From an uncultured Chloroflexia bacterium (GTDB lineage: Bacteria; Chloroflexota; Limnocylindria; Limnocylindrales; CSP1-4), in assembly GCA_963748625.1 (NCBI GenBank), contig CAVVJT010000004.1, positions 32,001 to 96,000 of the forward strand: 64,000 bases of DNA. The letters are read 5' to 3'. The position numbers were made by a program, and so were the translations under genes. The notes below the pieces were generated by a model. The model had not been told where the DNA came from. It ran no database searches and worked only from the letters and a program-made list of their open reading frames with translations. Shown in pieces: positions 1-64,000 of the stretch (position 1 is the stretch's first letter; every line of letters starts with the position of its first letter).

Positions 1-220
1 GATCGAGGATCTCCCGGAAGCCCCCGAGGCACCGCTGCCCCACGTCCGTCAGGACGACCGAGTGCGTGGTCCGGTCGAGGAGCTGGGTGCCGAGCTCCTG
101 CTCGAGGTCCTGGACGTGCTTGGTCAGCGTCGGCTGCGAGACGTACAGACGGTTCGCGGCGACCGTGTAGTTCAGCGTCTCGGCGAGCATCACGAACTCG
201 GCCATGTGCTCGAGCTTCAC
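1..220 (-). CDS. LysR-family transcriptional regulator, N-terminal part (runs off window)
   Basis: Manual translation MKLEHMAEFVMLAETLNYTVAANRLYVSQPTLTKHVQDLEQELGTQLLDRTTHSVVLT is a LysR HTH; GTG start with GGAGGAGG upstream; not in ORF track. Confidence 0.9.
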   Translation of the reverse strand, partial: MKLEHMAEFVMLAETLNYTVAANRLYVSQPTLTKHVQDLEQELGTQLLDRTTHSVVLTDVGQRCLGGFREILD

Positions 221-440
221 GCCTCTGCCACGCCTCCTCCTCCAGCCTCCGCGCCCGACGCACATGACTCTACCGATGATCGTGCGCCGCGGCATGACTT
301 CATCGGAGATCTTCATTTCCCCTTCCGGAAGCGGCCTCGTAGGCTCGGCGCAGCGACCTGGAGTGGGCGCGCCGTGCGCGGCACGGGCCGACCCGACGCG
401 ATCACGGAGACTCCGGGCGACACGTTGAAAGGGCTCGTCG

Positions 441-1821
441 ATGTCGGAGCGATACCTCAAGCAGACGCCGTATGTGCCGTACGACAAGGACGTCTTCACC
501 TGGGTCATGAGCGAGGGCGGCCCGATCGCCACGTTCAGCGGTGGCGGCTTCCACCCCTACGAGTACACCGGGTGGCAGGACGAGTGCCTGTCCTGGCACG
601 AGAGCTGCTTCATCCACGCCGGCCTCAACCCGACGACGACGGCCATCGTCAAGGGCCCCGACGCGCTCAAGATGTTCTCGGACCTGTGCGTGAACAGCTT
701 CGCCAAGTTCGAGATCGGCCGCTCCAAGCACGCCATCATGTGCGACGAGTTCGGCAAGGTCGTCATCCACGGCGCCCTCCAGAGGCTGGCCGAGGACACC
801 TTCCGCACCTACTGGCTGTGGCCCTGGGTCGAGTTCGCGGCGCAGCGCGGCAACTACGACGTCGAGGTCGAGAACCTCACCGGCAAGGTCTTCCTCTACC
901 AGCTCGGTGGCCCCCGCTCGCTCGAGGTGGTCGAAGCCGCGGCCGGCGTCGACCTGCACGACCTCAAGTTCCTCGCCTTCACCGACACCGAGATCGACGG
1001 TCACAAGGTGACCGTCTTCCGAAATCGGCATGTGCGGCACGCTCGCCTACGAGGTGCACGGCGCGATCGAGGACGCCATCCCGGTCTACGAGGCACTGCT
1101 CAAAGCCGGCGAGGCGTTCGGGATCCGCAGGATGGGCCGTAACGCCTACCGCGTGGTCCACACGGAGGGCGGCTTCCCGCAGATCTACTACCACTGGCCG
1201 TTCTCCATCTGGCCGGGCCTGATGGAGTTCGTGGGAGCGCAGGAGGACATCTACGGTCTGGCGCCGTTCTTCTTCACCGGCAGCTCGGACCCGGACTACC
1301 TGGCACACCTGCGGAGCCCGATCGAGCTCGGCTGGTCGCACATGGTCAAGTTCGACCACGAGTTCACGGGCCGCGCCGCGCTTCAGGCCGAGATGGCCGC
1401 CCCGAGGCGGGCCATGGTGACGCTCGAGTGGAATCCTGACGACATCCTGGGCATCTACCAGTCCCAGTTCAACCGCGAGACCGCGGCCACGCCGATGGGC
1501 TGGTCGGACGACTTCGACTTCTACCACGGCAACGGGAACGTCCACGTCGACAAGGTCGTGGACAGCGACGGCAACACCATCGGCCTGAGCTCGGGCCGCA
1601 TGTTCAGCCCGTTCTACCGCCAGATGATCTCGCTCTGCTCGATCGACGTGGCCTACGCGAAGCTCGGCACCGAGGTCACACTCGTGTGGGGCGAGCGCGG
1701 CACGCCCCAGCGGAACATCCGTGCCACCGTCGCCCGGTTCCCCTACGTCGACGAGGGCCGCAATGAGAAGGTCGACACCAACACGATCCCGAGGCTCGCG
1801 GTCGCGCAACCCGTCGGCTAA
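441..1821 (+). CDS. GcvT-family THF-dependent aminomethyltransferase/O-demethylase (LigM/DesA-like); +1 frameshift near 1022
   Basis: ORFs 441..1142 and 1030..1821 join as VFR-IGMCGTLAYEVHG if one A of the AAA run is removed; motifs PYEYTGWQDE, YQLGGPRS, KFDHEFTGRAAL, GTEVTLVWGE. Confidence 0.8.
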
Positions 1822-1863
1822 CCGCCAACACGATCCAGCAGCGCGGTCCAAGTTGACATATCA

Positions 1864-1892
1864 GCAGGGCCTGCCCACCGGGCAGGCCCTGC
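1864..1892 (+). terminator. Probable intrinsic terminator
   Basis: Perfect 13-bp stem GCAGGGCCTGCCC/GGGCAGGCCCTGC followed by GATTCGTTTC, between convergent CDS and tRNA. Confidence 0.65.
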
Positions 1893-1995
1893 GATTCGTT
1901 TCGCTCTCTTGAGGCCCCAAACCCTGAGACGCGACGGAGCCGCGGGCCTTGACAGGGCGACAACGTCGCACATGCTCATGGGTTGGGCTGGAACT

Positions 1996-2071
1996 TGGCG
2001 CCCCCGGACGGATTCGAACCGCCGACGCCAGCCTTAGGACGGCTGCGCTCTATCCACTGAGCTACGGGGGC
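1996..2071 (-). tRNA. tRNA-Arg(CCT)
   Basis: 76-nt cloverleaf: acceptor GCCCCCG/CGGGGGC, D-loop with A20, anticodon arm CAGCC-GTCCTAA-GGCTG, TTCGAAT T-loop, encoded CCA. Confidence 0.95.
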
Positions 2072-2172
2072 GCGCGCAGGGATCGTACCGGACTGCGCGA
2101 GCACCAGCATCCGCGGGCGCGCTTCCACTCCGATCTTCCGTCGCCGCCACCGATGCAGGCGTGCGACAGAGT

Positions 2173-2298
2173 CAACGAAACCCCGCAAGGAGGCGCCGTA
2201 CGCGTGCAAATGGGCGCGGACGCTGCGCGACAGGCAACGAATCGCCCCAAACGGCCGAGTATCAGGGCGAAACACGCCCCCATTGCGGGGTTTCGTTG
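2173..2298. repeat. 126-bp REP/MITE-like element with 16-bp terminal inverted repeats
   Basis: CAACGAAACCCCGCAA (2173) ... TTGCGGGGTTTCGTTG (2298); degenerate internal copies near 2210 and 2235. Confidence 0.65.
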
Positions 2299-2373
2299 CG
2301 AAGCAGGCAATTCCCGCTCGGCGGGCACCTCGCCGGGACGGGTAGGCGATCAGCCCTGCCAGTCCGTCGGCCC

Positions 2374-2763
2374 CTACTCGCGGTTGCGCATCGCGTCGGC
2401 CGCCATCGCCATGTACTCGTGGAGACGAGTGGCGATCTCGGGCGCCGCCCCGGAGGCATCAATGGCCGCACGCATGTGGAGCAGCCACCGGTCCCGCTCG
2501 AGCTCGCCGATCGAGAACGGGAGGTGGCGCGCCCGCAGCCGCGGGTGGCCGCGCTCCGCGAGATAGGTGGTGGGGCCGCCCCAGTACTGGACGAGGAACA
2601 GCGTGAGGCGCCTGCGGGCCCCCGCGAGGTCCTCCTCCGGATACAGCGGGCGGAGCACGTCATCGGTGGCTACGCCCTCGTAGAACCGGTCCACGAGGCA
2701 CTCGAAGAAGGGCATGCCGCCGGCCTGCTCGTACAACGTTGCGGTGGTGGGCTCGGGAGACAT
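2374..2763 (-). CDS. Group II truncated hemoglobin (GlbO-like)
   Basis: TLYEQAGG, FYEGVATDDVLRPLYP, FLVQYWGGP, GHPRLRARH motifs; start set at ATG 2763. Confidence 0.9.
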   Translation of the reverse strand: MSPEPTTATLYEQAGGMPFFECLVDRFYEGVATDDVLRPLYPEEDLAGARRRLTLFLVQYWGGPTTYLAERGHPRLRARHLPFSIGELERDRWLLHMRAAIDASGAAPEIATRLHEYMAMAADAMRNRE

Positions 2764-2831
2764 CGCAACGATTCTAGGCAGACCCCATCCCGCACGAAGG
2801 CCGATCCCGCAAGCTTGCCTACAATGCCCCC

Positions 2832-3125
2832 GTGACCACTCCCCTCCCCGACGTCCCCGAACTCGTGTTCTACAGCCGGCCGGGCTGCCACCTGTGCGAG
2901 CAGGCCCACGAGGCGCTCGACGCCGCGCTCGCCCAGCGGGCGGCCGCCGGCCTTCCGAACCCGACGGTCGTGACACGCGACATCGACCAGGATGACGAGC
3001 TCCACAAGCGCTACATGGTGACGATCCCGGTGATCGCGTTTGGCGGCCAGGAGCTCGAGATGGTCACCAGCCCCGCCAGGATCCGCCGCCTCCTCGCCGA
3101 GACGCTCGACGGAATCACCGCATGA
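2832..3125 (+). CDS. Glutaredoxin-like protein (DUF836 type)
   Basis: YSRPGCHLCE CxxC motif, TIPVI cis-Pro loop. Confidence 0.85.
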   Translation: MTTPLPDVPELVFYSRPGCHLCEQAHEALDAALAQRAAAGLPNPTVVTRDIDQDDELHKRYMVTIPVIAFGGQELEMVTSPARIRRLLAETLDGITA

Positions 3126-3937
3126 CCGCCGGCACAGACCCGACCCTGCTGCTCGCGATCGTCGCGGGCCTGCTCTCGTTCGTCTCGCCCTGCGTCCTGC
3201 CGCTGGTGCCCGCGTACCTCGGCCAGCTCACCGCGGTGTCCGTCGCAGCCTCCGGGCCGGGCATCCAGCCCAGCCGCTGGCGCGCCGTGCGCCACGCCTG
3301 CGTCTACGTGCTGGGCTTCGGCTCCATCTTCACCTTGCTCGGCCTGACGGCCACGTTCGCCGGCGGGTTCCTGGTGGACTACATGCGCCCGCTGCGCATC
3401 ATCGGCGGCGCGATCCTCGTGATCATGGGCCTCAGCCTCGCGGGACTCCTCAAGATCCCGGTCCTGGAGCGCGCCTGGCGGCCGCTCGATGCCGGCGCCG
3501 CCGCGGGGGTGTCCGAGATGACCGGCAGCATGAGCCTCGCCCCGGCGGGTGGAGCCGGCGTCGGCGGCAAGGTCGGCAACAGGCTCGTGGGCAACCGGGC
3601 GGGCTACACCGCCTCGTTCATGCTCGGGGCGGTCTTCGCCGTGGGCTGGACGCCGTGCATCGGGCCGATGCTCGGCGGCATCCTCATGCTCGCCTCGTCG
3701 TCCACCACGCAGCTCCAGGGCGCGCTGCTCCTGGTTGCCTACACGCTGGGCCTGGGGATCCCGTTCATCATCATCGCGGCCTTCTACGACCGCTCCCGGC
3801 GGTTCATGCGGTTCCTCGTCAAGCACGGCAGGGTCATGGCGCTCGTCGGCGGCCTTCTGGTCGCGGCGATCGGGCTCGCGATGATGTTCGACATGCTCTC
3901 GCTGCTGCCGCGGTACTTCAACTTCGGGGCGCTGTGA
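3122..3937 (+). CDS. ccdA: Cytochrome c biogenesis/disulfide transporter CcdA
   Basis: SFVSPCVLPLVPAY and GWTPCIGP motifs, about 6 TM helices. Confidence 0.9.
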   Translation: MTAGTDPTLLLAIVAGLLSFVSPCVLPLVPAYLGQLTAVSVAASGPGIQPSRWRAVRHACVYVLGFGSIFTLLGLTATFAGGFLVDYMRPLRIIGGAILVIMGLSLAGLLKIPVLERAWRPLDAGAAAGVSEMTGSMSLAPAGGAGVGGKVGNRLVGNRAGYTASFMLGAVFAVGWTPCIGPMLGGILMLASSSTTQLQGALLLVAYTLGLGIPFIIIAAFYDRSRRFMRFLVKHGRVMALVGGLLVAAIGLAMMFDMLSLLPRYFNFGAL

Positions 3938-4632
3938 CGCAGGACGACGAGACGCCCCCCGCCCGCGGGGCACCAGGACGACGTGGTCTCATCGGTCCGT
4001 TCACCGCGCGCCAGCTGGGCATCGCCGCCGCCGTCGTGATCGTCGCCGCGGTCGGCCTCTTCGTCCTGACCCGCCCCATCGCGAGCGTGCCCGGCGCGGG
4101 CAGCCTGCCCACCCCGCTGCCCCAGGCGACCCCGTATCTCGTCGGCGAGGCGAAGGAGGGGCTCAAGGTCGGCGACCTCGCGCCAGAGCTCAGCTGGCAG
4201 GCCGACGACGGCTCCACCGCCACGCTGACCGATCTCGACGGCAACGCCATCACCCTCGAGAGCCTGCGCGGCAAGCTCGTGTGGCTCAACTTCTGGGCCT
4301 CCTGGTGCCCGCCGTGCCAGGGCGAGACGCCGGTCCTGCGCGAGCTCGACGAGCGCTACCGGGACCAGGGCCTCGCGATCGTCGGCGTCGCAGTCCAGGA
4401 GACAGCTCCGGGTGTCGTCCGCGGGTACGTGGAGAAGTACGGACTCGAGTTCCCCATCGGCTTCGACGCCACCGCCGACGTCTTCGATCGCTACCGCGTG
4501 TTCGCCCTGCCCACGCAGTACTTCATCGGGCCGGACGGGCGGATTCTGGGCGTGGTGAACGGCCCGCTCGATACCGATCAAGGCGCACGCCTGGTGGAAG
4601 GCTGGCTGCCGGCCGACGCCACCGGCGGCTGA
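3934..4632 (+). CDS. Membrane-anchored TlpA/ResA-type thiol-disulfide oxidoreductase
   Basis: N-terminal TM, NFWASWCPPC, ALPTQYFI; GTG start overlaps ccdA stop (GTGA). Confidence 0.88.
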   Translation: MTQDDETPPARGAPGRRGLIGPFTARQLGIAAAVVIVAAVGLFVLTRPIASVPGAGSLPTPLPQATPYLVGEAKEGLKVGDLAPELSWQADDGSTATLTDLDGNAITLESLRGKLVWLNFWASWCPPCQGETPVLRELDERYRDQGLAIVGVAVQETAPGVVRGYVEKYGLEFPIGFDATADVFDRYRVFALPTQYFIGPDGRILGVVNGPLDTDQGARLVEGWLPADATGG

Positions 4633-4681
4633 CGGGTCCGCTACGCTCCGGGCACGCGCAGCCACCACGCCACGGAGTCCC

Positions 4682-5461
4682 ATGTTCGCGTCGCAGCTCC
4701 TCGATCCGGTCCCCGTCCTGGGTGTCTTCCTCGGCTTTGCGATCCTCGCCCTGATCGTGTTCGAGATCGGGTTCCGCTTCGGCAGGTGGTGGCAGCACCG
4801 CACGCCCGACCACAAGGAGGGCCCGACCGGCATGCTGGTGGGCTCCCTGCTCGCGCTGTTGGGCTTCCTGCTGGCGGTCACGATGGGGATGGCGGCCGAC
4901 CGGTTCGACACCCGCCGGGCGCTCGTGCTCACCGAGGCCAACGCGATCGGCACCACCTACCTGCGCGCCGGCTACCTGCCGGAGCCCTATGCGACCGACG
5001 CGAGGCGCCTGTTGCGCGTCTACGTCCCGCTGCGCGTCAACAACGCCGACGCCGCGACGTTCCGGGCCAACCAGGTCGCGTCCGGCAAGGTCCTCGAGCT
5101 GCTCTGGACCGATGTCGAGGCGATGGCGCCCACAGAGGGCGACTCCGAGATCTTCGCGCTCTACGTGGAGACGCTCAACGAGACGATCGACCTCCAGAAT
5201 GCCCGCGGCGTGGCCGTGCTGTACGCCCGCGTGCCTGAGACGGTCCTCCTGATGCTGCTGCTGGGCGAGATCCTCACGATGGGCGTGGTGGGCTACAGCG
5301 CAGGCCTGTCAGGCAGCCGGGGCATCCTCACCGCCGTGGTGCTGGTGATGGTCCTGGGGGCCGTCCTGACGCTGGTGGTGGACCTCGACCGGCCGCGCGA
5401 CGGGCTCCTCACGGTGAACCAGCAGCCGATGATCGACCTCGCGGAGCAGATCGACTCCTGA
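4682..5461 (+). CDS. Bestrophin-like membrane protein (DUF4239 type)
   Basis: 4 TM segments, EANAIGTTYLRA and DLDRPRDG motifs. Confidence 0.7.
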   Translation: MFASQLLDPVPVLGVFLGFAILALIVFEIGFRFGRWWQHRTPDHKEGPTGMLVGSLLALLGFLLAVTMGMAADRFDTRRALVLTEANAIGTTYLRAGYLPEPYATDARRLLRVYVPLRVNNADAATFRANQVASGKVLELLWTDVEAMAPTEGDSEIFALYVETLNETIDLQNARGVAVLYARVPETVLLMLLLGEILTMGVVGYSAGLSGSRGILTAVVLVMVLGAVLTLVVDLDRPRDGLLTVNQQPMIDLAEQIDS

Positions 5462-5498
5462 AGCCGTGCGGCGCCAGCGTGCGCGGCGCGAGCGGGAG

Positions 5499-6365
5499 CT
5501 ACAGGCCGTCGAACCTGAACCGGTCCCTGTCCGGGATCAGCTTGCCCACCGGCATCCGCGCCTCGTGGCTCAGCACGACCGTCCAGTCGTCCTCGACGGC
5601 GCGCCGGAACAGCTCGCCCTTGACCTGGACCGAGTCCAGCGGGAAGTCGTCGAAGGCCGTGACCCAGCGCGGATTGGCCGACCAGGGCCGCATCGCCAGA
5701 TCGCCGAAGAACGCGACGGACCTGGCCCCCGGGCCCGTGCCGCGGATGACCACCGCCTGGTGGCCCGCTGAGTGGCCGCCGGTCCGCACCACGCTCACGC
5801 CCGGCAGCAGCTCGCGGTCACCCTCGACCCAGCCCTCCGCACCCCAGTCCGCGACGAGGCGCAGCTCGGGCTGGTCGTAGGACGCCAGCACCCGGGAGTT
5901 CCCGCCCAGCGCGATCTCCCACTCGGCGCGCTGGGCCACGATCGTCGCCCGCGGGAACGCCTTCGTCCCATCCGCGAGCAGCAGCCCGCCCGCGTGGTCG
6001 AAGTGCAGGTGGCTCATCGCCACGACGTCCACCGACGCCGGGTCGAAACCCGCCTGGCGGAGCGCAGGCACGACGGGTGCGCCCGTGTAGCCGCGCATCG
6101 CGGTGTGCTTGGCGTCCATGCGCTCGCCGATGCCGGTCTCGATCAGCACCCGGCCGGCCGGCGTCTCCACGAGCAGACAGTTGAGCGCCTGGGTCAGGCG
6201 CCGGTCCTCGTCGAGCTCCGCCTCGGCCCACGGCCGCCAGAGGATCCAGGGCACCGGGCCCAGCAGGGTGCCGGCGTCGGACTTGAAGGTCCCGGCCTGG
6301 ATGAGCGCGACAGTTGTCCCGCCACCGAGGTCCGCACGCCAGTGGACGGCGTCGTTGATCCCCAT
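5499..6365 (-). CDS. Metallo-beta-lactamase-fold hydrolase (YtnP-like)
   Basis: HLHFDHAGG, GGHSAGHQ, FGDL and SHE metal-ligand motifs. Confidence 0.85.
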   Translation of the reverse strand: MGINDAVHWRADLGGGTTVALIQAGTFKSDAGTLLGPVPWILWRPWAEAELDEDRRLTQALNCLLVETPAGRVLIETGIGERMDAKHTAMRGYTGAPVVPALRQAGFDPASVDVVAMSHLHFDHAGGLLLADGTKAFPRATIVAQRAEWEIALGGNSRVLASYDQPELRLVADWGAEGWVEGDRELLPGVSVVRTGGHSAGHQAVVIRGTGPGARSVAFFGDLAMRPWSANPRWVTAFDDFPLDSVQVKGELFRRAVEDDWTVVLSHEARMPVGKLIPDRDRFRFDGL

Positions 6366-6375
6366 CCGCCGGTCC

Positions 6376-6969
6376 TCAGCTCTTCCCGGGCAGCTTCCGG
6401 CCGCGTTCGAAGTCCGCGTGGAAGGCGGACGCCGTGGGCTCCGACTGGCCCTGGTACTTGGAGCCGAGCTCCTTGGAGCCGTACGGGCGCTCCACGGGCG
6501 AGCTCATCCGGAAGAAGCTGATCTGGCCGATGCGCATCCCGAAGTAGAGCGCGATCGGCAGGTTGGCCACGTTGGACAGCTCGAGGGTGAGCGTGCCCTT
6601 CCAGCCCGGGTCCACGTAGCCCGCGGTGGAGTGGATGAGCAGCCCGAGCCGGCCCAGCGAGGACTTGCCCTCCAGGCGTGCGACCAGGTCGTCCGGCAGC
6701 TCCACCCATTCGAGCGTCTGGCCCAGCACGAACTCGCCCGGGTGCAGGATGAAGGGCTCGTCGTCCCCCACCGTCAGCATCTCCGTGAGGTCCGGCTGCG
6801 GCATGCGCGGGTCGATGAACGCGTAGCGGTTGTTGCGGAAGACGCGGAAGCTGCGGTCCAGGTGCAGGTCCACCGACGACGGCTGCAGGTCAGCCGGGTC
6901 GTACGGATCGATCCGGACCCGCCCGGACTCCAGCTCCGTGCGGATGTCGCGATCAGCCAGGACGCTCAT
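6376..6969 (-). CDS. dcd: dCTP deaminase
   Basis: [41 protein letters not shown] motifs. Confidence 0.95.
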
Positions 6970-7449
6970 CTACCCTCGCTTCCCTTTCTTCGGCGTGCCC
7001 TCGGCCAGCAGCGCGTCCACCTCGCGCTTGAGATCCTCGAGGTCCTCGAAGCTCTGGTAGACCGATGCGAACCGGATATAGGCGATGTGGTCCAAGGCAC
7101 GCAAGCGGTCCATCGCGAGCGCCCCGACGCGGGAGCTGGGGATCTCCGACTGGCCTGAGCCGCGCAGCTCCGTCTCGATGGAGTCCGCCGCACGCTCGGC
7201 CGCATCGTCCGGGACCGGGCGACGGGTCAGTGCCTTCGCCAGCCCCGATGCGAGCTTCTCCCGATCGAACTCCTGGCGGGTGCCATCGCGCTTGACCACG
7301 ACCAGGCGCGCCGCCTCCACGCGCTCGTAGGTGGTGAAGCGGGCGGTGCAGGCCGGGCACTCCCGGCGCCGACGGATCGTGGTGGACTCGTCGAGGTCAC
7401 GCGAGTCCACGACGCGCGTGTCCCGGGTTGCGCACTGGGGGCAGCGCAT
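6970..7449 (-). CDS. nrdR: Transcriptional repressor NrdR
   Basis: MRCPQC..RRRRECPAC..RFTTYE zinc ribbon plus ATP-cone, AYIRFASVY. Confidence 0.97.
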   Translation of the reverse strand: MRCPQCATRDTRVVDSRDLDESTTIRRRRECPACTARFTTYERVEAARLVVVKRDGTRQEFDREKLASGLAKALTRRPVPDDAAERAADSIETELRGSGQSEIPSSRVGALAMDRLRALDHIAYIRFASVYQSFEDLEDLKREVDALLAEGTPKKGKRG

Positions 7450-7471
7450 TGGCCCTCGAATCCTCCTCGCA

Positions 7472-7518
7472 CCACTATCCCTTGTGGTGTGGGGTCAGGA
7501 TACCACTACATGCGGTGG
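7472..7518 (-). promoter_or_regulatory. Tandem NrdR boxes
   Basis: CCACTATCCCTTGTGG (7472-7487) and CCACTACATGCGGTGG (7503-7518): 16-bp imperfect palindromes 31 bp apart, directly upstream of nrdR. Confidence 0.8.
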
Positions 7519-7520
7519 TC

Positions 7521-8132
7521 TCAGGACCCGATCGGCAGGTCGTCCTCGACGCTCCCGTAGATGGGCAGGCTGGCGGTCGCGACCGCTCCGGCCACGGCGC
7601 CGGGATGGTCCATGTCGGCCGGCACGAGATTCCCGATCCTGACCGCGAGTCGCGAGGCCTCGTCGATCGCATTGCGCAGGTTCAGCGCGGCGCGCTTGAG
7701 CGACGTTGACGCCTCCGCCTGCCGCGTCGCGCGCTGGTCGAGCATGCCGGCGAGGCCCAGCTCTGCAAGTTCGGCGGACCGGAGCGCACGGGCCACCTCG
7801 CCTGCGAGCGCACCGGCGAGCGGCTCCAGGCCCCGGGGTGCGTGGAGACCGCCCCTGGCCTCCTCGGCGACGGCTCGCAGCGCCGGGAGCACCGTGCCAA
7901 GCCGCTCTTGCGTGACCGCCGGATCCGCACTCCGGCGACGCAGGTCCTCCAGGTCGCGGACAAGCGGGTCACCGGCAGCGGCAAGGGTGCGGGCCACGCG
8001 GGTGGCGGCCAGCTGGAACTGGGCAAGCTCGCGCGCGCGGCGCAACGTCCGCACAAGCTGGGCCACGGTGGCCACCGCCAGCAGTGCGAGCGCGGCCAGC
8101 AGGCCGACCAGCACCAGCGCTTCGAGCGTCAC
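7521..8132 (-). CDS. Hypothetical protein, N-terminal TM plus helical domain
   Basis: ORF with hydrophobic N-terminus; GTG start at 8132 downstream of etfA. Confidence 0.6.
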   Translation of the reverse strand: MTLEALVLVGLLAALALLAVATVAQLVRTLRRARELAQFQLAATRVARTLAAAGDPLVRDLEDLRRRSADPAVTQERLGTVLPALRAVAEEARGGLHAPRGLEPLAGALAGEVARALRSAELAELGLAGMLDQRATRQAEASTSLKRAALNLRNAIDEASRLAVRIGNLVPADMDHPGAVAGAVATASLPIYGSVEDDLPIGS

Positions 8133-8172
8133 TCCCTGTCCCCCGTCCCCTGCTACCTGCTCCCTGGATCGA

Positions 8173-9156
8173 TCAACCCTTCCGGGCACGCACCTCGGCT
8201 GCCAGTGCCGGCGCCACCTCGAAGAGGTCGCCGATCACGAACAAGTCCGCGATCTCGGTCATCGGGGCGTCCGGGTCCTTGTTCACGCAGATGATCGTCT
8301 CGGACCCCTGCATGCCCACACGATGCTGCATCGCGCCTGAGACGCCAAGTCCCACGTAGAGCGCAGGCTTGACGATGCGCCCCGTCTGGCCGACCTGGCG
8401 GGAGTACGGGATCCAGCCCGCATCCACCGCGGCCCTTGAGGCACCCACGACCCCGCCGAGCGCGTCCGCGAGGTCCTCGACCGTCGCGAAGCCCTCGACG
8501 CTCCCGACGCCCCGGCCGCCGACGACGACGACGCGGGCCTCCTCGAGCGACACCTGGCCGCCTGCCTCGGCGACGCGGTCCACCACCGTCACCGCGGCGA
8601 CAGCCGGGTCGGCGACGGGCTCGCGCGTCTCAACCGCGCCCGGGGCCTCGGCCTCGACGGCGGTCACGGCGCTGGACCGGACGGTGAGCGCGCCGTTTGC
8701 AACGGTCAACGTGCTCCGCACCACGGCCTTGCCGCCCAGGACCGCGGACGTCATCACCGGCGCGTCACCGCTCCAGGTGGCGGCGTCGGCGTTGGCGAGG
8801 TAGCCCCAGCCGGTGAAGGCCAGCAGGCCGCCGATCACGTCGCGGCCATCGGCGGTGGCTCCGGCGAGCACGTGGGTGACACCCTCGTCCACCAGCCGCC
8901 GGACCTCGGCGAGCACGTGCGGGGCGGGCACGCCGGACGCCACCCGGGGCTCCACAACGACAACGACGCGCGGCAGGTACGCCGCCAGCTCCTCGCCCAC
9001 AGCGGCGGCGGCGCCGGGATCGGCGTCCACAACCAGGCCCAGGGCCTGCCCGCCGGCCTCCCCGGCCAGGGAGCGCGCCAGCGTGGCGACTTCCGCGGAG
9101 AGCCGGGTGAGCTGGCCGTCAGCGACCTCCGCGACGGCGAGGATGACGGGGGGCAT
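8173..9156 (-). CDS. etfA: Electron transfer flavoprotein alpha subunit
   Basis: GGRGVG, GASRAAVDAGW, QVGQTG, GVSGAMQHRVGM, NKDPDAP motifs. Confidence 0.95.
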   Translation of the reverse strand: MPPVILAVAEVADGQLTRLSAEVATLARSLAGEAGGQALGLVVDADPGAAAAVGEELAAYLPRVVVVVEPRVASGVPAPHVLAEVRRLVDEGVTHVLAGATADGRDVIGGLLAFTGWGYLANADAATWSGDAPVMTSAVLGGKAVVRSTLTVANGALTVRSSAVTAVEAEAPGAVETREPVADPAVAAVTVVDRVAEAGGQVSLEEARVVVVGGRGVGSVEGFATVEDLADALGGVVGASRAAVDAGWIPYSRQVGQTGRIVKPALYVGLGVSGAMQHRVGMQGSETIICVNKDPDAPMTEIADLFVIGDLFEVAPALAAEVRARKG

Positions 9157-9941
9157 CAGATGATCCTCCGGTCGGCGAGCAGGTCGGCGATCTCGCGTGC
9201 GGCGTCGGCCGCTGGTGCGGTGATCACGCGCCCGGCGGCCCTGGTGGGCGGCGGGTCCGCGGCCAGCACGGTGCTCGTCCAGGCACCCCCTGCCGGGGCA
9301 AGGTCGGCACCGAGATCGGCGAGCGAGAGCTGGCGGATCTCACGGGTCCGGGCCGCCATGATCCCCTTGAGCGACGGGTAGCGCGGTGTGCCCAGGGCCT
9401 GCGTGCCCGAGATGACCGCGGGCATCGGTGCCTCGACAAGGTCGTAGCCCCTTGCCGAGAGGCGTCGGACGCGAACGGTGCCCGCACCAGGGTCGGGCTC
9501 GATCTTCGCCGCCTGCGAGATCAGCGGCAGGCCCAGCAGCGCGGCGACGCCGGCCGCGACCACCCCGCCGGCGCCGTCGGACGTGTCGATGCCCGCCAGC
9601 AGCAGGTCGAACTCCTCCGTGCGGGCGGCCGCCGCGAGGACCCGGATCGTGGTGGGCACGTCGGCGCCGGCGAGCGCGTCATCGGTCACGAGCACGCCGC
9701 GCATCGCCCCCATCGCGAGCGCCTTGCGCATTGTCTCCCGGCCACCGGCGGGGGCCATCGTGAGCAGCGCGACCTCGCCGCCGTGCACCTCGACCAGCTG
9801 CAGGGCCGCCTCGAGCGCGTACTCGTCATTGCCGTTGACGACGTTCGGGACCGTGGCCCGATCGAGCCGCAGGTCCGGCCCCAGGCGCTCGGCATTGGCC
9901 GCCGTGTCCGGGACGGGCTTGGTCAGGATGAGAATTCGCAC
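9156..9941 (-). CDS. etfB: Electron transfer flavoprotein beta subunit
   Basis: KPVPD, DEYALEAAL, ALAMGA, PRYPSLKGIM motifs. Confidence 0.95.
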   Translation of the reverse strand: MRILILTKPVPDTAANAERLGPDLRLDRATVPNVVNGNDEYALEAALQLVEVHGGEVALLTMAPAGGRETMRKALAMGAMRGVLVTDDALAGADVPTTIRVLAAAARTEEFDLLLAGIDTSDGAGGVVAAGVAALLGLPLISQAAKIEPDPGAGTVRVRRLSARGYDLVEAPMPAVISGTQALGTPRYPSLKGIMAARTREIRQLSLADLGADLAPAGGAWTSTVLAADPPPTRAAGRVITAPAADAAREIADLLADRRII

Positions 9942-9986
9942 GTGCGCTGTGCTCCCAAGTGCGTGCGTGGATCCTGCCCGGCCGAC

Positions 9987-11159
9987 TCAGCCGGCGAGCA
10001 GGGCGCGGGCGACGATGAGCCGCTGGATCTGCTGGGTGCCCTCGTAGAGCTGGGTGATCTTCGCGTCGCGCATCATCCGCTCGACGGGATACTCGTCGAT
10101 GTAGCCGTAGCCGCCGAAGACCTGGACGGCATCGGTGGTGACCTTCATGGCCGCGTCCCCGGCGACCAGCTTCGCGATGGCGGCCCACCGCGCGGCGTCG
10201 GGCGTGCCCGCCTCGATCTCCACGCAGGCGGTGTACAGCAGCTGGCGAGCAGCCTCGGTGGCGGCGTCCATGTCCGCGAGCAGCGCCTGGACCATCTGGA
10301 GCTCGGCGATCGGCTTGCCGAACTGGACGCGCTGCTTCGCATATGCGGTGGCCGCCTCGAGCGCGCCCTGGGCGATGCCGACCGCCTGCGCCGCGATCCC
10401 CGGGCGGGAGCGCTCGAAGGTCTTCATGGCGATGCCGAAGCCCTCGCCCTCGGCACCCAGGCGGTTCGTCGCCGGGACCCGGACACCCTCGAGTGCGAGC
10501 TCGGCCGTGGGCGAGCCGCGGAGGCCCATCTTGTGCTCGGTCCGGGCCACCGTGAAGCCCGGTCGATCCGTCTCCACCACGATCGCCGACAGGCGGCGGC
10601 TGGGCTTGTGGGCATCCGGGTTGGTGACCGCGAAGACGACGACGTAGTCCGCCACGGACCCATGGCTGATGAAGCGCTTGGAGCCGGTGATGACGTACTC
10701 GTCACCGTCGCGGACCGCCCGGGTCCGGATCCCGGACGGATCGGAGCCGGCATCCGCCTCGGTCAGACCGAAGGCGATCAGCTTGCGTCCGGCGGCCAGG
10801 TCCGGGAGCCAGCGGTCCTGCTGCTCCTGCGTGCCGGCTGCCTGGATGGGGATGGCGCCCAAGGCCTGGACCGCCAGGATCAGGCCGGTCGTGGCGCACG
10901 CGCGGGAGAGCTGCTCGATCGCGAGGCACAGGGTCAGGAGGTCCGCGCCGAGGCCGCCGTGCCGCTCGTGGAACGGGATGGCGAACACGTCGGCTGCGGC
11001 AAGCGCCTGACGGATGTCCTCCGGCCAGGTGCCGGTCCGGTCGATCTCCGCGGCCCGCGGGGCGACGACCTCGTCGGCGAGGACCTTGACGGCATCGCGG
11101 AGGAGGATCTGCTCCTCCGTCAGGCGGGCGGACCCGGGGACGGTTGCGGTGCTGCTCAC
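9987..11159 (-). CDS. Acyl-CoA dehydrogenase
   Basis: FGLTEADAGSD, GSKRFIS, KMGLRGS, RVQFGKPI, GGYGY, LYEGTQQIQ motifs; GTG start after TAGCAT -10 box. Confidence 0.93.
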   Translation of the reverse strand: MSSTATVPGSARLTEEQILLRDAVKVLADEVVAPRAAEIDRTGTWPEDIRQALAAADVFAIPFHERHGGLGADLLTLCLAIEQLSRACATTGLILAVQALGAIPIQAAGTQEQQDRWLPDLAAGRKLIAFGLTEADAGSDPSGIRTRAVRDGDEYVITGSKRFISHGSVADYVVVFAVTNPDAHKPSRRLSAIVVETDRPGFTVARTEHKMGLRGSPTAELALEGVRVPATNRLGAEGEGFGIAMKTFERSRPGIAAQAVGIAQGALEAATAYAKQRVQFGKPIAELQMVQALLADMDAATEAARQLLYTACVEIEAGTPDAARWAAIAKLVAGDAAMKVTTDAVQVFGGYGYIDEYPVERMMRDAKITQLYEGTQQIQRLIVARALLAG

Positions 11160-11237
11160 GCGGCTGATGCTAGCAGCGTGGGTGGTGTGGCGGCACGCCC
11201 GGCGCCCCGCCACCCGCCACCCGCTACCCGCCACGCG

Positions 11238-13367
11238 CTAGACGACGTTGAGGCGCCGGCTCTCCGGGACCTCCCGCTCGCCGAACGGCGCGATGGCCGC
11301 CGCGAGCAGCTCGCTGATGTCCTGGCTGGTCACCGGGTTCTCGGCGTCCGGGCCGCGGCCCTCGTCCGTGAGGCCGTCACGGAGCATGACCATGCAGAAG
11401 GGGCAGGCCGTGGCGACCGTGTCGGCGCCGGTCTCGAGGACCTGGAGCGTGCGCGCCGCGTTGACGCGCGTCCCGCGGTTCTCCTCCATCCACATGTGGC
11501 CGCCGCCCGCGCCGCAGCAGAAGGTCTGCCGGCCGCGGTTGTCCATCTCGACCAGCTGCACGCCGTCGACCTGCCCGAGGATCTCCCGCGGCGCCTTGAT
11601 CACGCCGTTGTAGCGCGCCAGGTAGCAGGAGTCGTGGTAGGTGATCTTGCGCTGCGGCAGGCCGTTCTCCGCGAGGACCAGCCGGCCGCTCGTGAGCAGG
11701 TCGGACAGGAACTGGGAATGGTGCTTGATCGAGAACTTGCCGCCCATCTGCTCGTACTCGTTGCCGATCGTGTTGAAGCAGTGCGGGCAGGCGGTGACGA
11801 TCGTCTTCTCGGCGATCCTGTACTTGTTGAGCGTCTCGATGTTGGAGCTGGCCAGCATCTGGTAGACGTACTCGTTGCCCATGCGGCGGGCCGGGTCGCC
11901 GGTGCAGTTCTCCTCCTGGCCCAGGACGGCGAACGACACACCGGCGGCGTCGAGGCACGTTGCCACGGCCCGGGCGACCTTCTTGTTGCGGTCATCGAAC
12001 GCGGCAGCGCAGCCCACCCAGTAGAGGACCTCGAGGGCGTCGAGCTGGCCCGCGGCCTTGACCTCCTGCGCGGTCCTGACCGTGAAGGGCAGGCCCTTCG
12101 TCCAGTCGAGACGGGCGCTGGGCGGCTGGCCCCACGGGTTGGAGACGCTCTCCATGCCCCGGAAGACCGATGTGAGCTCGGCCGGGAACTTCGCGTCCTC
12201 CAGCACCATGTTCCGGCGCATCCCGACGATCTTGTCCACGTGCTCGATGAGCACCGGGCACGCCTCGACGCAGGCGCCGCAGGTGAGGCAGTCCCACGTG
12301 GCGTCGTAGCTGAGGATCCCGTCGATGAGCGGGCGCTCGACGGCCTCGGTCTTGATGGTGTCGTCGAGGCCGTAGGTGGAGCGCACCGCCGGCGAGTTGG
12401 GGATGTAGGGCACGGTCAGCTCGGCGACGGTCGCCTCGGCCCGGATGGCCATGATCATGGCCTTGGGGTTGAGCGGCTTGCCGGTGTTGAAGGCCGGGCA
12501 TGCCTGCTGGCAGCGGCCACACTCGGTGCAGGTGTACCCGTCGAGCAGGTCCTTCCACGACAGGTCGGCGAGGGTCTTGAGGCCGAACGTGACGTTCTCG
12601 TCCTCGAAGTCCATGGCCGGCAGCTGGCCGCGCGGGGTGAGCTTGCGGAACCAGATGTTCACGAAGCTCACGTACACGTGGAAGTGCTTGTTGAACGGGA
12701 TGTAGATGAGGAACGCCGAGAGCACGAGGACGTGCGCCCACCACAGGACGCCGAAGACCGCGGCCAGCGTCTCCTCCGGCATGCCCTCGAGCGGGACGGC
12801 GAGCGCGTTGGTGATGAACGCCCCCGAGATCGCCCCGAACGCGGCCGCCTCGAAGACGAGCGCGAGGAACTCGGTCGAGACGACCAGGAAGATGAACAGC
12901 AGGATCAGGAGGCCGGTGCGCGACAGGGTCAGCCGTGCGGGCCGGATCACCAGGCGCCGGAAGGCGGCCACCGCGACCGCCGCGAGGGCGAACACCGCGA
13001 CCACCTGCTGGATGGCCACCAGGAGCGTCCAGATGAGCCCGTCGAAGGGGATGGAGACGATCGCCTGCGGCAGGCCGCCCAGCACGAAGTTCATGTTCCC
13101 GAGCAGCAGGATCGTGGATCCCAGGAACAGGCCCAGGTGCATGACGCCGACGGTGCCCTCGCGGAACATCCTCGTCTGGACGATCGCATAGCGGAGCACG
13201 CCCCACGCACGGATGCCCGTGCTGGTGAGACCGCGGGGGCCCTCGGCCCGCACCGCCTGCATCACCCGCAGGTGCCGTCCCACGACGACCAGGAATATGG
13301 CGAACGCGCCCCAGAACACGGGGAACACCAGGGGGTAGAACGGAACCTCCGCGAAGGTCTCGAACAT
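11238..13367 (-). CDS. Membrane Fe-S oxidoreductase (FadF/EtfD/EMO type): NarI-like TM domain, two 4Fe-4S motifs, two CCG domains
   Basis: About 6 TM with His ligands, CTECGRCQQACP, CLTCGACVEACP, TACPHC, HDSC, CCGAGGG, TACPFC; adjacent to ACAD and etfAB. Confidence 0.85.
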   Translation of the reverse strand: MFETFAEVPFYPLVFPVFWGAFAIFLVVVGRHLRVMQAVRAEGPRGLTSTGIRAWGVLRYAIVQTRMFREGTVGVMHLGLFLGSTILLLGNMNFVLGGLPQAIVSIPFDGLIWTLLVAIQQVVAVFALAAVAVAAFRRLVIRPARLTLSRTGLLILLFIFLVVSTEFLALVFEAAAFGAISGAFITNALAVPLEGMPEETLAAVFGVLWWAHVLVLSAFLIYIPFNKHFHVYVSFVNIWFRKLTPRGQLPAMDFEDENVTFGLKTLADLSWKDLLDGYTCTECGRCQQACPAFNTGKPLNPKAMIMAIRAEATVAELTVPYIPNSPAVRSTYGLDDTIKTEAVERPLIDGILSYDATWDCLTCGACVEACPVLIEHVDKIVGMRRNMVLEDAKFPAELTSVFRGMESVSNPWGQPPSARLDWTKGLPFTVRTAQEVKAAGQLDALEVLYWVGCAAAFDDRNKKVARAVATCLDAAGVSFAVLGQEENCTGDPARRMGNEYVYQMLASSNIETLNKYRIAEKTIVTACPHCFNTIGNEYEQMGGKFSIKHHSQFLSDLLTSGRLVLAENGLPQRKITYHDSCYLARYNGVIKAPREILGQVDGVQLVEMDNRGRQTFCCGAGGGHMWMEENRGTRVNAARTLQVLETGADTVATACPFCMVMLRDGLTDEGRGPDAENPVTSQDISELLAAAIAPFGEREVPESRRLNVV

Positions 13368-13369
13368 GG

Positions 13370-13924
13370 TCAGGCGTCCTCCGGGGTGCCGGCGGGCAGG
13401 TCGCGCCGTCCGGCGGCTACAGCTGCGGCATGGTCGAACGGACCAGCCAGCGTTTCGAGGGCATGCTCGAGGACGGGGACGACGGCCTCGAGGTTCTCCA
13501 GCGCACCCTTGGGTGAGCCGGGCACGTTGATGACAAGGGTGCCGCCGCGCACGCCGACCAGGCCGCGCGAGAGCACCGCGAGGGGGGTGTGGGCACGACC
13601 GTCGGCGCGCATGGCCTCCGCGATGCCCGGGATCTCGTAGTCCAGCACCGTGGCCGTGGCCTGCGGTGTCACGTCACGGGGCGTCAGGCCGGTGCCGCCG
13701 GTGGTCAGGACCAGGCGGTTGCGGACCGCGCCCTCGCGGATCGCGTCCGCGATGGCCGCGACCTCGTCGGGCACGACGATCCGCTCCACGGTGAAGCCCA
13801 GGCCCGCGAGGCGCGCTTCCAGGCGATCGCCCGATTCGTCGGCGCGCGTGCCCTCGAAGCAGCGGTCGCTGACCGTGAGCACGAGGGCGGGCCGGGAGGC
13901 GAGGGGCGGCCGGGCCGGGCTCAT
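13370..13924 (-). CDS. mog: Molybdopterin adenylyltransferase MogA/MoaB
   Basis: LTVSD, DESG, TTGGTGLTPRDVTP, NVPGSPKG motifs. Confidence 0.88.
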   Translation of the reverse strand: MSPARPPLASRPALVLTVSDRCFEGTRADESGDRLEARLAGLGFTVERIVVPDEVAAIADAIREGAVRNRLVLTTGGTGLTPRDVTPQATATVLDYEIPGIAEAMRADGRAHTPLAVLSRGLVGVRGGTLVINVPGSPKGALENLEAVVPVLEHALETLAGPFDHAAAVAAGRRDLPAGTPEDA

Positions 13925-14511
13925 CCAGCAGGCTTCCGCTTGCCGACGCGGCCGGCCATTCGGTCACCGGGCCGCCGGCCGCGACTGGGCGCCTCGGCGC
14001 TCTGCTGCGGACGGTGCCACTCCCCGCTCTTGCCGCCGGTCTTGGACACCAGGCGGAGCCCGCGGATCTCGACCCCGCGCTCCACGCCCTTGACCATGTC
14101 GTACACAGTGAGTGCGGCCACGGCGGCGGCGGTCATCGCCTCCATCTCCACGCCGGTGGGGCCCGTGGTGGCCGCCTCCGCGCGGATCCGCAGGACCGAG
14201 GCGGTACGGTCTGGCGTGATGGTCACCAGCACGTCGGTCAGCGCGATCGGATGGCAGAGCGGGATGAGCTCCGCGGTGCGCTTCGCGCCCATCACGCCCG
14301 CAAGCTCGGCGACGGTCAGGACGTCGCCCTTCGCCGCGGTTCCGTCGATCACCAGGCTCATGGTCTCGGCGGCGACGGCGACCTCTGCCTCGGCGACGGC
14401 ACGACGGGCAGTCGGCGGCTTGGCGCCCACATCCACCATGCGCGGACGTCCACGACGGTCGACATGCGTGAGGCGGCGGCGCTCGGCGCGCGTGGGGTCG
14501 GTGCGTTCCAA
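13921..14511 (-). CDS. moaC: Cyclic pyranopterin monophosphate synthase
   Basis: MVDVGAK, KGDVL, LIPLCH, TGVEMEA, YDMVK, KTGGKSG motifs. Confidence 0.95.
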   Translation of the reverse strand: MERTDPTRAERRRLTHVDRRGRPRMVDVGAKPPTARRAVAEAEVAVAAETMSLVIDGTAAKGDVLTVAELAGVMGAKRTAELIPLCHPIALTDVLVTITPDRTASVLRIRAEAATTGPTGVEMEAMTAAAVAALTVYDMVKGVERGVEIRGLRLVSKTGGKSGEWHRPQQSAEAPSRGRRPGDRMAGRVGKRKPAG

Positions 14512-14590
14512 TGGGTCCTCCTGCTCGCGTGGATGCTAGCGGGAGGCGGTGGGGTTGCGCAGCGTCATACCGCGCATTCTGCAGCCTGTG

Positions 14591-15733
14591 TCAACTGTCA
14601 ACAGGACCGCGCTGCGCCGCTTCGCTCCGTCGCCGGATCAGTTTGCCGATCGTCGAGCTCGTGACGAGGCCCAGCAGCTCGCCCCCGTCCACCACGGCCA
14701 GGCCGTCGAGCCCCCGGCGATCCATCAGTTCAGCTGCGTCCCAGAGCGGATCGCCGGGTGCGAGCACGGGCGCATCGGGCGGCGCAACCATGACATCACC
14801 CGCCCGCGTGGCGGCAAAGCGCTTCCGGCCGAGTCGCTGCAGGCGCCGGACGCCGACGACCCCGAGCACCCGCCCCTCGTCCACCACGGCGATCGCACGG
14901 ACGCCCGTCTCGCCCTCGTAGCGGTCCGCGAACGTGTCGATCGTGAGGTTGGGCGCCACGACAGGCCCGTCCGCGGCGAGCGCGTCGCCCACAGTCGCAT
15001 CCCGCAGCAGGTCCTCCAGCCCGAGGCGCCGGGTGTACGCCTGCGAGCTGCGGGTCAGGACCCAGCCGAGGGCGAGGACGAGGAGGCCCTCCGTGAACCG
15101 GTCCAGGCCCGCCAGTGCCACACCGACGCCCAGGGTGGTCCAGCCGACGTACTTCCCGGCGCGGGCGGTGATCCGTCCAGCCCGCCGCCGGTCACCGGTC
15201 CGGGCCAGAGCAAGCGCTCGGACGGCGCGGGCACCATCGAGCGGCACCGCGGGCAGCAGGCTCAGCGCGCCGAGCACGAGGTTGAGGCCGCCGACGATGA
15301 TCACGCCACCGGCAACTGCGGCCATGGGGCCACCGGCAACCCCGGCCACGACCGCCACCGGCACACAGGCGAGCGCGATCAGGAGCGAGAGCACCGGCCC
15401 CGCCAGGGCGATCGCGAGCTCATCGCGAGGGCGCTCGGCCTGCGCCACGGCCGCGCCGATCCCGCCAGCGAAACCGACGACGACATGCTCCACGGCCACG
15501 CCCACCCGGCGCCCGACCACCGCATGGGCGAGCTCATGGACGACGACGGACGCCAGGAACCCGGCAGCGACGAGCGCTCCGAGCGCCCACTGGGCCACCA
15601 CTGGGAGCCCCGGCGCAGCCATCGCGGCCTGCTGCGCGCCGACGACGGTGACGACGGCAGCCAGCACGACCCACGCCGGCGAGATCCGGACAACGATGCC
15701 GAAGAGGCGGCCGATGGGCAGCCCGCTGTTCAC
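14591..15733 (-). CDS. Site-2 protease (M50) with tandem CBS domains
   Basis: HELAH, IALAGP, LLPAVPLDG, C-terminal CBS pair; GTG start overlaps upstream stop. Confidence 0.85.
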   Translation of the reverse strand: MNSGLPIGRLFGIVVRISPAWVVLAAVVTVVGAQQAAMAAPGLPVVAQWALGALVAAGFLASVVVHELAHAVVGRRVGVAVEHVVVGFAGGIGAAVAQAERPRDELAIALAGPVLSLLIALACVPVAVVAGVAGGPMAAVAGGVIIVGGLNLVLGALSLLPAVPLDGARAVRALALARTGDRRRAGRITARAGKYVGWTTLGVGVALAGLDRFTEGLLVLALGWVLTRSSQAYTRRLGLEDLLRDATVGDALAADGPVVAPNLTIDTFADRYEGETGVRAIAVVDEGRVLGVVGVRRLQRLGRKRFAATRAGDVMVAPPDAPVLAPGDPLWDAAELMDRRGLDGLAVVDGGELLGLVTSSTIGKLIRRRSEAAQRGPVDS

Positions 15734-16401
15734 GCGCCGGCCGCCCGCTCCCGGCGTCGTGCAAACCACGCCAGCAGCAGGCCCAGGGCGATGACCACGC
15801 CGCCGACGGCGATGGTGGACTCCACCCAGAACTGCTCCGGGAACAGCTGGACCAGGCGCTCCGTGCGCGGGTCGAACAGGTAGCTGCCCGCCGGGAAGAA
15901 GACCGTGTGGAAGATCTCGAAGGCGACATCGAAGGCCGCGACGCCGACCACGCCCACGACGACGGTGCCCACGGCCACCGCGACGCCCGTCCGTTTCAGG
16001 TGCCGCCAGTAGCGCGCCTTCCCCTCGCGTGCGGAGGCCAGGATCCACAGCACCACCAGCGTGACTGCCGCCAGCGCCGCGACCATGTAGAACTGGGCGA
16101 ACACGGCGCGCACGTCGCGCATGTGCCCGCGCTCGCGCTCGTTGAGGACCGGGGCGCCGTCAAGGGTGACATCGAAGTCCGGCGGCCCGAGGACCAAGTC
16201 CCCGAGGATCTCGCCGGTGACCGCCTGGAGCTGCTCCGACGTGAAGCCCGTCCATGCCTGCGCCTGCGCCCGCTCCTGGCCGAAGCCGACCCACACGGGG
16301 TTGAGAAACGGCAGGATCGCGAGGGCGACCACCACGACCAGGGCGGAGATGCCGGTCAGGATGGCGACGAGGACGCGGCCGATGGCGCGCAGGATGTCCA
16401 T
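15730..16401 (-). CDS. TIGR01906/DUF1461 membrane protein (Lit-like lipoprotein transacylase)
   Basis: 4 TM, ERGHMRDVR, FEIFHTVFF, LVQLFPEQFW motifs. Confidence 0.75.
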   Translation of the reverse strand: MDILRAIGRVLVAILTGISALVVVVALAILPFLNPVWVGFGQERAQAQAWTGFTSEQLQAVTGEILGDLVLGPPDFDVTLDGAPVLNERERGHMRDVRAVFAQFYMVAALAAVTLVVLWILASAREGKARYWRHLKRTGVAVAVGTVVVGVVGVAAFDVAFEIFHTVFFPAGSYLFDPRTERLVQLFPEQFWVESTIAVGGVVIALGLLLAWFARRRERAAGA

Positions 16402-16418
16402 TCGAGGCCTCGACGGGC

Positions 16419-16808
16419 CTACGCCTCCTCGAGCGTTCGGGCCTGCTCCCACCACGTCTCGACCATGAGCGCGTCGGGGGCGTCCACGGTGAGCTCGTCG
16501 GCGGCGAGCGCCAGGCGCTTGCGGAAGTCCGCGAGATCCAGGGCCAGCAGGTCCGCGAGGCCTTCGACGCCGGCCTGGATGAGGAGCCGGTGCTCAGCGG
16601 GACCAAAGCCGGCGAGGTTGAGCATCAGGGCCTCGTCGCGCCAGACCAGCACATCGTTCGGTGTGGCCTTGACGTGGTCCGCGAGCGACTGGCGGCGCGT
16701 CGGCGTCTCGGACGTCTCGAGGAGGATGCCCGTGGTGAAGATGCCCTGCTTCTGCAGCCGGGCGAGGTACACGGGCTCGATACGGGTCAGTTCGGTGATG
16801 GGCGGCAC
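16419..16808 (-). CDS. DUF4332-like helix-hairpin-helix protein
   Basis: ITELTRIEPVYLARL..GI, LAGFGPAEHRLLIQAGV, WWEQAR pattern. Confidence 0.7.
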   Translation of the reverse strand: MPPITELTRIEPVYLARLQKQGIFTTGILLETSETPTRRQSLADHVKATPNDVLVWRDEALMLNLAGFGPAEHRLLIQAGVEGLADLLALDLADFRKRLALAADELTVDAPDALMVETWWEQARTLEEA

Positions 16809-17040
16809 GGGAGCGTCGGCCTCCGGCAGGTGTCGGGTCGGTCGGACAATTCGGTGGGCGTCAGTATCGCGGATGATGCCGCACGGCGCGAGACAGGCGC
16901 GGGACAGGCGCGGGACGGTGCAGGCATCCCAACGTCACTGCTGGCCGACCGGCTCCCGGTTCCCGGCTCAGGCCCGGCACCGCTCGGGTTCCCGGCTCCC
17001 GGCTCCCGGCTCAGGCCCGGATGGGCGGCTCCGGCCCGGA

Positions 17041-17191
17041 TGCGCGGCCAGCGTGCGTACGGGCGGGTGCCCTGCGGTTCCTGCGCGCCTGGCGCACGGG
17101 AACGATGCTCCCCGGGCCCGGGAGGCGCGGAGATGGGCGCTGGGCGCGCAGGAGTGACGGGTCACGCTCCCGTAGGCTCGCCTGGCGCGCA
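17041..17191. repeat. About 150-bp imperfect palindromic element
   Basis: TGCGCGcc(t/a)GGCG-like motifs at 17041 and 17082; inverted copies ending 17150 and 17191. Confidence 0.6.
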
Positions 17192-17204
17192 CGAGCATGG
17201 GCGT

Positions 17205-17271
17205 GGGCCAGGGGCGGGGCCGGTGCCGGGCGAGGGCCAGGGGCGGGGCCGGTGCCGGGCGAGGGCCAGGG
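17205..17271. repeat. 29-bp tandem repeat, about 2.3 copies
   Basis: GGGCCAGGGGCGGGGCCGGTGCCGGGCGA at 17205 and 17234, partial at 17263. Confidence 0.85.
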
Positions 17272-17426
17272 CCGGCGCGGGCGATGGAATGCTTCCGGCG
17301 CCAGGAGCGGAATGCGCAGGGCATTGCCCCGACGGCCCCGTGGCACGTTCGGGCAGCGCTTCGACCCGTTCGGGAAGCGACGCTTGCGGCGCGGACGTCT
17401 AGCATCGGCCTGACGACCGAACGCCG

Positions 17427-17888
17427 ATGAGGGATGCCATGCCGGGGGCCCGCGACCACCTCGATTCGTCCGAGCGCGACGTTGCCCGGGCTCCGCGTCC
17501 CGACGCCGGCCCTGCACGGTCCGAGCGCCCGGCGATCACCGGCGCCGCGGATCCCCGCCTTGCCGACGGATCGGCGGGCACCCGGGCGGATCTCATGCAC
17601 GTCCAGCGGACCGCAGGCAACGCCGCGGTCGCGTCGCTCGTGGCGCCCGCGGTGCAGCGCGTGGTCGCGATCGACGAGGTCGCGTCCGAGGTCGCGGCGC
17701 CGGCCGAGGACACGGGCGCGAGCCCCGTGGGTGATGCGGCGCCGGAGATGGACCACACGATCAACGCTGCCCACATCGGGTTGAACGCGCCGATGGTCGA
17801 GGCGCCCGGCATCATCCGCGCCAACACGGTGATCGCAGACTCGATCGTCGCGTCGAGCTACACGCCCGGCGCCGGTAACGCCTGGTAG
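17427..17888 (+). CDS. Hypothetical protein with QRxxGNxAV/VQR motif and spike-like SYTPGAGNxW C-terminus
   Basis: ORF of 153 aa with TAGCAT -10 upstream; motifs recognised by eye. Confidence 0.65.
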   Translation: MRDAMPGARDHLDSSERDVARAPRPDAGPARSERPAITGAADPRLADGSAGTRADLMHVQRTAGNAAVASLVAPAVQRVVAIDEVASEVAAPAEDTGASPVGDAAPEMDHTINAAHIGLNAPMVEAPGIIRANTVIADSIVASSYTPGAGNAW

Positions 17889-17965
17889 TCGGTCGGCTCG
17901 GTGAGGGCCCGCCCTGGCCCAACAGTGGCGGGAGCCGATCCCATCAGCAGGTGGCGGAACGCCGG

Positions 17966-18325
17966 CTAGCGCTCGAGGGTCTGGGGCTCCAGGACCACGT
18001 CCCAGTGCGCCTCGAGCAGCTCGAACCGGCGGCGCTCCTCGGCCTTGAACGTGTCCTGGTCGGGATAGAGGCGGAGGACCAGGCCCGGATCGGCGTGCTC
18101 CTCGATCGCGGCCCAGTCACGGTAGGTGATGGACACCATCACGTCCCACGCCGCATCACCGGTCCCGTGGAAGCGGGCGGTGGCAAGCTCCACATTCGTG
18201 TAGCGGCCCGCCGCCCACTGCTCGCGCAGGATCGGCCAGTGGTTCTTGCGGAAGAGGGCCACGAACTCGTCGTGCGAGCCCCAGGCGGTGCGATAGAAGT
18301 ACAGGACCTCGACGGGCGCGGACAT
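17966..18325 (-). CDS. Hypothetical NIPSNAP/dimeric alpha-beta barrel-like protein
   Basis: MSAPVEVLYFY..F..LF.KNHWP..EERRRFELLEAHWD; ATG at 18325. Confidence 0.65.
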   Translation of the reverse strand: MSAPVEVLYFYRTAWGSHDEFVALFRKNHWPILREQWAAGRYTNVELATARFHGTGDAAWDVMVSITYRDWAAIEEHADPGLVLRLYPDQDTFKAEERRRFELLEAHWDVVLEPQTLER

Positions 18326-18357
18326 GACGGGGGTCTCCAGGCTGGAAGCGGATGACG

Positions 18358-19878
18358 TCAGGGGGCCTGCCGGAGCGCGGCCTGGCGGAGGGCTTCGGCG
18401 CGGAGCAGGTCCCACGCAAGCTCCACGTGTCGTGGCTGGGTCCGCAGGTTGCCGATGGCGATGCGGATGGTGAACCGCCCAGCGAGCCGGGTGTGGGACA
18501 GGAAGACGCGCCCCGTCCGGTTCACGCCATCCATCAGGGCGGTGTTGACCTCGTCCAGCCACGTCTCCACGTCCGGCTCGCCGGTGCGATCTGCGAGGGA
18601 CGCCGGACGGTAGCGGAAGCAGACGGTGGAGAACGGGGCGGGTGCCAGCCGCTCCCAGTCCGGGTCCGCGTCCACCCACGCCGCGAAGCGCTCCGCCTGC
18701 ACGATGTGGCCCGCGATCCGCCGGCGGAGACCCTCCAGGCCGAACCAGCGCAGCTGCATCCAGAGCTTGAGCGCGCGCATCCGGCGGCCGAGCTGCGGCT
18801 GGTACTCCGTGTAGTCGAGCACGGGGTTGGCGCGGTCGAGCGTGCGCAGGTACTCGGGCACCAGGCTGAACGCCGTCCGGAGCACGTCCATGCGCCGGGT
18901 CACCAGCAGCGAGGCGTCGAGCGGCGTGAACAGCCACTTGTGCGGGTTGACCACGATGGAGTCGGCGCGCTCCCACCCCGCGAACGGCCCACGCAGCTCC
19001 GGCAGCAGCGCGACGACGCCGGCATAGGCACTGTCCACGTGGAGCCAGAGGCCCTCCCGCTCCGCGATGTCGGCCACGGCCGCCACCGGGTCCACCGAGG
19101 TCGAGGAGGTGGTGCCGATGGTGGCCACGATGGCGATCGGCCGGTGGCCGGCCGCGCGGTCCTCGGCGATGGCATGGCTGAGCAGGTCGGGCACCAGCTC
19201 GAACCGGTCGTTGGTGGGGATCTTGACCACCGCCGCACGGCCCAGGCCAAGGGTCATGCAGGCCTTCTCGATCGAGCTGTGCGCCTCGGTGGACGCGTAG
19301 ACCCGCGGCCGGCCGAGCGAGCGGCCCGCGAGCCCTTCGGCCGAGGCGTCGAGGCCTGCCGCCTCACGCGCGGCGGCGAGGGCGATCAGCGTGGACGTGG
19401 AGGCGGTGTCGGTGAGCAGCCCGTCGAACGTCTCCGGCAGGCCCAGCGCGTCCGCCAGCCAGCGCACCACCACGCCCTCGAGCTCGGTGCCGATGGGCGA
19501 CGTCCGCCACAGCATGGGGTTCTGGCCCAGGGCCGCCGTGAGGAACTCGCCCAGCATCCCGGGTCCGGATGCGCTGGTGGCGAAGTAGGCGAAGAAGCCC
19601 GGGTGCTGCCAGTGGGTCGCGTTCGGGAAGACCAGGCGGTCAACGTCAGCGAGGATGTCGGCGATCGGCTCCGGCCCCTCGGGCGCGTGGGCCGGGAGCA
19701 GCGGGCGGATCGACCCGGGCTCGATGGAGGGCAGGACGTCGTGCTCCTCGACCGAGGCGAGGTAGTCCGCGATGCGGTCGACCACGACGTGGGCGGCGGC
19801 CCGGAACGCCTCCGGGTCCATGTCGGTCAGGCCGTCCACCTGGGCGGCGTCGAGCGGGTGGGTGTCGGGCGTGCTCAC
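18358..19878 (-). CDS. PLP-dependent aromatic amino acid decarboxylase (group II)
   Basis: THWQHPGFFAYF, AHSSIEKA, WLHVDSAY, NPHKWLF (PLP lysine), RALKLW. Confidence 0.9.
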   Translation of the reverse strand: MSTPDTHPLDAAQVDGLTDMDPEAFRAAAHVVVDRIADYLASVEEHDVLPSIEPGSIRPLLPAHAPEGPEPIADILADVDRLVFPNATHWQHPGFFAYFATSASGPGMLGEFLTAALGQNPMLWRTSPIGTELEGVVVRWLADALGLPETFDGLLTDTASTSTLIALAAAREAAGLDASAEGLAGRSLGRPRVYASTEAHSSIEKACMTLGLGRAAVVKIPTNDRFELVPDLLSHAIAEDRAAGHRPIAIVATIGTTSSTSVDPVAAVADIAEREGLWLHVDSAYAGVVALLPELRGPFAGWERADSIVVNPHKWLFTPLDASLLVTRRMDVLRTAFSLVPEYLRTLDRANPVLDYTEYQPQLGRRMRALKLWMQLRWFGLEGLRRRIAGHIVQAERFAAWVDADPDWERLAPAPFSTVCFRYRPASLADRTGEPDVETWLDEVNTALMDGVNRTGRVFLSHTRLAGRFTIRIAIGNLRTQPRHVELAWDLLRAEALRQAALRQAP

Positions 19879-19964
19879 ACCGTGGAGTCTACCGGGCGGC
19901 GGGCAGGCCTCAGGGCGACGTCACGTTGTCGCCAGGTCGACGCCAGGTCGACGTCAGGCCGACG

Positions 19965-20948
19965 TCAGATGGAGCCGCCCACCTCGAGGAGGATCTCCTG
20001 GACCTGGGTTCCGAGGGCGATGAGGCCCACGATCGCGACGATCGGCAGGACCACGAACAGGATCACCGTCAGGACGAGACACGGGACCACTGGCCCCTCG
20101 TTGCCCTCGGGCGCGACGATCGCGGACCCTGCGACACGGTCGTGGAGGCCCTGGCGGGTGTCGCTCAGGGCGGTGCTCACCAGCAGCACGACCTCCCAGA
20201 TCATGAGCAGGCCGGACACGATGATCGCCAGCTCGGGCACGACCCCGATCAGCGTGAACGGGTACCCCATCGCCACCCAGCGCACGACCGCCTGGGTCAT
20301 CGTCAGGGTGCGCCCATCGGCTGCCTGTCCGATCTGCAGGTGGAAGAGGCGCATGCCTGGGGTCGCCCGCCCGCCGCTGGTCCAGAAGCCGATGAAGTAG
20401 AGGGCAAAGACGCCGGTGCTCAGCACGGTCGTGATCACCAGTGAGTCGACGCCGCTGCCGCCGATCGCGCCGAGCACCGCGCCGATGACCCACACGACGA
20501 TGCTGACCAGGGTGCTGTCGAGCAAGTAGGCAAGGAGGCGCGGCAGGACGCCACCGAATTTGAGCGTGCCGGGCGGGGGCTGGTACACGGCCTGGGGCGG
20601 CTGCCACGTGCCGCCTGGCGGCGCGTAGCCACCCGCGGGCTGGAAGGGCGGCGGCTGTGCGGCTGGCGGCTGTGCGGCCGGCATGACCGGCGGTTGGGTC
20701 AGGACCGGCGGATCCGGCACGACCGGCTGCTGAGGGGCCAGCGAGGGCTGCTCTGCGATCTCCGCCGGGTAGAGATAGTCGCCGGGTCCGGTCGGCACCG
20801 GGGTCACGGGCGCCCCGGGCGGGGGCGGTGGAGCCGGCGGCGGCTCGGCCGGAAGCTGGGAGCCCGACGCTGCGGCCGGCCAGGCCACTTGCGTGTCGTC
20901 CTCCGGTGGCTCACCCGGTGTGCCCGATCCCCCACCCTGCCATGTCAC
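19965..20948 (-). CDS. RDD-family membrane protein with Pro-rich N-terminus
   Basis: RLLAYLLD, ATPGMR, QGLHDRVAGS motifs. Confidence 0.85.
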   Translation of the reverse strand: MTWQGGGSGTPGEPPEDDTQVAWPAAASGSQLPAEPPPAPPPPPGAPVTPVPTGPGDYLYPAEIAEQPSLAPQQPVVPDPPVLTQPPVMPAAQPPAAQPPPFQPAGGYAPPGGTWQPPQAVYQPPPGTLKFGGVLPRLLAYLLDSTLVSIVVWVIGAVLGAIGGSGVDSLVITTVLSTGVFALYFIGFWTSGGRATPGMRLFHLQIGQAADGRTLTMTQAVVRWVAMGYPFTLIGVVPELAIIVSGLLMIWEVVLLVSTALSDTRQGLHDRVAGSAIVAPEGNEGPVVPCLVLTVILFVVLPIVAIVGLIALGTQVQEILLEVGGSI

Positions 20949-21012
20949 GGTCGTCTCCCATGGTCCAGCCCAGCGGTCGCTCCGGTCACTCTACGCCCGG
21001 GCGTGCGCTCCG

Positions 21013-23487
21013 TCAGGCCTTCACGCGCAGCCGGTCGGGGTCGTACATCGGACGCAGCGACGCCTTCACCGGGTACCTGCGGCCGACGATCTCCACCTCG
21101 AACCGGCCCTCCGCGACGGCCGCGGCCGGGATCCCCGCCTCGTCCTCGATGACCGCCAGGCCCACGGCTCCACCAAGCGTGTGCCCATACGCACCCGCCC
21201 GGTTGTAGCCGATCCAGACGCCGTCACGCAGGATGGGCTCACCGTGGTACAGGAGCGGCTCGGGATCCTCGACGAGGAACTGGATGTAACGCCGCTTCGG
21301 GGAGCCTGCCTGTGCCTTCTGGGCGAGGAGCGCGTCCCGGCCGATGAAGCCGCCGGGCTTGTCCCACGCGACCGCGAAACCAAGGCCCACATCGAGCGGG
21401 GTGTCGGTCACGTCGATGTCCACGCCCAGGTCCCGGTAGGCCTTCTCGATGCGCAGGCTGCTCAAGGCGGCCATGCCCACGTTGCGGTACCCGAGGTCGC
21501 CGCCGGCTGCCATCAGCGCGTCGTACACGGTGAGCGCCTGGTCCGCCGGCACGTGCAGCTCCCACCCCAGCTCGCCCACGTAGGTCACGCGCATCGCGAG
21601 CACGCGGGCATAGTCGAGGTCGATCTCCTGGGCCGTCATGTACGGGAAGGCATCGTTGGAGAGGTCTGCGCTGGTGAGCCGGGCCAGCAGCTCCCGGCTG
21701 CGCGGGCCCTGGACCGTCATGAGCGTGGTGCCGGCGGAGACGTCCGTCACGATCGCCTGCTCGCCCTCGCGGGTGTGGCGCTCGATCCAGGGCGCCATCC
21801 GGCGCTGGACCGTGTCGGTGACGACGAGCAGGAAGACGGTCTCGGACAGCCGCGTGACCGTGAGGTCAGCGACGATCCCGCCAGCCTGGTTGCACCATTG
21901 GGTGTACACCACGCGGCCCACGGGCACCGCAACGTCGTTGGCACAGACGCGGTTGAGCACGGTCTCGGCGTCGCGGCCCTGGACCAGCAGGTTGGCCATC
22001 ATGGACATGTCGAGCATGCCCACGGACTCGCGGACGGCCCGGTGCTCCTCCTGCCGGTAGCGCCAGGCACCATCGCGTCCCCATCCCTGCTCGATGACGG
22101 GATGGATGGCATCGACGTCGAACCACTCCGGGTACTCGAAGCCGCTCGTCACGCCGAAGTGGGCGCCCGACGCGGCCAGCCGGTCGTGGATTGCGGAACG
22201 GCGGACGTTGCGCGCCAGCCTCGGCTTCCAGCTCGGGAAGCCCGCGTCGCCGATCAGGGATCCCAGCAGCTCCACGGTCTTGTCGTGCCGGTACTTCCGC
22301 CCGGTCTCGTAGGGCTGGCTGCGGTCCACCGCCATGCCACCCAGGTCGATCGGTGGCACACCGGTGATGATCCATTCGGCGATGGCACTGCCCACCCCGC
22401 CCGAGTTGAGGATGCCGATGCTGTTGAGGCCGGCCGCCACGAAGAAGTTGCGCAGCTCGGGCGCTTCCCCGAGCATCGGACCGTTGTCGGTGGTGAAGCT
22501 CTCGGGTCCGCAGAACATCGTCCGGATGCCCGCATCACGGAGCGACGGGAAGCGCGACATTGCAGCGTCCAGGAACGGGGTGATGCGCTCCCAGTCGGGC
22601 TCGAGGCTCGCGAAGGCGATGTCCTTGGGGACGCGGTCCAGCGACCAGGCCTTCGCCTCCGGCTCGAACAGGCCCACGAGGATGCCGCCGCCCTCTTCCC
22701 GGTAGTAGCCGTAGAGGTCCGGGTCCTCCACGACCGGGAGGTCCGGATGGGCCCAGGACACGGTGTCGGTGATCAGGTAGTAGTGCTCGGCCGCCTGCAG
22801 GGGGACGGTGACGCCGGCCATGGCGCCCACCTCGCGACCCCAGAGGCCGGCGGCGTTCACGACGTACTCGGCACGGATGTGGCCGTGGTCGGTGTCGACC
22901 CCGGTGACGACGCCCTTCGCCTTCGTGATGCCGGTGACGGTCACGCCCTCGACGATGCGGGCGCCGCGCATCCGTGCGCCGCGGGCATACGCCTGCGTCA
23001 GGTCCGCGGGGTTCGCGCGACCCTCGTCAGGAACCCAGAAGCCCGCGAGGATGTCGTCCGCACGGATCGCGGGCCAGTGGCGCTGGACCTCGGCGGCCGA
23101 GATCTCCTCGTTGGGCACGCCGAACCCGCGGGCGAAGGCCGCCTCCCTGCGCATCGACTCGCGCCGCTGTGGCGTCGTGGCGATGTGGAGGTGGCCGATC
23201 GGACGAAAGCCGGTGGACTGGCCGGTCTCGGCCTCCAGCTCCGGGATGAGCTTCGTGGTGTAGCGCGACATCCACAGCAGCGTCTCGGACGACATGCCGG
23301 CCGATGTGATGAGGCCCGCGGCGTGCCACGTCGTGCCCGCGGTGAGCTGGCGGCGCTCCAGGAGGACGACATCGGTCCAGCCGGCCTTCGCGAGGTGGTA
23401 CGTGATGCTGGTGCCGATGGCGCCGCCGCCGATGACCACCACGCGCGCCTGCTCGGGCACGCTGTTCCGGCTCTGCTGCTCGTCCAT
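21013..23487 (-). CDS. Dimethylglycine/sarcosine dehydrogenase-like flavoprotein (DAO plus GcvT domains)
   Basis: VIGGGAIG, GTTWHAAG, GPESFTTD, TYVGELGWEL, SLRIEKAY, PMYDP motifs. Confidence 0.9.
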   Translation of the reverse strand: MDEQQSRNSVPEQARVVVIGGGAIGTSITYHLAKAGWTDVVLLERRQLTAGTTWHAAGLITSAGMSSETLLWMSRYTTKLIPELEAETGQSTGFRPIGHLHIATTPQRRESMRREAAFARGFGVPNEEISAAEVQRHWPAIRADDILAGFWVPDEGRANPADLTQAYARGARMRGARIVEGVTVTGITKAKGVVTGVDTDHGHIRAEYVVNAAGLWGREVGAMAGVTVPLQAAEHYYLITDTVSWAHPDLPVVEDPDLYGYYREEGGGILVGLFEPEAKAWSLDRVPKDIAFASLEPDWERITPFLDAAMSRFPSLRDAGIRTMFCGPESFTTDNGPMLGEAPELRNFFVAAGLNSIGILNSGGVGSAIAEWIITGVPPIDLGGMAVDRSQPYETGRKYRHDKTVELLGSLIGDAGFPSWKPRLARNVRRSAIHDRLAASGAHFGVTSGFEYPEWFDVDAIHPVIEQGWGRDGAWRYRQEEHRAVRESVGMLDMSMMANLLVQGRDAETVLNRVCANDVAVPVGRVVYTQWCNQAGGIVADLTVTRLSETVFLLVVTDTVQRRMAPWIERHTREGEQAIVTDVSAGTTLMTVQGPRSRELLARLTSADLSNDAFPYMTAQEIDLDYARVLAMRVTYVGELGWELHVPADQALTVYDALMAAGGDLGYRNVGMAALSSLRIEKAYRDLGVDIDVTDTPLDVGLGFAVAWDKPGGFIGRDALLAQKAQAGSPKRRYIQFLVEDPEPLLYHGEPILRDGVWIGYNRAGAYGHTLGGAVGLAVIEDEAGIPAAAVAEGRFEVEIVGRRYPVKASLRPMYDPDRLRVKA

Positions 23488-23701
23488 CGGTGGCCCTCGT
23501 CCTCTCCCCGGTCGTGCTGGGCGCCCTGTGTCGGGGGTGCCGGGGTCGTGGGGTGATCGTAGCGGCCGCGTGATCGTCGTCGCGGGGTGCATCGGCGCAC
23601 CGGCAGGTTGCATGGACCGGGCCTGGCGGGACATCCGTCCATACCGCGCATGCCGCATCGAGGACTACGATGGCGTGGCAAGCACCCTTAGGAGAATCGC
23701 C

Positions 23702-24742
23702 GTGGCGTCTGCCTCACGTCTCCCCCGCCGACTGGCCTCGACATCGCTGGCCGTCGCCCTCGCTGCCTCCGCGCTCGGCGCGTTGCCGGCATCCGCAGCG
23801 GTCCTGGTCACGCCGGACGGCTGTTCCACCGTGGAGCTGACGAGCCCGTCCCCGCTCGTGGTCCACGTCATGGTCGCCGGCTGCGGCGACCCGGCCGACG
23901 GGGTCGGCGTGGTCGCCGATCTCACCCAGGACTCGACAACTGGGAGCGTCAAGAGCTGGGGCAGCCCGTCCGCGGTCCTTGGGACCTGGATCGACGAGAA
24001 CCTCAACGTTCCCGCCCAGGGCGGGTACACGCTGACGATCCGCGCCGGCCTTGCGGAGGTCGTGTCGACCTACCACGTGGCCGTGCTCGGCGGGGTCGCC
24101 GTGACGGTGTCCCACCCGGAGCTGCGCTTCCGCCCCGGGTCGATGACGGGCTCGTCCTGGCCGGCGGTCGTCAAGTGGTCGAACACGAGCATCAACGCCA
24201 CCTTCGGCTACCGGATCCGCGTCAGCGTGGACGGGGTCTGGGGTGCCTGGAAGAGCACCATCAAGGACGACTACAACCTGCGCGTCAGTCCCGGGCATGA
24301 CTACCAGTTCCAGGTCCGCGGCCTCAACCTCGCCAAGGTGGCCGGACCGCCGATGGCGAGCATCGTCTACCGGCCGAGGGGCTACTCGGAGGCCAGCTCG
24401 AAGATCACCTACAGCGGTGGGTGGAGGACCAGCTTCGACTCGAGGTTCTGGGGCAATCGCGCCAAGTTCGCCAAGGCCACGGGCGCGACGGCGCGGTTCA
24501 CGTTCACCGGCGCTGCCGCGGCCATCGTGGCTCCCCTTGGACCGACGCGCGGCTCGTTCAAGGTGTACGCGGACGGCTTCTACCAGCGGACCGTGAAGAC
24601 CTACAGCAGCAGCACCGGCTACAAGTACGTCGTGTATGCGATCGCCTGGCCCGAGGACGGTCTCCACACCGTGACAATCCGCGTCAAGGGCACCGCCGGC
24701 CACCCGCGCGTGGACCTCGACGGGATCCTGACCCTCGAGTAG
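23702..24742 (+). CDS. Secreted protein with FN3-like and C-terminal beta-sandwich domains
   Basis: AGGAG RBS, signal peptide ending ALPASA, YQFQVRGLN, FTFTG..GPTRG..RVDLDG. Confidence 0.7.
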   Translation: MASASRLPRRLASTSLAVALAASALGALPASAAVLVTPDGCSTVELTSPSPLVVHVMVAGCGDPADGVGVVADLTQDSTTGSVKSWGSPSAVLGTWIDENLNVPAQGGYTLTIRAGLAEVVSTYHVAVLGGVAVTVSHPELRFRPGSMTGSSWPAVVKWSNTSINATFGYRIRVSVDGVWGAWKSTIKDDYNLRVSPGHDYQFQVRGLNLAKVAGPPMASIVYRPRGYSEASSKITYSGGWRTSFDSRFWGNRAKFAKATGATARFTFTGAAAAIVAPLGPTRGSFKVYADGFYQRTVKTYSSSTGYKYVVYAIAWPEDGLHTVTIRVKGTAGHPRVDLDGILTLE

Positions 24743-24757
24743 CCCGAGTACACGAAG

Positions 24758-24793
24758 GCCCCGACGACTCTGGGGGGATAGAGCCGCCGGGGC
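24758..24793 (-). ncRNA. Candidate hairpin sRNA with C6 loop (or terminator hairpin)
   Basis: 14-bp stem with two G-U pairs on minus strand, loop AUCCCCCC, TACGCT -10 box 6 nt upstream. Confidence 0.4.
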
Positions 24794-25044
24794 ACCGCCA
24801 GCGTAACGGGTCGCTGCCACCCTGTCGCGGGGGAGTCGGCCCGATTCTCCGGGCCGTCGGGAGTTCGCAGGGTCGCCGGCGAGTTCCCGAGTTCCCAGGG
24901 TCGCCGCCGACGGACGGACTCCGCAACGCCGGAGGGTGTGCTGAGTACCGGTGTCCACGCCAGTGGCGAACAGCCTCTGGGTGATGCGCGGGGCCGGTGT
25001 CCAGCCGACGCCGGGACTGTGATGACCTGCGTGGGCCGATCGAA

Positions 25045-25063
25045 CCCGCGGCCAGGCCGCGGG
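25045..25063 (-). terminator. GC hairpin downstream of RCC1-repeat gene
   Basis: CCCGCGGCC-N-GGCCGCGGG palindrome 27 bp after the stop codon. Confidence 0.4.
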
Positions 25064-25090
25064 GCTGGGACTTCCTGGTCTCCGACGCTC

Positions 25091-27915
25091 CTACGGACTG
25101 CGCGGTGCCACCACTCGGTCATGCCGGCCCTCGACGCCGGATCCTCGTTCCACCCAGGTTGTCGCAACAGCCGCAGGGCCGACGGGGCTCCCGCTCCCCT
25201 TGCGCAGATACTGCCGGTAGCTGGTCGTTCCCGGCGTCCACCCGTTCCACGCCACGTAGCGGACGCTCGCCGACGGCCACACCACCGACGGCCAGTCGTT
25301 GATCCGACGTGTCGACGTCGTGGTCGCTGCAAGCGTCTGTGTGGCGAACCACAGGGATCCGCCGTTTGCCGACTCAGCCCACCGCAGCGCCGCCCAGTTC
25401 AAGCCCTGCGTCACGCTCCCCGTCTCCTCTGCCCAGACGACGGCCACCCGGGACGGATCCTGAAGGGAGACCGAGGGTCCGTACGGAGACGTGCTCGTGT
25501 CGTCGCCAACGCTGGCGACGACGACCGGGTCAGCCCACGTGCCGACGGTTCGAACGCGGACCACGACGTCGTCGCCGGTCGTCCAGGCGACGGCGATCCG
25601 GCTTCCCCGGACCGCCACGCTCAAGCCGCCGTTTGACTCGCTCCCGACGATCTCGGGAGTCGTCCACGTCACACCGTGGTTGGTGGAGACACTCAGCGCG
25701 ATCGTGCCCGCCCCATCGGCGAGCCACGCCACGGCCACGGTCGAGCCCGATGCGGCGATCACTGGCCAGCTGGCCTTACCGTCCGCCACCGACGCACCGG
25801 TCCGCGTCGTGGCACCGACACCGCGCTTCGCCCACGTTGCACCACGGTCCCGACTGCTGGCGACCTTCACGGAGCCCGTGTTCGCATCCGTGTAGGCGAT
25901 GTGCACGTCGTACCCGGTCGCGGCGATGGTCGGGTAGTCCACGCGGCCGCTCGTGCTGGTCAGGCGGACGGCAGACTTCCACGCTGTCCCTGATCCGTGC
26001 CTGGTGTTGACCCGCACGTACAGCACGCGGGGGGCCGCCGGCGCATACCTGACGACCTTCGTCTGGCTTGCCCATACCGCATACACCCGCGAACCGGCGG
26101 AGGCCAGCCCGAAGCGCAGCGCATGCTGGGACCTGGGGTTGAGCCGCTTCGGGCTCGACCACGTCGTGCCGGTCGTGCTCCGGGTGTAGTAGACCCCGGC
26201 GTACGGCCCGCCATCCTTCGCCCACGCCCCGCTGATCCGGTCTGTGACGTAGGCGGCGTGCAGGCGCTGGGTCCCCGACTGGACGGTCCTGGCCAAGGCA
26301 TTGCCGCTCGTCCATGTGTAGGCCGGCCCGGCCTTGGTCGTCGATCCCCAGGAGAGACCGCTCGACGGGCCGGTCGCAACGCCCGTCATCGTCACCGACC
26401 GGCTGCCGATCGGATCCGGGCCCTCCACCACGAGGAGCGCACGGCGCGTCCCCGTCGCGACCGGATCGAAGGCCACGCTCATGGTGCAGGTGCCGCCGGG
26501 AGCCACCGGTGCGTCCGTGCAGGTCTCGGCGGTCAGCGGGAAGTCACCGGGGTTGGGGCCGGCGACCGAGATGGATGTGACAGCCACAGGCGCGGCGCCG
26601 ATGTTGGACACGGTGACGACCTGCGGATCCGCGGCCTGGTCCCAGGCGACACTTCCGAACGTCAGCGCTCCCGGTGCCACGACCACAGGATCAAGCCCTG
26701 TCCCTTCAAGGAGCACCGTGCGCGAGAGCACCGGCGCCGGCCCCGAGAGGACGAGCGTCGCTGACCGCAGCCCGATCTGTCCCGGGGTGAACCCGACCGA
26801 GATCGTGCAGCTCGACAGGGACGCCACCGGTGCCGCCGTGCAGGACTCGTCGATCACCGAGAACTCGGAGGCGGCGGAGCCCCCGACCGAGACTGACTCC
26901 ACCGTCAGGGGTGAGGCCTGGATGTTGGTGACCCGGACGGTGGCAGGGGTGCCCGCAGCGCCCTCGCCGACACCGCCGAAGTCCACTCGACCAGGAACGG
27001 CCGCCATCGCGTCCAGGCGGTCCCACGTGGGGTTGCCCCAGCATGCGACGGTGCCATCGACACGGGCGCCGCAGGTCTGGTGGTCACCGGCCGTGACGGC
27101 CACATAGGCACCCGGCGGCACGGTGCTCTGGCCCCAGCTGGTATCGCCCCAGCACAGGATGGCCTGGTCCGCGCGGAGCGCACACGAGTGGGCCTGCCCG
27201 ACCACGACCGCCGTGAAGGATCCGGCCGGTGACGCGGTGGCTCCTGCGCTCGTGTCACCCCAGCAGGCAAGCGCGCCCGATGACCGGATGGCGCACGTGT
27301 GCGCCTGGCCGGCGGCGACCTTCGTGAAGGTGCCGGAAGGCGGCGAGGCCTTGCCCAGCGTCGTGTCACCCCAGCACGCCAGCGTGCCATCGGCCCGGAT
27401 CGCGCAGGTGTGGGTGCTTCCGGCCGAGACCGTCATGAACGTGCCGGACGGGTTGCTTGCTTGACCGTTCTGGTTGTCACCCCAGCACGCCAGCGATCCG
27501 TTGGTCCGGACGGCGCACGTGTGTAGATTGCCGGCGCTGACAGCCTTGTAGGTGCCCGCGGGGACGGACACCTGGCCGCTGTCCCAGCCGAGGGCGCCCC
27601 AGCACTCGACGACTCCTCCCGTCGCCAGTGCACACGTGTGGGCGAACCCGCCGTCCACCGCGTCGAAGGTGCCTGCGGGCGGCGCAGCCTGCGTCGCGAA
27701 ATCGGCCCCCCAGCAGCCAAGCGAGCCATCTGCAAGGATCGCGCACTCGTGGGCCGAACCCGCCCCGAGCGCGACGACTGCGGCGTCCGGAGCAGTGCCC
27801 TGTACGCCGACGGCCCCAAGGTCGTCGGTGGGGCGCCAGCCGGGCCCACGGCCAGGACGACCGCTGCAAGTGCTGCCGCAATCCGTCTGCCGGCCCACAG
27901 GTACCGGGTCATCAT
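25091..27915 (-). CDS. Secreted RCC1-repeat, two Ig-like (choice-of-anchor D/ASH) and BNR/sialidase-like protein; frameshift near 27830
   Basis: About 7 repeats of AG..HTCA...G...CWG; two VTN..C..C.ISVGF domains; SxDxGxTW Asp-boxes; signal peptide MMTRYLWAGRRIAAALAAVVLA in the adjacent frame with GGAGG RBS. Confidence 0.75.
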
Positions 27916-28271
27916 CCTGCCTCCTCGCCTCGGTTCGCAGTTCGCTGAACGAGGGACGCGCATCGGATGGAGTCGTTGCCGCCATCGGCCCGGCGCCGAC
28001 ACCCGGCGATCGTCGGTCGACCGTACGTGGCCGCAAGTGCCGCACGGACCCCACCGCCCGGCCCGGTGGCGCAGCGTCTGTCGTCAGGCAGTCACGCCAG
28101 CCAAGGCGAGCTACGAAACGGAATGACCGTGCGGCTGCGCGGCCGGTGCGCGGGATCATGGGCTGTCAAGGAGGCCGCGTGCCCCTGTGCGCTATACGCG
28201 TTGGTCGGTCCGAGAGCCATCGCCCGACGAAGTGAAGTGCGGCCACACGGCTTCTTGACGCAGCCATAACG

Positions 28272-28297
28272 AAAACCCTCCGGAGCGATCCGGAGGG
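28272..28297 (-). terminator. Intrinsic terminator of tRNA-Pro
   Basis: CCCTCCGGA-TCGC-TCCGGAGGG followed by TTTT on minus strand. Confidence 0.8.
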
Positions 28298-28316
28298 CTG
28301 ATTCGTGCGGGGATAG

Positions 28317-28393
28317 TGGTCGGGGCGGAGCGATTCGAACGCTCGACCTCCTGAACCCCATTCAGGTGCGCTACCAGGCTGCGCCACGCCCCG
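28317..28393 (-). tRNA. tRNA-Pro(GGG)
   Basis: 77-nt cloverleaf CGGGGCG.../...CGCCCCG-ACCA, anticodon arm CCTGA-ATGGGGT-TCAGG. Confidence 0.95.
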
Positions 28394-28468
28394 AGGGCGT
28401 CGAGTCTACCAGACCCAGACAGCGTGTCCGGCCAGCCTGCCACCCGGTGCCGTATGCGTCGCGATCCT

Positions 28469-28614
28469 CCCGCCCAGCGGGCCTTGCGCGCGCAAACCCG
28501 CACGTTCGTGCCGCCTGGCGGGAAGGACGGAGCGAAAACGGGCGAACGGGGCCTGTCCGGCCCGCTCGGCGGCTGGACTGTGCGGAATCCTGTACGCAGT
28601 GCCCGCTGGGCGGG
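28469..28614. repeat. 146-bp palindromic REPIN/MITE-like element, copy A
   Basis: Perfect 14-bp TIR CCCGCCCAGCGGGC/GCCCGCTGGGCGGG; colinear with 36523..36668. Confidence 0.75.
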
Positions 28615-28660
28615 CAGCGGCAGGGCTGGGCGGGCAGCGGCAGGGCGGGGCGGGCAGCGC
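28605..28660. repeat. 20-bp tandem repeat, about 3 copies, at element end
   Basis: GCTGGGCGGGCAGCGGCAGG at 28605 and 28625, degenerate at 28645. Confidence 0.85.
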
Positions 28661-28761
28661 AGCTGAGCTAGGCAGAAGGCTGGCCGGGACCGAACGGGAC
28701 GCTGCCCGGCGCGGGCGGGAGGTTGCCCGACGCGAACCCGGCGGCCACGCCAGGCGGCAGA

Positions 28762-30321
28762 TCAGCGCTTCGGACGACTCTTCGACCGGCCGCGCGGCCG
28801 AACCTCGCGCGCCTGCTCGCGGAAGACCAGGCGGATGGGCGTGCCGTCGAAGCCATATGCCTCGCGCAGCCGGTTCTCCAGGAAGCGCTTGTACGAGAAG
28901 TGGATCGAGGCGGGCTCGGTGGCGAAGAACACGAAGGTGGGTGGCGCCACGCCGGCCTGCGTGGCATAGCGGATCTTCGCGCGCTTGCCGTGCACCATCG
29001 CGGGCGGCGTGCGCTCCACGGCGTCGCGGACCAGGCGGTTGAGCTCCCCGGTCGAGATGCGCTTGCGGCGCTCGCCCCACACGTCCACGGCCATCTCGAG
29101 GATCTTCTGGACGCGCTGGCCGGTCTTGGCGCTGATCGAGACGATCGGTGCGTAGTCGATGAAGGCGAGCTCACGGCGCAGCGTCGTGACGAACTCGTCG
29201 AAGGACTTGTGCGTCTTGTCCTCCACGATGTCCCACTTGTTGACGGCGATCACAAGGCCGCGGCCTTCCTCGATCACGTACCCGGCGACGTGCGCGTCCT
29301 GCGCGGTCAGCCCGTCGGCGGCGTCGAGGACGAGGACCGCGACATCGGCACGGGTGATCGCCTTGAGCGCGCGCATCGTCGAGTACTTCTCGGCGGCCGG
29401 TCCGTTGGCGACCTTGCCGCGCCGCTTGATGCCCGCGGTGTCAATCAGGACGATCTCGGAGCGTCCCCACTCGATAGTGGTGTCGATCGCATCCCGCGTG
29501 GTGCCCGGCGTGGCCGACACGATGGTCCGCTCCTCGCCCAGCAGCGCGTTGAGCAGCGACGACTTGCCGACGTTGGGCCGGCCCACGAAGGCGATCGCCG
29601 GCGGCTCCTCGTCCTCGGCCGCCATCTGGGCATCCCAGCGGGCCTGGAGCTCGCCCGTGGCGATCGCGTCGACGTCGAGCTCGTCCTCTTCCTCGTCGTC
29701 GCCCTCACCGGCCACGTACGGCTCGAGACGTCCCGCGGCCATCTCCTTGGCCCATGCCTCGGCCTCAGTCTCGCGCGCCTTGCGGGCGGTCTCGGCCTCG
29801 CTCTCGGGCGGCATGGCCCAGACGATGGCGTCCAGCAGGTCGGCGACGCCGCGCCCGTGGTTGGCGGAGATGGCGAACGTGTCCTCCCAGCCCAGCTGGT
29901 AGAACTCGGCGGCATCAAGCTCGCGCTTCTGGTTGTCGGCCTTGTTGGCAGCCACCAGCACAGGCTTGGTGGACCGGCGCAGCAGCTCTGCGGCCTCCTC
30001 GTCGGCGGGGGTGAGCCCTGCGACGGCATCGACCAGGAACACGATCACGTCGGCTTCACCGATCGCAAGGCGGGCCTGGAGCTGCACCTGCGCCTCGATC
30101 GGGTCGTCCGGGGCGATCTCGATGCCACCCGTGTCCACGACCACGAACCGGCGACCGTTCCACTCGGCGTCGCCGTACATGCGGTCGCGGGTGGTGCGGG
30201 CGCGATCCTCAACGATCGCCGCGCGCGCATCCCCGACCACCCGGTTGAACAGCGTGCTCTTGCCGACATTCGGGCGCCCCACGAGGGCGACGATGGGCAG
30301 GCCGGCCGATCGACGGGCCAC
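28762..30321 (-). CDS. der: Ribosome biogenesis GTPase Der (EngA)
   Basis: Two GRPNVGKS P-loops, TTRD, DTGG/DTAG, NKAD/NKWD, KH-like tail; long acidic linker. Confidence 0.96.
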   Translation of the reverse strand: MARRSAGLPIVALVGRPNVGKSTLFNRVVGDARAAIVEDRARTTRDRMYGDAEWNGRRFVVVDTGGIEIAPDDPIEAQVQLQARLAIGEADVIVFLVDAVAGLTPADEEAAELLRRSTKPVLVAANKADNQKRELDAAEFYQLGWEDTFAISANHGRGVADLLDAIVWAMPPESEAETARKARETEAEAWAKEMAAGRLEPYVAGEGDDEEEDELDVDAIATGELQARWDAQMAAEDEEPPAIAFVGRPNVGKSSLLNALLGEERTIVSATPGTTRDAIDTTIEWGRSEIVLIDTAGIKRRGKVANGPAAEKYSTMRALKAITRADVAVLVLDAADGLTAQDAHVAGYVIEEGRGLVIAVNKWDIVEDKTHKSFDEFVTTLRRELAFIDYAPIVSISAKTGQRVQKILEMAVDVWGERRKRISTGELNRLVRDAVERTPPAMVHGKRAKIRYATQAGVAPPTFVFFATEPASIHFSYKRFLENRLREAYGFDGTPIRLVFREQAREVRPRGRSKSRPKR

Positions 30322-30323
30322 GG

Positions 30324-31286
30324 TCAGCCGATGCCAGCGGTGGTCAGGACCCGCGGAAGCGAGGTGGTGCGGCCGGCGGGTGTGGCCGCCACGTCGAGGG
30401 CGGCGGCGGCGAGGTCCCCTGCCTGCTCACGCATCTCGGGCGAGCCCGCGAGCCGGAAGATGTGCTCGGCCACGTCTCGCAGGTCCTCCACCGGGGTGGA
30501 TGTGCCACCGGTCACGCCCACCACGCGGGCACGCTCGAATGGGACGGGGTCCACGAGATCCTGGGCATTCTCGATCTGGAGCGCCGGGGTCCCGGCGATC
30601 GCGCAGAGCCGCGTCAGCTCCTTGGTGTTGGCGGAGTGGCGCCCACCGACGACCACCATCAGGTCCACGGCGCGTGCAGTCTCGAGGGTGTCCTCCTGGC
30701 GGCGGATCGTCACCGGACAGACCGTGTTCACGATCTTGAGCTCGTGGGCACGGGAGACCATGAAGGCGGCGAGCTTCTCGAACTTCCAGGGCGGCTGGGT
30801 GGACTGGGTGATCAGGGCCATCCGCTTCCGGCGCGGGATGGACGGCCAGTCCTCCTCATCATCCACGACGATCGCGTCGGGGGCGAACCCGAGCAGGCCG
30901 ACGACCTCGGGGTGCTTGGGCGTGCCCAGCAGGACGATGGTGTAGCCCTCGTCCACGAGCGACTTGAGCTGGCGCTGCTCCTGGATCACCCAGCTGCAGG
31001 TGCCGTCGATGATCTCCAGCTCGCGCTCGCGGGCCGCAGCGAACGTCTCTGGTTTCACGCCGTGCGCCCGGATGACCACCACGGAGCCGTGCTCCACCTC
31101 CTCGAGCGAGGTGACGCTCTCGACGCCCAACTGCTCGAGGTCACGGACAACGCCCTCGTTGTGGACGACCTGCCCGAGGGTATGGGTGTCCTTGCCGTCG
31201 GCCGCCGACACCTTCGCCTTGTCGATGGCCTCACGCACGCCATAGCAGAAGCCAGTGCGGTTGGCGATGCGGACTTCCTGAACCAT
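30324..31286 (-). CDS. ispH: 4-hydroxy-3-methylbut-2-enyl diphosphate reductase
   Basis: GFCYGV, VVHN, RAHG, DGTC, HPEV, NTVC, SANT motifs. Confidence 0.95.
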   Translation of the reverse strand: MVQEVRIANRTGFCYGVREAIDKAKVSAADGKDTHTLGQVVHNEGVVRDLEQLGVESVTSLEEVEHGSVVVIRAHGVKPETFAAARERELEIIDGTCSWVIQEQRQLKSLVDEGYTIVLLGTPKHPEVVGLLGFAPDAIVVDDEEDWPSIPRRKRMALITQSTQPPWKFEKLAAFMVSRAHELKIVNTVCPVTIRRQEDTLETARAVDLMVVVGGRHSANTKELTRLCAIAGTPALQIENAQDLVDPVPFERARVVGVTGGTSTPVEDLRDVAEHIFRLAGSPEMREQAGDLAAAALDVAATPAGRTTSLPRVLTTAGIG

Positions 31287-31349
31287 TCCCATTGCCTTCC
31301 GATGTTCGCACACGTCAGGCGATCACGCCGCAGCGTGTGCCTCCCCCGC

Positions 31350-32891
31350 TCAAGGTTCGGATGAGGCGTCCGTTCGGATGGCATCAGCGTAGAAGCCGCG
31401 GTGGCGCGGGTCCACGAGCTCGGCGATCCGGCCCATGATGGCGGTGGTCGCGACGGACTTGGCCGTCCTGCGATCGGTGCCTGCCGGGACCACATCCTCC
31501 ACTCGGAACGGCGTGCCGATGCGGACGGTGACCCTCCGGCGCGGGATCGGCATGGGCAGCTTGCGGCCCTTCGGCCAGATCGCATCCGTGTTGCTGACGC
31601 CGATGGGCAGGATCTGGGCGCCGGTCCGCATCGCGAGCATGGCCGTGCCGTCCTTGGCCTCCTGCAGCGCACCCGTGGGGCTGCGGGTGCCCTCAGGGAA
31701 GACCAGGAGGACATACCCCTTCTCCAGGATCCGGGTGGCGAGACGGAAGGCCTCCACGTCAGCAGTGCCTCGATCGACCGGATGGACACCGCCGATCGCA
31801 CACATCCAGCCGAAGACCGGCCAGTCGAACAGCTCGCGCTTGCCCAGCCAGTGGATCCGTCGCTTGCCGATGGCCTCGTTGACCCAGGCGCCACCGTAGA
31901 TCGGGTCGAGGTTGGAGATGTGGTTGATGGCCAGCAGGACGGGTCCGCGCCTGGGCACGTTCTCCAGGCCCTCGACACGGGTGTCGGCGAGGAGGCGGCC
32001 GATGGTGCGGGCGAGCAGCGCGACGCCGCGGATCAGGACGGTGCGCTGGTTGTCGAGGCGCATCGCGGTCTCGATGCGCTTGTTGGGCTTCGCGTGCGGG
32101 GCGGCGACGCCCTGGACCCGTGATGGCGCCGGGGGCTCCGGCGGCGCGGGCGGCGGGGCGGCCTGCACAGGCGCGGCGACTTCAGCAGGCGGGTCAGGCA
32201 GGCGCGCGACCTCTGCGGCGTTGATCGCCTGCACGACGAGGTCCACGGACCCGTCGAAGTCGAGGCCGTCGGTCAGGATGTGGACCGCGTCCGGGGCGGC
32301 GACGAGCGGGGCGACCTCACGCCCGCGGTCCTGGGCGTCACGGGCCCGCAGCGCTGCCCGGACGATCTCGGCCTCCTCGCCACCAGGATCCAGCCCGCGC
32401 TCCACGATCCGCCGTCGGGCACGCTCCTCCACGGAAGCGTCGAGGAAGATCTTGAGCGGCGCGTCGGGCAGGACGACCGTACCGATGTCGCGTCCGGCAA
32501 CCACGATCCCGCCGTCGGCGACCAGCCGCCGCTGGCGCTCGAGCAGCGCGGCACGGACCTCGGGGACCTTCGCGACCGCGGAGACGGAGGCATCGACCGT
32601 GGCGGAATGGATGGCGTCGGTGGCGTCGGCGCCATCGAGGAGCACCCTCGTGAGGCGGCCGGTGCCGTCGTCGCCGAGGGCGACGCGCTCCGCAAGCGGA
32701 ACCAGCGAGGCGGCATCGTCGGGAGCCACGCCCTCACGCAGGGCGAGGGCGGTGAGTGCCCGGTAGATCAGGCCCGTGTCCACGAACCGCAGGCCCAGGC
32801 GCGCGGCGGCGGCAGCGCCGACGGAGCTCTTGCCGCTCGACGCGGGTCCGTCCAGGGCGACGATGATGCGGGAGCCGGTGACGGTCGACAT
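31350..32891 (-). CDS. cmk: Cytidylate kinase fused to PlsC-like lysophospholipid acyltransferase
   Basis: DGPASSGKS, DTGLIYR, GRDIGTVV; Pro/Ala linker; NHISNLD, FPEGTRS. Confidence 0.9.
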   Translation of the reverse strand: MSTVTGSRIIVALDGPASSGKSSVGAAAAARLGLRFVDTGLIYRALTALALREGVAPDDAASLVPLAERVALGDDGTGRLTRVLLDGADATDAIHSATVDASVSAVAKVPEVRAALLERQRRLVADGGIVVAGRDIGTVVLPDAPLKIFLDASVEERARRRIVERGLDPGGEEAEIVRAALRARDAQDRGREVAPLVAAPDAVHILTDGLDFDGSVDLVVQAINAAEVARLPDPPAEVAAPVQAAPPPAPPEPPAPSRVQGVAAPHAKPNKRIETAMRLDNQRTVLIRGVALLARTIGRLLADTRVEGLENVPRRGPVLLAINHISNLDPIYGGAWVNEAIGKRRIHWLGKRELFDWPVFGWMCAIGGVHPVDRGTADVEAFRLATRILEKGYVLLVFPEGTRSPTGALQEAKDGTAMLAMRTGAQILPIGVSNTDAIWPKGRKLPMPIPRRRVTVRIGTPFRVEDVVPAGTDRRTAKSVATTAIMGRIAELVDPRHRGFYADAIRTDASSEP

Positions 32892-32921
32892 GCGGCGATT
32901 GTAGTTGCCTGCTGCGGCCGG

Positions 32922-33717
32922 CTAGCGCGAACCTGCGTCAGGGCGTGGAGGGGGACCCGCCAGGCGGCGGACCTCGGCCGGCGCGAGCGAGCGGACATCG
33001 CCCGACGCCATCGTCTCGAGACGAAGCGTGCCGATGCGCACCCGCACGAGTCGCCGCACCGGGGCACCCACCTCGCCGAACATCCGTCGCAGCTGCCGCT
33101 TCCAGCCCTGGTGGATGGTGACCCGGACCCACGTGAGGCGCGGCGTCGGGGGTGGGCTCGATGATGTCCGCGAGCAGGCGGTCCTCCGTCCGGGTCTGCC
33201 CGCGCAGGCCCTGGAGGGTGGCGATCCCCTCGATGAGCTGGACCCCCCGCTCGAGCGCCTCCGCCTGCTCGCGCGTCAGCGGCCAGGCCAGCCCGACGGC
33301 GTACTCCCGTTCCACGCCATACCGTGGATGCAGCACCCGTTCAGCCCACTCGCCGTCGTTGGTGAGCAGGATGAGCCCCTCGGAGTCCTGGTCGAGCCGG
33401 CCGACCGGATACACGCGGGCACCCCGCACGAGGTCACGCGGGACGAGGTCGATCACGGTCCGCTCCGCGTGGCGATCCTTCACCGTGGACGTCACGCCGA
33501 CGGGCTTGTGCAGGGCGAGATACACCTTGACGTCGCCCGATACCGCGATCGGGCGCCCATCCACCGCGAGCTGCTGGCGCTCGGGATCCACCTTCTCGCC
33601 CAGCTGGACGGGACGGCCGTCCACGGTCACGCGGCCGGCGGCGATCAGCGCATCGGCGCCGCGACGGGAGGCGACGCCGGCGGCGGCGAGGACCTTGGAG
33701 ATGCGCTCCTCAGGCAT
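32922..33717 (-). CDS. rluB: rRNA pseudouridine synthase (RluB/RsuA family); +1 frameshift near 33150
   Basis: S4 domain GVASRR, HKPVG, VGRLDQDSEGL; C-terminus HQGWKRQLRRMF..LVRVRIG in shifted frame, stop at 32922. Confidence 0.85.
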
Positions 33718-33722
33718 GGCGG

Positions 33723-34491
33723 TCAGTCGGCTCCTGCGTCGGGATCCACGATTGACGCGAGGGACACGAGGGATGCAAGCCCATCGGCGGCTGACTCCCC
33801 CACTCCCTCGGCGGGACCCTCGTCGCCATCCACGAGCCGCGCAGCCACGTCCAGGTCGAGCGGCGGCAGGTCCTCGAGCGAGATCAGCCCGAAGCGCTCG
33901 AGGAACTCGAAGCCAGTCCCGTAGAGGATCGGACGGCCCGGCGCCTCGCTCCGGCCCAGCTCCACGATGAGGCGCCGGTGGAGGAGGACTCGGACGGTGT
34001 AGTCGGAATCCACGCCGCGGATCCGCTCGATGCCGGCCTTGGTGACCGGCTGGCGATAGGCGACGATCGCGAGGGTCTCGAGCGCCGCGGGCGACAGCCG
34101 GACGGCGTCGGCGCCGACGTACCTGGCGATCAGGATGCCGGCCTCAGGCGCCGTGGTGAGCTCGACGCGCTCGCCGGAGAGCACCAGGCGGATCCCCCGC
34201 CCCGCCAGGGACACCTCCAGATCGCCCAGGCGCTCGTCCACGGTGGCGCGGTCAACGCCGGCGAGCATGCCGATCTCGCGGCGGCTGAGCGGCCGCTCGG
34301 CGACGAACAGCAGCGCTTCGAGCTGGGCCTCGCTCAGCTCGCCCGGGACGGGCTCGTCGGCAGCGTCAGCGGCGTCGGCGCGCGTCCTGGTCGGCGTCGG
34401 GTCTGTCGGCGAGGCTTCGGCGGCGGCGTCGGCGGCGTCGGCAGCGCGGGTCGGCGGCGGCCGCTCCGGGCTCCTGGTCGAACTCGCTCAT
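33723..34491 (-). CDS. scpB: SMC-Scp complex subunit ScpB; frameshift(s) in acidic N-terminus
   Basis: LEALLFVA, LETLAIVAYRQPVT, IRGVDS, PGRPILYGT, FLERFGL; ATG 34491 overlaps scpA stop. Confidence 0.88.
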
Positions 34492-35363
34492 GCGAACGAC
34501 CCCAGCGACTCGTCCAGCGGACCCTCCTCGTCAATCCGGCCGGTCACGCCGGCAGCGGCGCGCTCCTCGGCGGTGGTGCGCCTGGCCATGATCGGTCCCC
34601 AGGGCTCGGCCTGCTCGACCACGATCTCACGGCGCTTCATCAGCTCCAGCATGGCCAGGAAGGTGACCGCCACCACCACCCGGTCCTTCACGCCCATGAG
34701 GAGCTCCTGCAGCACCACGACCGGCGCCCCGTCGAGGGCACGACGGATCAGCATCGCCCGCTGGGTCAGCGTGATGGTGCGCCGGATGGTCTCGGGCGGT
34801 GGAGGCGGCGGCGGGGCGAGGCGGGCGATTCCGTCGAGGGCTGCCACGAGGATCGACGGATCGAGCGGTTGTGCGGCCGGAGGGCGGGCGCCTGCGACAC
34901 CTGCGGCCCGCGCGATCGGGGGCTCGCGGTGGTACAGGCCCCGGGTGGCCTGGGCGTCCCTGAGCAGCCGCATGCCGGCGTCGCGGAAGGCCCGGTACAG
35001 GATCAGGCGGGCACGCAGCTCGGCCTCCGGATCGGGGCCGTCGTCCGCGAGCGGGATGGCGCCTTCGACCTTGTGGCGCGGCAGCATGGCACGCGACTTG
35101 ATGAGGATCAGCTGGCTCGCGATGGCGATGAACGCGGACACGTTGCCCATGCGGTCATCATCGAGCGAGGCAAGCGCGTCAAGGTAGGCATCGGCCAGGG
35201 CGCCGAGCGGCACGGTGAGCACGTCGAGCTGGCGCGCTTCGATCACGGCCAGCAGCAGCTGGAGCGGGCCGTCGAACGCGGGCAGGGTGACCCGCGTGGC
35301 GGTCTCCGGGCGGCGGCCATCCCCGAAGGCGACAGCGGGCGACGTGACGGGCGGCAACGTCAT
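34488..35363 (-). CDS. scpA: Segregation/condensation protein ScpA
   Basis: FDGPLQLLL, LILIKSRAMLP, VTFLAMLELMK motifs. Confidence 0.92.
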   Translation of the reverse strand: MTLPPVTSPAVAFGDGRRPETATRVTLPAFDGPLQLLLAVIEARQLDVLTVPLGALADAYLDALASLDDDRMGNVSAFIAIASQLILIKSRAMLPRHKVEGAIPLADDGPDPEAELRARLILYRAFRDAGMRLLRDAQATRGLYHREPPIARAAGVAGARPPAAQPLDPSILVAALDGIARLAPPPPPPPETIRRTITLTQRAMLIRRALDGAPVVVLQELLMGVKDRVVVAVTFLAMLELMKRREIVVEQAEPWGPIMARRTTAEERAAAGVTGRIDEEGPLDESLGSFA

Positions 35364-35860
35364 CAGCAGGCCTCGTCGGCGGCGTGGAACGCGCCACCCC
35401 AGCGTGGGTCAAGCGGGGCGTCCTGGTTTCGAACAAGCTCGACGGCGAACGGCGCCAGGCCGGCCGCGGCGCACAGCTCCGCCGACGCCTCCGCATGCGT
35501 CCGCAGCCGCTCCAGCGGCGCGCTCCAGCCAGGGATGCGGGCAGCAGCCACAGGCACCCACGCGCCGAACAGCTCGCCCAGCGACCACGCGATCCGCGGG
35601 CCGGCCCCGGTGTTGCCCTTGGCGCAGTCGTGGAGCAGGCCGGCGGCCAGGACGTCCCGGTCCGTCACCCCGGCGCGGCGCAGCCATGCGCTCACGTCGA
35701 GGCCATGACGCTGGTCGGCGACATGCATCGTGTCGAAGAGGGCGATCTCGGCGGGCGTCGTCCAGGCGGCCAGCACCCGACGCTCCTCGGCTCCCACGCG
35801 GGCGGCGACGTGCGTCCGGAGCTGGCGCGCCTTACGCGCCCACCAGGAAGCCGGCGACAC
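35363..35860 (-). CDS. HD-domain-like hypothetical protein
   Basis: DQRH, AGLLHDCAK, THAE, AADE motifs; start uncertain. Confidence 0.65.
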   Translation of the reverse strand: MSPASWWARKARQLRTHVAARVGAEERRVLAAWTTPAEIALFDTMHVADQRHGLDVSAWLRRAGVTDRDVLAAGLLHDCAKGNTGAGPRIAWSLGELFGAWVPVAAARIPGWSAPLERLRTHAEASAELCAAAGLAPFAVELVRNQDAPLDPRWGGAFHAADEAC

Positions 35861-36454
35861 CGTAGACGACACGGGTGAGCACGCTGCCGCCGATCAGCAC
35901 CAGCCCGAACACGATGAACATCCCGTACTGCGCGAGGAACGGGCGGATCTGCCATGCGATCCTGGGCGGGAGGAAGCGGAACAGGAGCGTGGATCCGTCG
36001 AGGGGCGGCACGGGGATCAGGTTGAAGATCATCAGCGCGACGTTGAAGACGAGGAAGTTGACCAGGACGGACTCCGCCAGGGGGGAACCTGGAGGCCCAG
36101 CGCGAGGACGATCCGGATGACGATGGCTCCGAGGATCGCCATCACCAGGTTGGCACCCGGGCCGGCGAGCGCCACGAGCACCTCGTCGTTGCGGCGATTG
36201 CGCAGGTTCATCGTGTTCACGGGCGTGGGCTTGGCCCAGCCGAACAGGAAGCCGCCCAGGAACATCGTGATGACGATCATCAGGCCGCCGACAGGATCGA
36301 AGTGGACGACCGGGTTGAGCGTCATGCGGCCCATCAGCTTGGCCGTCGCATCGCCGCGCTGGTAGGCGACGAAGGCGTGCGCGAACTCGTGCACCGGGAA
36401 CGCGATCCCGAGGAAGATCGCGATCATGAGCAGGTTGAGGAGGATGTCGTCCAC
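35832..36454 (-). CDS. Site-2 protease (M50, YwhC-like); -1 frameshift at G6 run near 36083
   Basis: HEFAH, GRMTLNP, FGWAKP, VALAGP, then FNLIPVPPLDG in the next frame. Confidence 0.85.
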
Positions 36455-36522
36455 GCGGGCCTCGTGCGGTGGGTCGTCAGGGTGCCGCGTATGGTACCCG
36501 CCTTGCTGGCGGGCCACGGTCT

Positions 36523-36668
36523 CCCGCCTGGCGGGCCCTATGCGCTGAGGTCCGCACAGTCCTGCCGCTGGGCGGGACACATGCAGGGACCAGCGGGCGA
36601 ATCAGGCCCGGTCAACCGCCTGATGGGACATCTGCGCAGGATCCTGCAGGCAAGGCCCGCTGGGCGGG
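36523..36668. repeat. 146-bp palindromic REPIN/MITE-like element, copy B
   Basis: CCCGCCTGGCGGGC ... GCCCGCTGGGCGGG; same length as and colinear with copy A. Confidence 0.75.
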
Positions 36669-36760
36669 CGCCGCCGCCGTCGCCGAGATTGGGCGGGCGC
36701 CGCCGCCGGGATTGGGCAGGCGACGCGGGCGCCGTAATTGGGCGGGCGACGCCGTCGCGC
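36661..36760. repeat. Degenerate tandem duplications of element end
   Basis: (AT)TGGGC(G/A)GGCG four times with variable spacers. Confidence 0.7.
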
Positions 36761-36786
36761 GGCTGCAACGCGGCGACCCAGCGGCC

Positions 36787-37539
36787 CTAGAGGCGGCCGA
36801 GCAGCTCCGCCTTCTTGGCGTCGTATTCCGCGGGGGTGATGAGGCCCTTGTCGCGCATCTCGCCGAGCCGGATGAGTGATGCCTGCACGTCGTCCGCGGA
36901 CATCGCTGCCGGGGCCGCGGGCGCAGCAGGCGCCGGGGCCGCCGGGGCCGGGGCCGCAACCGGGGCAGCCGGCGGAGCCGCAACCGGAGCGGCGGCCTGG
37001 AACGGCGGCATGGTGGGGCGCGTGTACTCCAGCTCCAGCTCGTGCTTGGACTCGAGCATCGCCTTCTTGAAGTCCTTGGCGTCCCGCAGCATCCGCAGCC
37101 GCTCGATGCCGGTCTCGGACGCGGTGAGGACGTCGAGGTCGCCGAAGCCGAACATGCGCCCGAAGATCGACTCGGTCAGGACGGCGTCGTTGATCTTCTC
37201 CAGCGAGGAGTCCGTGGCCCGCTTGTTGATCACCCCCTGGACCTGGATGATCCGCCGGCTCGTGATCACGTACTCGGCGTTGCGGTAGGCGAGGATGCCC
37301 CACAGGAACCAGAGGATGCCGAACACGAACAGGAACAGCACGAGCCAGCCGAGGAGGTCCGAGAGTGTCCCGGCGATGCCGTCCGGGTTGCCGGACACCA
37401 GGCGCAGGGCCCCGCCGACCAGCGCGAGCGCGATGGCGATGACCGAGTAGCGCGCGTTCCAGACCAGCATGAACGGGTGCTGGTGCTGGCGAAGAATGCT
37501 CCGCTCGCCCGCCACGAGCAATGAATCCGCGTAGCTCAT
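36787..37539 (-). CDS. Membrane protein with bacterial PH domain and SHOCT domain
   Basis: 2 TM, YVITSRRII, GRMFGFGDL, GLITPAEYDAKKAELL. Confidence 0.85.
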   Translation of the reverse strand: MSYADSLLVAGERSILRQHQHPFMLVWNARYSVIAIALALVGGALRLVSGNPDGIAGTLSDLLGWLVLFLFVFGILWFLWGILAYRNAEYVITSRRIIQVQGVINKRATDSSLEKINDAVLTESIFGRMFGFGDLDVLTASETGIERLRMLRDAKDFKKAMLESKHELELEYTRPTMPPFQAAAPVAAPPAAPVAAPAPAAPAPAAPAAPAAMSADDVQASLIRLGEMRDKGLITPAEYDAKKAELLGRL

Positions 37540-37555
37540 GGTTCCCCTGCCTCCC

Positions 37556-38530
37556 TCAAGCCCGCGGATGGGCGCGGGCGTAGACCTCTTTGATGCGCTC
37601 CCCGGTGATGTGCGTGTAGAGCTGCGTCGTTGAGATACTCGCATGTCCAAGGAGCTCCTGGACGACACGCAGGTCGGCACCGCCCTCCAGGAGGTGCGTG
37701 GCGAACGAGTGGCGCAGGGTGTGGGGCGACACGCGTTCGCCCAGGTCGGCTGCGTCTGCAGCCTGCTTCACGGCCGTCCACGCGGCCTGGCGGCCCAGGC
37801 GCCGGCCCCGCCGGGTGACGAACAGCGGGGTGCCCGCTCCCTCTCCCTCCCCGGCCACCGCGAGCCACGCCGCACGCGGCCAGACGAGATACCGGGCGAT
37901 CCACGCCAGGGCGACGTCCCCCACTGGCACCACCCGCTCCTTGTCACCCTTCCCGAGGACCCGCACCAGCGACTCGTCGGGGATGATGTCCTCGCGATCC
38001 AGCCCCACCGCCTCCGACACCCGCAGGCCTGACGCATAGAGCAGCTCGAGCAGCGCGCGGTTGCGCAGGGCCGCCCCGTCCGCGTCGGTGAGCCTCCGTC
38101 GCCGTCCACCACCCGGGCCACGGGCCTCGCCTCCCGCCGCCTCGAGCAGACGCACCGTCTCATCCACGGTGAGCGTCTCGGGCAGCAGGCGTGTCTGGCG
38201 TGGCAGGTCGATGTGGACGGCAATGTCCTTCGCGACCAGGCCGTCGCCAAACGCGAACCGGTAGAAGCCCCGGATCGCGGCCGTGCGCCGGCGCAGGCTC
38301 GTGGGCGCGAGCCCAGGATCGAACGAGCGGCCGCGCTTCGCCCGGGCGGCGAGGTAGCGCTGGGCCGCCTCTGGTCCGTCAGTCCAGTCCCGCGCGGCCC
38401 CGCGGCTCATCGCGAAGTCACCCAGGTCGGCGCGATACGCGCGGAGCGTGGCATCCGCCAGCCCCCGCTCCACCCGCAGGTGGCCCATGTAGGCGTCGAT
38501 TGCGTCGTCGAGCGAGGTGGGGCTGGCCAT
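37556..38530 (-). CDS. xerD: Tyrosine recombinase XerD
   Basis: ERGLADAT, LYASGLRVSE, GKGDKER, SPHTLRHSFATH, LLGHASISTTQLY; next to recN. Confidence 0.9.
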   Translation of the reverse strand: MASPTSLDDAIDAYMGHLRVERGLADATLRAYRADLGDFAMSRGAARDWTDGPEAAQRYLAARAKRGRSFDPGLAPTSLRRRTAAIRGFYRFAFGDGLVAKDIAVHIDLPRQTRLLPETLTVDETVRLLEAAGGEARGPGGGRRRRLTDADGAALRNRALLELLYASGLRVSEAVGLDREDIIPDESLVRVLGKGDKERVVPVGDVALAWIARYLVWPRAAWLAVAGEGEGAGTPLFVTRRGRRLGRQAAWTAVKQAADAADLGERVSPHTLRHSFATHLLEGGADLRVVQELLGHASISTTQLYTHITGERIKEVYARAHPRA

Positions 38531-38543
38531 CGACCGTGCAGCC

Positions 38544-40265
38544 TCAGGCCGGAGCGCCGGACCCGCGAGCGACCCGCCAGGCCTCCGCGCGGTCCAGCAG
38601 CTCCCGGGCGGAGGCGAGCGCGGCCTCACCGCCGCCGGCGCCCGCCAGCATCGCGGCGAGCTCGTGCTCCCGGTCGGGAGCCTCGAGCCGCACGATCTCC
38701 GTCACCGTCCGGCCATCACGTTCCCGCTTGGCGATGCGGAAGTGGGCGTCAGCGTAGGCGGCGATCTGCGGCAGGTGGGTGACGCACAGCACCTGGTGGC
38801 CGCGGGCCAGCGTCCACAGGCTTCGGCCAACGGGGTCGGCGCTGCGGCCGCCGATGCCCGTGTCGATCTCGTCGAACACGAGGACGGGCGTCTCGTCCAC
38901 CTCGGCCAGCACCTGCTTCACCGCGAGCGCGACGCGCGAGAGCTCGCCGCCCGACGCGATCCGCGCGAGCGGCCGTGCTGGCTCGCCCGGGTTCGGGCGG
39001 AAGGTGAACACCACGGTGTCGATGCCCGATGCGTCGAAGGCGACCGCGTCGCCATCGATCTCCACCGCCGGGTCGTCGCGTGCGGCGGGCCGGCGGCCCA
39101 TGGCAACGGCGAACGCATCGGCCGGGAACCCGAGATCCGCCAGGACCTCCGACACGGCCGTCCCCAGGACCAGCGCCGTTTCGTGACGGGCGATCGAGAG
39201 GGTTGCCGCAGCGTCCGCCACCGCGAGGAGCAGCCGGGCATCCTCCGTGGCGCGACGGGCCCGCTCGTCCTCGAGGCCGCGCAACCGGGTCGCCTCTGCG
39301 GCGGCCCTCTCGCCGTGGGCAAGGACTGCCGCCTCGTCATCGCCGTAGCGGCGGATGAGCCGGTGGATCTCGCCGAGCCGGTCCTCCAGCCGCGACAGGG
39401 TGGCCGGGTCGTGGTCCACGGTGTCCGCGAGCGTGCGAACCTCGGCGGCGACGTCCTCGATCTCGGCCTCGAGGCCGGCCAGGCGGTCCGCGAGCGGGGT
39501 CCAGCGCGCATCGAGCCGGGCGATCGACCGCAGGTCGTGCTCCGCGTGGGCGACCCGCTCACGGGCCCCGCGACCCTCCCCCAGCAACGTGTCGCGGATG
39601 GTCGCCGCACCCTGGGTGATCAATTCTCCATGCTGCGCCGCCGCGAGCTGGGCCTGGATCTCGTCCGCCTCGCCTGCCCGGAGCTGCGCCCCGTCGATCT
39701 CCGCGGCCTCGTGCGCGAGGATGTCGAGGCGCCGAAGCAGCTCACGTGGGTCCATCGTCAGGCCGGCAAGGGCGAGGCGGTTCGCGCGCCACCGCTCCAC
39801 TGCGTCGGCCACCGCGGCGCGCGCCTCCGCGTGCCCTCCGAAGGCGTCGAGGAGATCCCGCTGCCAGTCCTCGTTCAGGAGACGCTGCTGGTCGTGCTGA
39901 CCGTGGATCTCCACCAGCCCGGCAGTCGCCAGGGCCAGGCGCCCGGCCGTGACCGAGTCGTCGTCCAGGCGAGCCGTGGAGCGGCCGTTCGCGGCAACCT
40001 CGCGTACGGCGATCAGCGGCTCCGGGAAGCGGTCGAACAGGGCCTCCACCCGCGCGCCTTCCGCCCCGTGCCGCACCAGCGTGGAGTCTGCCCTCGCGCC
40101 CGTCGCGAGGCCGAGTGCGTCGATCAGGAGGCTCTTGCCCGCACCGGTCTCGCCGGTGAGCACGTTGAACCCGGCTGCGAGCGGCAGGCGCAGACGGTCG
40201 ATCAGCGCAAGGTCGCTGACCGAGAGCTCCAGGAGCCGCCCGGGGCGGTGGCCGTCGTCCGTCAT
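38544..40265 (-). CDS. recN: DNA repair protein RecN
   Basis: TGETGAGKS, IHGQH, ASGGELSR, FDEIDTG, VTHLPQIA motifs. Confidence 0.96.
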   Translation of the reverse strand: MTDDGHRPGRLLELSVSDLALIDRLRLPLAAGFNVLTGETGAGKSLLIDALGLATGARADSTLVRHGAEGARVEALFDRFPEPLIAVREVAANGRSTARLDDDSVTAGRLALATAGLVEIHGQHDQQRLLNEDWQRDLLDAFGGHAEARAAVADAVERWRANRLALAGLTMDPRELLRRLDILAHEAAEIDGAQLRAGEADEIQAQLAAAQHGELITQGAATIRDTLLGEGRGARERVAHAEHDLRSIARLDARWTPLADRLAGLEAEIEDVAAEVRTLADTVDHDPATLSRLEDRLGEIHRLIRRYGDDEAAVLAHGERAAAEATRLRGLEDERARRATEDARLLLAVADAAATLSIARHETALVLGTAVSEVLADLGFPADAFAVAMGRRPAARDDPAVEIDGDAVAFDASGIDTVVFTFRPNPGEPARPLARIASGGELSRVALAVKQVLAEVDETPVLVFDEIDTGIGGRSADPVGRSLWTLARGHQVLCVTHLPQIAAYADAHFRIAKRERDGRTVTEIVRLEAPDREHELAAMLAGAGGGEAALASARELLDRAEAWRVARGSGAPA

Positions 40266-40268
40266 CGG

Positions 40269-41111
40269 CTAGGACGGCAGCAGCGCGACCTTGGTCCGCA
40301 GGAGATCCCAGAAGGGCATCGCGCCCTCGGGCTCCACGAACCGGATCGGCCGCTCAAGGGCGCGCACCTCCACGATGTCGCCCACGGCGATCCGGTGGTC
40401 CTCGCGTCCATCGATCGAGACCAGCGCCTCGAGGGCATCGAGCACACGGCAGCGGACCACCTGGCTCGGTGACACCACCACCGCGCGCAGCGCGGACAGA
40501 TACGCGGCGATCGGTGCCACCACGATGTTGCGGCTCTGCGGATCAAGGATGGGGCCGCCCGCCGAGAACGCGTAGCCGGTGGAGCCGGTCGGGCTGGCCA
40601 CCACGAGCCCGTCCGCGACGAACGTGGCCAGGTGCGACTGGTCGATGGTGACGTCGAGGCGGACGACGCGTGCCAGCGCCCCACGGGCGATCACGATGTC
40701 ATTGAGCGCCGTGAAGTGCGTGGCGGCCGGCCGGCCCGCAGGCAGGATCGCGCCGGTCAGGCCCAGGCGTTCGCGCAGCTGGTACGCCCCGTCCGCAACC
40801 TTTTCCAGCACATGCTCGAGCTCGTGCGCCTCCGCCATCGAGAGGAAGCCCACCTTTCCCAGGTTGATACCCAGCAGCGGCACATCCACCTCGGTCACGG
40901 CCTGGGCGGCACGCAGGAACGTGCCGTCGCCGCCGAGCACCACGAGCGCGTCGGTGGAGGGCAGCTGCGCGACGAGCATCGCCGTATCGCCGGCAGGCGC
41001 GGCCCACTGCTCGATGCCGTGCATCCGGCACCAGCCCGCGGCTCGCTCACGCAGCTCGAGGGCGGCCTCGTTGGTGGGGTTGTAGGCGAAGCCGATGCGC
41101 CGGACCGTCAC
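40269..41111 (-). CDS. nadK: NAD kinase
   Basis: LGGDGTFL, GKVGFL, ALND, DGLVVASPTGSTGY, SAGGP motifs. Confidence 0.95.
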   Translation of the reverse strand: MTVRRIGFAYNPTNEAALELRERAAGWCRMHGIEQWAAPAGDTAMLVAQLPSTDALVVLGGDGTFLRAAQAVTEVDVPLLGINLGKVGFLSMAEAHELEHVLEKVADGAYQLRERLGLTGAILPAGRPAATHFTALNDIVIARGALARVVRLDVTIDQSHLATFVADGLVVASPTGSTGYAFSAGGPILDPQSRNIVVAPIAAYLSALRAVVVSPSQVVRCRVLDALEALVSIDGREDHRIAVGDIVEVRALERPIRFVEPEGAMPFWDLLRTKVALLPS

Positions 41112-41932
41112 GTGGCCTCCTTCCATGCGGCATCGACCGCACCGTCGATCTGCTCGTCCAGCTCAGCGCACGACGGCCCGGCCGCGAACCACGCCAGGAA
41201 CTCCCGGTTGCCCTCCGGGCCGAGGATGGGCGACGGGATGACGGCCCGCGTGCCGAGTCCCGCACCGCGCGCCCGCTGCGCAGTCTCACGCAGCACCCGC
41301 CGATGGACCTCCGGATCCCGGACGACGCCCCCCTTGGCATCGGCCCGGCCCGCCTCGAACTGCGGCTTCACGAGGGCGACGATCGACCCGGATCCGCCGC
41401 GCAGCGCGGATCGCACCGGTCCCAGCACCAGGCCCAGCGAGATGAAGGACACATCGATGACCGCGAGGTCCACGGGTTCCGGAAGCGTGTCGACGGCCAG
41501 CGTGCGCGCGTTGACGCGCTCCATGGACGTCACCCGCGCGTCGCGTCGCAGCTTCTCCGCCAGCTGGCCGTAGCCCACGTCCACCGCGTACACGTGCCGC
41601 GCACCCCTGGCCAGGAGCACCTCCGTGAAGCCGCCGGTGGAGGCGCCCACGTCCACGCAGGCAAGACCGTCCGGGTCGATACCGAAGGCATCGAGCGCCG
41701 CAAGGAGCTTGTGGGCGCCCCGGCTCACCCAGGCCCGCTCCTCGGCAACGGCGAGCACCGCGTCAGGCGCCACCATGTCACCGGCCTTGAGGTCACGCCG
41801 CGCCCCGTCGCCCTCGCCCACGCGCACCTTGCCCGCGAGAAGCAGGGCCTGGGCCCGTGAGCGCGTCCCGACCAGGCCGCGCTCCACGAGGAGCTGGTCA
41901 AGCCGGGTGCGCTTGGAGGTCGTCGGTGCCAT
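41108..41932 (-). CDS. tlyA: TlyA-family rRNA 2'-O-methyltransferase
   Basis: RLDQLL, VSRGAHKL, DVGASTGGFT, DVSFIS, LVKPQFEAG, GNREF motifs. Confidence 0.95.
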   Translation of the reverse strand: MAPTTSKRTRLDQLLVERGLVGTRSRAQALLLAGKVRVGEGDGARRDLKAGDMVAPDAVLAVAEERAWVSRGAHKLLAALDAFGIDPDGLACVDVGASTGGFTEVLLARGARHVYAVDVGYGQLAEKLRRDARVTSMERVNARTLAVDTLPEPVDLAVIDVSFISLGLVLGPVRSALRGGSGSIVALVKPQFEAGRADAKGGVVRDPEVHRRVLRETAQRARGAGLGTRAVIPSPILGPEGNREFLAWFAAGPSCAELDEQIDGAVDAAWKEAT

Positions 41933-41962
41933 ACCCCTATCGTGGCATACCCGGATCACCTG

Positions 41963-42508
41963 TCACACATCTGCACCACCCGCATCGCGGGGCACCGGGC
42001 CGTCGTCCAACCCCGCGGACAGCGTGTCCACGATCTCCCCAACCAGCCAGCCGAGGAAGTGGTACACGACCAGCGGCCAGGCGTCAGGGTCGTCGGGGTC
42101 GGGAGGGACCGGGACATCGTCGTCCCCGTCGATCACGCCCAGGCGCGCCGCGATCACGAGCCGCAGGTCGTTGGCCACGCCCAGCCAGGCCACCAGCTGC
42201 ATCTCGTCGAGCGTGTCCGCCTCAGCCGTCGCGCGGACGGTCGCCAGCTGCGCCCGGCGGCCGTCCTCGAGGTCCGGCCGGACCAGGGCCAGCAGCTCCG
42301 CATCGGCAACGGGGTCATCCGGACGCATCGACGGGTACAGCCGGGCGTACGCGGGATCGGCGGTGTCGACCCCATCGGCCGTTGCGGTGGCCAGCTCCTC
42401 GGCCAGCGCCGCGATCACCCGGCGCTCGGTGGAGCTGAGCTCGAGCCGGTAGCGGCCGCCGGCCACGCGCCGGACGGCGATGCGCCGCTCTTCCACCTCG
42501 CCGGTCAC
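41963..42508 (-). CDS. DUF2017-like protein
   Basis: [28 protein letters not shown]; translationally coupled to clpS. Confidence 0.7.
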
Positions 42509-42804
42509 TCCTCGGCGATGGTCGCCCACAGCCCGTGGGCATGCAGGCGGGTCGCGTCGTACTCGCACCGCTCGAGCGCCCCGCTCGCGACCACCGCCCG
42601 GCCCTCCTGGTGGACCTGGAGCATGAGCTTCTGCGCGTGGACGTGGCTGTAGCCGAAGAGCTTGCGGAACACGTAGGTCACGTACGTCATGAGGTTGACC
42701 GGGTCGTTCCAGACGATCACGACCCAGCGGCGGGCGAGCTTGGGCGCGTTGTCCGCGACCTCGTGGACAATCGTTGCGCCACCTGGTTGCGCCTGGCCTG
42801 CCAT
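42505..42804 (-). CDS. clpS: ATP-dependent Clp protease adaptor ClpS
   Basis: [33 protein letters not shown] motifs. Confidence 0.92.
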
Positions 42805-42857
42805 CGCTGACGATCGTGCCACAGGACGGGCGGTGGCTGCGCCACCGAAGACGCAGC

Positions 42858-44975
42858 TCAGGAAGCGCGCGCCGGGGCCTCCACGCCGAGCAGGGCCAGT
42901 GCCTCGCGCACCTGGGCCGTCAGGCCGGGGACGTCGATCCGGATGAGCCGGCGGAGATCGGTGACGGATCCGTGATCCACGAACCGGTCACCCGGGATCC
43001 CGATGATCTTCACCGGCACGTCGCGGTAGGCCGGATCAGCCAGCCGGGCTTCCTCCATCGCCTCGAGGACGCCGCTACCGAAGCCTCCCGTGACCACGCT
43101 CTCCTCGAACGTGACCACCAGCCGCTTGCCACGCGCCTGGTCCAGGATCAGCTGCTTGTCGAGGGGCTTGGCGAAGCGGGCATTGATGATCCCGATCGAC
43201 CAGCCATCGGCCTCGAGGGCATCGGCGGCCTCGACGGCGCGCTGCACGATCGGCCCGAAGCCCACGAACAGGACGTCCCGGCCCTCGCGCAGGACCTCGC
43301 CCCGGCCGACCGGGAGCGCCTCCGGCTCACGTTCGGGCACCCCGAAGCCCGCGTCGCGCGGGTAGTGGATGGCGAAGGGATGGTCCTGGGCCAGGGCGGT
43401 CCGCAGCAGCGAGCGGACCTCCTGCTCGTCGCGCGGGCTCGCGATCACGAGGTTCGGCAGCATCCGCTGCGCCGGGATCGTGAACATGCCCTGGTGGCTG
43501 GTGCCGTCCTCGCCGACCAGGCCCGCCCGATCGACAGCGAGGATCACCGGCGCGTCGTTCTGGCAGACGTCGTGCACGGTCTGGTCGAATGCGCGCTGCA
43601 GGAACGTGGAGTAGAGGGCGACCACCGGCCGCATACCGGCCAGCGCAAGGCCGGTCGCCAGGGTCACGGCATGCTGCTCGGCGATGCCCACGTCGATGAA
43701 GCGGTCCGGGTACGCGGCCTGAAGCTTGTTCATGCCGGTGCCGGTGGGCATGCCCGCGGTGATGCCGACGATGCGCCGGTCATCCTTGGCCGCCCGGACA
43801 AGCTCCTCAGCGAGGTGCGCCGTGTAGTTGGGGTGCTTGCGGGTGTTCTGGGGGTCGATCTCTGACTTGGAGGCCGGGGCCGGCGGCGACTCCTCCGACG
43901 GGTGCAGCCCGTGCGAGCGGCGGTCGGCCATGACCGATGCCGACGGCGGCGCTCCCTCGTCCGCGCCACGCGATGGGACGAAGGACGCTCCACCGGCAGC
44001 CGAGGAGCCCATGCTGTCACCGTTGACCGCGCCGACGCGGTCATGGGTGTCGGTGGCGGGCACGGTCATCGGCGGCAGGGCGGCGCCGTGGAAGGAGATC
44101 TGGTCGGCCTCCGCCGGCTTGTAGCCCTTCCCCTTCTGGGTGCGGACGTGGACGATCACGGGACCGTCGAGCGCGAGCGCCCGGCGGAACGTCTCCTCCA
44201 GGAATGGACGGTCGTGGCCGGGCATGACACCGACGTACGTGATCCCCAGGTCCTCGAAGAGCTGACCCGGCTGGGCCAGCGAGGCGACGGACTGGCGGAA
44301 CCGGCGCGACATCTCCACGAGCCGCGGGCCCACCTTGGGGATGTGCTCCGTGGCGGTGTCGTACGCGCCGCGTCCCTGCTGCCAGGCCTGGGAGAGCTTG
44401 ATCTCGGAGAGGTACTTGGACAGCGCCCCAACCGACGGGCTGATCGACATCTCGTTGTCGTTGAGGACGATCAGCAGCTGGGTCTGGCGGTGGCCGATGT
44501 CGTTCATCGCCTCCAGCGAGAGCCCCGACAGGAGGGCTGCGTCCCCGACCACCACGGCGATCCGCTCCATGGTGTGGCGCATGTCACGTGCGGTTGCGAG
44601 ACCCTGGGCAATGGAGAGGCCGGTTCCCGCGTGGCCCCCGTCCATCACGTCGTGCGCGGACTCGCTCCTGCGCGGGAACCCTCCCAGGCCGTCGATCTGG
44701 CGCAGCGTGGGGAACCGCCCAAGGCGTCCCGTGAGCAGCTTGTGGGCGTACGCCTGGTGCCCGGTGTCCCACACGATCCTGTCGCGGGGCGACTCCAGCA
44801 CACGATGCAGAGCCATCGTCACCTCGACGACGCCAAGCGAGGAGCCGAGGTGTCCACCGGTCACCGCGACCGTACGGATGATCGTCTCGCGGATCTCCGC
44901 GGCCAGCTGGTCCAGCTCGGGATCGGTCAGACCACGCAGTTCGGCGGGATCCTGCAGATGGTCGAGGATCGGCAC
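42858..44975 (-). CDS. dxs: 1-deoxy-D-xylulose-5-phosphate synthase
   Basis: [49 protein letters not shown] motifs. Confidence 0.96.
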
Positions 44976-45180
44976 GGGGCTCGGGCTCCTGTCGTTCGGC
45001 CGGGAGGCCCGTCAGCCGGACGGCTACTCCCCGCGGTGATGCTTCTCCCGATCCTTCGCTGGTGAGCCGCAGGCGGATCGGTCCGGCCACGGTGCCGGTG
45101 AAATGTGATAGCCGATCGTAGCAGGATGGACCCTGCTGACGCCGTGGCGCGACAGCCGCCGACGCCCTCAAGCGGCACCC

Positions 45181-45456
45181 CTACTCCGCCTCGGCCTCAT
45201 CTGCACGGACGTCCTTGACGGCCATCCCACCACCCGCGCGCGGCATCAGCTGCTGGACGCGGAGCTCCGCTTCGGCCAGGAGACGCTCACACCGGCGCTG
45301 GAGTGCGACGGCGCGCTCGTACAGCGCGATGGTGGCCTCCAGGCTCTCGCCACCGGTCTCGAGCCGGGCCACCGCCCGCCCGAGCTCGGCGAAGGCGTCG
45401 TCGTAGGCGAGTGCCTCCACGTCCGCGTTCGCGCCCGGCTCCGTCTGATCCGTCAC
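45181..45456 (-). CDS. xseB: Exodeoxyribonuclease VII small subunit
   Basis: YDDAFAEL..LETG..LE..LYER..C..L..AELRV pattern. Confidence 0.9.
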   Translation of the reverse strand: MTDQTEPGANADVEALAYDDAFAELGRAVARLETGGESLEATIALYERAVALQRRCERLLAEAELRVQQLMPRAGGGMAVKDVRADEAEAE

Positions 45457-45638
45457 GCCTGGTCATCCTCCGCTGGTCCTGCCACCGGCACCTCCGGGGT
45501 GGCGTCGGAGGGCTTCGGGCGCGCCGTCATACGCCGGTCGATCCGGCCCGCAACAAGGATACCCAGCACCAGCCCGACAGCCACGATCACGGCCACGAGT
45601 GACAGGAACAGGAACGCGTAACCGATCTTGTCAGCCAT
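45453..45638 (-). CDS. Small single-TM hypothetical protein (61 aa)
   Basis: MADKIGYAFLFLSLVAVIVAVGLVLGILVAGR; overlaps xseA stop and xseB start. Confidence 0.55.
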   Translation of the reverse strand: MADKIGYAFLFLSLVAVIVAVGLVLGILVAGRIDRRMTARPKPSDATPEVPVAGPAEDDQA

Positions 45639-47082
45639 GGAGCGGGCCATCGCTGGTTGCGGCGAGGGTGCCGCCAGCCAGCGCGATCCGCAGCGCCGTG
45701 CCCGCAGGCGCCTTGTCGGGCTCGCGCAGGATCGCGTCATCAACGCTCGAGCGCACGATCGCATAGCCCCGCTCGAGCGTCGCCGCAGGCCCAAGCGCGG
45801 CGAGCGACGCGGCGACCGTCTGGAGTCCACCGCGCTCTGCATCGAGGCGCGACGTGACAGCGACCGGCGCCCGACCACCCAGCCGGTCAAGGACCCGGGC
45901 GTCTCCGCCGAGCCGGTCGGCCACGGCCCGGGCGGCACGGTCAAGGAGGAGTCCGGCGCGCTCGCGCGATGCGGCCAGCTGGGACCTGGGCTCCAGCATG
46001 GTGAGGGCCCGGCGCTCGGCGTCGAGTTCACGCCGGAGGGTCTCCGTGCAGCGCCGGGTGGCGGCGTCGGCGCGCTGGCCGGCGACGCGGACGGCGGCCA
46101 GCACCTCGATCCGGTCCGGCACCACGAGCTCGGCGGCCGCGGACGGGGTGGGCGCGCGCACATCGGCGGCGAAGTCGGCAAGGGTCACGTCCACTTCGTG
46201 GCCCACACCGCAGACCACCGGCACGCGATGGGCCACGACCGCCCGCACCACCCGCTCGTCATTGAAGGACCAGAGGTCCTCCATCGACCCTCCGCCACGG
46301 GCGAGGATCGTGACCGCGGGCGCATCGGCCGCGCGGCCGGCGGCGTGCTCCTCGTCGATCCAGCGGCCGAGCGCGTCAAGCGCCCTGGCGATGGACCCCG
46401 GAGCACCCTCGCCCTGGACCTTGCACGCGACGAGCACCACGCGCGCCAGTGGCCAGCGCCGCGCCAGGACCGTGACGACGTCGTGCCAGACCGCCCCCGT
46501 GGGCGAGGTGACCACCGCGATCACGCGCGGCCTGACCGGCAGCGGGCGCTTGCGGGCCGTGTCGAACAGGCCCTCGGCCGCTAGGCGGGCCTTGAGCTCC
46601 TCGAAGCGCACGGCCAGGTTCCCCACGCCGGAAGGCTGGAGCGACGTCACGTAGACCTGGAGGGCGCCCTGCGGCTCGAAGAGGTCGATGCGCCCGTTGA
46701 CGACCACCTGGTGGCCTGCGGTCGGCTGGAAGGGCGAGCGGATGCGGTCGTCGCGGAACCACACGCACTGGAGCGCGGCGCGCGCGTCCTTGAGCGTGAA
46801 GTACGCATGGCCCGCGGTGGAGACCGTCACCCGCCCCACCTCGCCCTCAACCCAGAGGTCACGCAGGCCCTCGTCCGAGCGGACGCGGTCCTTGATGGCC
46901 TTGCTGACCTCGGACACGCTGCGCACACGCAGGCCGAACGTGCCCGCGGGCCCAGGTGCGGGCGTGGACGCGGACGCAGACGCGGACGCGGACGGACCAC
47001 GGACGGGGACCTCGTCGGGATCGTCGGGCAGGCTGTCCCACGCCGGAAGGAGCCAGTCCGGCGGCTCGGGCAGCGGACTCAT
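45631..47082 (-). CDS. xseA: Exodeoxyribonuclease VII large subunit
   Basis: GHAYFTLKD, TSPTGA, RGGGSMEDLWSFN, GVGHEVD, PTPSAAAE, LERGYAIV motifs. Confidence 0.95.
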   Translation of the reverse strand: MSPLPEPPDWLLPAWDSLPDDPDEVPVRGPSASASASASTPAPGPAGTFGLRVRSVSEVSKAIKDRVRSDEGLRDLWVEGEVGRVTVSTAGHAYFTLKDARAALQCVWFRDDRIRSPFQPTAGHQVVVNGRIDLFEPQGALQVYVTSLQPSGVGNLAVRFEELKARLAAEGLFDTARKRPLPVRPRVIAVVTSPTGAVWHDVVTVLARRWPLARVVLVACKVQGEGAPGSIARALDALGRWIDEEHAAGRAADAPAVTILARGGGSMEDLWSFNDERVVRAVVAHRVPVVCGVGHEVDVTLADFAADVRAPTPSAAAELVVPDRIEVLAAVRVAGQRADAATRRCTETLRRELDAERRALTMLEPRSQLAASRERAGLLLDRAARAVADRLGGDARVLDRLGGRAPVAVTSRLDAERGGLQTVAASLAALGPAATLERGYAIVRSSVDDAILREPDKAPAGTALRIALAGGTLAATSDGPLHG

Positions 47083-47118
47083 GCTCGCAGCCGGCCGCCG
47101 GGCGTCACGCAGGCGGCC

Positions 47119-47676
47119 TCAGAGCCGGGTCTGGTACTCGCCGGTCCGGGTGTCGATCCGCAGCGTGTCGCCCTCGTTGACGAACAGCGGCACCGTCACG
47201 ACCAGGCCGGTCTCCAGCGTGGCGTTCTTGCGGGCGCCCTGGGCCGTGTCGCCCGCAAAGCCGGGCTCGGCCTCGACGACCAGCAGATCAACGGTCACCG
47301 GCAGCTCCACGCCGAGCGTCTCGCCCTGGTAGGTGGTCCGGTCGAGCGTCATGCCCTCCTTGAGGAAGCCGATGACGTCGTCGAGCTTCTCGGCCGGGAG
47401 GCTGAACTGCTCGTAGGACTCGGTCTCCATGAAGTGGAGGTCGTCGCCGTCCCGGTACAGGAACTGCACGGGGCGCCGCTCCAGGTTGGCGCGCGGCCAG
47501 CGTTCACCGGCCTGGAAGGACTTCTCGACCGTGGAGCCCTTCTTGACATTCTTGAGCTTGATGCGGACCTGGGCGGATCCGCGGCCCATCTTGATGTGGT
47601 GGTAGTCGAGGATCTGCCAGATGTCGCCATCGAGCTCGATGACGACGCCTTTGCGCAGCTCGCCGGTGCTGATCAT
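47119..47676 (-). CDS. efp: Elongation factor P
   Basis: HIKMGRGSAQVR, FLYRDGD, GDTA, VPLFV, DTRTGEY motifs. Confidence 0.96.
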   Translation of the reverse strand: MISTGELRKGVVIELDGDIWQILDYHHIKMGRGSAQVRIKLKNVKKGSTVEKSFQAGERWPRANLERRPVQFLYRDGDDLHFMETESYEQFSLPAEKLDDVIGFLKEGMTLDRTTYQGETLGVELPVTVDLLVVEAEPGFAGDTAQGARKNATLETGLVVTVPLFVNEGDTLRIDTRTGEYQTRL

Positions 47677-47815
47677 GCGGTGGTTGCTCCGGTGGCGCGT
47701 CGGCGCGATCGGGAGGCGCTCTGGGCTCCCTGCGCTCGGACGGTGTGGGTGTTCCGGGCGATGCTACCAGAGGCGGTCTGCGACACCCCGTGCCCAGTCC
47801 CTGGATCCGACCTGA

Positions 47816-48931
47816 TCAGTCCATCAGCTCCCGGCGCGACCAGCCATCGCCCCGGTTGTTGGAGTAGTAGATGCCGGGATCCCCGGCCATGCGCATGTAG
47901 GCGAGGTGGACGACGCCCGACGGACCCATCCCGGTGCTCGGATACATCGCCCATTCGCGCACGATCGTGCTCCGCGTCCACGTGCCGGACGCGTTGGTGG
48001 CCATGTAGATGCCCCGCCGGTCGTCGTCGTCGACGCGCGTGTAGACGATCCAGATCGCGCCTGTCCTCGAGCGCTCGATGTTGCCCCAGCGACCCTCCGG
48101 GGCCACCCGCCGCGTGACCCACGAGCCCGAGGAGTTCGTCACGTAGAAGGTGCCGAGCGGGAGATCGGGCTGGGCCTGGGAGTTGTACTCGCGTCCGAAG
48201 GCGACGTGGACCTTGCCCGCCGGGTCGACGACCAGCCCCATGGCGTGGTCCTCCGAGTCCGTCGAGATCAACTCCGTCACCCATGTGCCGGAGGCGTTGG
48301 TCTGGTACTGGATCCCCGCCTTGTCGCACACACCCGGCACCGTCTCGTGGCACTCCTCGAACAGGAGGTGGACCGAGCCGCCGGGCCCAAGGGCGATCTC
48401 GGCGTGGTTGCCCAGGCCGGTGTCGAGGCGCCGCCGTACCCACGTGCCGCTCTCGTTCGTCGCGTACCAGCTCTTCTCGTCCGTGTCCCACGCGATGTGG
48501 AGATTGCGATCGCCGTCCACGACGACCCGGATCTTGTAGGCATCGTCATGGACAACCGGCAGCTTCGTGCGGACCCATTCGCCGGACCGGTTCGTCAGGA
48601 GGTGGTGATTGACATCGTCCCCCACCTCTCGCTCGAACACGATGTAGACCTTCTGGTTGGCGTCGACTGCGATGGCGTGCGGGGTGTCCTTCGACGTCGT
48701 GAGGCGGCGGCGTGTCCACGTCTCGGTCTTGTTGGTGGCGTACACGATGCCGGGCGACCCGGCGTGCCGGTACACGACGTGGGTCTCGTTGAGCCTGTCG
48801 GTGACCAGGTAGGGCTGGATCGGATCGCACGCGCAGGTGTCGGCCGCAGCGGGCACAGGCACGGCGAGCGCCCCGAGGAGCAGCGCTGCCAGGAGCGCGA
48901 GCAGGCGGACTGGTGAGCGACCCCTGGTCAC
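47816..48931 (-). CDS. Secreted beta-propeller repeat protein
   Basis: GGAGG RBS, signal peptide, about 7 repeats of D..G..H......Y.TN.SG.W. Confidence 0.75.
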   Translation of the reverse strand: MTRGRSPVRLLALLAALLLGALAVPVPAAADTCACDPIQPYLVTDRLNETHVVYRHAGSPGIVYATNKTETWTRRRLTTSKDTPHAIAVDANQKVYIVFEREVGDDVNHHLLTNRSGEWVRTKLPVVHDDAYKIRVVVDGDRNLHIAWDTDEKSWYATNESGTWVRRRLDTGLGNHAEIALGPGGSVHLLFEECHETVPGVCDKAGIQYQTNASGTWVTELISTDSEDHAMGLVVDPAGKVHVAFGREYNSQAQPDLPLGTFYVTNSSGSWVTRRVAPEGRWGNIERSRTGAIWIVYTRVDDDDRRGIYMATNASGTWTRSTIVREWAMYPSTGMGPSGVVHLAYMRMAGDPGIYYSNNRGDGWSRRELMD

Positions 48932-48995
48932 GGGCGACCTCCACACATGCTGGACGCGGTTGGAGCCTACCATGCGGGCTGCACCGGTCCGGGCG

Positions 48996-49235
48996 TCAGT
49001 CCGTGGCCTCGTCGATGGAGCGCATCCGGACCTGGTACTCGGCGGGGCTGATCTCGCCCGCGGCCATCCGGCGGCCCAGCTCCGCCCGCGCAACCTCCTC
49101 CGGCGAGGGCCGCGAACGCCGGATCGCCCAGACGATGACACCGACGATCAGCACCGTGGTGCCGACGGTCACGGCGAGCGAGCCGACCACGCTCAGGATG
49201 GTGATCCAGAAGACCCAGTCGAGATTGACGTCCAC
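48996..49235 (-). CDS. Small membrane protein with SHOCT domain
   Basis: TM segment plus ELGRRMAAGEISPAEY. Confidence 0.7.
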   Translation of the reverse strand: MDVNLDWVFWITILSVVGSLAVTVGTTVLIVGVIVWAIRRSRPSPEEVARAELGRRMAAGEISPAEYQVRMRSIDEATD

Positions 49236-49316
49236 GGATGGGACGATAGCGGTCACGTCAAGGCCGTGGCGGAGACGGGCCACCTTCGGTCACGGGGTTC
49301 CGGTCAGGGCGTCCGG

Positions 49317-49832
49317 TCAGGGCAGGCCGCCACTCCAGCTGGTGCCGCCGCTGATCACCGCTCCGTCAGCGAAGGTCAACTCCACATCGGCCTCCCCTGC
49401 CGTCTCCGTGCATGGGACCGCCGTGCATGTCACCTTGACCCCGACGATCCGCTTGGACGGTGGGGCCTGGTCGACCTGCTGATCGGCCAGGGCCTGGCAC
49501 TCCGCGAGCCCGAGCTTCACGCAGGCAGGGCGCGGCACGGGCGCCGGATCCCCGGCGTAGGTGAACGCGTCGATCACCTTGGCTCCATCGCGCAGCGTCA
49601 CGACCGCCGTGCCCGATCCACCCTTGCGGTCGCATACGGGGACCCCGCACGACACTTCCACGTTCGTGGCGCCGGGATGCCGGGCACCGGCAAGGTCGAT
49701 CTGCTCGCTGCAGACGCCACCGGGCACATCGGCACACGAACCGCCCAGGCCGGAGCTCGTGCTGACGAGGGCACAACCCGCGAGGGCGACGGATGCCACG
49801 AACAGCGCGACCCGGAGCCCCCACCCGGTCAT
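49317..49832 (-). CDS. Cys-rich putative lipoprotein with internal duplication
   Basis: LAGC lipobox; two C-x7-C...C-x4-C repeats. Confidence 0.7.
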   Translation of the reverse strand: MTGWGLRVALFVASVALAGCALVSTSSGLGGSCADVPGGVCSEQIDLAGARHPGATNVEVSCGVPVCDRKGGSGTAVVTLRDGAKVIDAFTYAGDPAPVPRPACVKLGLAECQALADQQVDQAPPSKRIVGVKVTCTAVPCTETAGEADVELTFADGAVISGGTSWSGGLP

Positions 49833-49836
49833 CCGC

Positions 49837-51060
49837 TCAGGCCTCCAGGACCAGGACGTCCTTGGGGAAGCGCGTGAGCTGCCGCAGCGAGCGGGCAGCG
49901 GCGTCGAGATGGACGAGATCCTCGATCCGGACGCCCGTCTCGCCCTCGAGGTAGATGCCGGGCTCCACGCTGAACACCGTCGAACCGGGGAGCGGTGTCT
50001 GCGGCGCCCGGCGCGACAGGCTCGGCTCCTCGTGGGTCGCGAGGCCGATGCCATGCCCGAGGCCGTGCCCGTACGGTGCCCAGCGGCCGTCAGCCTCGAT
50101 CACGGCACGGGCGACGGCATCCACCGTCCGGCCGTCGGGGAGCGCGACGCCGCCCTCGGCGGCCGTCCGGATCAGCTCGATCGCCGCCGCCTGGGCCGCG
50201 GCGACCGTCTCATACACCGCGAGGTCCCGGGCTGACGGCTCGCCGATGAACAACGTCCGGGTCATGTCGCTGCGGTAGCCCTCGACCTGCGCCCCGAAGT
50301 CGAACAGCAGCACCGCACCCGCCAGGACCGGCCGGTCGCCGGGCGCACCGTGCGGCAGCGCCGCCTCGGGCCCGGCGAGACATGCGACATCGAACGCGAG
50401 GGCCTCGGCGCCCCCGGTCCGGATCAGCCACTCCAGGCGCAGCGCGAGGTCATGCTCCGTGACCCCTGGTCGGATCTCCGGCAGGAGCGCCGCGAGTGCC
50501 CGGTCCGCGACGGCGCAGGCCGCCTCGATCCGCTCGATCTCGTCGGGTGTCTTGACCGCGCGCATCGCCTCGATCCAGCCGTCCACCGGGACGAGCTCCA
50601 CGTCCGGCGCTGCGGCGGCGAGGCCCTGCCAGAGCAGGTGCGGGACCGCGGACGCCTCGACGGCAACACGCCGCGCACCCGCCCGGGCCACGAGGTCGGG
50701 CCAGGCCGCCTCCAGGTCATAGCCGATCTCGTCGATGCGGGCGTCGGGCGCCTCGCGACGTGCCTGGATCGTGTACCGCGAATCCGTGATCACGGTGACG
50801 TCGTCCGGGCCCACGACGAACTTGCCGGAGTGGCCCGCGACCTTGTCCTCGCCGGCACCGAGGGTGAACCCGGTCAGCCAGCGCATGTGCTCGGGCTTGA
50901 CGCCGAGGTAGGCGTCGACGCCCTCGGCGACCATCCGCTCGCGCAGGCGCCTGAGCCGGTCCGGCCGATGGGCCTGCTCGGCCTCGCGCCAGCCAGCACG
51001 GGTCGCCGCGTCGGGCGACACCGGGAAGTCGGCTGGAGTCGGAAGGACGGACCGCGTCAC
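49837..51060 (-). CDS. Xaa-Pro aminopeptidase (M24B)
   Basis: DFGA, YRSDMTRT, HGLGHGIGL..HE, EPGIY, GVRIED motifs. Confidence 0.92.
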   Translation of the reverse strand: MTRSVLPTPADFPVSPDAATRAGWREAEQAHRPDRLRRLRERMVAEGVDAYLGVKPEHMRWLTGFTLGAGEDKVAGHSGKFVVGPDDVTVITDSRYTIQARREAPDARIDEIGYDLEAAWPDLVARAGARRVAVEASAVPHLLWQGLAAAAPDVELVPVDGWIEAMRAVKTPDEIERIEAACAVADRALAALLPEIRPGVTEHDLALRLEWLIRTGGAEALAFDVACLAGPEAALPHGAPGDRPVLAGAVLLFDFGAQVEGYRSDMTRTLFIGEPSARDLAVYETVAAAQAAAIELIRTAAEGGVALPDGRTVDAVARAVIEADGRWAPYGHGLGHGIGLATHEEPSLSRRAPQTPLPGSTVFSVEPGIYLEGETGVRIEDLVHLDAAARSLRQLTRFPKDVLVLEA

Positions 51061-52448
51061 CGCGAGTTCTTGCCGTACTTCGCGACGTTCTTCTGGTGCT
51101 GGGCGAGGGTCTTGGCAAACGCGCTGGAGTCCGTGCCGTCACCCTTCGCGATGAAGAACAGGTAGCCGGCCTTCGTGTTCGGCGCGAGAGCCGCGTCGAT
51201 CGACGCGACGGATGGCGAGCAGATCGGGGACGGCGGCAGACCCTTGCTGGTGTACGTGTTGTAGCCGGCGATCCGCTTGGGCAGTGGCACGGGGAGCTGG
51301 TACCCCTCCGGCAACGAGTCCCAGAAGACGTACTTCGTCCACTCCTTGATCTTCATCTCGTCGAGCTTGAGCGTGTCGTGCGTGTAGAAGATCGTCGGGT
51401 CGGACTCGAGCAGGCCCGTCGCCCACATCTTGGGGTTGAGCCGGTTCTGGTAGACCCCGGCGATGAGGGCGCGCTCCTCGTCGAGAACGGCCTCGCGCTC
51501 GACGATCGAGGCGAGGATGAGGATCTCGTAGAAGGTGAGGCCGCGCTTCTCGGGCACAGCCATGCGCTCCGGGCCGACCTGGTCATAGAACGCATTGAGC
51601 ATCATGCGGATCAGGTCATCGGCGGTCGTGGGGCTGGCGCTGTCGATCCGCAAGGTGTACGTCGCCGGGTACAGGAACCCCTCGAGTGACGCCCCCTTGG
51701 GCCGGACGTCCTCGACGAGAATCCACGGGAAATCGCCCAGAATGGAATCCGGCGGATCCATGGCCAGCTTGTAGAACTCGGCGGGATCGACAGCGGAGTC
51801 GATCGTTGCGAGCTTGGCCGTCATCTGCTCGATCCTAAGTCCCTCGCGGAACGTGACGTCGAGCGTCTGGATGACGATCTTGTTCTCGACCAGGCCTGTG
51901 ACGACCTCGGCCGGCGTGAGGTTGGCGGCCAGGCGGTACCTCCCGGCGTCAAGCCGGCCCGCGAGGCCGGCCATCAGGGCCTCGAAGAGGAAGGCCCGCT
52001 CGCTCGTGATGATCCCCTGCTCGACGAGACGGGGCGCGAGGGCGGCCGGCGTGTCACCGGGCTCGACCGTGAACTCGATGGTGGCGGGGCTGATGCCCGC
52101 GGGCCGCGTCAGCTCGCCATCGAGCGCCTCCCGGTAGAGGTCTGCGACGAAGCCGATCCGCAGCGCCCCAGGGTTGCCCTCCGCCCACGGGACGACGAGT
52201 GCGCGCGTCAGTGGCCGTGCGACGGTCGTCAGGACCACGAGCACGGCGACCGCGAGGATCGCGAGGAACAGGATGAAGCGCAGGATGCCGCCCCGCCCGC
52301 GCTGGTCGCCGTAGCGCTCGTAGCGACGCTGGTCGCCCGGTCCACGTCCGTAGCGACCGGTGCGCTTGTAGCCATTGGGCCGCCGCTGGTCCGCGTCATC
52401 CGGGACGGCCATCGGCTCGCGCGCGCTCCGTCCGTTCCTGATGCTCAT
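51057..52448 (-). CDS. mltG: Endolytic transglycosylase MltG
   Basis: N-terminal TM, LEGFLYPATY, LASIVERE, GVYQNRL, LESDPT, YNTY..GLPPSPI. Confidence 0.93.
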   Translation of the reverse strand: MSIRNGRSAREPMAVPDDADQRRPNGYKRTGRYGRGPGDQRRYERYGDQRGRGGILRFILFLAILAVAVLVVLTTVARPLTRALVVPWAEGNPGALRIGFVADLYREALDGELTRPAGISPATIEFTVEPGDTPAALAPRLVEQGIITSERAFLFEALMAGLAGRLDAGRYRLAANLTPAEVVTGLVENKIVIQTLDVTFREGLRIEQMTAKLATIDSAVDPAEFYKLAMDPPDSILGDFPWILVEDVRPKGASLEGFLYPATYTLRIDSASPTTADDLIRMMLNAFYDQVGPERMAVPEKRGLTFYEILILASIVEREAVLDEERALIAGVYQNRLNPKMWATGLLESDPTIFYTHDTLKLDEMKIKEWTKYVFWDSLPEGYQLPVPLPKRIAGYNTYTSKGLPPSPICSPSVASIDAALAPNTKAGYLFFIAKGDGTDSSAFAKTLAQHQKNVAKYGKNSR

Positions 52449-52924
52449 CGGGACTCCTGCGTGTTGGCGGACAGTCCGCCACGGCGGGCATCCAGCTCGT
52501 CCTGGAGGATGACGCTCGCGGCCTCGCGATCGATTCGCGCCCGGAACGCGTTTCGCTGGGTCCGTGATGGGGCACCGCCCGATCGCCCGCGCGGCATGCG
52601 GCCCAGCCGCTGCTCGGCCTCGAAGGAGCTGAGACGCTCATCGCGCAGCGTCACGGGAAGCGCCAGGCGCTCGCCGATGGCACTCGCCCACTGGCGTGCG
52701 GCTGCTGCCATCTCGCCCTCATTGCCCCTGGCCTCGATGGGCAGGCCCACCACGAGCTCGGCGATGCCCTGCTCACCGCAGATGCGGCCCAGGACCGCCG
52801 CGTCGGCCTCGAGCGTGTCGCCGCGGTTCACCGTCTGCAACGGCCGAGCGATCCCGACGCCCGCGTCGGCCACCGCGATCCCGATCCGGCGCGAGCCCAG
52901 GTCCACGCCCAGGATCCGGCTCAT
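52445..52924 (-). CDS. ruvX: Holliday junction resolvase-like RuvX (YqgF)
   Basis: LGVDLGSRRIGIAV, VGLP, DERLSS, ID..AA..ILQ motifs. Confidence 0.93.
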   Translation of the reverse strand: MSRILGVDLGSRRIGIAVADAGVGIARPLQTVNRGDTLEADAAVLGRICGEQGIAELVVGLPIEARGNEGEMAAAARQWASAIGERLALPVTLRDERLSSFEAEQRLGRMPRGRSGGAPSRTQRNAFRARIDREAASVILQDELDARRGGLSANTQESR

Positions 52925-53017
52925 GCGCGCGTCACAGCACACCGCCGACGGGCATCGACGGGTGGCTCGCGACCGGACGCGGCATGGCGCGACCGGGGAC
53001 TGCATTCGACTGGGGCA

Positions 53018-54829
53018 TCAGCCCGATGGTAGCGGCTCCTCGGCAGGCCCGCCGTTGGCGGGGTCCGACGCGTCAACCGGGTCGTTCACGATGACCGTCA
53101 CCCGCTGCTCGAGCGTGGGCACGGTCGTGACGAACCCGGGCCAGAGCTCCACGGAAGCCTCGCCATACCCGGCGAGCGCTGCCTCGGCCTCCTCCTGGGT
53201 CATGCCGAGCACCATGGCCTCGATGGCCGCGGCGTCCACGGGCACCACCTGCTTGGCCGAGACCGTCGCCTGGAACGTCACGGTGCCGTCCTCGTCGACG
53301 GTCCCATCGCCCACCGTGATCTCGGTCGAGCCCTCCACCAGGGTGGCGCCGTCGGCCACGAGCGCGTCGAGCTGCTGCGCAGCAAGCGCCTCGATGGGCG
53401 TCGTGTCTACCGCCAGCACCGTGCCGGTGGCGGTCATCACCAGCGTGAACGACTCCACCTCCTGGCCGACGAGCAATGCCGGATCCTCCGTCGGGGTCGC
53501 CTCGCCGAGCACGGCGGTGTCCGGGTAGGCCGTGTAGCCCGGCGGCACGCGATCCGCGTTCTCGACCTCGGTCTCGAACGTGGCCTCCAGGTCCTGCGCC
53601 AGGGTCGCGAGCGCGCCTTCGACGTCCTTCTTGGAGATGCGCGTGTAGCTGGTCTCGCTGCCGCCCGTGGTCTCGACCTGGTTGGTGACCCGCAGCACGG
53701 TGCGGTTGTACCGCGCCGGCACGATCCGGATCGTCCCGGCGGCAACGTTCCCTGTCTCACCGGGCTTCACCGCGGTCACGGCCACCTGGCTGGACTGGCA
53801 CTTGAGCTCGGGAGTGGTGCCGCCCCCGGAGATGATCGCGACGGGCAGGAACACGGACTCGTCGAGCGAGAAGGCGACACCGTCGGCGGTGCGGACCTGG
53901 GTCGCCCTGGGGATCGTGTAGGCCGCCGTGGGATCGCAGTTCGTCCAGCGCACGGCCCCGGTTGCGGGGGTCTTCTCGACGCGCTTGCCGGTGGCCGGGA
54001 AGTCCCCGGACGCCTCCACTGGGATCTCGATGACCTCGGCCGGGATCGTGAGCGCCTCAGCGTCGACGCTGGGTGCGTCGGGATCAGCGGTCACCGTGAG
54101 CGAGACCGGGCCCACAGGCTCGATCTGCGGCGTGACGGTGATGGTCGCGGACGGCAGGAACAGGTAGGCGGCGACGCCGGCGATCCCCAGCGCAACGACG
54201 AGGACCAGGATGCCGGCGATGAGGCCCGCCGGCACCCGGCGGCGCTTGCGCACGACAGGTGGGGCCGCGGGGCGGGGTGCAACGGGGGCTTCACGACTGC
54301 GCTGGACGACGGCATCAAGCCGTGCGGCCTCGTCGGGGGTCTGTGGCCGGGCCGCCGAGCCTGCTGCGACGCCGGTGGCGAAGCCCGCGACAGCGCCCGC
54401 CGGCTGCGCGCCGGCGACACCCTGGCCTCGCGGCACCGTGAGATCGTCCGAGTGGCCTGCACCTGCGCCTGATGCGGCTCCCGCGACCGCCGCCGACCCG
54501 GCGATTGCCGCCGCTCCGCCGATCGCCGTTGCTCCGTCCTCGCCGCCCGCCGGCATGGCGAGCGCTGCCTCGTACTCCCCCACCGAGCCGAACACCGGGA
54601 TCCCCGCTGACGCCGCGAGCGCTCGTGCGGACGCGTCGGGAGCGACGATGTCGAGGCGCCGGCCCTCACGCATCGCCTCTCGGGCGAGCAGCCGGAAGTT
54701 GATGCGCGATGTGGCCACGCGGGAACCGAACGGGACCACCAGCGCCACCCGCGTGTCCGGGGCATGGCGGATGCGCATCGCGGCCGAGGTGATCTCGTCC
54801 TCCGGGTCGAGGTAGACGATCGTGGGCAC
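53018..54829 (-). CDS. Single-pass membrane protein with baseplate J/gp47-like extracellular domain
   Basis: Cytoplasmic alpha/beta N-domain, Ala/Gly linker, KRRR plus TM, then ATGAV..IP..T.V..G..F..V.A..PG..GNV.AG.I..V.N..TGG barrel motif. Confidence 0.7.
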   Translation of the reverse strand: MPTIVYLDPEDEITSAAMRIRHAPDTRVALVVPFGSRVATSRINFRLLAREAMREGRRLDIVAPDASARALAASAGIPVFGSVGEYEAALAMPAGGEDGATAIGGAAAIAGSAAVAGAASGAGAGHSDDLTVPRGQGVAGAQPAGAVAGFATGVAAGSAARPQTPDEAARLDAVVQRSREAPVAPRPAAPPVVRKRRRVPAGLIAGILVLVVALGIAGVAAYLFLPSATITVTPQIEPVGPVSLTVTADPDAPSVDAEALTIPAEVIEIPVEASGDFPATGKRVEKTPATGAVRWTNCDPTAAYTIPRATQVRTADGVAFSLDESVFLPVAIISGGGTTPELKCQSSQVAVTAVKPGETGNVAAGTIRIVPARYNRTVLRVTNQVETTGGSETSYTRISKKDVEGALATLAQDLEATFETEVENADRVPPGYTAYPDTAVLGEATPTEDPALLVGQEVESFTLVMTATGTVLAVDTTPIEALAAQQLDALVADGATLVEGSTEITVGDGTVDEDGTVTFQATVSAKQVVPVDAAAIEAMVLGMTQEEAEAALAGYGEASVELWPGFVTTVPTLEQRVTVIVNDPVDASDPANGGPAEEPLPSG

Positions 54830-54832
54830 GGA

Positions 54833-56095
54833 CTAGACCTTCATCGCGCGCAGCACGCGGCGCAGCGCGGTGTCGAGGGGATCCTCGGTCGTCTGGAGCT
54901 CGATCGCCTGCCAGGCGAGGCCCAACGGCGTGACGTCCTGCTGGTCCACGAGCAGGTGGGTCGCGTCGGATATGGCATCGACCTGGTCCGGGGCCATGAT
55001 CGTCACCTCGGGTGGGCGGGCGAAGGGAAGGCTCTTCCAGAACCGCTCTCCGGCGAGCGCCTCCTTGACCTCGGGGAGCCTGGAGCCACCACCGCAGAGG
55101 TAGATGCGGGACGGGAGCATCTCGCCCGCCGCCAGCTCCTCCATGACAAGCTCGACCCCGGCAGCCCACACCGCGGTGTCGTCGCCGACGATCTCCTGGA
55201 CGTCCTCGCGCTCACGCATCTGCAGGCCCCGCGCGTAGTCGACCTTGAGGGCTTCCGCCCGCGGGAACGGCAGGTCCATGCGGTCGGCGATGGACTTGGT
55301 GAATGCCCGGCCGCCAAGGGCGAACATGCGGGTGCCCTCGATGCCACCCTGGCGCACGAGCGCGACGTCCGTGGTCCCACCCCCGACGTCAATGAACAGG
55401 GCGCCCGACTGGCGCACGTGGTCGGCTCCCAGCACCCGGGCCACGGCATATGGCTCGGCCACGATCTCGAGCAGGTCGAGGTCGAGCTGGCTCGCGACCG
55501 ACTGCAGCGCACCAAGATGGACGAGCGGGGCGAAGGCGTTGAAGATGCCGATCCTGACGTGGCGGCCCTGGAACCCGACCGGATTCGTGAGGCCGTAGCC
55601 GTCGATGGACGCGCCCACCACGGCGCTGTGGACCAGCCGGACATCAACGTGTGGCAGGCCCGTCTCCCAGGTGATCGAGCGCTCGGCCTCGATCAGTGCC
55701 TCGCGCTGGACCGAGTCGATGAGCTTGACCAGCTCGCCATCGGTGATGGGCACCTCGGGCTTCTTGCGCTCCTGGGTGAGCGTCGTGGTGAAGCCCTTGA
55801 CGAGCTCGCCGGCGATGCCGATGACCACCTGGGTGGGCCGGAAGCCGGCCATCTCCTCGGCCTCCTGGAGCGCCACGGCGCAGTTGTCCACCACCGCCGC
55901 GATGTCCGCGACGGTGCCCGACTGCATGTGGGACAGGCCCTGCCGCTGGCGGCCGACGCCGCGCACCGTGCCATGCCCCGTCTCGTCGATCTCGAAGACG
56001 AGGGCCTTCGCGAACTCGGTCCCGATGTCCAGCGCCGTGCACGCGGCGGGGACGGGGCCCTCGTCGCGGTTCAGGATGCGGCGCAGGAACGACAT
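54833..56095 (-). CDS. FtsA-like actin-superfamily ATPase (not in dcw cluster)
   Basis: LDIGTE (phosphate 1), AEPYA, IDVGGGTTD (phosphate 2), LCGGGS (adenosine). Confidence 0.85.
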   Translation of the reverse strand: MSFLRRILNRDEGPVPAACTALDIGTEFAKALVFEIDETGHGTVRGVGRQRQGLSHMQSGTVADIAAVVDNCAVALQEAEEMAGFRPTQVVIGIAGELVKGFTTTLTQERKKPEVPITDGELVKLIDSVQREALIEAERSITWETGLPHVDVRLVHSAVVGASIDGYGLTNPVGFQGRHVRIGIFNAFAPLVHLGALQSVASQLDLDLLEIVAEPYAVARVLGADHVRQSGALFIDVGGGTTDVALVRQGGIEGTRMFALGGRAFTKSIADRMDLPFPRAEALKVDYARGLQMREREDVQEIVGDDTAVWAAGVELVMEELAAGEMLPSRIYLCGGGSRLPEVKEALAGERFWKSLPFARPPEVTIMAPDQVDAISDATHLLVDQQDVTPLGLAWQAIELQTTEDPLDTALRRVLRAMKV

Positions 56096-56130
56096 CTAGG
56101 CTCGGGCTTCGCAGGGGGCGGAGATCGGGG

Positions 56131-58920
56131 TCACGCCCGCGCGACCAGGTCCGCCACCGCGGCACGCACGGCCGTGATCGCATCCCCGAGCCCCTCGCGG
56201 CGGGTGCCCTTCCCCTGGGCCATCTGCGGGCGTCCGCCGCCACGGCCATCGATGCCGGCCACGGCACCCTGGACGAGCGGACCCGCCGCGATGCCACGCG
56301 CCACGAGGTCGTCGCTCACGGTGACGAAGATCTGCGGCTCGTCGGCATCGAGGCCGACCGCGATCACGCCTGACGGCAGCGACCCGCGCATGTCCTTGGC
56401 GAAGCCCTTGAGCTCGTCGATGCCCTCGAGGTCGAGGATGGCGCCGGCGAACAGCACACCCGGTGCGAGCTCCTCGGCCTTGGCCGCGACCTCGCCCGGC
56501 TTGGGTCGGCCGCCGGCCGCGGCGCCCGCCTTGAGCCTGCGCTTCGTCTCGCGGAGCTCGTCCTGGAGGGACTGGATCCGGTCCTCCAGGGCCTCGGGGC
56601 CTCGTGCGGCGACGGCGACTGTCGCCCGATCAAGTAGGGCGAAGCGCTCCTCCATGAGACGGTCCGCACCGGCGCCAGTCACGGCCTCGACCCGGCGCAT
56701 GCCCGAGCCGATGCTCTTCTCGCTGGTGATCACGAAGTTGCCGATCTGCCCGCTGGCGCGGCAGTGGGTGCCGCCGCACAGCTCATGGCTGAAGCCTTCG
56801 ACGCGGATGGTCCGCACCCGCTCACCGTACTTCTCGTCGAAGAAGGCGTCGGCGCCGGCGGCCTGGGCCTCGGCCATGGTCATCCACTCGATGCTGACCG
56901 GCCGGTCCTCGCGGACCGCCTCGCGGACCTGCCGCTCGATCGCGAGCTTCTCGTCGTCGGTGAGCCCGCGGTCGAACGGGAAGTCGAAGCGCAGGTAGTC
57001 CGGGTGGACCAGCGAGCCCGCCTGGCGCGCCCGCTCCCCCACCACGTTGCGTAGGGCCCGATGCAGCAGGTGCGTGCCTGTGTGGTTGCGCATGATGTGG
57101 GCCCGGCGCTCGGCGTCCACGACGCCGGCCACGGTCTCGCCGACCTGCACGCGGCCGCGCAGGACGCCGCGATGGACGGTGAGGCCTGCGGTCTGGGTGC
57201 CGGCGACGCGCTGGACATCCTCCACCTCGAGCAGGACGGTGCCGTCGTCCGAGGTGATGACGCCAGTGTCGGCGACCTGGCCGCCCGACTCCGCGTAGAA
57301 GGGTGTCTCGGCGAGAACGATCTCCACGCGTCCGCCAGACCCGGCCGCCGAGACCGCCTCGAGCGAGTCGTACTCGGTGCCGTCGCGCAGGATCGCGACA
57401 ACCTGGCCATGGGCGGTGGTGGTCTCGTAGCCGAGGAACCGGGTGGCCGCCGTGCGGGCAAGGATCTCCTGGTAGCGCGAGGCGGCGAGGTTGACGTCGG
57501 TCAGGCCGGCCTTCGTGTTTGCCCGGCTGCGCTCCCGCTGCTCCGCGAGCGCGTCCTGGAAGCCCGCGAGATCGGTCCGGACGCCGTACTCGGCCGCCAG
57601 CTCGACGGTGAGGTCGATCGGGAAGCCGTAGGTGTCGTGCAGGCGGAACGCGATGTCGCCTTTGAGGATCGGCGCGTCGGCCGGCAGGTGCTCCGCGGAC
57701 TGGCCCACCACGCGGGGCTCACTGGTGAGCGCCTCCAGGGCGTCCTCCAGGAGGCCGACGCCGGCCTCGAGGGTCCGGTTGAACTGCCTGTCCTCGCGCT
57801 CGATCACGGCGAGGATCTCGTCGCGGCGCTCGAGCAGGTTGGGGTAGGCGACGCCCATGGTGTCGATCACGACCTTGGCCATCTCGCCCAGGAACGGCTC
57901 GTGCCAGCCGAGCAGCCGCCCGTGGCGGATGGCCCGGCGCATGATCCGGCGCATGACGTAGCCGCGACCCTCGTTGGACGGCAGGACGCCGTCGGCGGCG
58001 AGGAACGTGACCGCGCGGCTGTGGTCCGCGATGACCTGGTAGCTGAAGCGCTGCGCTTCGAACGTGTCAGGATCGCTGCCGAGCAGCTCGCGCATGCGGG
58101 CGTGGAGCGGCGCGAACAGATCGGTGTCGTAGTTGGTCGTCACGCCCTGGACGACGCTGGCGATCCGCTCGAGGCCCATGCCGGTGTCCACGCCGGGGGC
58201 CGGCAGCGGGGTCAGGCTCCGGTCGGGATGGAGCTCGAACTCCATGAAGACCAGGTTCCAGACCTCCAGCCACCGCGGGCAGTGCTCGCTGTGGTCAGGA
58301 ACGCATTCCGGGCCCTCGGAGAGGTGGACGCCGCGGTCGTAGTGGAGCTCCGAGCAGGGGCCGCACGGACCCACGTCGCCCATGCGCCACCAGTTCGCCT
58401 CGTCACCGGCCGGGAAGTCACCCCAGCGCACGAGCCGCTCCGGGGGCAGCCCGATCTCGTTCTTCCAGACGTCGTGCGCGAAGTCGTCGGTCGAGTAGAC
58501 GGTTGCCGCGAGACGGTCGGCCGGGATCTGGAGGTCCTGCGTCAGGAACTCCCAGGCCCAGTGGATGGCCTCGCGCTTGAAGTAGTCGCCGAAGCTCCAG
58601 TTGCCGAGCATCTCGAAGAGCGTGTGGTGACGCGGTGTGCGCCCGACCTCCTCGAAGTCGTTGTGCTTGCCGGCGACGCGCAGGCAGCGCTGGTAGTCCA
58701 CCGCGCGGACGTAGTCCCGCTTCTCCACGCCGGTCAGGGCGTCCTTGAACTGGACCATGCCGGAGTTCGTGAAGAGCAGGGTCTGGTCACCCGCCGGCAC
58801 GAGGCTGGCGCTGGGCACGACAGTGTGGCCGCGCGCCGCGAAGAAGTCGACGAAGCGCTGGCGGACCTCCGCGGCGGGGAGGAAGGGAATGGTCGGGTCG
58901 GACGGACTCTGGGTGGACAT
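56131..58920 (-). CDS. alaS: Alanine--tRNA ligase
   Basis: LLFTNSGMVQFK, FEMLGNWSFGDYFK, GPCGPCSE, DTGMGLER, HTGTHLLH, ELCGGTH, GGGRPQMAQG. Confidence 0.97.
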   Translation of the reverse strand: MSTQSPSDPTIPFLPAAEVRQRFVDFFAARGHTVVPSASLVPAGDQTLLFTNSGMVQFKDALTGVEKRDYVRAVDYQRCLRVAGKHNDFEEVGRTPRHHTLFEMLGNWSFGDYFKREAIHWAWEFLTQDLQIPADRLAATVYSTDDFAHDVWKNEIGLPPERLVRWGDFPAGDEANWWRMGDVGPCGPCSELHYDRGVHLSEGPECVPDHSEHCPRWLEVWNLVFMEFELHPDRSLTPLPAPGVDTGMGLERIASVVQGVTTNYDTDLFAPLHARMRELLGSDPDTFEAQRFSYQVIADHSRAVTFLAADGVLPSNEGRGYVMRRIMRRAIRHGRLLGWHEPFLGEMAKVVIDTMGVAYPNLLERRDEILAVIEREDRQFNRTLEAGVGLLEDALEALTSEPRVVGQSAEHLPADAPILKGDIAFRLHDTYGFPIDLTVELAAEYGVRTDLAGFQDALAEQRERSRANTKAGLTDVNLAASRYQEILARTAATRFLGYETTTAHGQVVAILRDGTEYDSLEAVSAAGSGGRVEIVLAETPFYAESGGQVADTGVITSDDGTVLLEVEDVQRVAGTQTAGLTVHRGVLRGRVQVGETVAGVVDAERRAHIMRNHTGTHLLHRALRNVVGERARQAGSLVHPDYLRFDFPFDRGLTDDEKLAIERQVREAVREDRPVSIEWMTMAEAQAAGADAFFDEKYGERVRTIRVEGFSHELCGGTHCRASGQIGNFVITSEKSIGSGMRRVEAVTGAGADRLMEERFALLDRATVAVAARGPEALEDRIQSLQDELRETKRRLKAGAAAGGRPKPGEVAAKAEELAPGVLFAGAILDLEGIDELKGFAKDMRGSLPSGVIAVGLDADEPQIFVTVSDDLVARGIAAGPLVQGAVAGIDGRGGGRPQMAQGKGTRREGLGDAITAVRAAVADLVARA

Positions 58921-59045
58921 CGGGCCAATGGTAGCGAACGGGGTCCCACTCGACCGGACTGGGTCCGGCGGGTGCCGCCAGCCCCGGCGGTCCCGGCGGC
59001 CTCGGCGGCCTCGGCCCACGACCGTCGCACCCTGGAGGCGGGTCT

Positions 59046-59217
59046 CATCCGCAGGAGGATGGTCTGGCGCATTCATCCGTGCAGGAATGGAATCCGAGGA
59101 GTGCGTGCAGGGCTCAGGGCCAGAGGTCGGGGTTCGGCGTCTGACCCCCGTACGGCCGGGGCGATTCTGATCCGCACCGGGATTGTTGGCAGATTCGATC
59201 CGCGCAGGGATGGAATC
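59046..59217. repeat. REP-like cluster of four palindromic motifs
   Basis: ATCC-N6-G(G/A)AT(GGAATC) motifs near 59046, 59074, 59169 and 59197. Confidence 0.55.
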
Positions 59218-59286
59218 AGGGGCGGGCGAGCACGAGCAGTGTGCTCCCGACCGGAGCCCGTCCGGGCGGCTGCATGGTCACGGCCG

Positions 59287-59499
59287 TCAGGCGCGGGTGG
59301 CAGGCCCTCCGCCATGCCGGTTCCGCAGGAGGATGCCCGCGAGTGCGGCACCCACCAGCGCGCCCGCAACGATGCCGCGCAGGAGCTGGCTTGGACGGTC
59401 GCCTTGTCCGCCGAGCAGTCCGGCGATCTCGTCCACCGCTCCCAGGCCAGCCACCGGGGGGCGATCGGACGCGCCGCGCGTGGGGCGCAGCCGGCTCAC
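59287..59499 (-). CDS. Small hypothetical membrane protein
   Basis: GTG start overlaps upstream stop; C-terminal GIVAGALVGAALAGILL TM. Confidence 0.45.
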   Translation of the reverse strand: MSRLRPTRGASDRPPVAGLGAVDEIAGLLGGQGDRPSQLLRGIVAGALVGAALAGILLRNRHGGGPATRA

Positions 59500-59780
59500 T
59501 GTCCCGGATCTCCAGACTGCGATCCGAGGGTGGCCAGGATCGCGACGATCCCGATGCCCACCCAGGCCATCACCGAGGCCGGGATGAGCGGGTAGTCGCC
59601 GATGGCCAGGAACGTCAGCCCCAGCCTGGCGCCGATCGCGGCGCCAGCCCATGCCCCCAGCGCCGCCGCGATGTACATCAGCGGCAGGCGCGACCCACCG
59701 TCCCCGCGGATCAGCACGTAGACCGAGGTGTAGATGAGCCCCAGGAGCAGCGAGAGCGGGAGGGCCGGCCCAATGGTCAT
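59496..59780 (-). CDS. Small 3-TM membrane protein
   Basis: ATG overlaps mnmA stop; three hydrophobic segments. Confidence 0.6.
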
Positions 59781-60997
59781 GCGGACGCTCCCGCGAGCGG
59801 GGTGTCGGCCGCGACCAGGGTGTCGGCCGCGAACCGGCGATCGCCCGGGGGCACGGTCCCGGGACCCGCCAGGGAGGGTTCGATCCGGCCTCCGCCGAGG
59901 CACACGTCCCCGTCGTATAGCACGCACGCCTGGCCCGGCGCGATGGCCCACACGGGTCGCGTCGTCGTCACGCTCCAGCGGCCGCCGCGGGCCTGCTCTG
60001 CCGCGGTTGCCGGCCGCACCTCGGCCTCCACGAGCTCCGCCCGGTGGCGGATCCTGACCTGGGCGGTGAACGGCAGCCAGGCTCCGTCAGCGGCGCGGCC
60101 CGCGGGCGGCGTGTCCGCCAGGAACGAGACCCCTTCGAGCGGGATCACGGTGGTCTCCAGGTCCTCGCGTCGGCCGAGCACGATCGCATTGGTCGCCGGG
60201 TCGATCCGCGACACGTAGCGCGGCTCGCCGGTCGCGACGCCCAGGCCCTTGCGCTGGCCGACCGTGAAGCCTGCTGTGCCGTCATGTGTGCCCACGCGAG
60301 TCCCGTCACTGTCCACCACAGGCCCCGGAACAGGCTGCCAGCCACCCCGGTCGCGCAGCTCCGCACGGTAGTCGCCGCCAGGCACGAAGCAGATCTCCTG
60401 GCTCTCGGGCTTCTCCGCGGTCACGAGGCCCAGACCTCGTGCGATCTCGCGCACCTGCGGCTTGCGCAGGTCGCCCAGCGGGAAGCGGCTGTGCCACAAC
60501 TGGTCCTGGCGCAGGCCATACAGGAAGTAGGTCTGGTCCTTCGCCTCGTCGGCGGCACGGGCGAGGACGGCTCGGGGACCGTCCCCGGTCTGGACCTCGA
60601 GCCGCCGCGCGTAGTGACCGGTCGCCACGGCGTCACACTCGTACAGTTGGCGGGCCTGGCCCAGCAGTGCCCCGAACTTCACGACGGTGTTGCAGTCGAT
60701 GCAGGGACTGGGTGTCCGTCCGTCAAGGTAGGCGGCAAGGAACGGCTCGATGACGCCCGCCCCGAACTCGCGTTCCAGGTTCATCACGTAGAAGGGGATC
60801 CCAAGGCGGGCGGCGACACGACGCGCGTCGTCGGCGGCATCGGCCGAGCAGCAGGACTTGCGGAACTCCGAGTAGCTGTCGGCGGCCTCATGGAGGCGCA
60901 TCCACACGCCCACCACCTCGTGGCCCTGCTCGTGCAGCAGTGCCGCAGCGACGGAGCTGTCCACGCCGCCGGACATCGCGACGAGGATCCGGCTCAT
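59777..60997 (-). CDS. mnmA: tRNA-specific 2-thiouridylase MnmA
   Basis: [49 protein letters not shown] motifs. Confidence 0.96.
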
Positions 60998-62178
60998 CCG
61001 GCGACAGCCTCGCGACCGGGGCCGGCCGTCCGGGCCGGAGCCACGGCGGCAAGCCGCCGGATCACCTGCGGCACGACCCGGCACGCCTCGTCGATCTCGG
61101 CCTCTGTGGTCGTCCGGCCGAGCGACAGCCGCACGGCACCGCGTGCCTCCTCCGCCGGGTAGCCCATCGCGCTGAGCACGTGGCTGACCTCGTCGGAGCC
61201 GCTCGTGCATGCGGATCCGGTGGAGGCGCCGACGCCCTCGAGATCGAGTGCCACCGTCACCGAGCCGCCATCAACACGCGGGACAAGGATCGAGAGGATG
61301 TGCGGCAGACGCTCCATCGGGTGCCCGGTGAGCTCCACGCCCTCGATCGCCAGAATGGCGGCGGCCAGGCGGTCGCGCAGCGCCAGGACGTGTGCCCGAG
61401 TGGCCTCCCGCTCGGCCGCGACCAGCTCGAAGGCGCGGGCCATGCCGACGGCACCCGCGACGTTCTCGGTTCCCGCGCGCCGGTGCCGCTCCTGGGAGCC
61501 GCCGTGCTGCTGCGCGAGGATGTGGGTCCCGCGACGGATCCAGAGGGCCCCGGTCCCCTTCGGCCCTTCCGCCTTGTGGGCACCGAGGGCGAGCAGGTCG
61601 ACCCCGAGTGCGTGCACGTCCAGATCCACCCACGGCGCACCCTGCACCGCGTCCACGTGGAACAGGATCCCGCGCCGGGCGCGAACGACGGTCGCGATGT
61701 CGGCGATGGGCTGGATGGTGCCCACCTCGTTGTTGGCGAGCATCACCGAGACCAGGATCGTGCGGTCCGTGAGCGCCTGCTCGATGTCGGCCGGGTCCAC
61801 GCGGCCGTACCGGTCCACGGGAACCTCGACGATCTCGAACCCGAACTTCTCGAGGTGCGAGAGGGTGTGTCCAACGCAGTGGTGCTCGACTGCGGAAGTC
61901 ACGATCCGGGCGCCGCGCGCACGTCCCGCCCAGGCAGCGCCCTTGAGCGCGAGGTTGCTCGCCTCGGTGCCGCCGCTGGTGAAGACCATCTCCCGCGCCT
62001 CTGCCCCGATCGAGCGGGCAAGACGGTCGTGCGCGTCGTCGAGCGCCTCGCGGGCCACCCGTCCGAAGGCGTGCGACGAGGACGGATTGCCGAAGGTGCC
62101 CCCGAGGTATGGGAGCATCGCCTCGAGCACTTCCGGCCTGAGGGGCGTCGTCGCGGCGTGGTCGAGGTAGATCGCCAT
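60994..62178 (-). CDS. iscS: Cysteine desulfurase (IscS/NifS type)
   Basis: [41 protein letters not shown] motifs. Confidence 0.92.
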
Positions 62179-62305
62179 GGTCGGGGGATTGTACGCCGCG
62201 ACCACGACCACCCAGCCCGCACGAGGCCCGGGATGCACTTCGGTCCTACACTCCGGGTACAGACCGGTCCACCCCGCCACCCTCCACCGGAGGCACCTCC
62301 AGGCC

Positions 62306-64000
62306 ATGCGCAGGATCCTCGCCCTCGTCATCCCCGCGGTGCTGGTGCTGGGCCTCCTGCCGGCAGCCGCGGCCGCGGCCACCCAGACCGTGACAGGCAC
62401 CATCACCACCGAGGGCAAGATCGCCCTGTCGACCGACGCGATCGCCGTTGTCACCCTCGTCGACCAGCAGGCCTCGCCCGAGGCCGGGACGATCATCGGC
62501 CAGCAGCGGATCGAGTCCGTGCAGTTCCCGATCTCGTTCGGGGTCACCTACGACGATGCGCGCGTGGACCCGACGCACAGCTATGCGCTCTACGCGAGCG
62601 TGATCGACGGAGCGACGCGCTACCAGAACGCGGAGCCGGTGCCGGTGATCACCGGCGGGCCCACGCAGGACGTGACGGTGAACGTGACGCCGCTGTCGAC
62701 GTCCGGCAATGCGACGGTCGGCGGCGTGATCGTCCGTACGGACAAGTCCGCGCTGACGCCCGATGCGGTCGCCGTGGCGGCACTGGTGAACGCCACGACC
62801 GGCACGCTCGTCGCACGCCAGGTCCTCCCCTCCCCGACCGAGCCGATCACCTTCTCGATCCTGTTCAACCCGGCCGTCATCGATGACAGCGCGACGTACG
62901 TGGTGAGCGCGGCAATCGTGGACGGGTCGCGCTACTGGCAGGCACAGGAGCCGCAGCCGGCGATCGCCAATGGCGCCGTCATCCAGCCCATCGAGGTGTC
63001 GGTGACGCCTCTCAAGGCCCCGGCGCCCACGCCGGAGCCGACACCGGAGCCGACGCGGCGCCGAGCCGACGCCGGAGCCGACGCCCGAGCCGACGCCCGA
63101 ACCCACGCCAGAGCCGACGCCCGAACCCACGCCGGAGCCGACGCCAGAGCCGACCGCGGAGCCGACGCCGCCGCCCACGCCCACGCCGACGCCCACACCG
63201 ACGCCCGAGCCGACCGCGAAGCCCACGCCGTCGCCCACGTCGGAGCCGACGCCGTCGCCCACGCCCACGCCGGAGCCGATCGTCACCCCGACCCCGACCG
63301 CGTCGCCTTCGCCCACGCCCGCTCCGACGCCGACGGCCTCACCCTCGCCCACGCCGAGCCCCTCGCCTTCTCCGTCACCTTCTCCGTCGCCGACCCCCGC
63401 ACCGACCGCCGGCACCATCAGCGGAACGCTGACCTGGGCGGAGGACTTCGTGCCGTCGCAGGACGCCCGTGCCGTCGTGCTGCTGGTCGAAGGCACGAGC
63501 GGGCCGACGGCCGGGACCATCATCACGTCCACGTCGATGACGGATCCGGGTGACCAGCCGATCGCGTTCAAGCTGTCCTACCCGATGGCGGCAGTCACCG
63601 AGGGCACGCCGTATCGCCTGTATGCGGGCGTGACCGAGGGCGACCTTGCCTGGGTCACCCCGATCGGCGTGGCCGTCAGTGTCCCGCAGAACCCCGAGAT
63701 CACGGGCGTGGAGCTCCCGCTCCAGTACCGCCCGGACCTCCTGAAGGGCGCCGTCACCGGCACCATCAGCGGCGACGGTCTCGACGGGATCACGAACCCC
63801 GACGCCTACGGCACCGCGCTGGTCCTGCGGGTCGACACGGGCGAGACCATCGGCATCCAGATGATCTCGCCGTTCGACATGGCGCCCGCCGACTTCTCCG
63901 TCCCCTACGACCCGACGACGATCGACCCCGATGCCGACTACGTCGCCCGGGCCTCGGTCTGGGATGGCACAGGCATGTGGGTGGCGGACGGAGACATGCC
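62306..64000 (+). CDS. Secreted protein with at least four YbaY/YscW-like domains and a Pro/Thr linker (frameshift near 63057; runs off window)
   Basis: Signal peptide; repeated V/ITGTI..AL..DA..V.L..P..F.I.YD...Y...A domains; PTPE/PSPS linker at about 63020-63405; frame resumes GTISGTLTW. Confidence 0.75.

Follow-up and report, generated by a model that had tools for sequence, protein, structure and literature searches.

The locus poses a simple question: what is the gene of an FtsA-like ATPase doing beside that of a membrane protein with a phage-baseplate-like domain, in the middle of a housekeeping run? The window, by which we mean the whole 64,000-nucleotide stretch of DNA analyzed here, comes from an uncultured Chloroflexia bacterium. 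The ATPase, FtsAL (54833..56095, minus strand), is a 420-aa protein with a predicted FtsA-type actin-like fold, and its partner, bpJ (53018..54829, minus strand), is a bitopic membrane protein of 603 aa, N-terminus in and C-terminus out. Since the same pair occupies the same slot in CPR/Patescibacteria, we argue that the two probably form a cell-envelope module that is old and undescribed.

A Cassette in a Conserved Gene Run

The two same-strand reading frames are found exactly where the original prediction had placed them, 3 nt apart. Upstream is alaS (56131..59076; gap to FtsAL of 35 nt) and downstream ruvX (52445..53005; gap from bpJ of 12 nt), which overlaps by 4 nt the last gene of the conserved run, mltG (YceG; 51057..52448); all are on the minus strand. 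By Pfam, the neighborhood comprises xseA, efp, an M24 peptidase gene, mltG, ruvX, alaS, mnmA and a class-V aminotransferase gene, with three further ORFs that match no Pfam model. As had been claimed, no fts, pil or phage gene lies within about 8 kb of the pair. The window holds no pilin, secretin, secretion-type ATPase or sortase gene, and nucleotide composition is flat over the locus. The view that the pair is an insertion into an alaS-ruvX-mltG run is borne out by the Chloroflexota families that have MltG and lack bpJ: in 8/8 such loci alaS is followed directly by ruvX-mltG.

FtsAL as a Second FtsA-Type Protein

FtsAL is matched by Pfam FtsA (PF14450; E 4.4e-16). With TIGR01174, the equivalog model for canonical FtsA, it scores 104.9 bits, under the cut-off of 175.85; the canonical FtsA of the same genome scores 404.6 bits. 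The latter is encoded in a ftsQ-ftsA-ftsZ cluster on contig C10, and two true mreB genes are also present elsewhere. Because these genes lie elsewhere, FtsAL is, to judge from sequence, a second FtsA-type protein, a paralog distinct from the divisome FtsA, and it deserves the name of orphan first given to it. In a tree that also takes in MreB rows (PilMlike_own and L324) and PilM rows (only L325 and L326), FtsA (18 rows, SH-aLRT 99) and FtsAL (42 rows, SH-aLRT 90) form separate clades with long stems. Canonical FtsA was found besides FtsAL in five of the five CPR genomes checked, including those of 0.7–1.1 Mb. The PilM models stay below their cut-offs on FtsAL (PF11104, 20 bits against 27; TIGR01175, 29.5 against 133).

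A fold search of the PDB with the predicted structure (pLDDT 91.7) places FtsA at the top (7q6i_B, E 6.5e-33, TMq 0.75), followed by PilM (TMq 0.56–0.65) and then MreB (TMq 0.44–0.50). The hhalign alignment with canonical FtsA runs end to end (99.96%, 378 columns) and sets FtsAL 93–171 against FtsA 79–144, the position of subdomain 1C (SHS2). The subdomain order is that of FtsA, not one with an MreB-type 1B; Pfam SHS2_FTSA itself does not match FtsAL. The actin-fold motifs are intact, as had been noticed: the ATP motifs read DIGTE, DVGGGTTD and GGGS. Among 42 orthologs, D23, D236, G238 and G335-G336 are each kept in 42/42, and the phosphate-1, phosphate-2 and adenosine motifs in 40–42 of the 42. 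Amphipathic ends had been suggested for both termini. The C-terminal one stands, as an amphipathic, mostly basic 11-mer recurs in most of the orthologs and the predicted structure has an amphipathic helix at residues 406–417, but the N-terminus, a short stretch, varies and shows no conservation. Identity between the window protein and its CPR counterparts is 44–52% for FtsAL, 35–40% for canonical FtsA and 33–40% for AlaRS; on these figures FtsAL changes more slowly between phyla than either of the other two.

The Membrane Partner and Its Barrel

The architecture foreseen for bpJ was found: a conserved N-domain of about 90 aa (residues 1–92, 54554..54829), a low-complexity Ala/Gly/Pro-rich linker, an RKRRR patch just ahead of the membrane and a single TM helix at about residues 203–225 (together 54155..54553), and a large acidic ectodomain with a net charge of −37. 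The ectodomain includes a barrel of about 110 aa (residues 284–392, 53654..53980) and a C-terminal part conserved within the family (residues 393–603, 53018..53653), all encoded on the minus strand. The N-domain, an alternating strand/helix pattern by sequence, is single copy in this genome. It has no detectable homolog in Pfam or among PDB sequences (best PDB E 0.059), no usable match in the protein atlas and no relation to the C-terminal part of bpJ. A search with its profile among proteins of near length gave 345 short proteins, and all those with a name are marked "partial." The C-terminal part likewise finds nothing significant among PDB sequences (best E 0.07). The ectodomain would be non-enzymatic, because its invariant columns are Pro and Gly and its near-invariant ones mostly Gly, Ala or Pro.

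The barrel is matched by Pfam Baseplate_J (PF04865; 27.5 bits, cut-off 21.1), which also matches 38/58 members of the bpJ family, and by PHROG 6 "baseplate wedge subunit" (5.3e-11). Its profile finds baseplate chains in the PDB with E from 3e-7 to 1e-4 (9ki1_H, 9euf_C, 8v3w_E, 8kea_b, 9g8s_C). Sequence profiles thus make the barrel a relative of baseplate J. The PF04865 match covers only about positions 18–113 of the 255-position model, and nothing of the baseplate-J architecture outside the barrel was matched in Pfam or PDB profile searches. What phages and bpJ appear to have in common is only the barrel, not the whole baseplate-J protein; the kinship on which the earlier label "baseplate-J-domain protein" was based is real, but as a description of the whole protein it is overstated. 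The idea of a domesticated phage fold fares similarly: the profile kinship holds, whereas a phage origin claims too much. The same segment also matches PF21110 "GlxA beta barrel domain," and tblastn against 50,697 phage records gave 0 matches. With the partial PF04865 match, these results imply that descent may run either way. A single-protein search of viral contigs found no relative, and the genome's true Baseplate_J gene is elsewhere, adjoining a Tail_P2_I gene.

Distribution, Co-Occurrence and Fusion

The earlier statement that similar pairs exist in Chloroflexota and Patescibacteria was correct. bpJ is present in 223/301 sampled Chloroflexota genomes and in 148/151 sampled CPR/Patescibacteria genomes of 0.4–2 Mb, most of which also keep FtsAL beside a canonical FtsA. 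The CPR group here includes G506 and G509, genomes whose records are titled "Bacillota bacterium" and "Gammaproteobacteria." The cassette occurs in about 17 of 101 Bacillota-group genomes. The full-length form was found in none of 101 Armatimonadota and none of 101 Cyanobacteriota genomes, and 101 Actinomycetota genomes gave one partial match. The predicted co-conservation is evident in Chloroflexota, where FtsAL is present in 92/301 genomes and bpJ accompanies it in 92/92, and in CPR, where the two are also fused. As bpJ is the wider of the two (131/223 bpJ-positive Chloroflexota genomes are without FtsAL), the core of the cassette is, by this distribution, bpJ and not FtsAL. In Chloroflexota and Bacillota-group loci, bpJ without FtsAL mostly retains its N-domain, which may therefore have another partner.

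The order alaS-FtsAL-bpJ-ruvX-mltG holds in 80/80 close loci. FtsAL is directly upstream of bpJ in 31/40 diverse Chloroflexota loci, in 17/25 CPR loci (8 of the 25 chosen for long frames) and in 2/16 Bacillota-group loci, the other 14 being without FtsAL. FtsAL-bpJ pairs are on one strand in 48/48 cases, with a median gap of 13 nt. At eight CPR loci the slot is filled by one protein of 716–783 aa, in which the bpJ ectodomain is joined to a degenerate version of the FtsAL domain. The cytoplasmic part matches the FtsAL profile (98.6% probability, E 6.2e-16, 223 columns) and has lost the nucleotide motifs. A sortase gene follows the fusion gene in 8/8 cases, an adjacency seen only in the fused lineage.

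MltG does not need bpJ, as families with MltG and without bpJ exist (f2 0/2, f6 0/4, f16 0/12, f25 0/6). Among the 20 MltG-negative Chloroflexota genomes listed, only one has bpJ, and there it lies at the end of a contig. Probably the genomes without MltG stem from one or two related lineages, which reduces the co-absence of bpJ and MltG to few events; loss of wall-synthesis genes has been described for Dehalococcoidales and SAR202 (PMC10608941). Mirror-tree (distance-matrix) correlations are not discriminating, either over all 37 loci (FtsAL vs. N-domain, 0.41) or within Chloroflexota (FtsAL vs. MltG, 0.39; vs. N-domain, 0.35).

Comparison with Known Systems

FtsAL has the fold, subdomain order, 1C-type insert and C-terminal tail helix of the FtsA in 7q6i (Vibrio maritimus FtsA with FtsN 1–29), and FtsA-FtsN likewise combines a membrane actin-fold ATPase with a bitopic partner whose outer part faces the wall. 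FtsAL differs in forming a paralog clade of its own, in scoring under the TIGR01174 cut-off and in lying outside the dcw cluster. FtsN has a short cytoplasmic peptide and a SPOR domain outside, whereas bpJ has a cytoplasmic domain of about 90 aa, apparently folded, and a barrel ectodomain. In PilM-PilN/GspL, too, an actin-fold protein and a single-pass partner exist both apart and as one chain, GspL being a nucleotide-free fusion of the two; however, PilM is a weaker fold match than FtsA, and no pilus or secretion genes are near the pair. bpJ resembles RodZ, the partner of MreB, in having a small cytoplasmic domain, a linker, one TM and a beta-rich outer domain. The MreB fold match is again weaker, the genome has its two true MreB genes, and the bpJ N-domain has no sequence similarity to anything in the PDB.

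The baseplate J/gp47/wedge "triplex" proteins of contractile tails have one barrel of about 100 residues in common with bpJ, which differs from them in being membrane-anchored, cellular, in a housekeeping context and without a close phage relative. The same barrel is found in a cellular, extracytoplasmic, membrane-anchored protein (PF21110; PDB 4unm/5lqi/5lxz, "Secreted protein"). We take 4unm to be GlxA, whose oxidase domain bpJ lacks. GlxA is reported to work together with a glycan synthase (PMC11022532).

What the Pair May Do

We lean toward the view that the pair is an actin-like-ATPase plus transmembrane-adaptor module working on the cell wall or envelope. FtsAL would bind ATP and, anchored by the amphipathic helix at its C-terminus, sit on the inner membrane face, perhaps in oligomeric form as FtsA, PilM and MreB do. 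There it would engage the cytoplasmic N-domain of bpJ, which would carry the state of FtsAL across the membrane to its ectodomain, the barrel and two further parts. The ectodomain, in turn, may contact peptidoglycan or some wall polymer, or else an enzyme of the wall such as MltG, presumably co-transcribed. The analogy is with FtsA-FtsN, PilM-PilN/GspL and MreB-RodZ, in each of which an actin-fold ATPase and a single-pass adaptor organize an extracytoplasmic process; bpJ would also be able to work without FtsAL. The part in cell shape, division or S-layer organization that was first proposed for a filament-forming pair is likewise hypothetical. The fixed place adjoining mltG is weak evidence for the wall link, because alaS, ruvX and mltG are functionally unrelated. 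The link is further suggested by the scarcity of bpJ among MltG-negative Chloroflexota, few events though these are, by the reported loss of wall-synthesis genes in Dehalococcoidales and SAR202 (PMC10608941), and by the sortase gene after 8/8 fusion genes.

A place at the septum is the nearest variant. FtsAL would act in division as a second FtsA, recruiting bpJ as FtsA does FtsN, and the pair would tune septal wall synthesis or cleavage; FtsA is its nearest family by fold and by sequence, the top structural match being an FtsA-FtsN complex, the 1C-like region is kept, the database name is that of a division protein and the pair adjoins mltG. We consider this unlikely, as the pair is not near ftsZ or ftsQ, bpJ often does without FtsAL, FtsAL is a separate clade on a long stem, and even CPR genomes of 0.7–1.1 Mb retain a canonical FtsA. 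The septal variant overlaps the envelope module that we favor, the sole difference being the place of action. An assembly platform of the PilM-PilN/GspL type, serving a surface fiber, secretion or a sortase-dependent anchoring machine, is suggested by the split and fused forms, which mirror PilM+PilN and GspL, by the rank of PilM as second-best fold and by the sortase after 8/8 fusion genes. As the window lacks pilin, secretin, ATPase and sortase genes, CPR genomes carry a PilM of their own and the sortase is confined to the fused lineage, we find it quite improbable.

If the two were unconnected housekeeping genes held together by operon inertia, this would account for the frequency of bpJ without FtsAL and for the unrelated flanks; fusion at eight loci, co-occurrence in 92/92 genomes and the constancy of order and strand across three phylum-level groups make it very unlikely. 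That the locus is left over from the baseplate of a prophage, tailocin or contractile injection system is scarcely credible. The barrel does match Baseplate_J, PHROG 6 and PDB baseplate chains, but over about 100 residues only, no other tail gene is nearby, composition is flat, PADLOC gives no match and the true Baseplate_J gene sits beside Tail_P2_I elsewhere. Given the lack of a phage relative (tblastn and viral contigs) and of tail genes, and a housekeeping slot conserved across phyla, this reading is close to refuted. Anti-phage defense was also considered and rejected: PADLOC has no defense-protein match for bpJ, and for FtsAL 13.2 bits (E 0.0065), short of a defense-protein assignment.

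Implications

As an envelope module the pair is probably undescribed and uncharacterized. Full-text literature searches found no paper describing it and none treating alaS, ruvX and mltG together, and neither "FtsA" nor "baseplate" occurs in the main text of PMC10633639 or PMC6744442. In databases the ATPase goes under "cell division protein FtsA" and its partner under "hypothetical" or "baseplate J/gp47 family," with the result that FtsA can be counted twice in surveys of division genes and prophage finders can be led astray.

From its distribution, the pair is probably an ancient two-protein module of monoderm-type bacteria, namely Chloroflexota, CPR/Patescibacteria and some Bacillota. CPR bacteria keep only about 400–1500 genes, and the presence of bpJ in nearly all of those sampled, together with the slow change of FtsAL, points to a basic cell function; the pair lends itself to testing in Saccharibacteria, which are genetically tractable. 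The recurrence of the cassette in that slot in both groups agrees with a preprint (10.1101/2020.07.15.205187) that reports CPR and Chloroflexota to be sisters. A bolder reading, to which we give a low probability, is that the pair adds a third actin-based system of the envelope to the two already recognized, the divisome (FtsA) and the elongasome (MreB). It would date from the Chloroflexota-CPR common ancestor, perhaps from that of a wider part of the Terrabacteria, and CPR could hardly do without it; FtsAL, as a membrane-bound polymer, would position bpJ, whose ectodomain would govern sites of glycan-strand release or the attachment of surface polymers. If this were true, the shared alaS-ruvX insertion would also serve as a rare genomic marker that CPR and Chloroflexota are sister groups.

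Organization of the Locus

FtsAL (an FtsA-fold actin-like ATPase; 420-aa ORF, 54833-56095) and bpJ (a bitopic membrane protein; 603-aa ORF, 53018-54829), both working labels, lie on the minus strand between alaS (56131-59076) and ruvX (52445-53005), followed by mltG (51057-52448). All five are minus-strand genes, with spacings of 35 nt (alaS-FtsAL), 3 nt (FtsAL-bpJ), 12 nt (bpJ-ruvX) and -4 nt (ruvX-mltG). G+C content is even over the whole FtsAL-bpJ locus. The original observation of two genes 3 nt apart inside an alaS-ruvX-mltG run is borne out.

After mltG, the minus strand carries an M24 peptidase gene and, further along, efp. Between these two lie three minus-strand ORFs without Pfam matches (47816-49141, 48996-49283 and 49317-50054), which may be a local insertion, since in relatives efp often closely follows the peptidase gene. 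The 441-aa ORF of this interval combines a signal-like hydrophobic stretch with V.Y..N.sG.W repeat units of beta-propeller-like look.

FtsAL and Canonical FtsA

FtsAL matches Pfam FtsA (PF14450, 4.4e-16) and scores 104.9 bits against NCBIfam ftsA (TIGR01174), below the cut-off of 175.85. A separate canonical ftsA (404.6 bits) was found on a different contig of the same genome, flanked by an FtsQ-type POTRA gene and ftsZ; the genome also has two mreB genes. In a profile-profile comparison, FtsAL (42 orthologs) aligned with canonical FtsA (17 proteins, same phyla) from end to end, the 1C region and C-terminal tail included (99.96%, E 4.9e-39, 378 columns, 22% identity). AlphaFold models FtsAL with confidence (pLDDT 91.7, pTM 0.89). 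In the PDB the model is closest to FtsA chains (7q6i_B, E 6.5e-33, TMq 0.75), followed by PilM (TMq 0.56-0.65) and then EutJ and MreB (0.44-0.50). The nucleotide-binding residues and a family-specific W..LPF...P motif are each conserved in 40-42 of the 42 orthologs. In most orthologs the C-terminal 11 residues make up a mostly basic amphipathic helix (helix 406-417 in the model).

In a quick maximum-likelihood tree (65 rows, SH-aLRT support; own-genome rows labelled PilM-like are MreB), canonical FtsA (18 rows, SH-aLRT 99) stands apart from FtsAL (42 rows, SH-aLRT 90), the latter comprising 26 rows from Chloroflexota and 16 from Patescibacteria (CPR). FtsAL is therefore an orphan FtsA-like ATPase, as had been proposed.

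Domains of bpJ

Residues 1-92 of bpJ form a conserved domain of alternating strand and helix, followed by an Ala/Gly/Pro-rich linker, RKRRR, a single transmembrane segment (near 203-225) and an acidic ectodomain with a net charge of -37. The baseplate-J domain originally assigned to bpJ stands for a barrel at residues 284-392, which matches Pfam Baseplate_J (27.5 bits) over profile positions 18-111 of 255 only, and PHROG 6 "baseplate wedge subunit" (5.3e-11). The barrel family profile finds PDB chains of gp47, ORF62, TRI-2, wedge gp31 and a "Baseplate J family" triplex protein (3e-7 to 1e-4), with "Secreted protein" 4unm/5lqi/5lxz among the hits as well (2.5e-6). Nine of the 58 family members match the Pfam "GlxA beta barrel domain" over this segment. 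Sequence searches of the PDB with the N-domain and with the last 210 residues gave no match, and tblastn of 50,697 phage records was likewise negative. A second Baseplate_J gene of the genome (contig C10, 549482-550006, locus L008; 648 aa, 52 bits) has a Tail_P2_I gene after it; it is a true tail gene, of a prophage or tailocin-like element away from the window. The invariant ectodomain positions of bpJ are Pro and Gly, which suggests a scaffold rather than an enzyme.

Distribution and Conservation

The order alaS-FtsAL-bpJ-ruvX-mltG is kept in 80/80 close loci, across which identity is 76-91% for FtsAL, 58-85% for alaS and 36-61% for bpJ. Conservation extends throughout Limnocylindria. The bpJ profile matches 223 of 301 sampled Chloroflexota genomes (186/244 of high quality). 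FtsAL orthologs (at least 140 bits, full length; canonical FtsA scores 73-87 bits, clearly apart) occur in 92 of the 301, all 92 also bpJ-positive. Both tallies count four genomes flagged unpublished (G038, G173, G227, G272). In 40/40 diverse Chloroflexota loci bpJ lies between alaS and ruvX, preceded by FtsAL in 31. Since bpJ without FtsAL is common, bpJ is the core component of the cassette. MltG is present in 264/301 genomes, and families without it are also without bpJ (family f19, 0/9 and 0/9). MltG-positive families without bpJ exist (f16, f25, f6 and f2), and in 8/8 loci from such families alaS directly abuts ruvX. In one Chloroflexota locus (L127:7818-9989) the bpJ frame continues into ruvX (723 aa), by fusion, frameshift or assembly error; one bpJ alignment member with a Pfam RuvX match (8.5e-36) is taken to be this frame.

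The suggested presence in both Chloroflexota and CPR proved correct. Among CPR genomes, sampled via 16S primer match, bpJ is found in 192/201 by a first profile (a tally including one unpublished genome, G459) and in 148/151 by a wider one; 17 of 25 fetched CPR loci have the whole cassette, and canonical FtsA is additionally present in 5/5 genomes. Compared with 11 CPR loci (five pairs for canonical FtsA), our genome shows 44-52% identity in FtsAL, 35-40% in canonical FtsA, 33-40% in AlaRS, 27-34% in MltG and RuvX, and 22-30% in bpJ. Eight CPR loci, picked for long frames (L289-L296), encode a single FtsAL-bpJ fusion protein of 716-783 aa. Its cytoplasmic part is a reduced FtsAL (profile comparison 98.6%, E 6.2e-16), the 1C insert and nucleotide motifs both missing, and in 8/8 the fusion gene is separated from ruvX by a sortase gene (PF04203).

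In many CPR genomes there is a further bpJ paralog, shorter at 377-421 aa and consisting of an ectodomain without the N-domain (L480-L491; e.g., L483:3954-5120). Its slot is again a housekeeping one, next to a class II synthetase that has a tRNA_SAD domain: a threonyl-tRNA synthetase-type gene is on one side in 10/12 fetched loci, and a DNA polymerase III alpha gene is on the synthetase side or within two genes in 10/12. Two bpJ-carrying genomes, G506 (L174, "Bacillota bacterium", 1.4 Mb) and G509 (L200, "uncultured Gammaproteobacteria", 0.8 Mb), matched the TM7 primer; G506 groups with Patescibacteria, and both record titles look wrong.

Elsewhere, 24/101 genomes of the phylum group of Bacillus testis match the bpJ profile, 17 strongly, the relatives being titled "MAG: Bacillota bacterium". 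There bpJ lies between alaS and ruvX in 13/16 fetched loci, with FtsAL in 2, and a true subset of the group carries the cassette. In loci L462-L474 an aldo/keto reductase with a fused 4Fe-4S ferredoxin domain intervenes between bpJ and ruvX (3/3 scanned proteins; N-termini alike in 11 loci). Matches number 4/101 in Actinomycetota (three barrel-only, one partial), 3/101 in Cyanobacteriota (all barrel-only) and 0/101 in Armatimonadota; Streptomyces-type genomes match in the barrel only, the frames being about 650 aa long. Dormibacterota turned up solely in the name of one protein. Across 1.84 billion representatives, a profile search yielded 7,484 proteins with E-values of 1e-30 or lower.

Functional Implications

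Because of their adjacency, co-inheritance and fusion, FtsAL and bpJ are very likely functionally linked; the co-conservation expected of the pair held in the 80 close loci, the 92 FtsAL-positive Chloroflexota genomes and the eight fused CPR loci. The architecture parallels FtsA-FtsN, PilM-PilN/GspL and MreB-RodZ. FtsAL may attach to the membrane, polymerize and bind bpJ. A role of the pair in the wall or envelope is indirectly suggested by the ectodomain, the proximity to mltG, the absence from lineages that lack MltG and, in the fused forms, the adjacent sortase gene.
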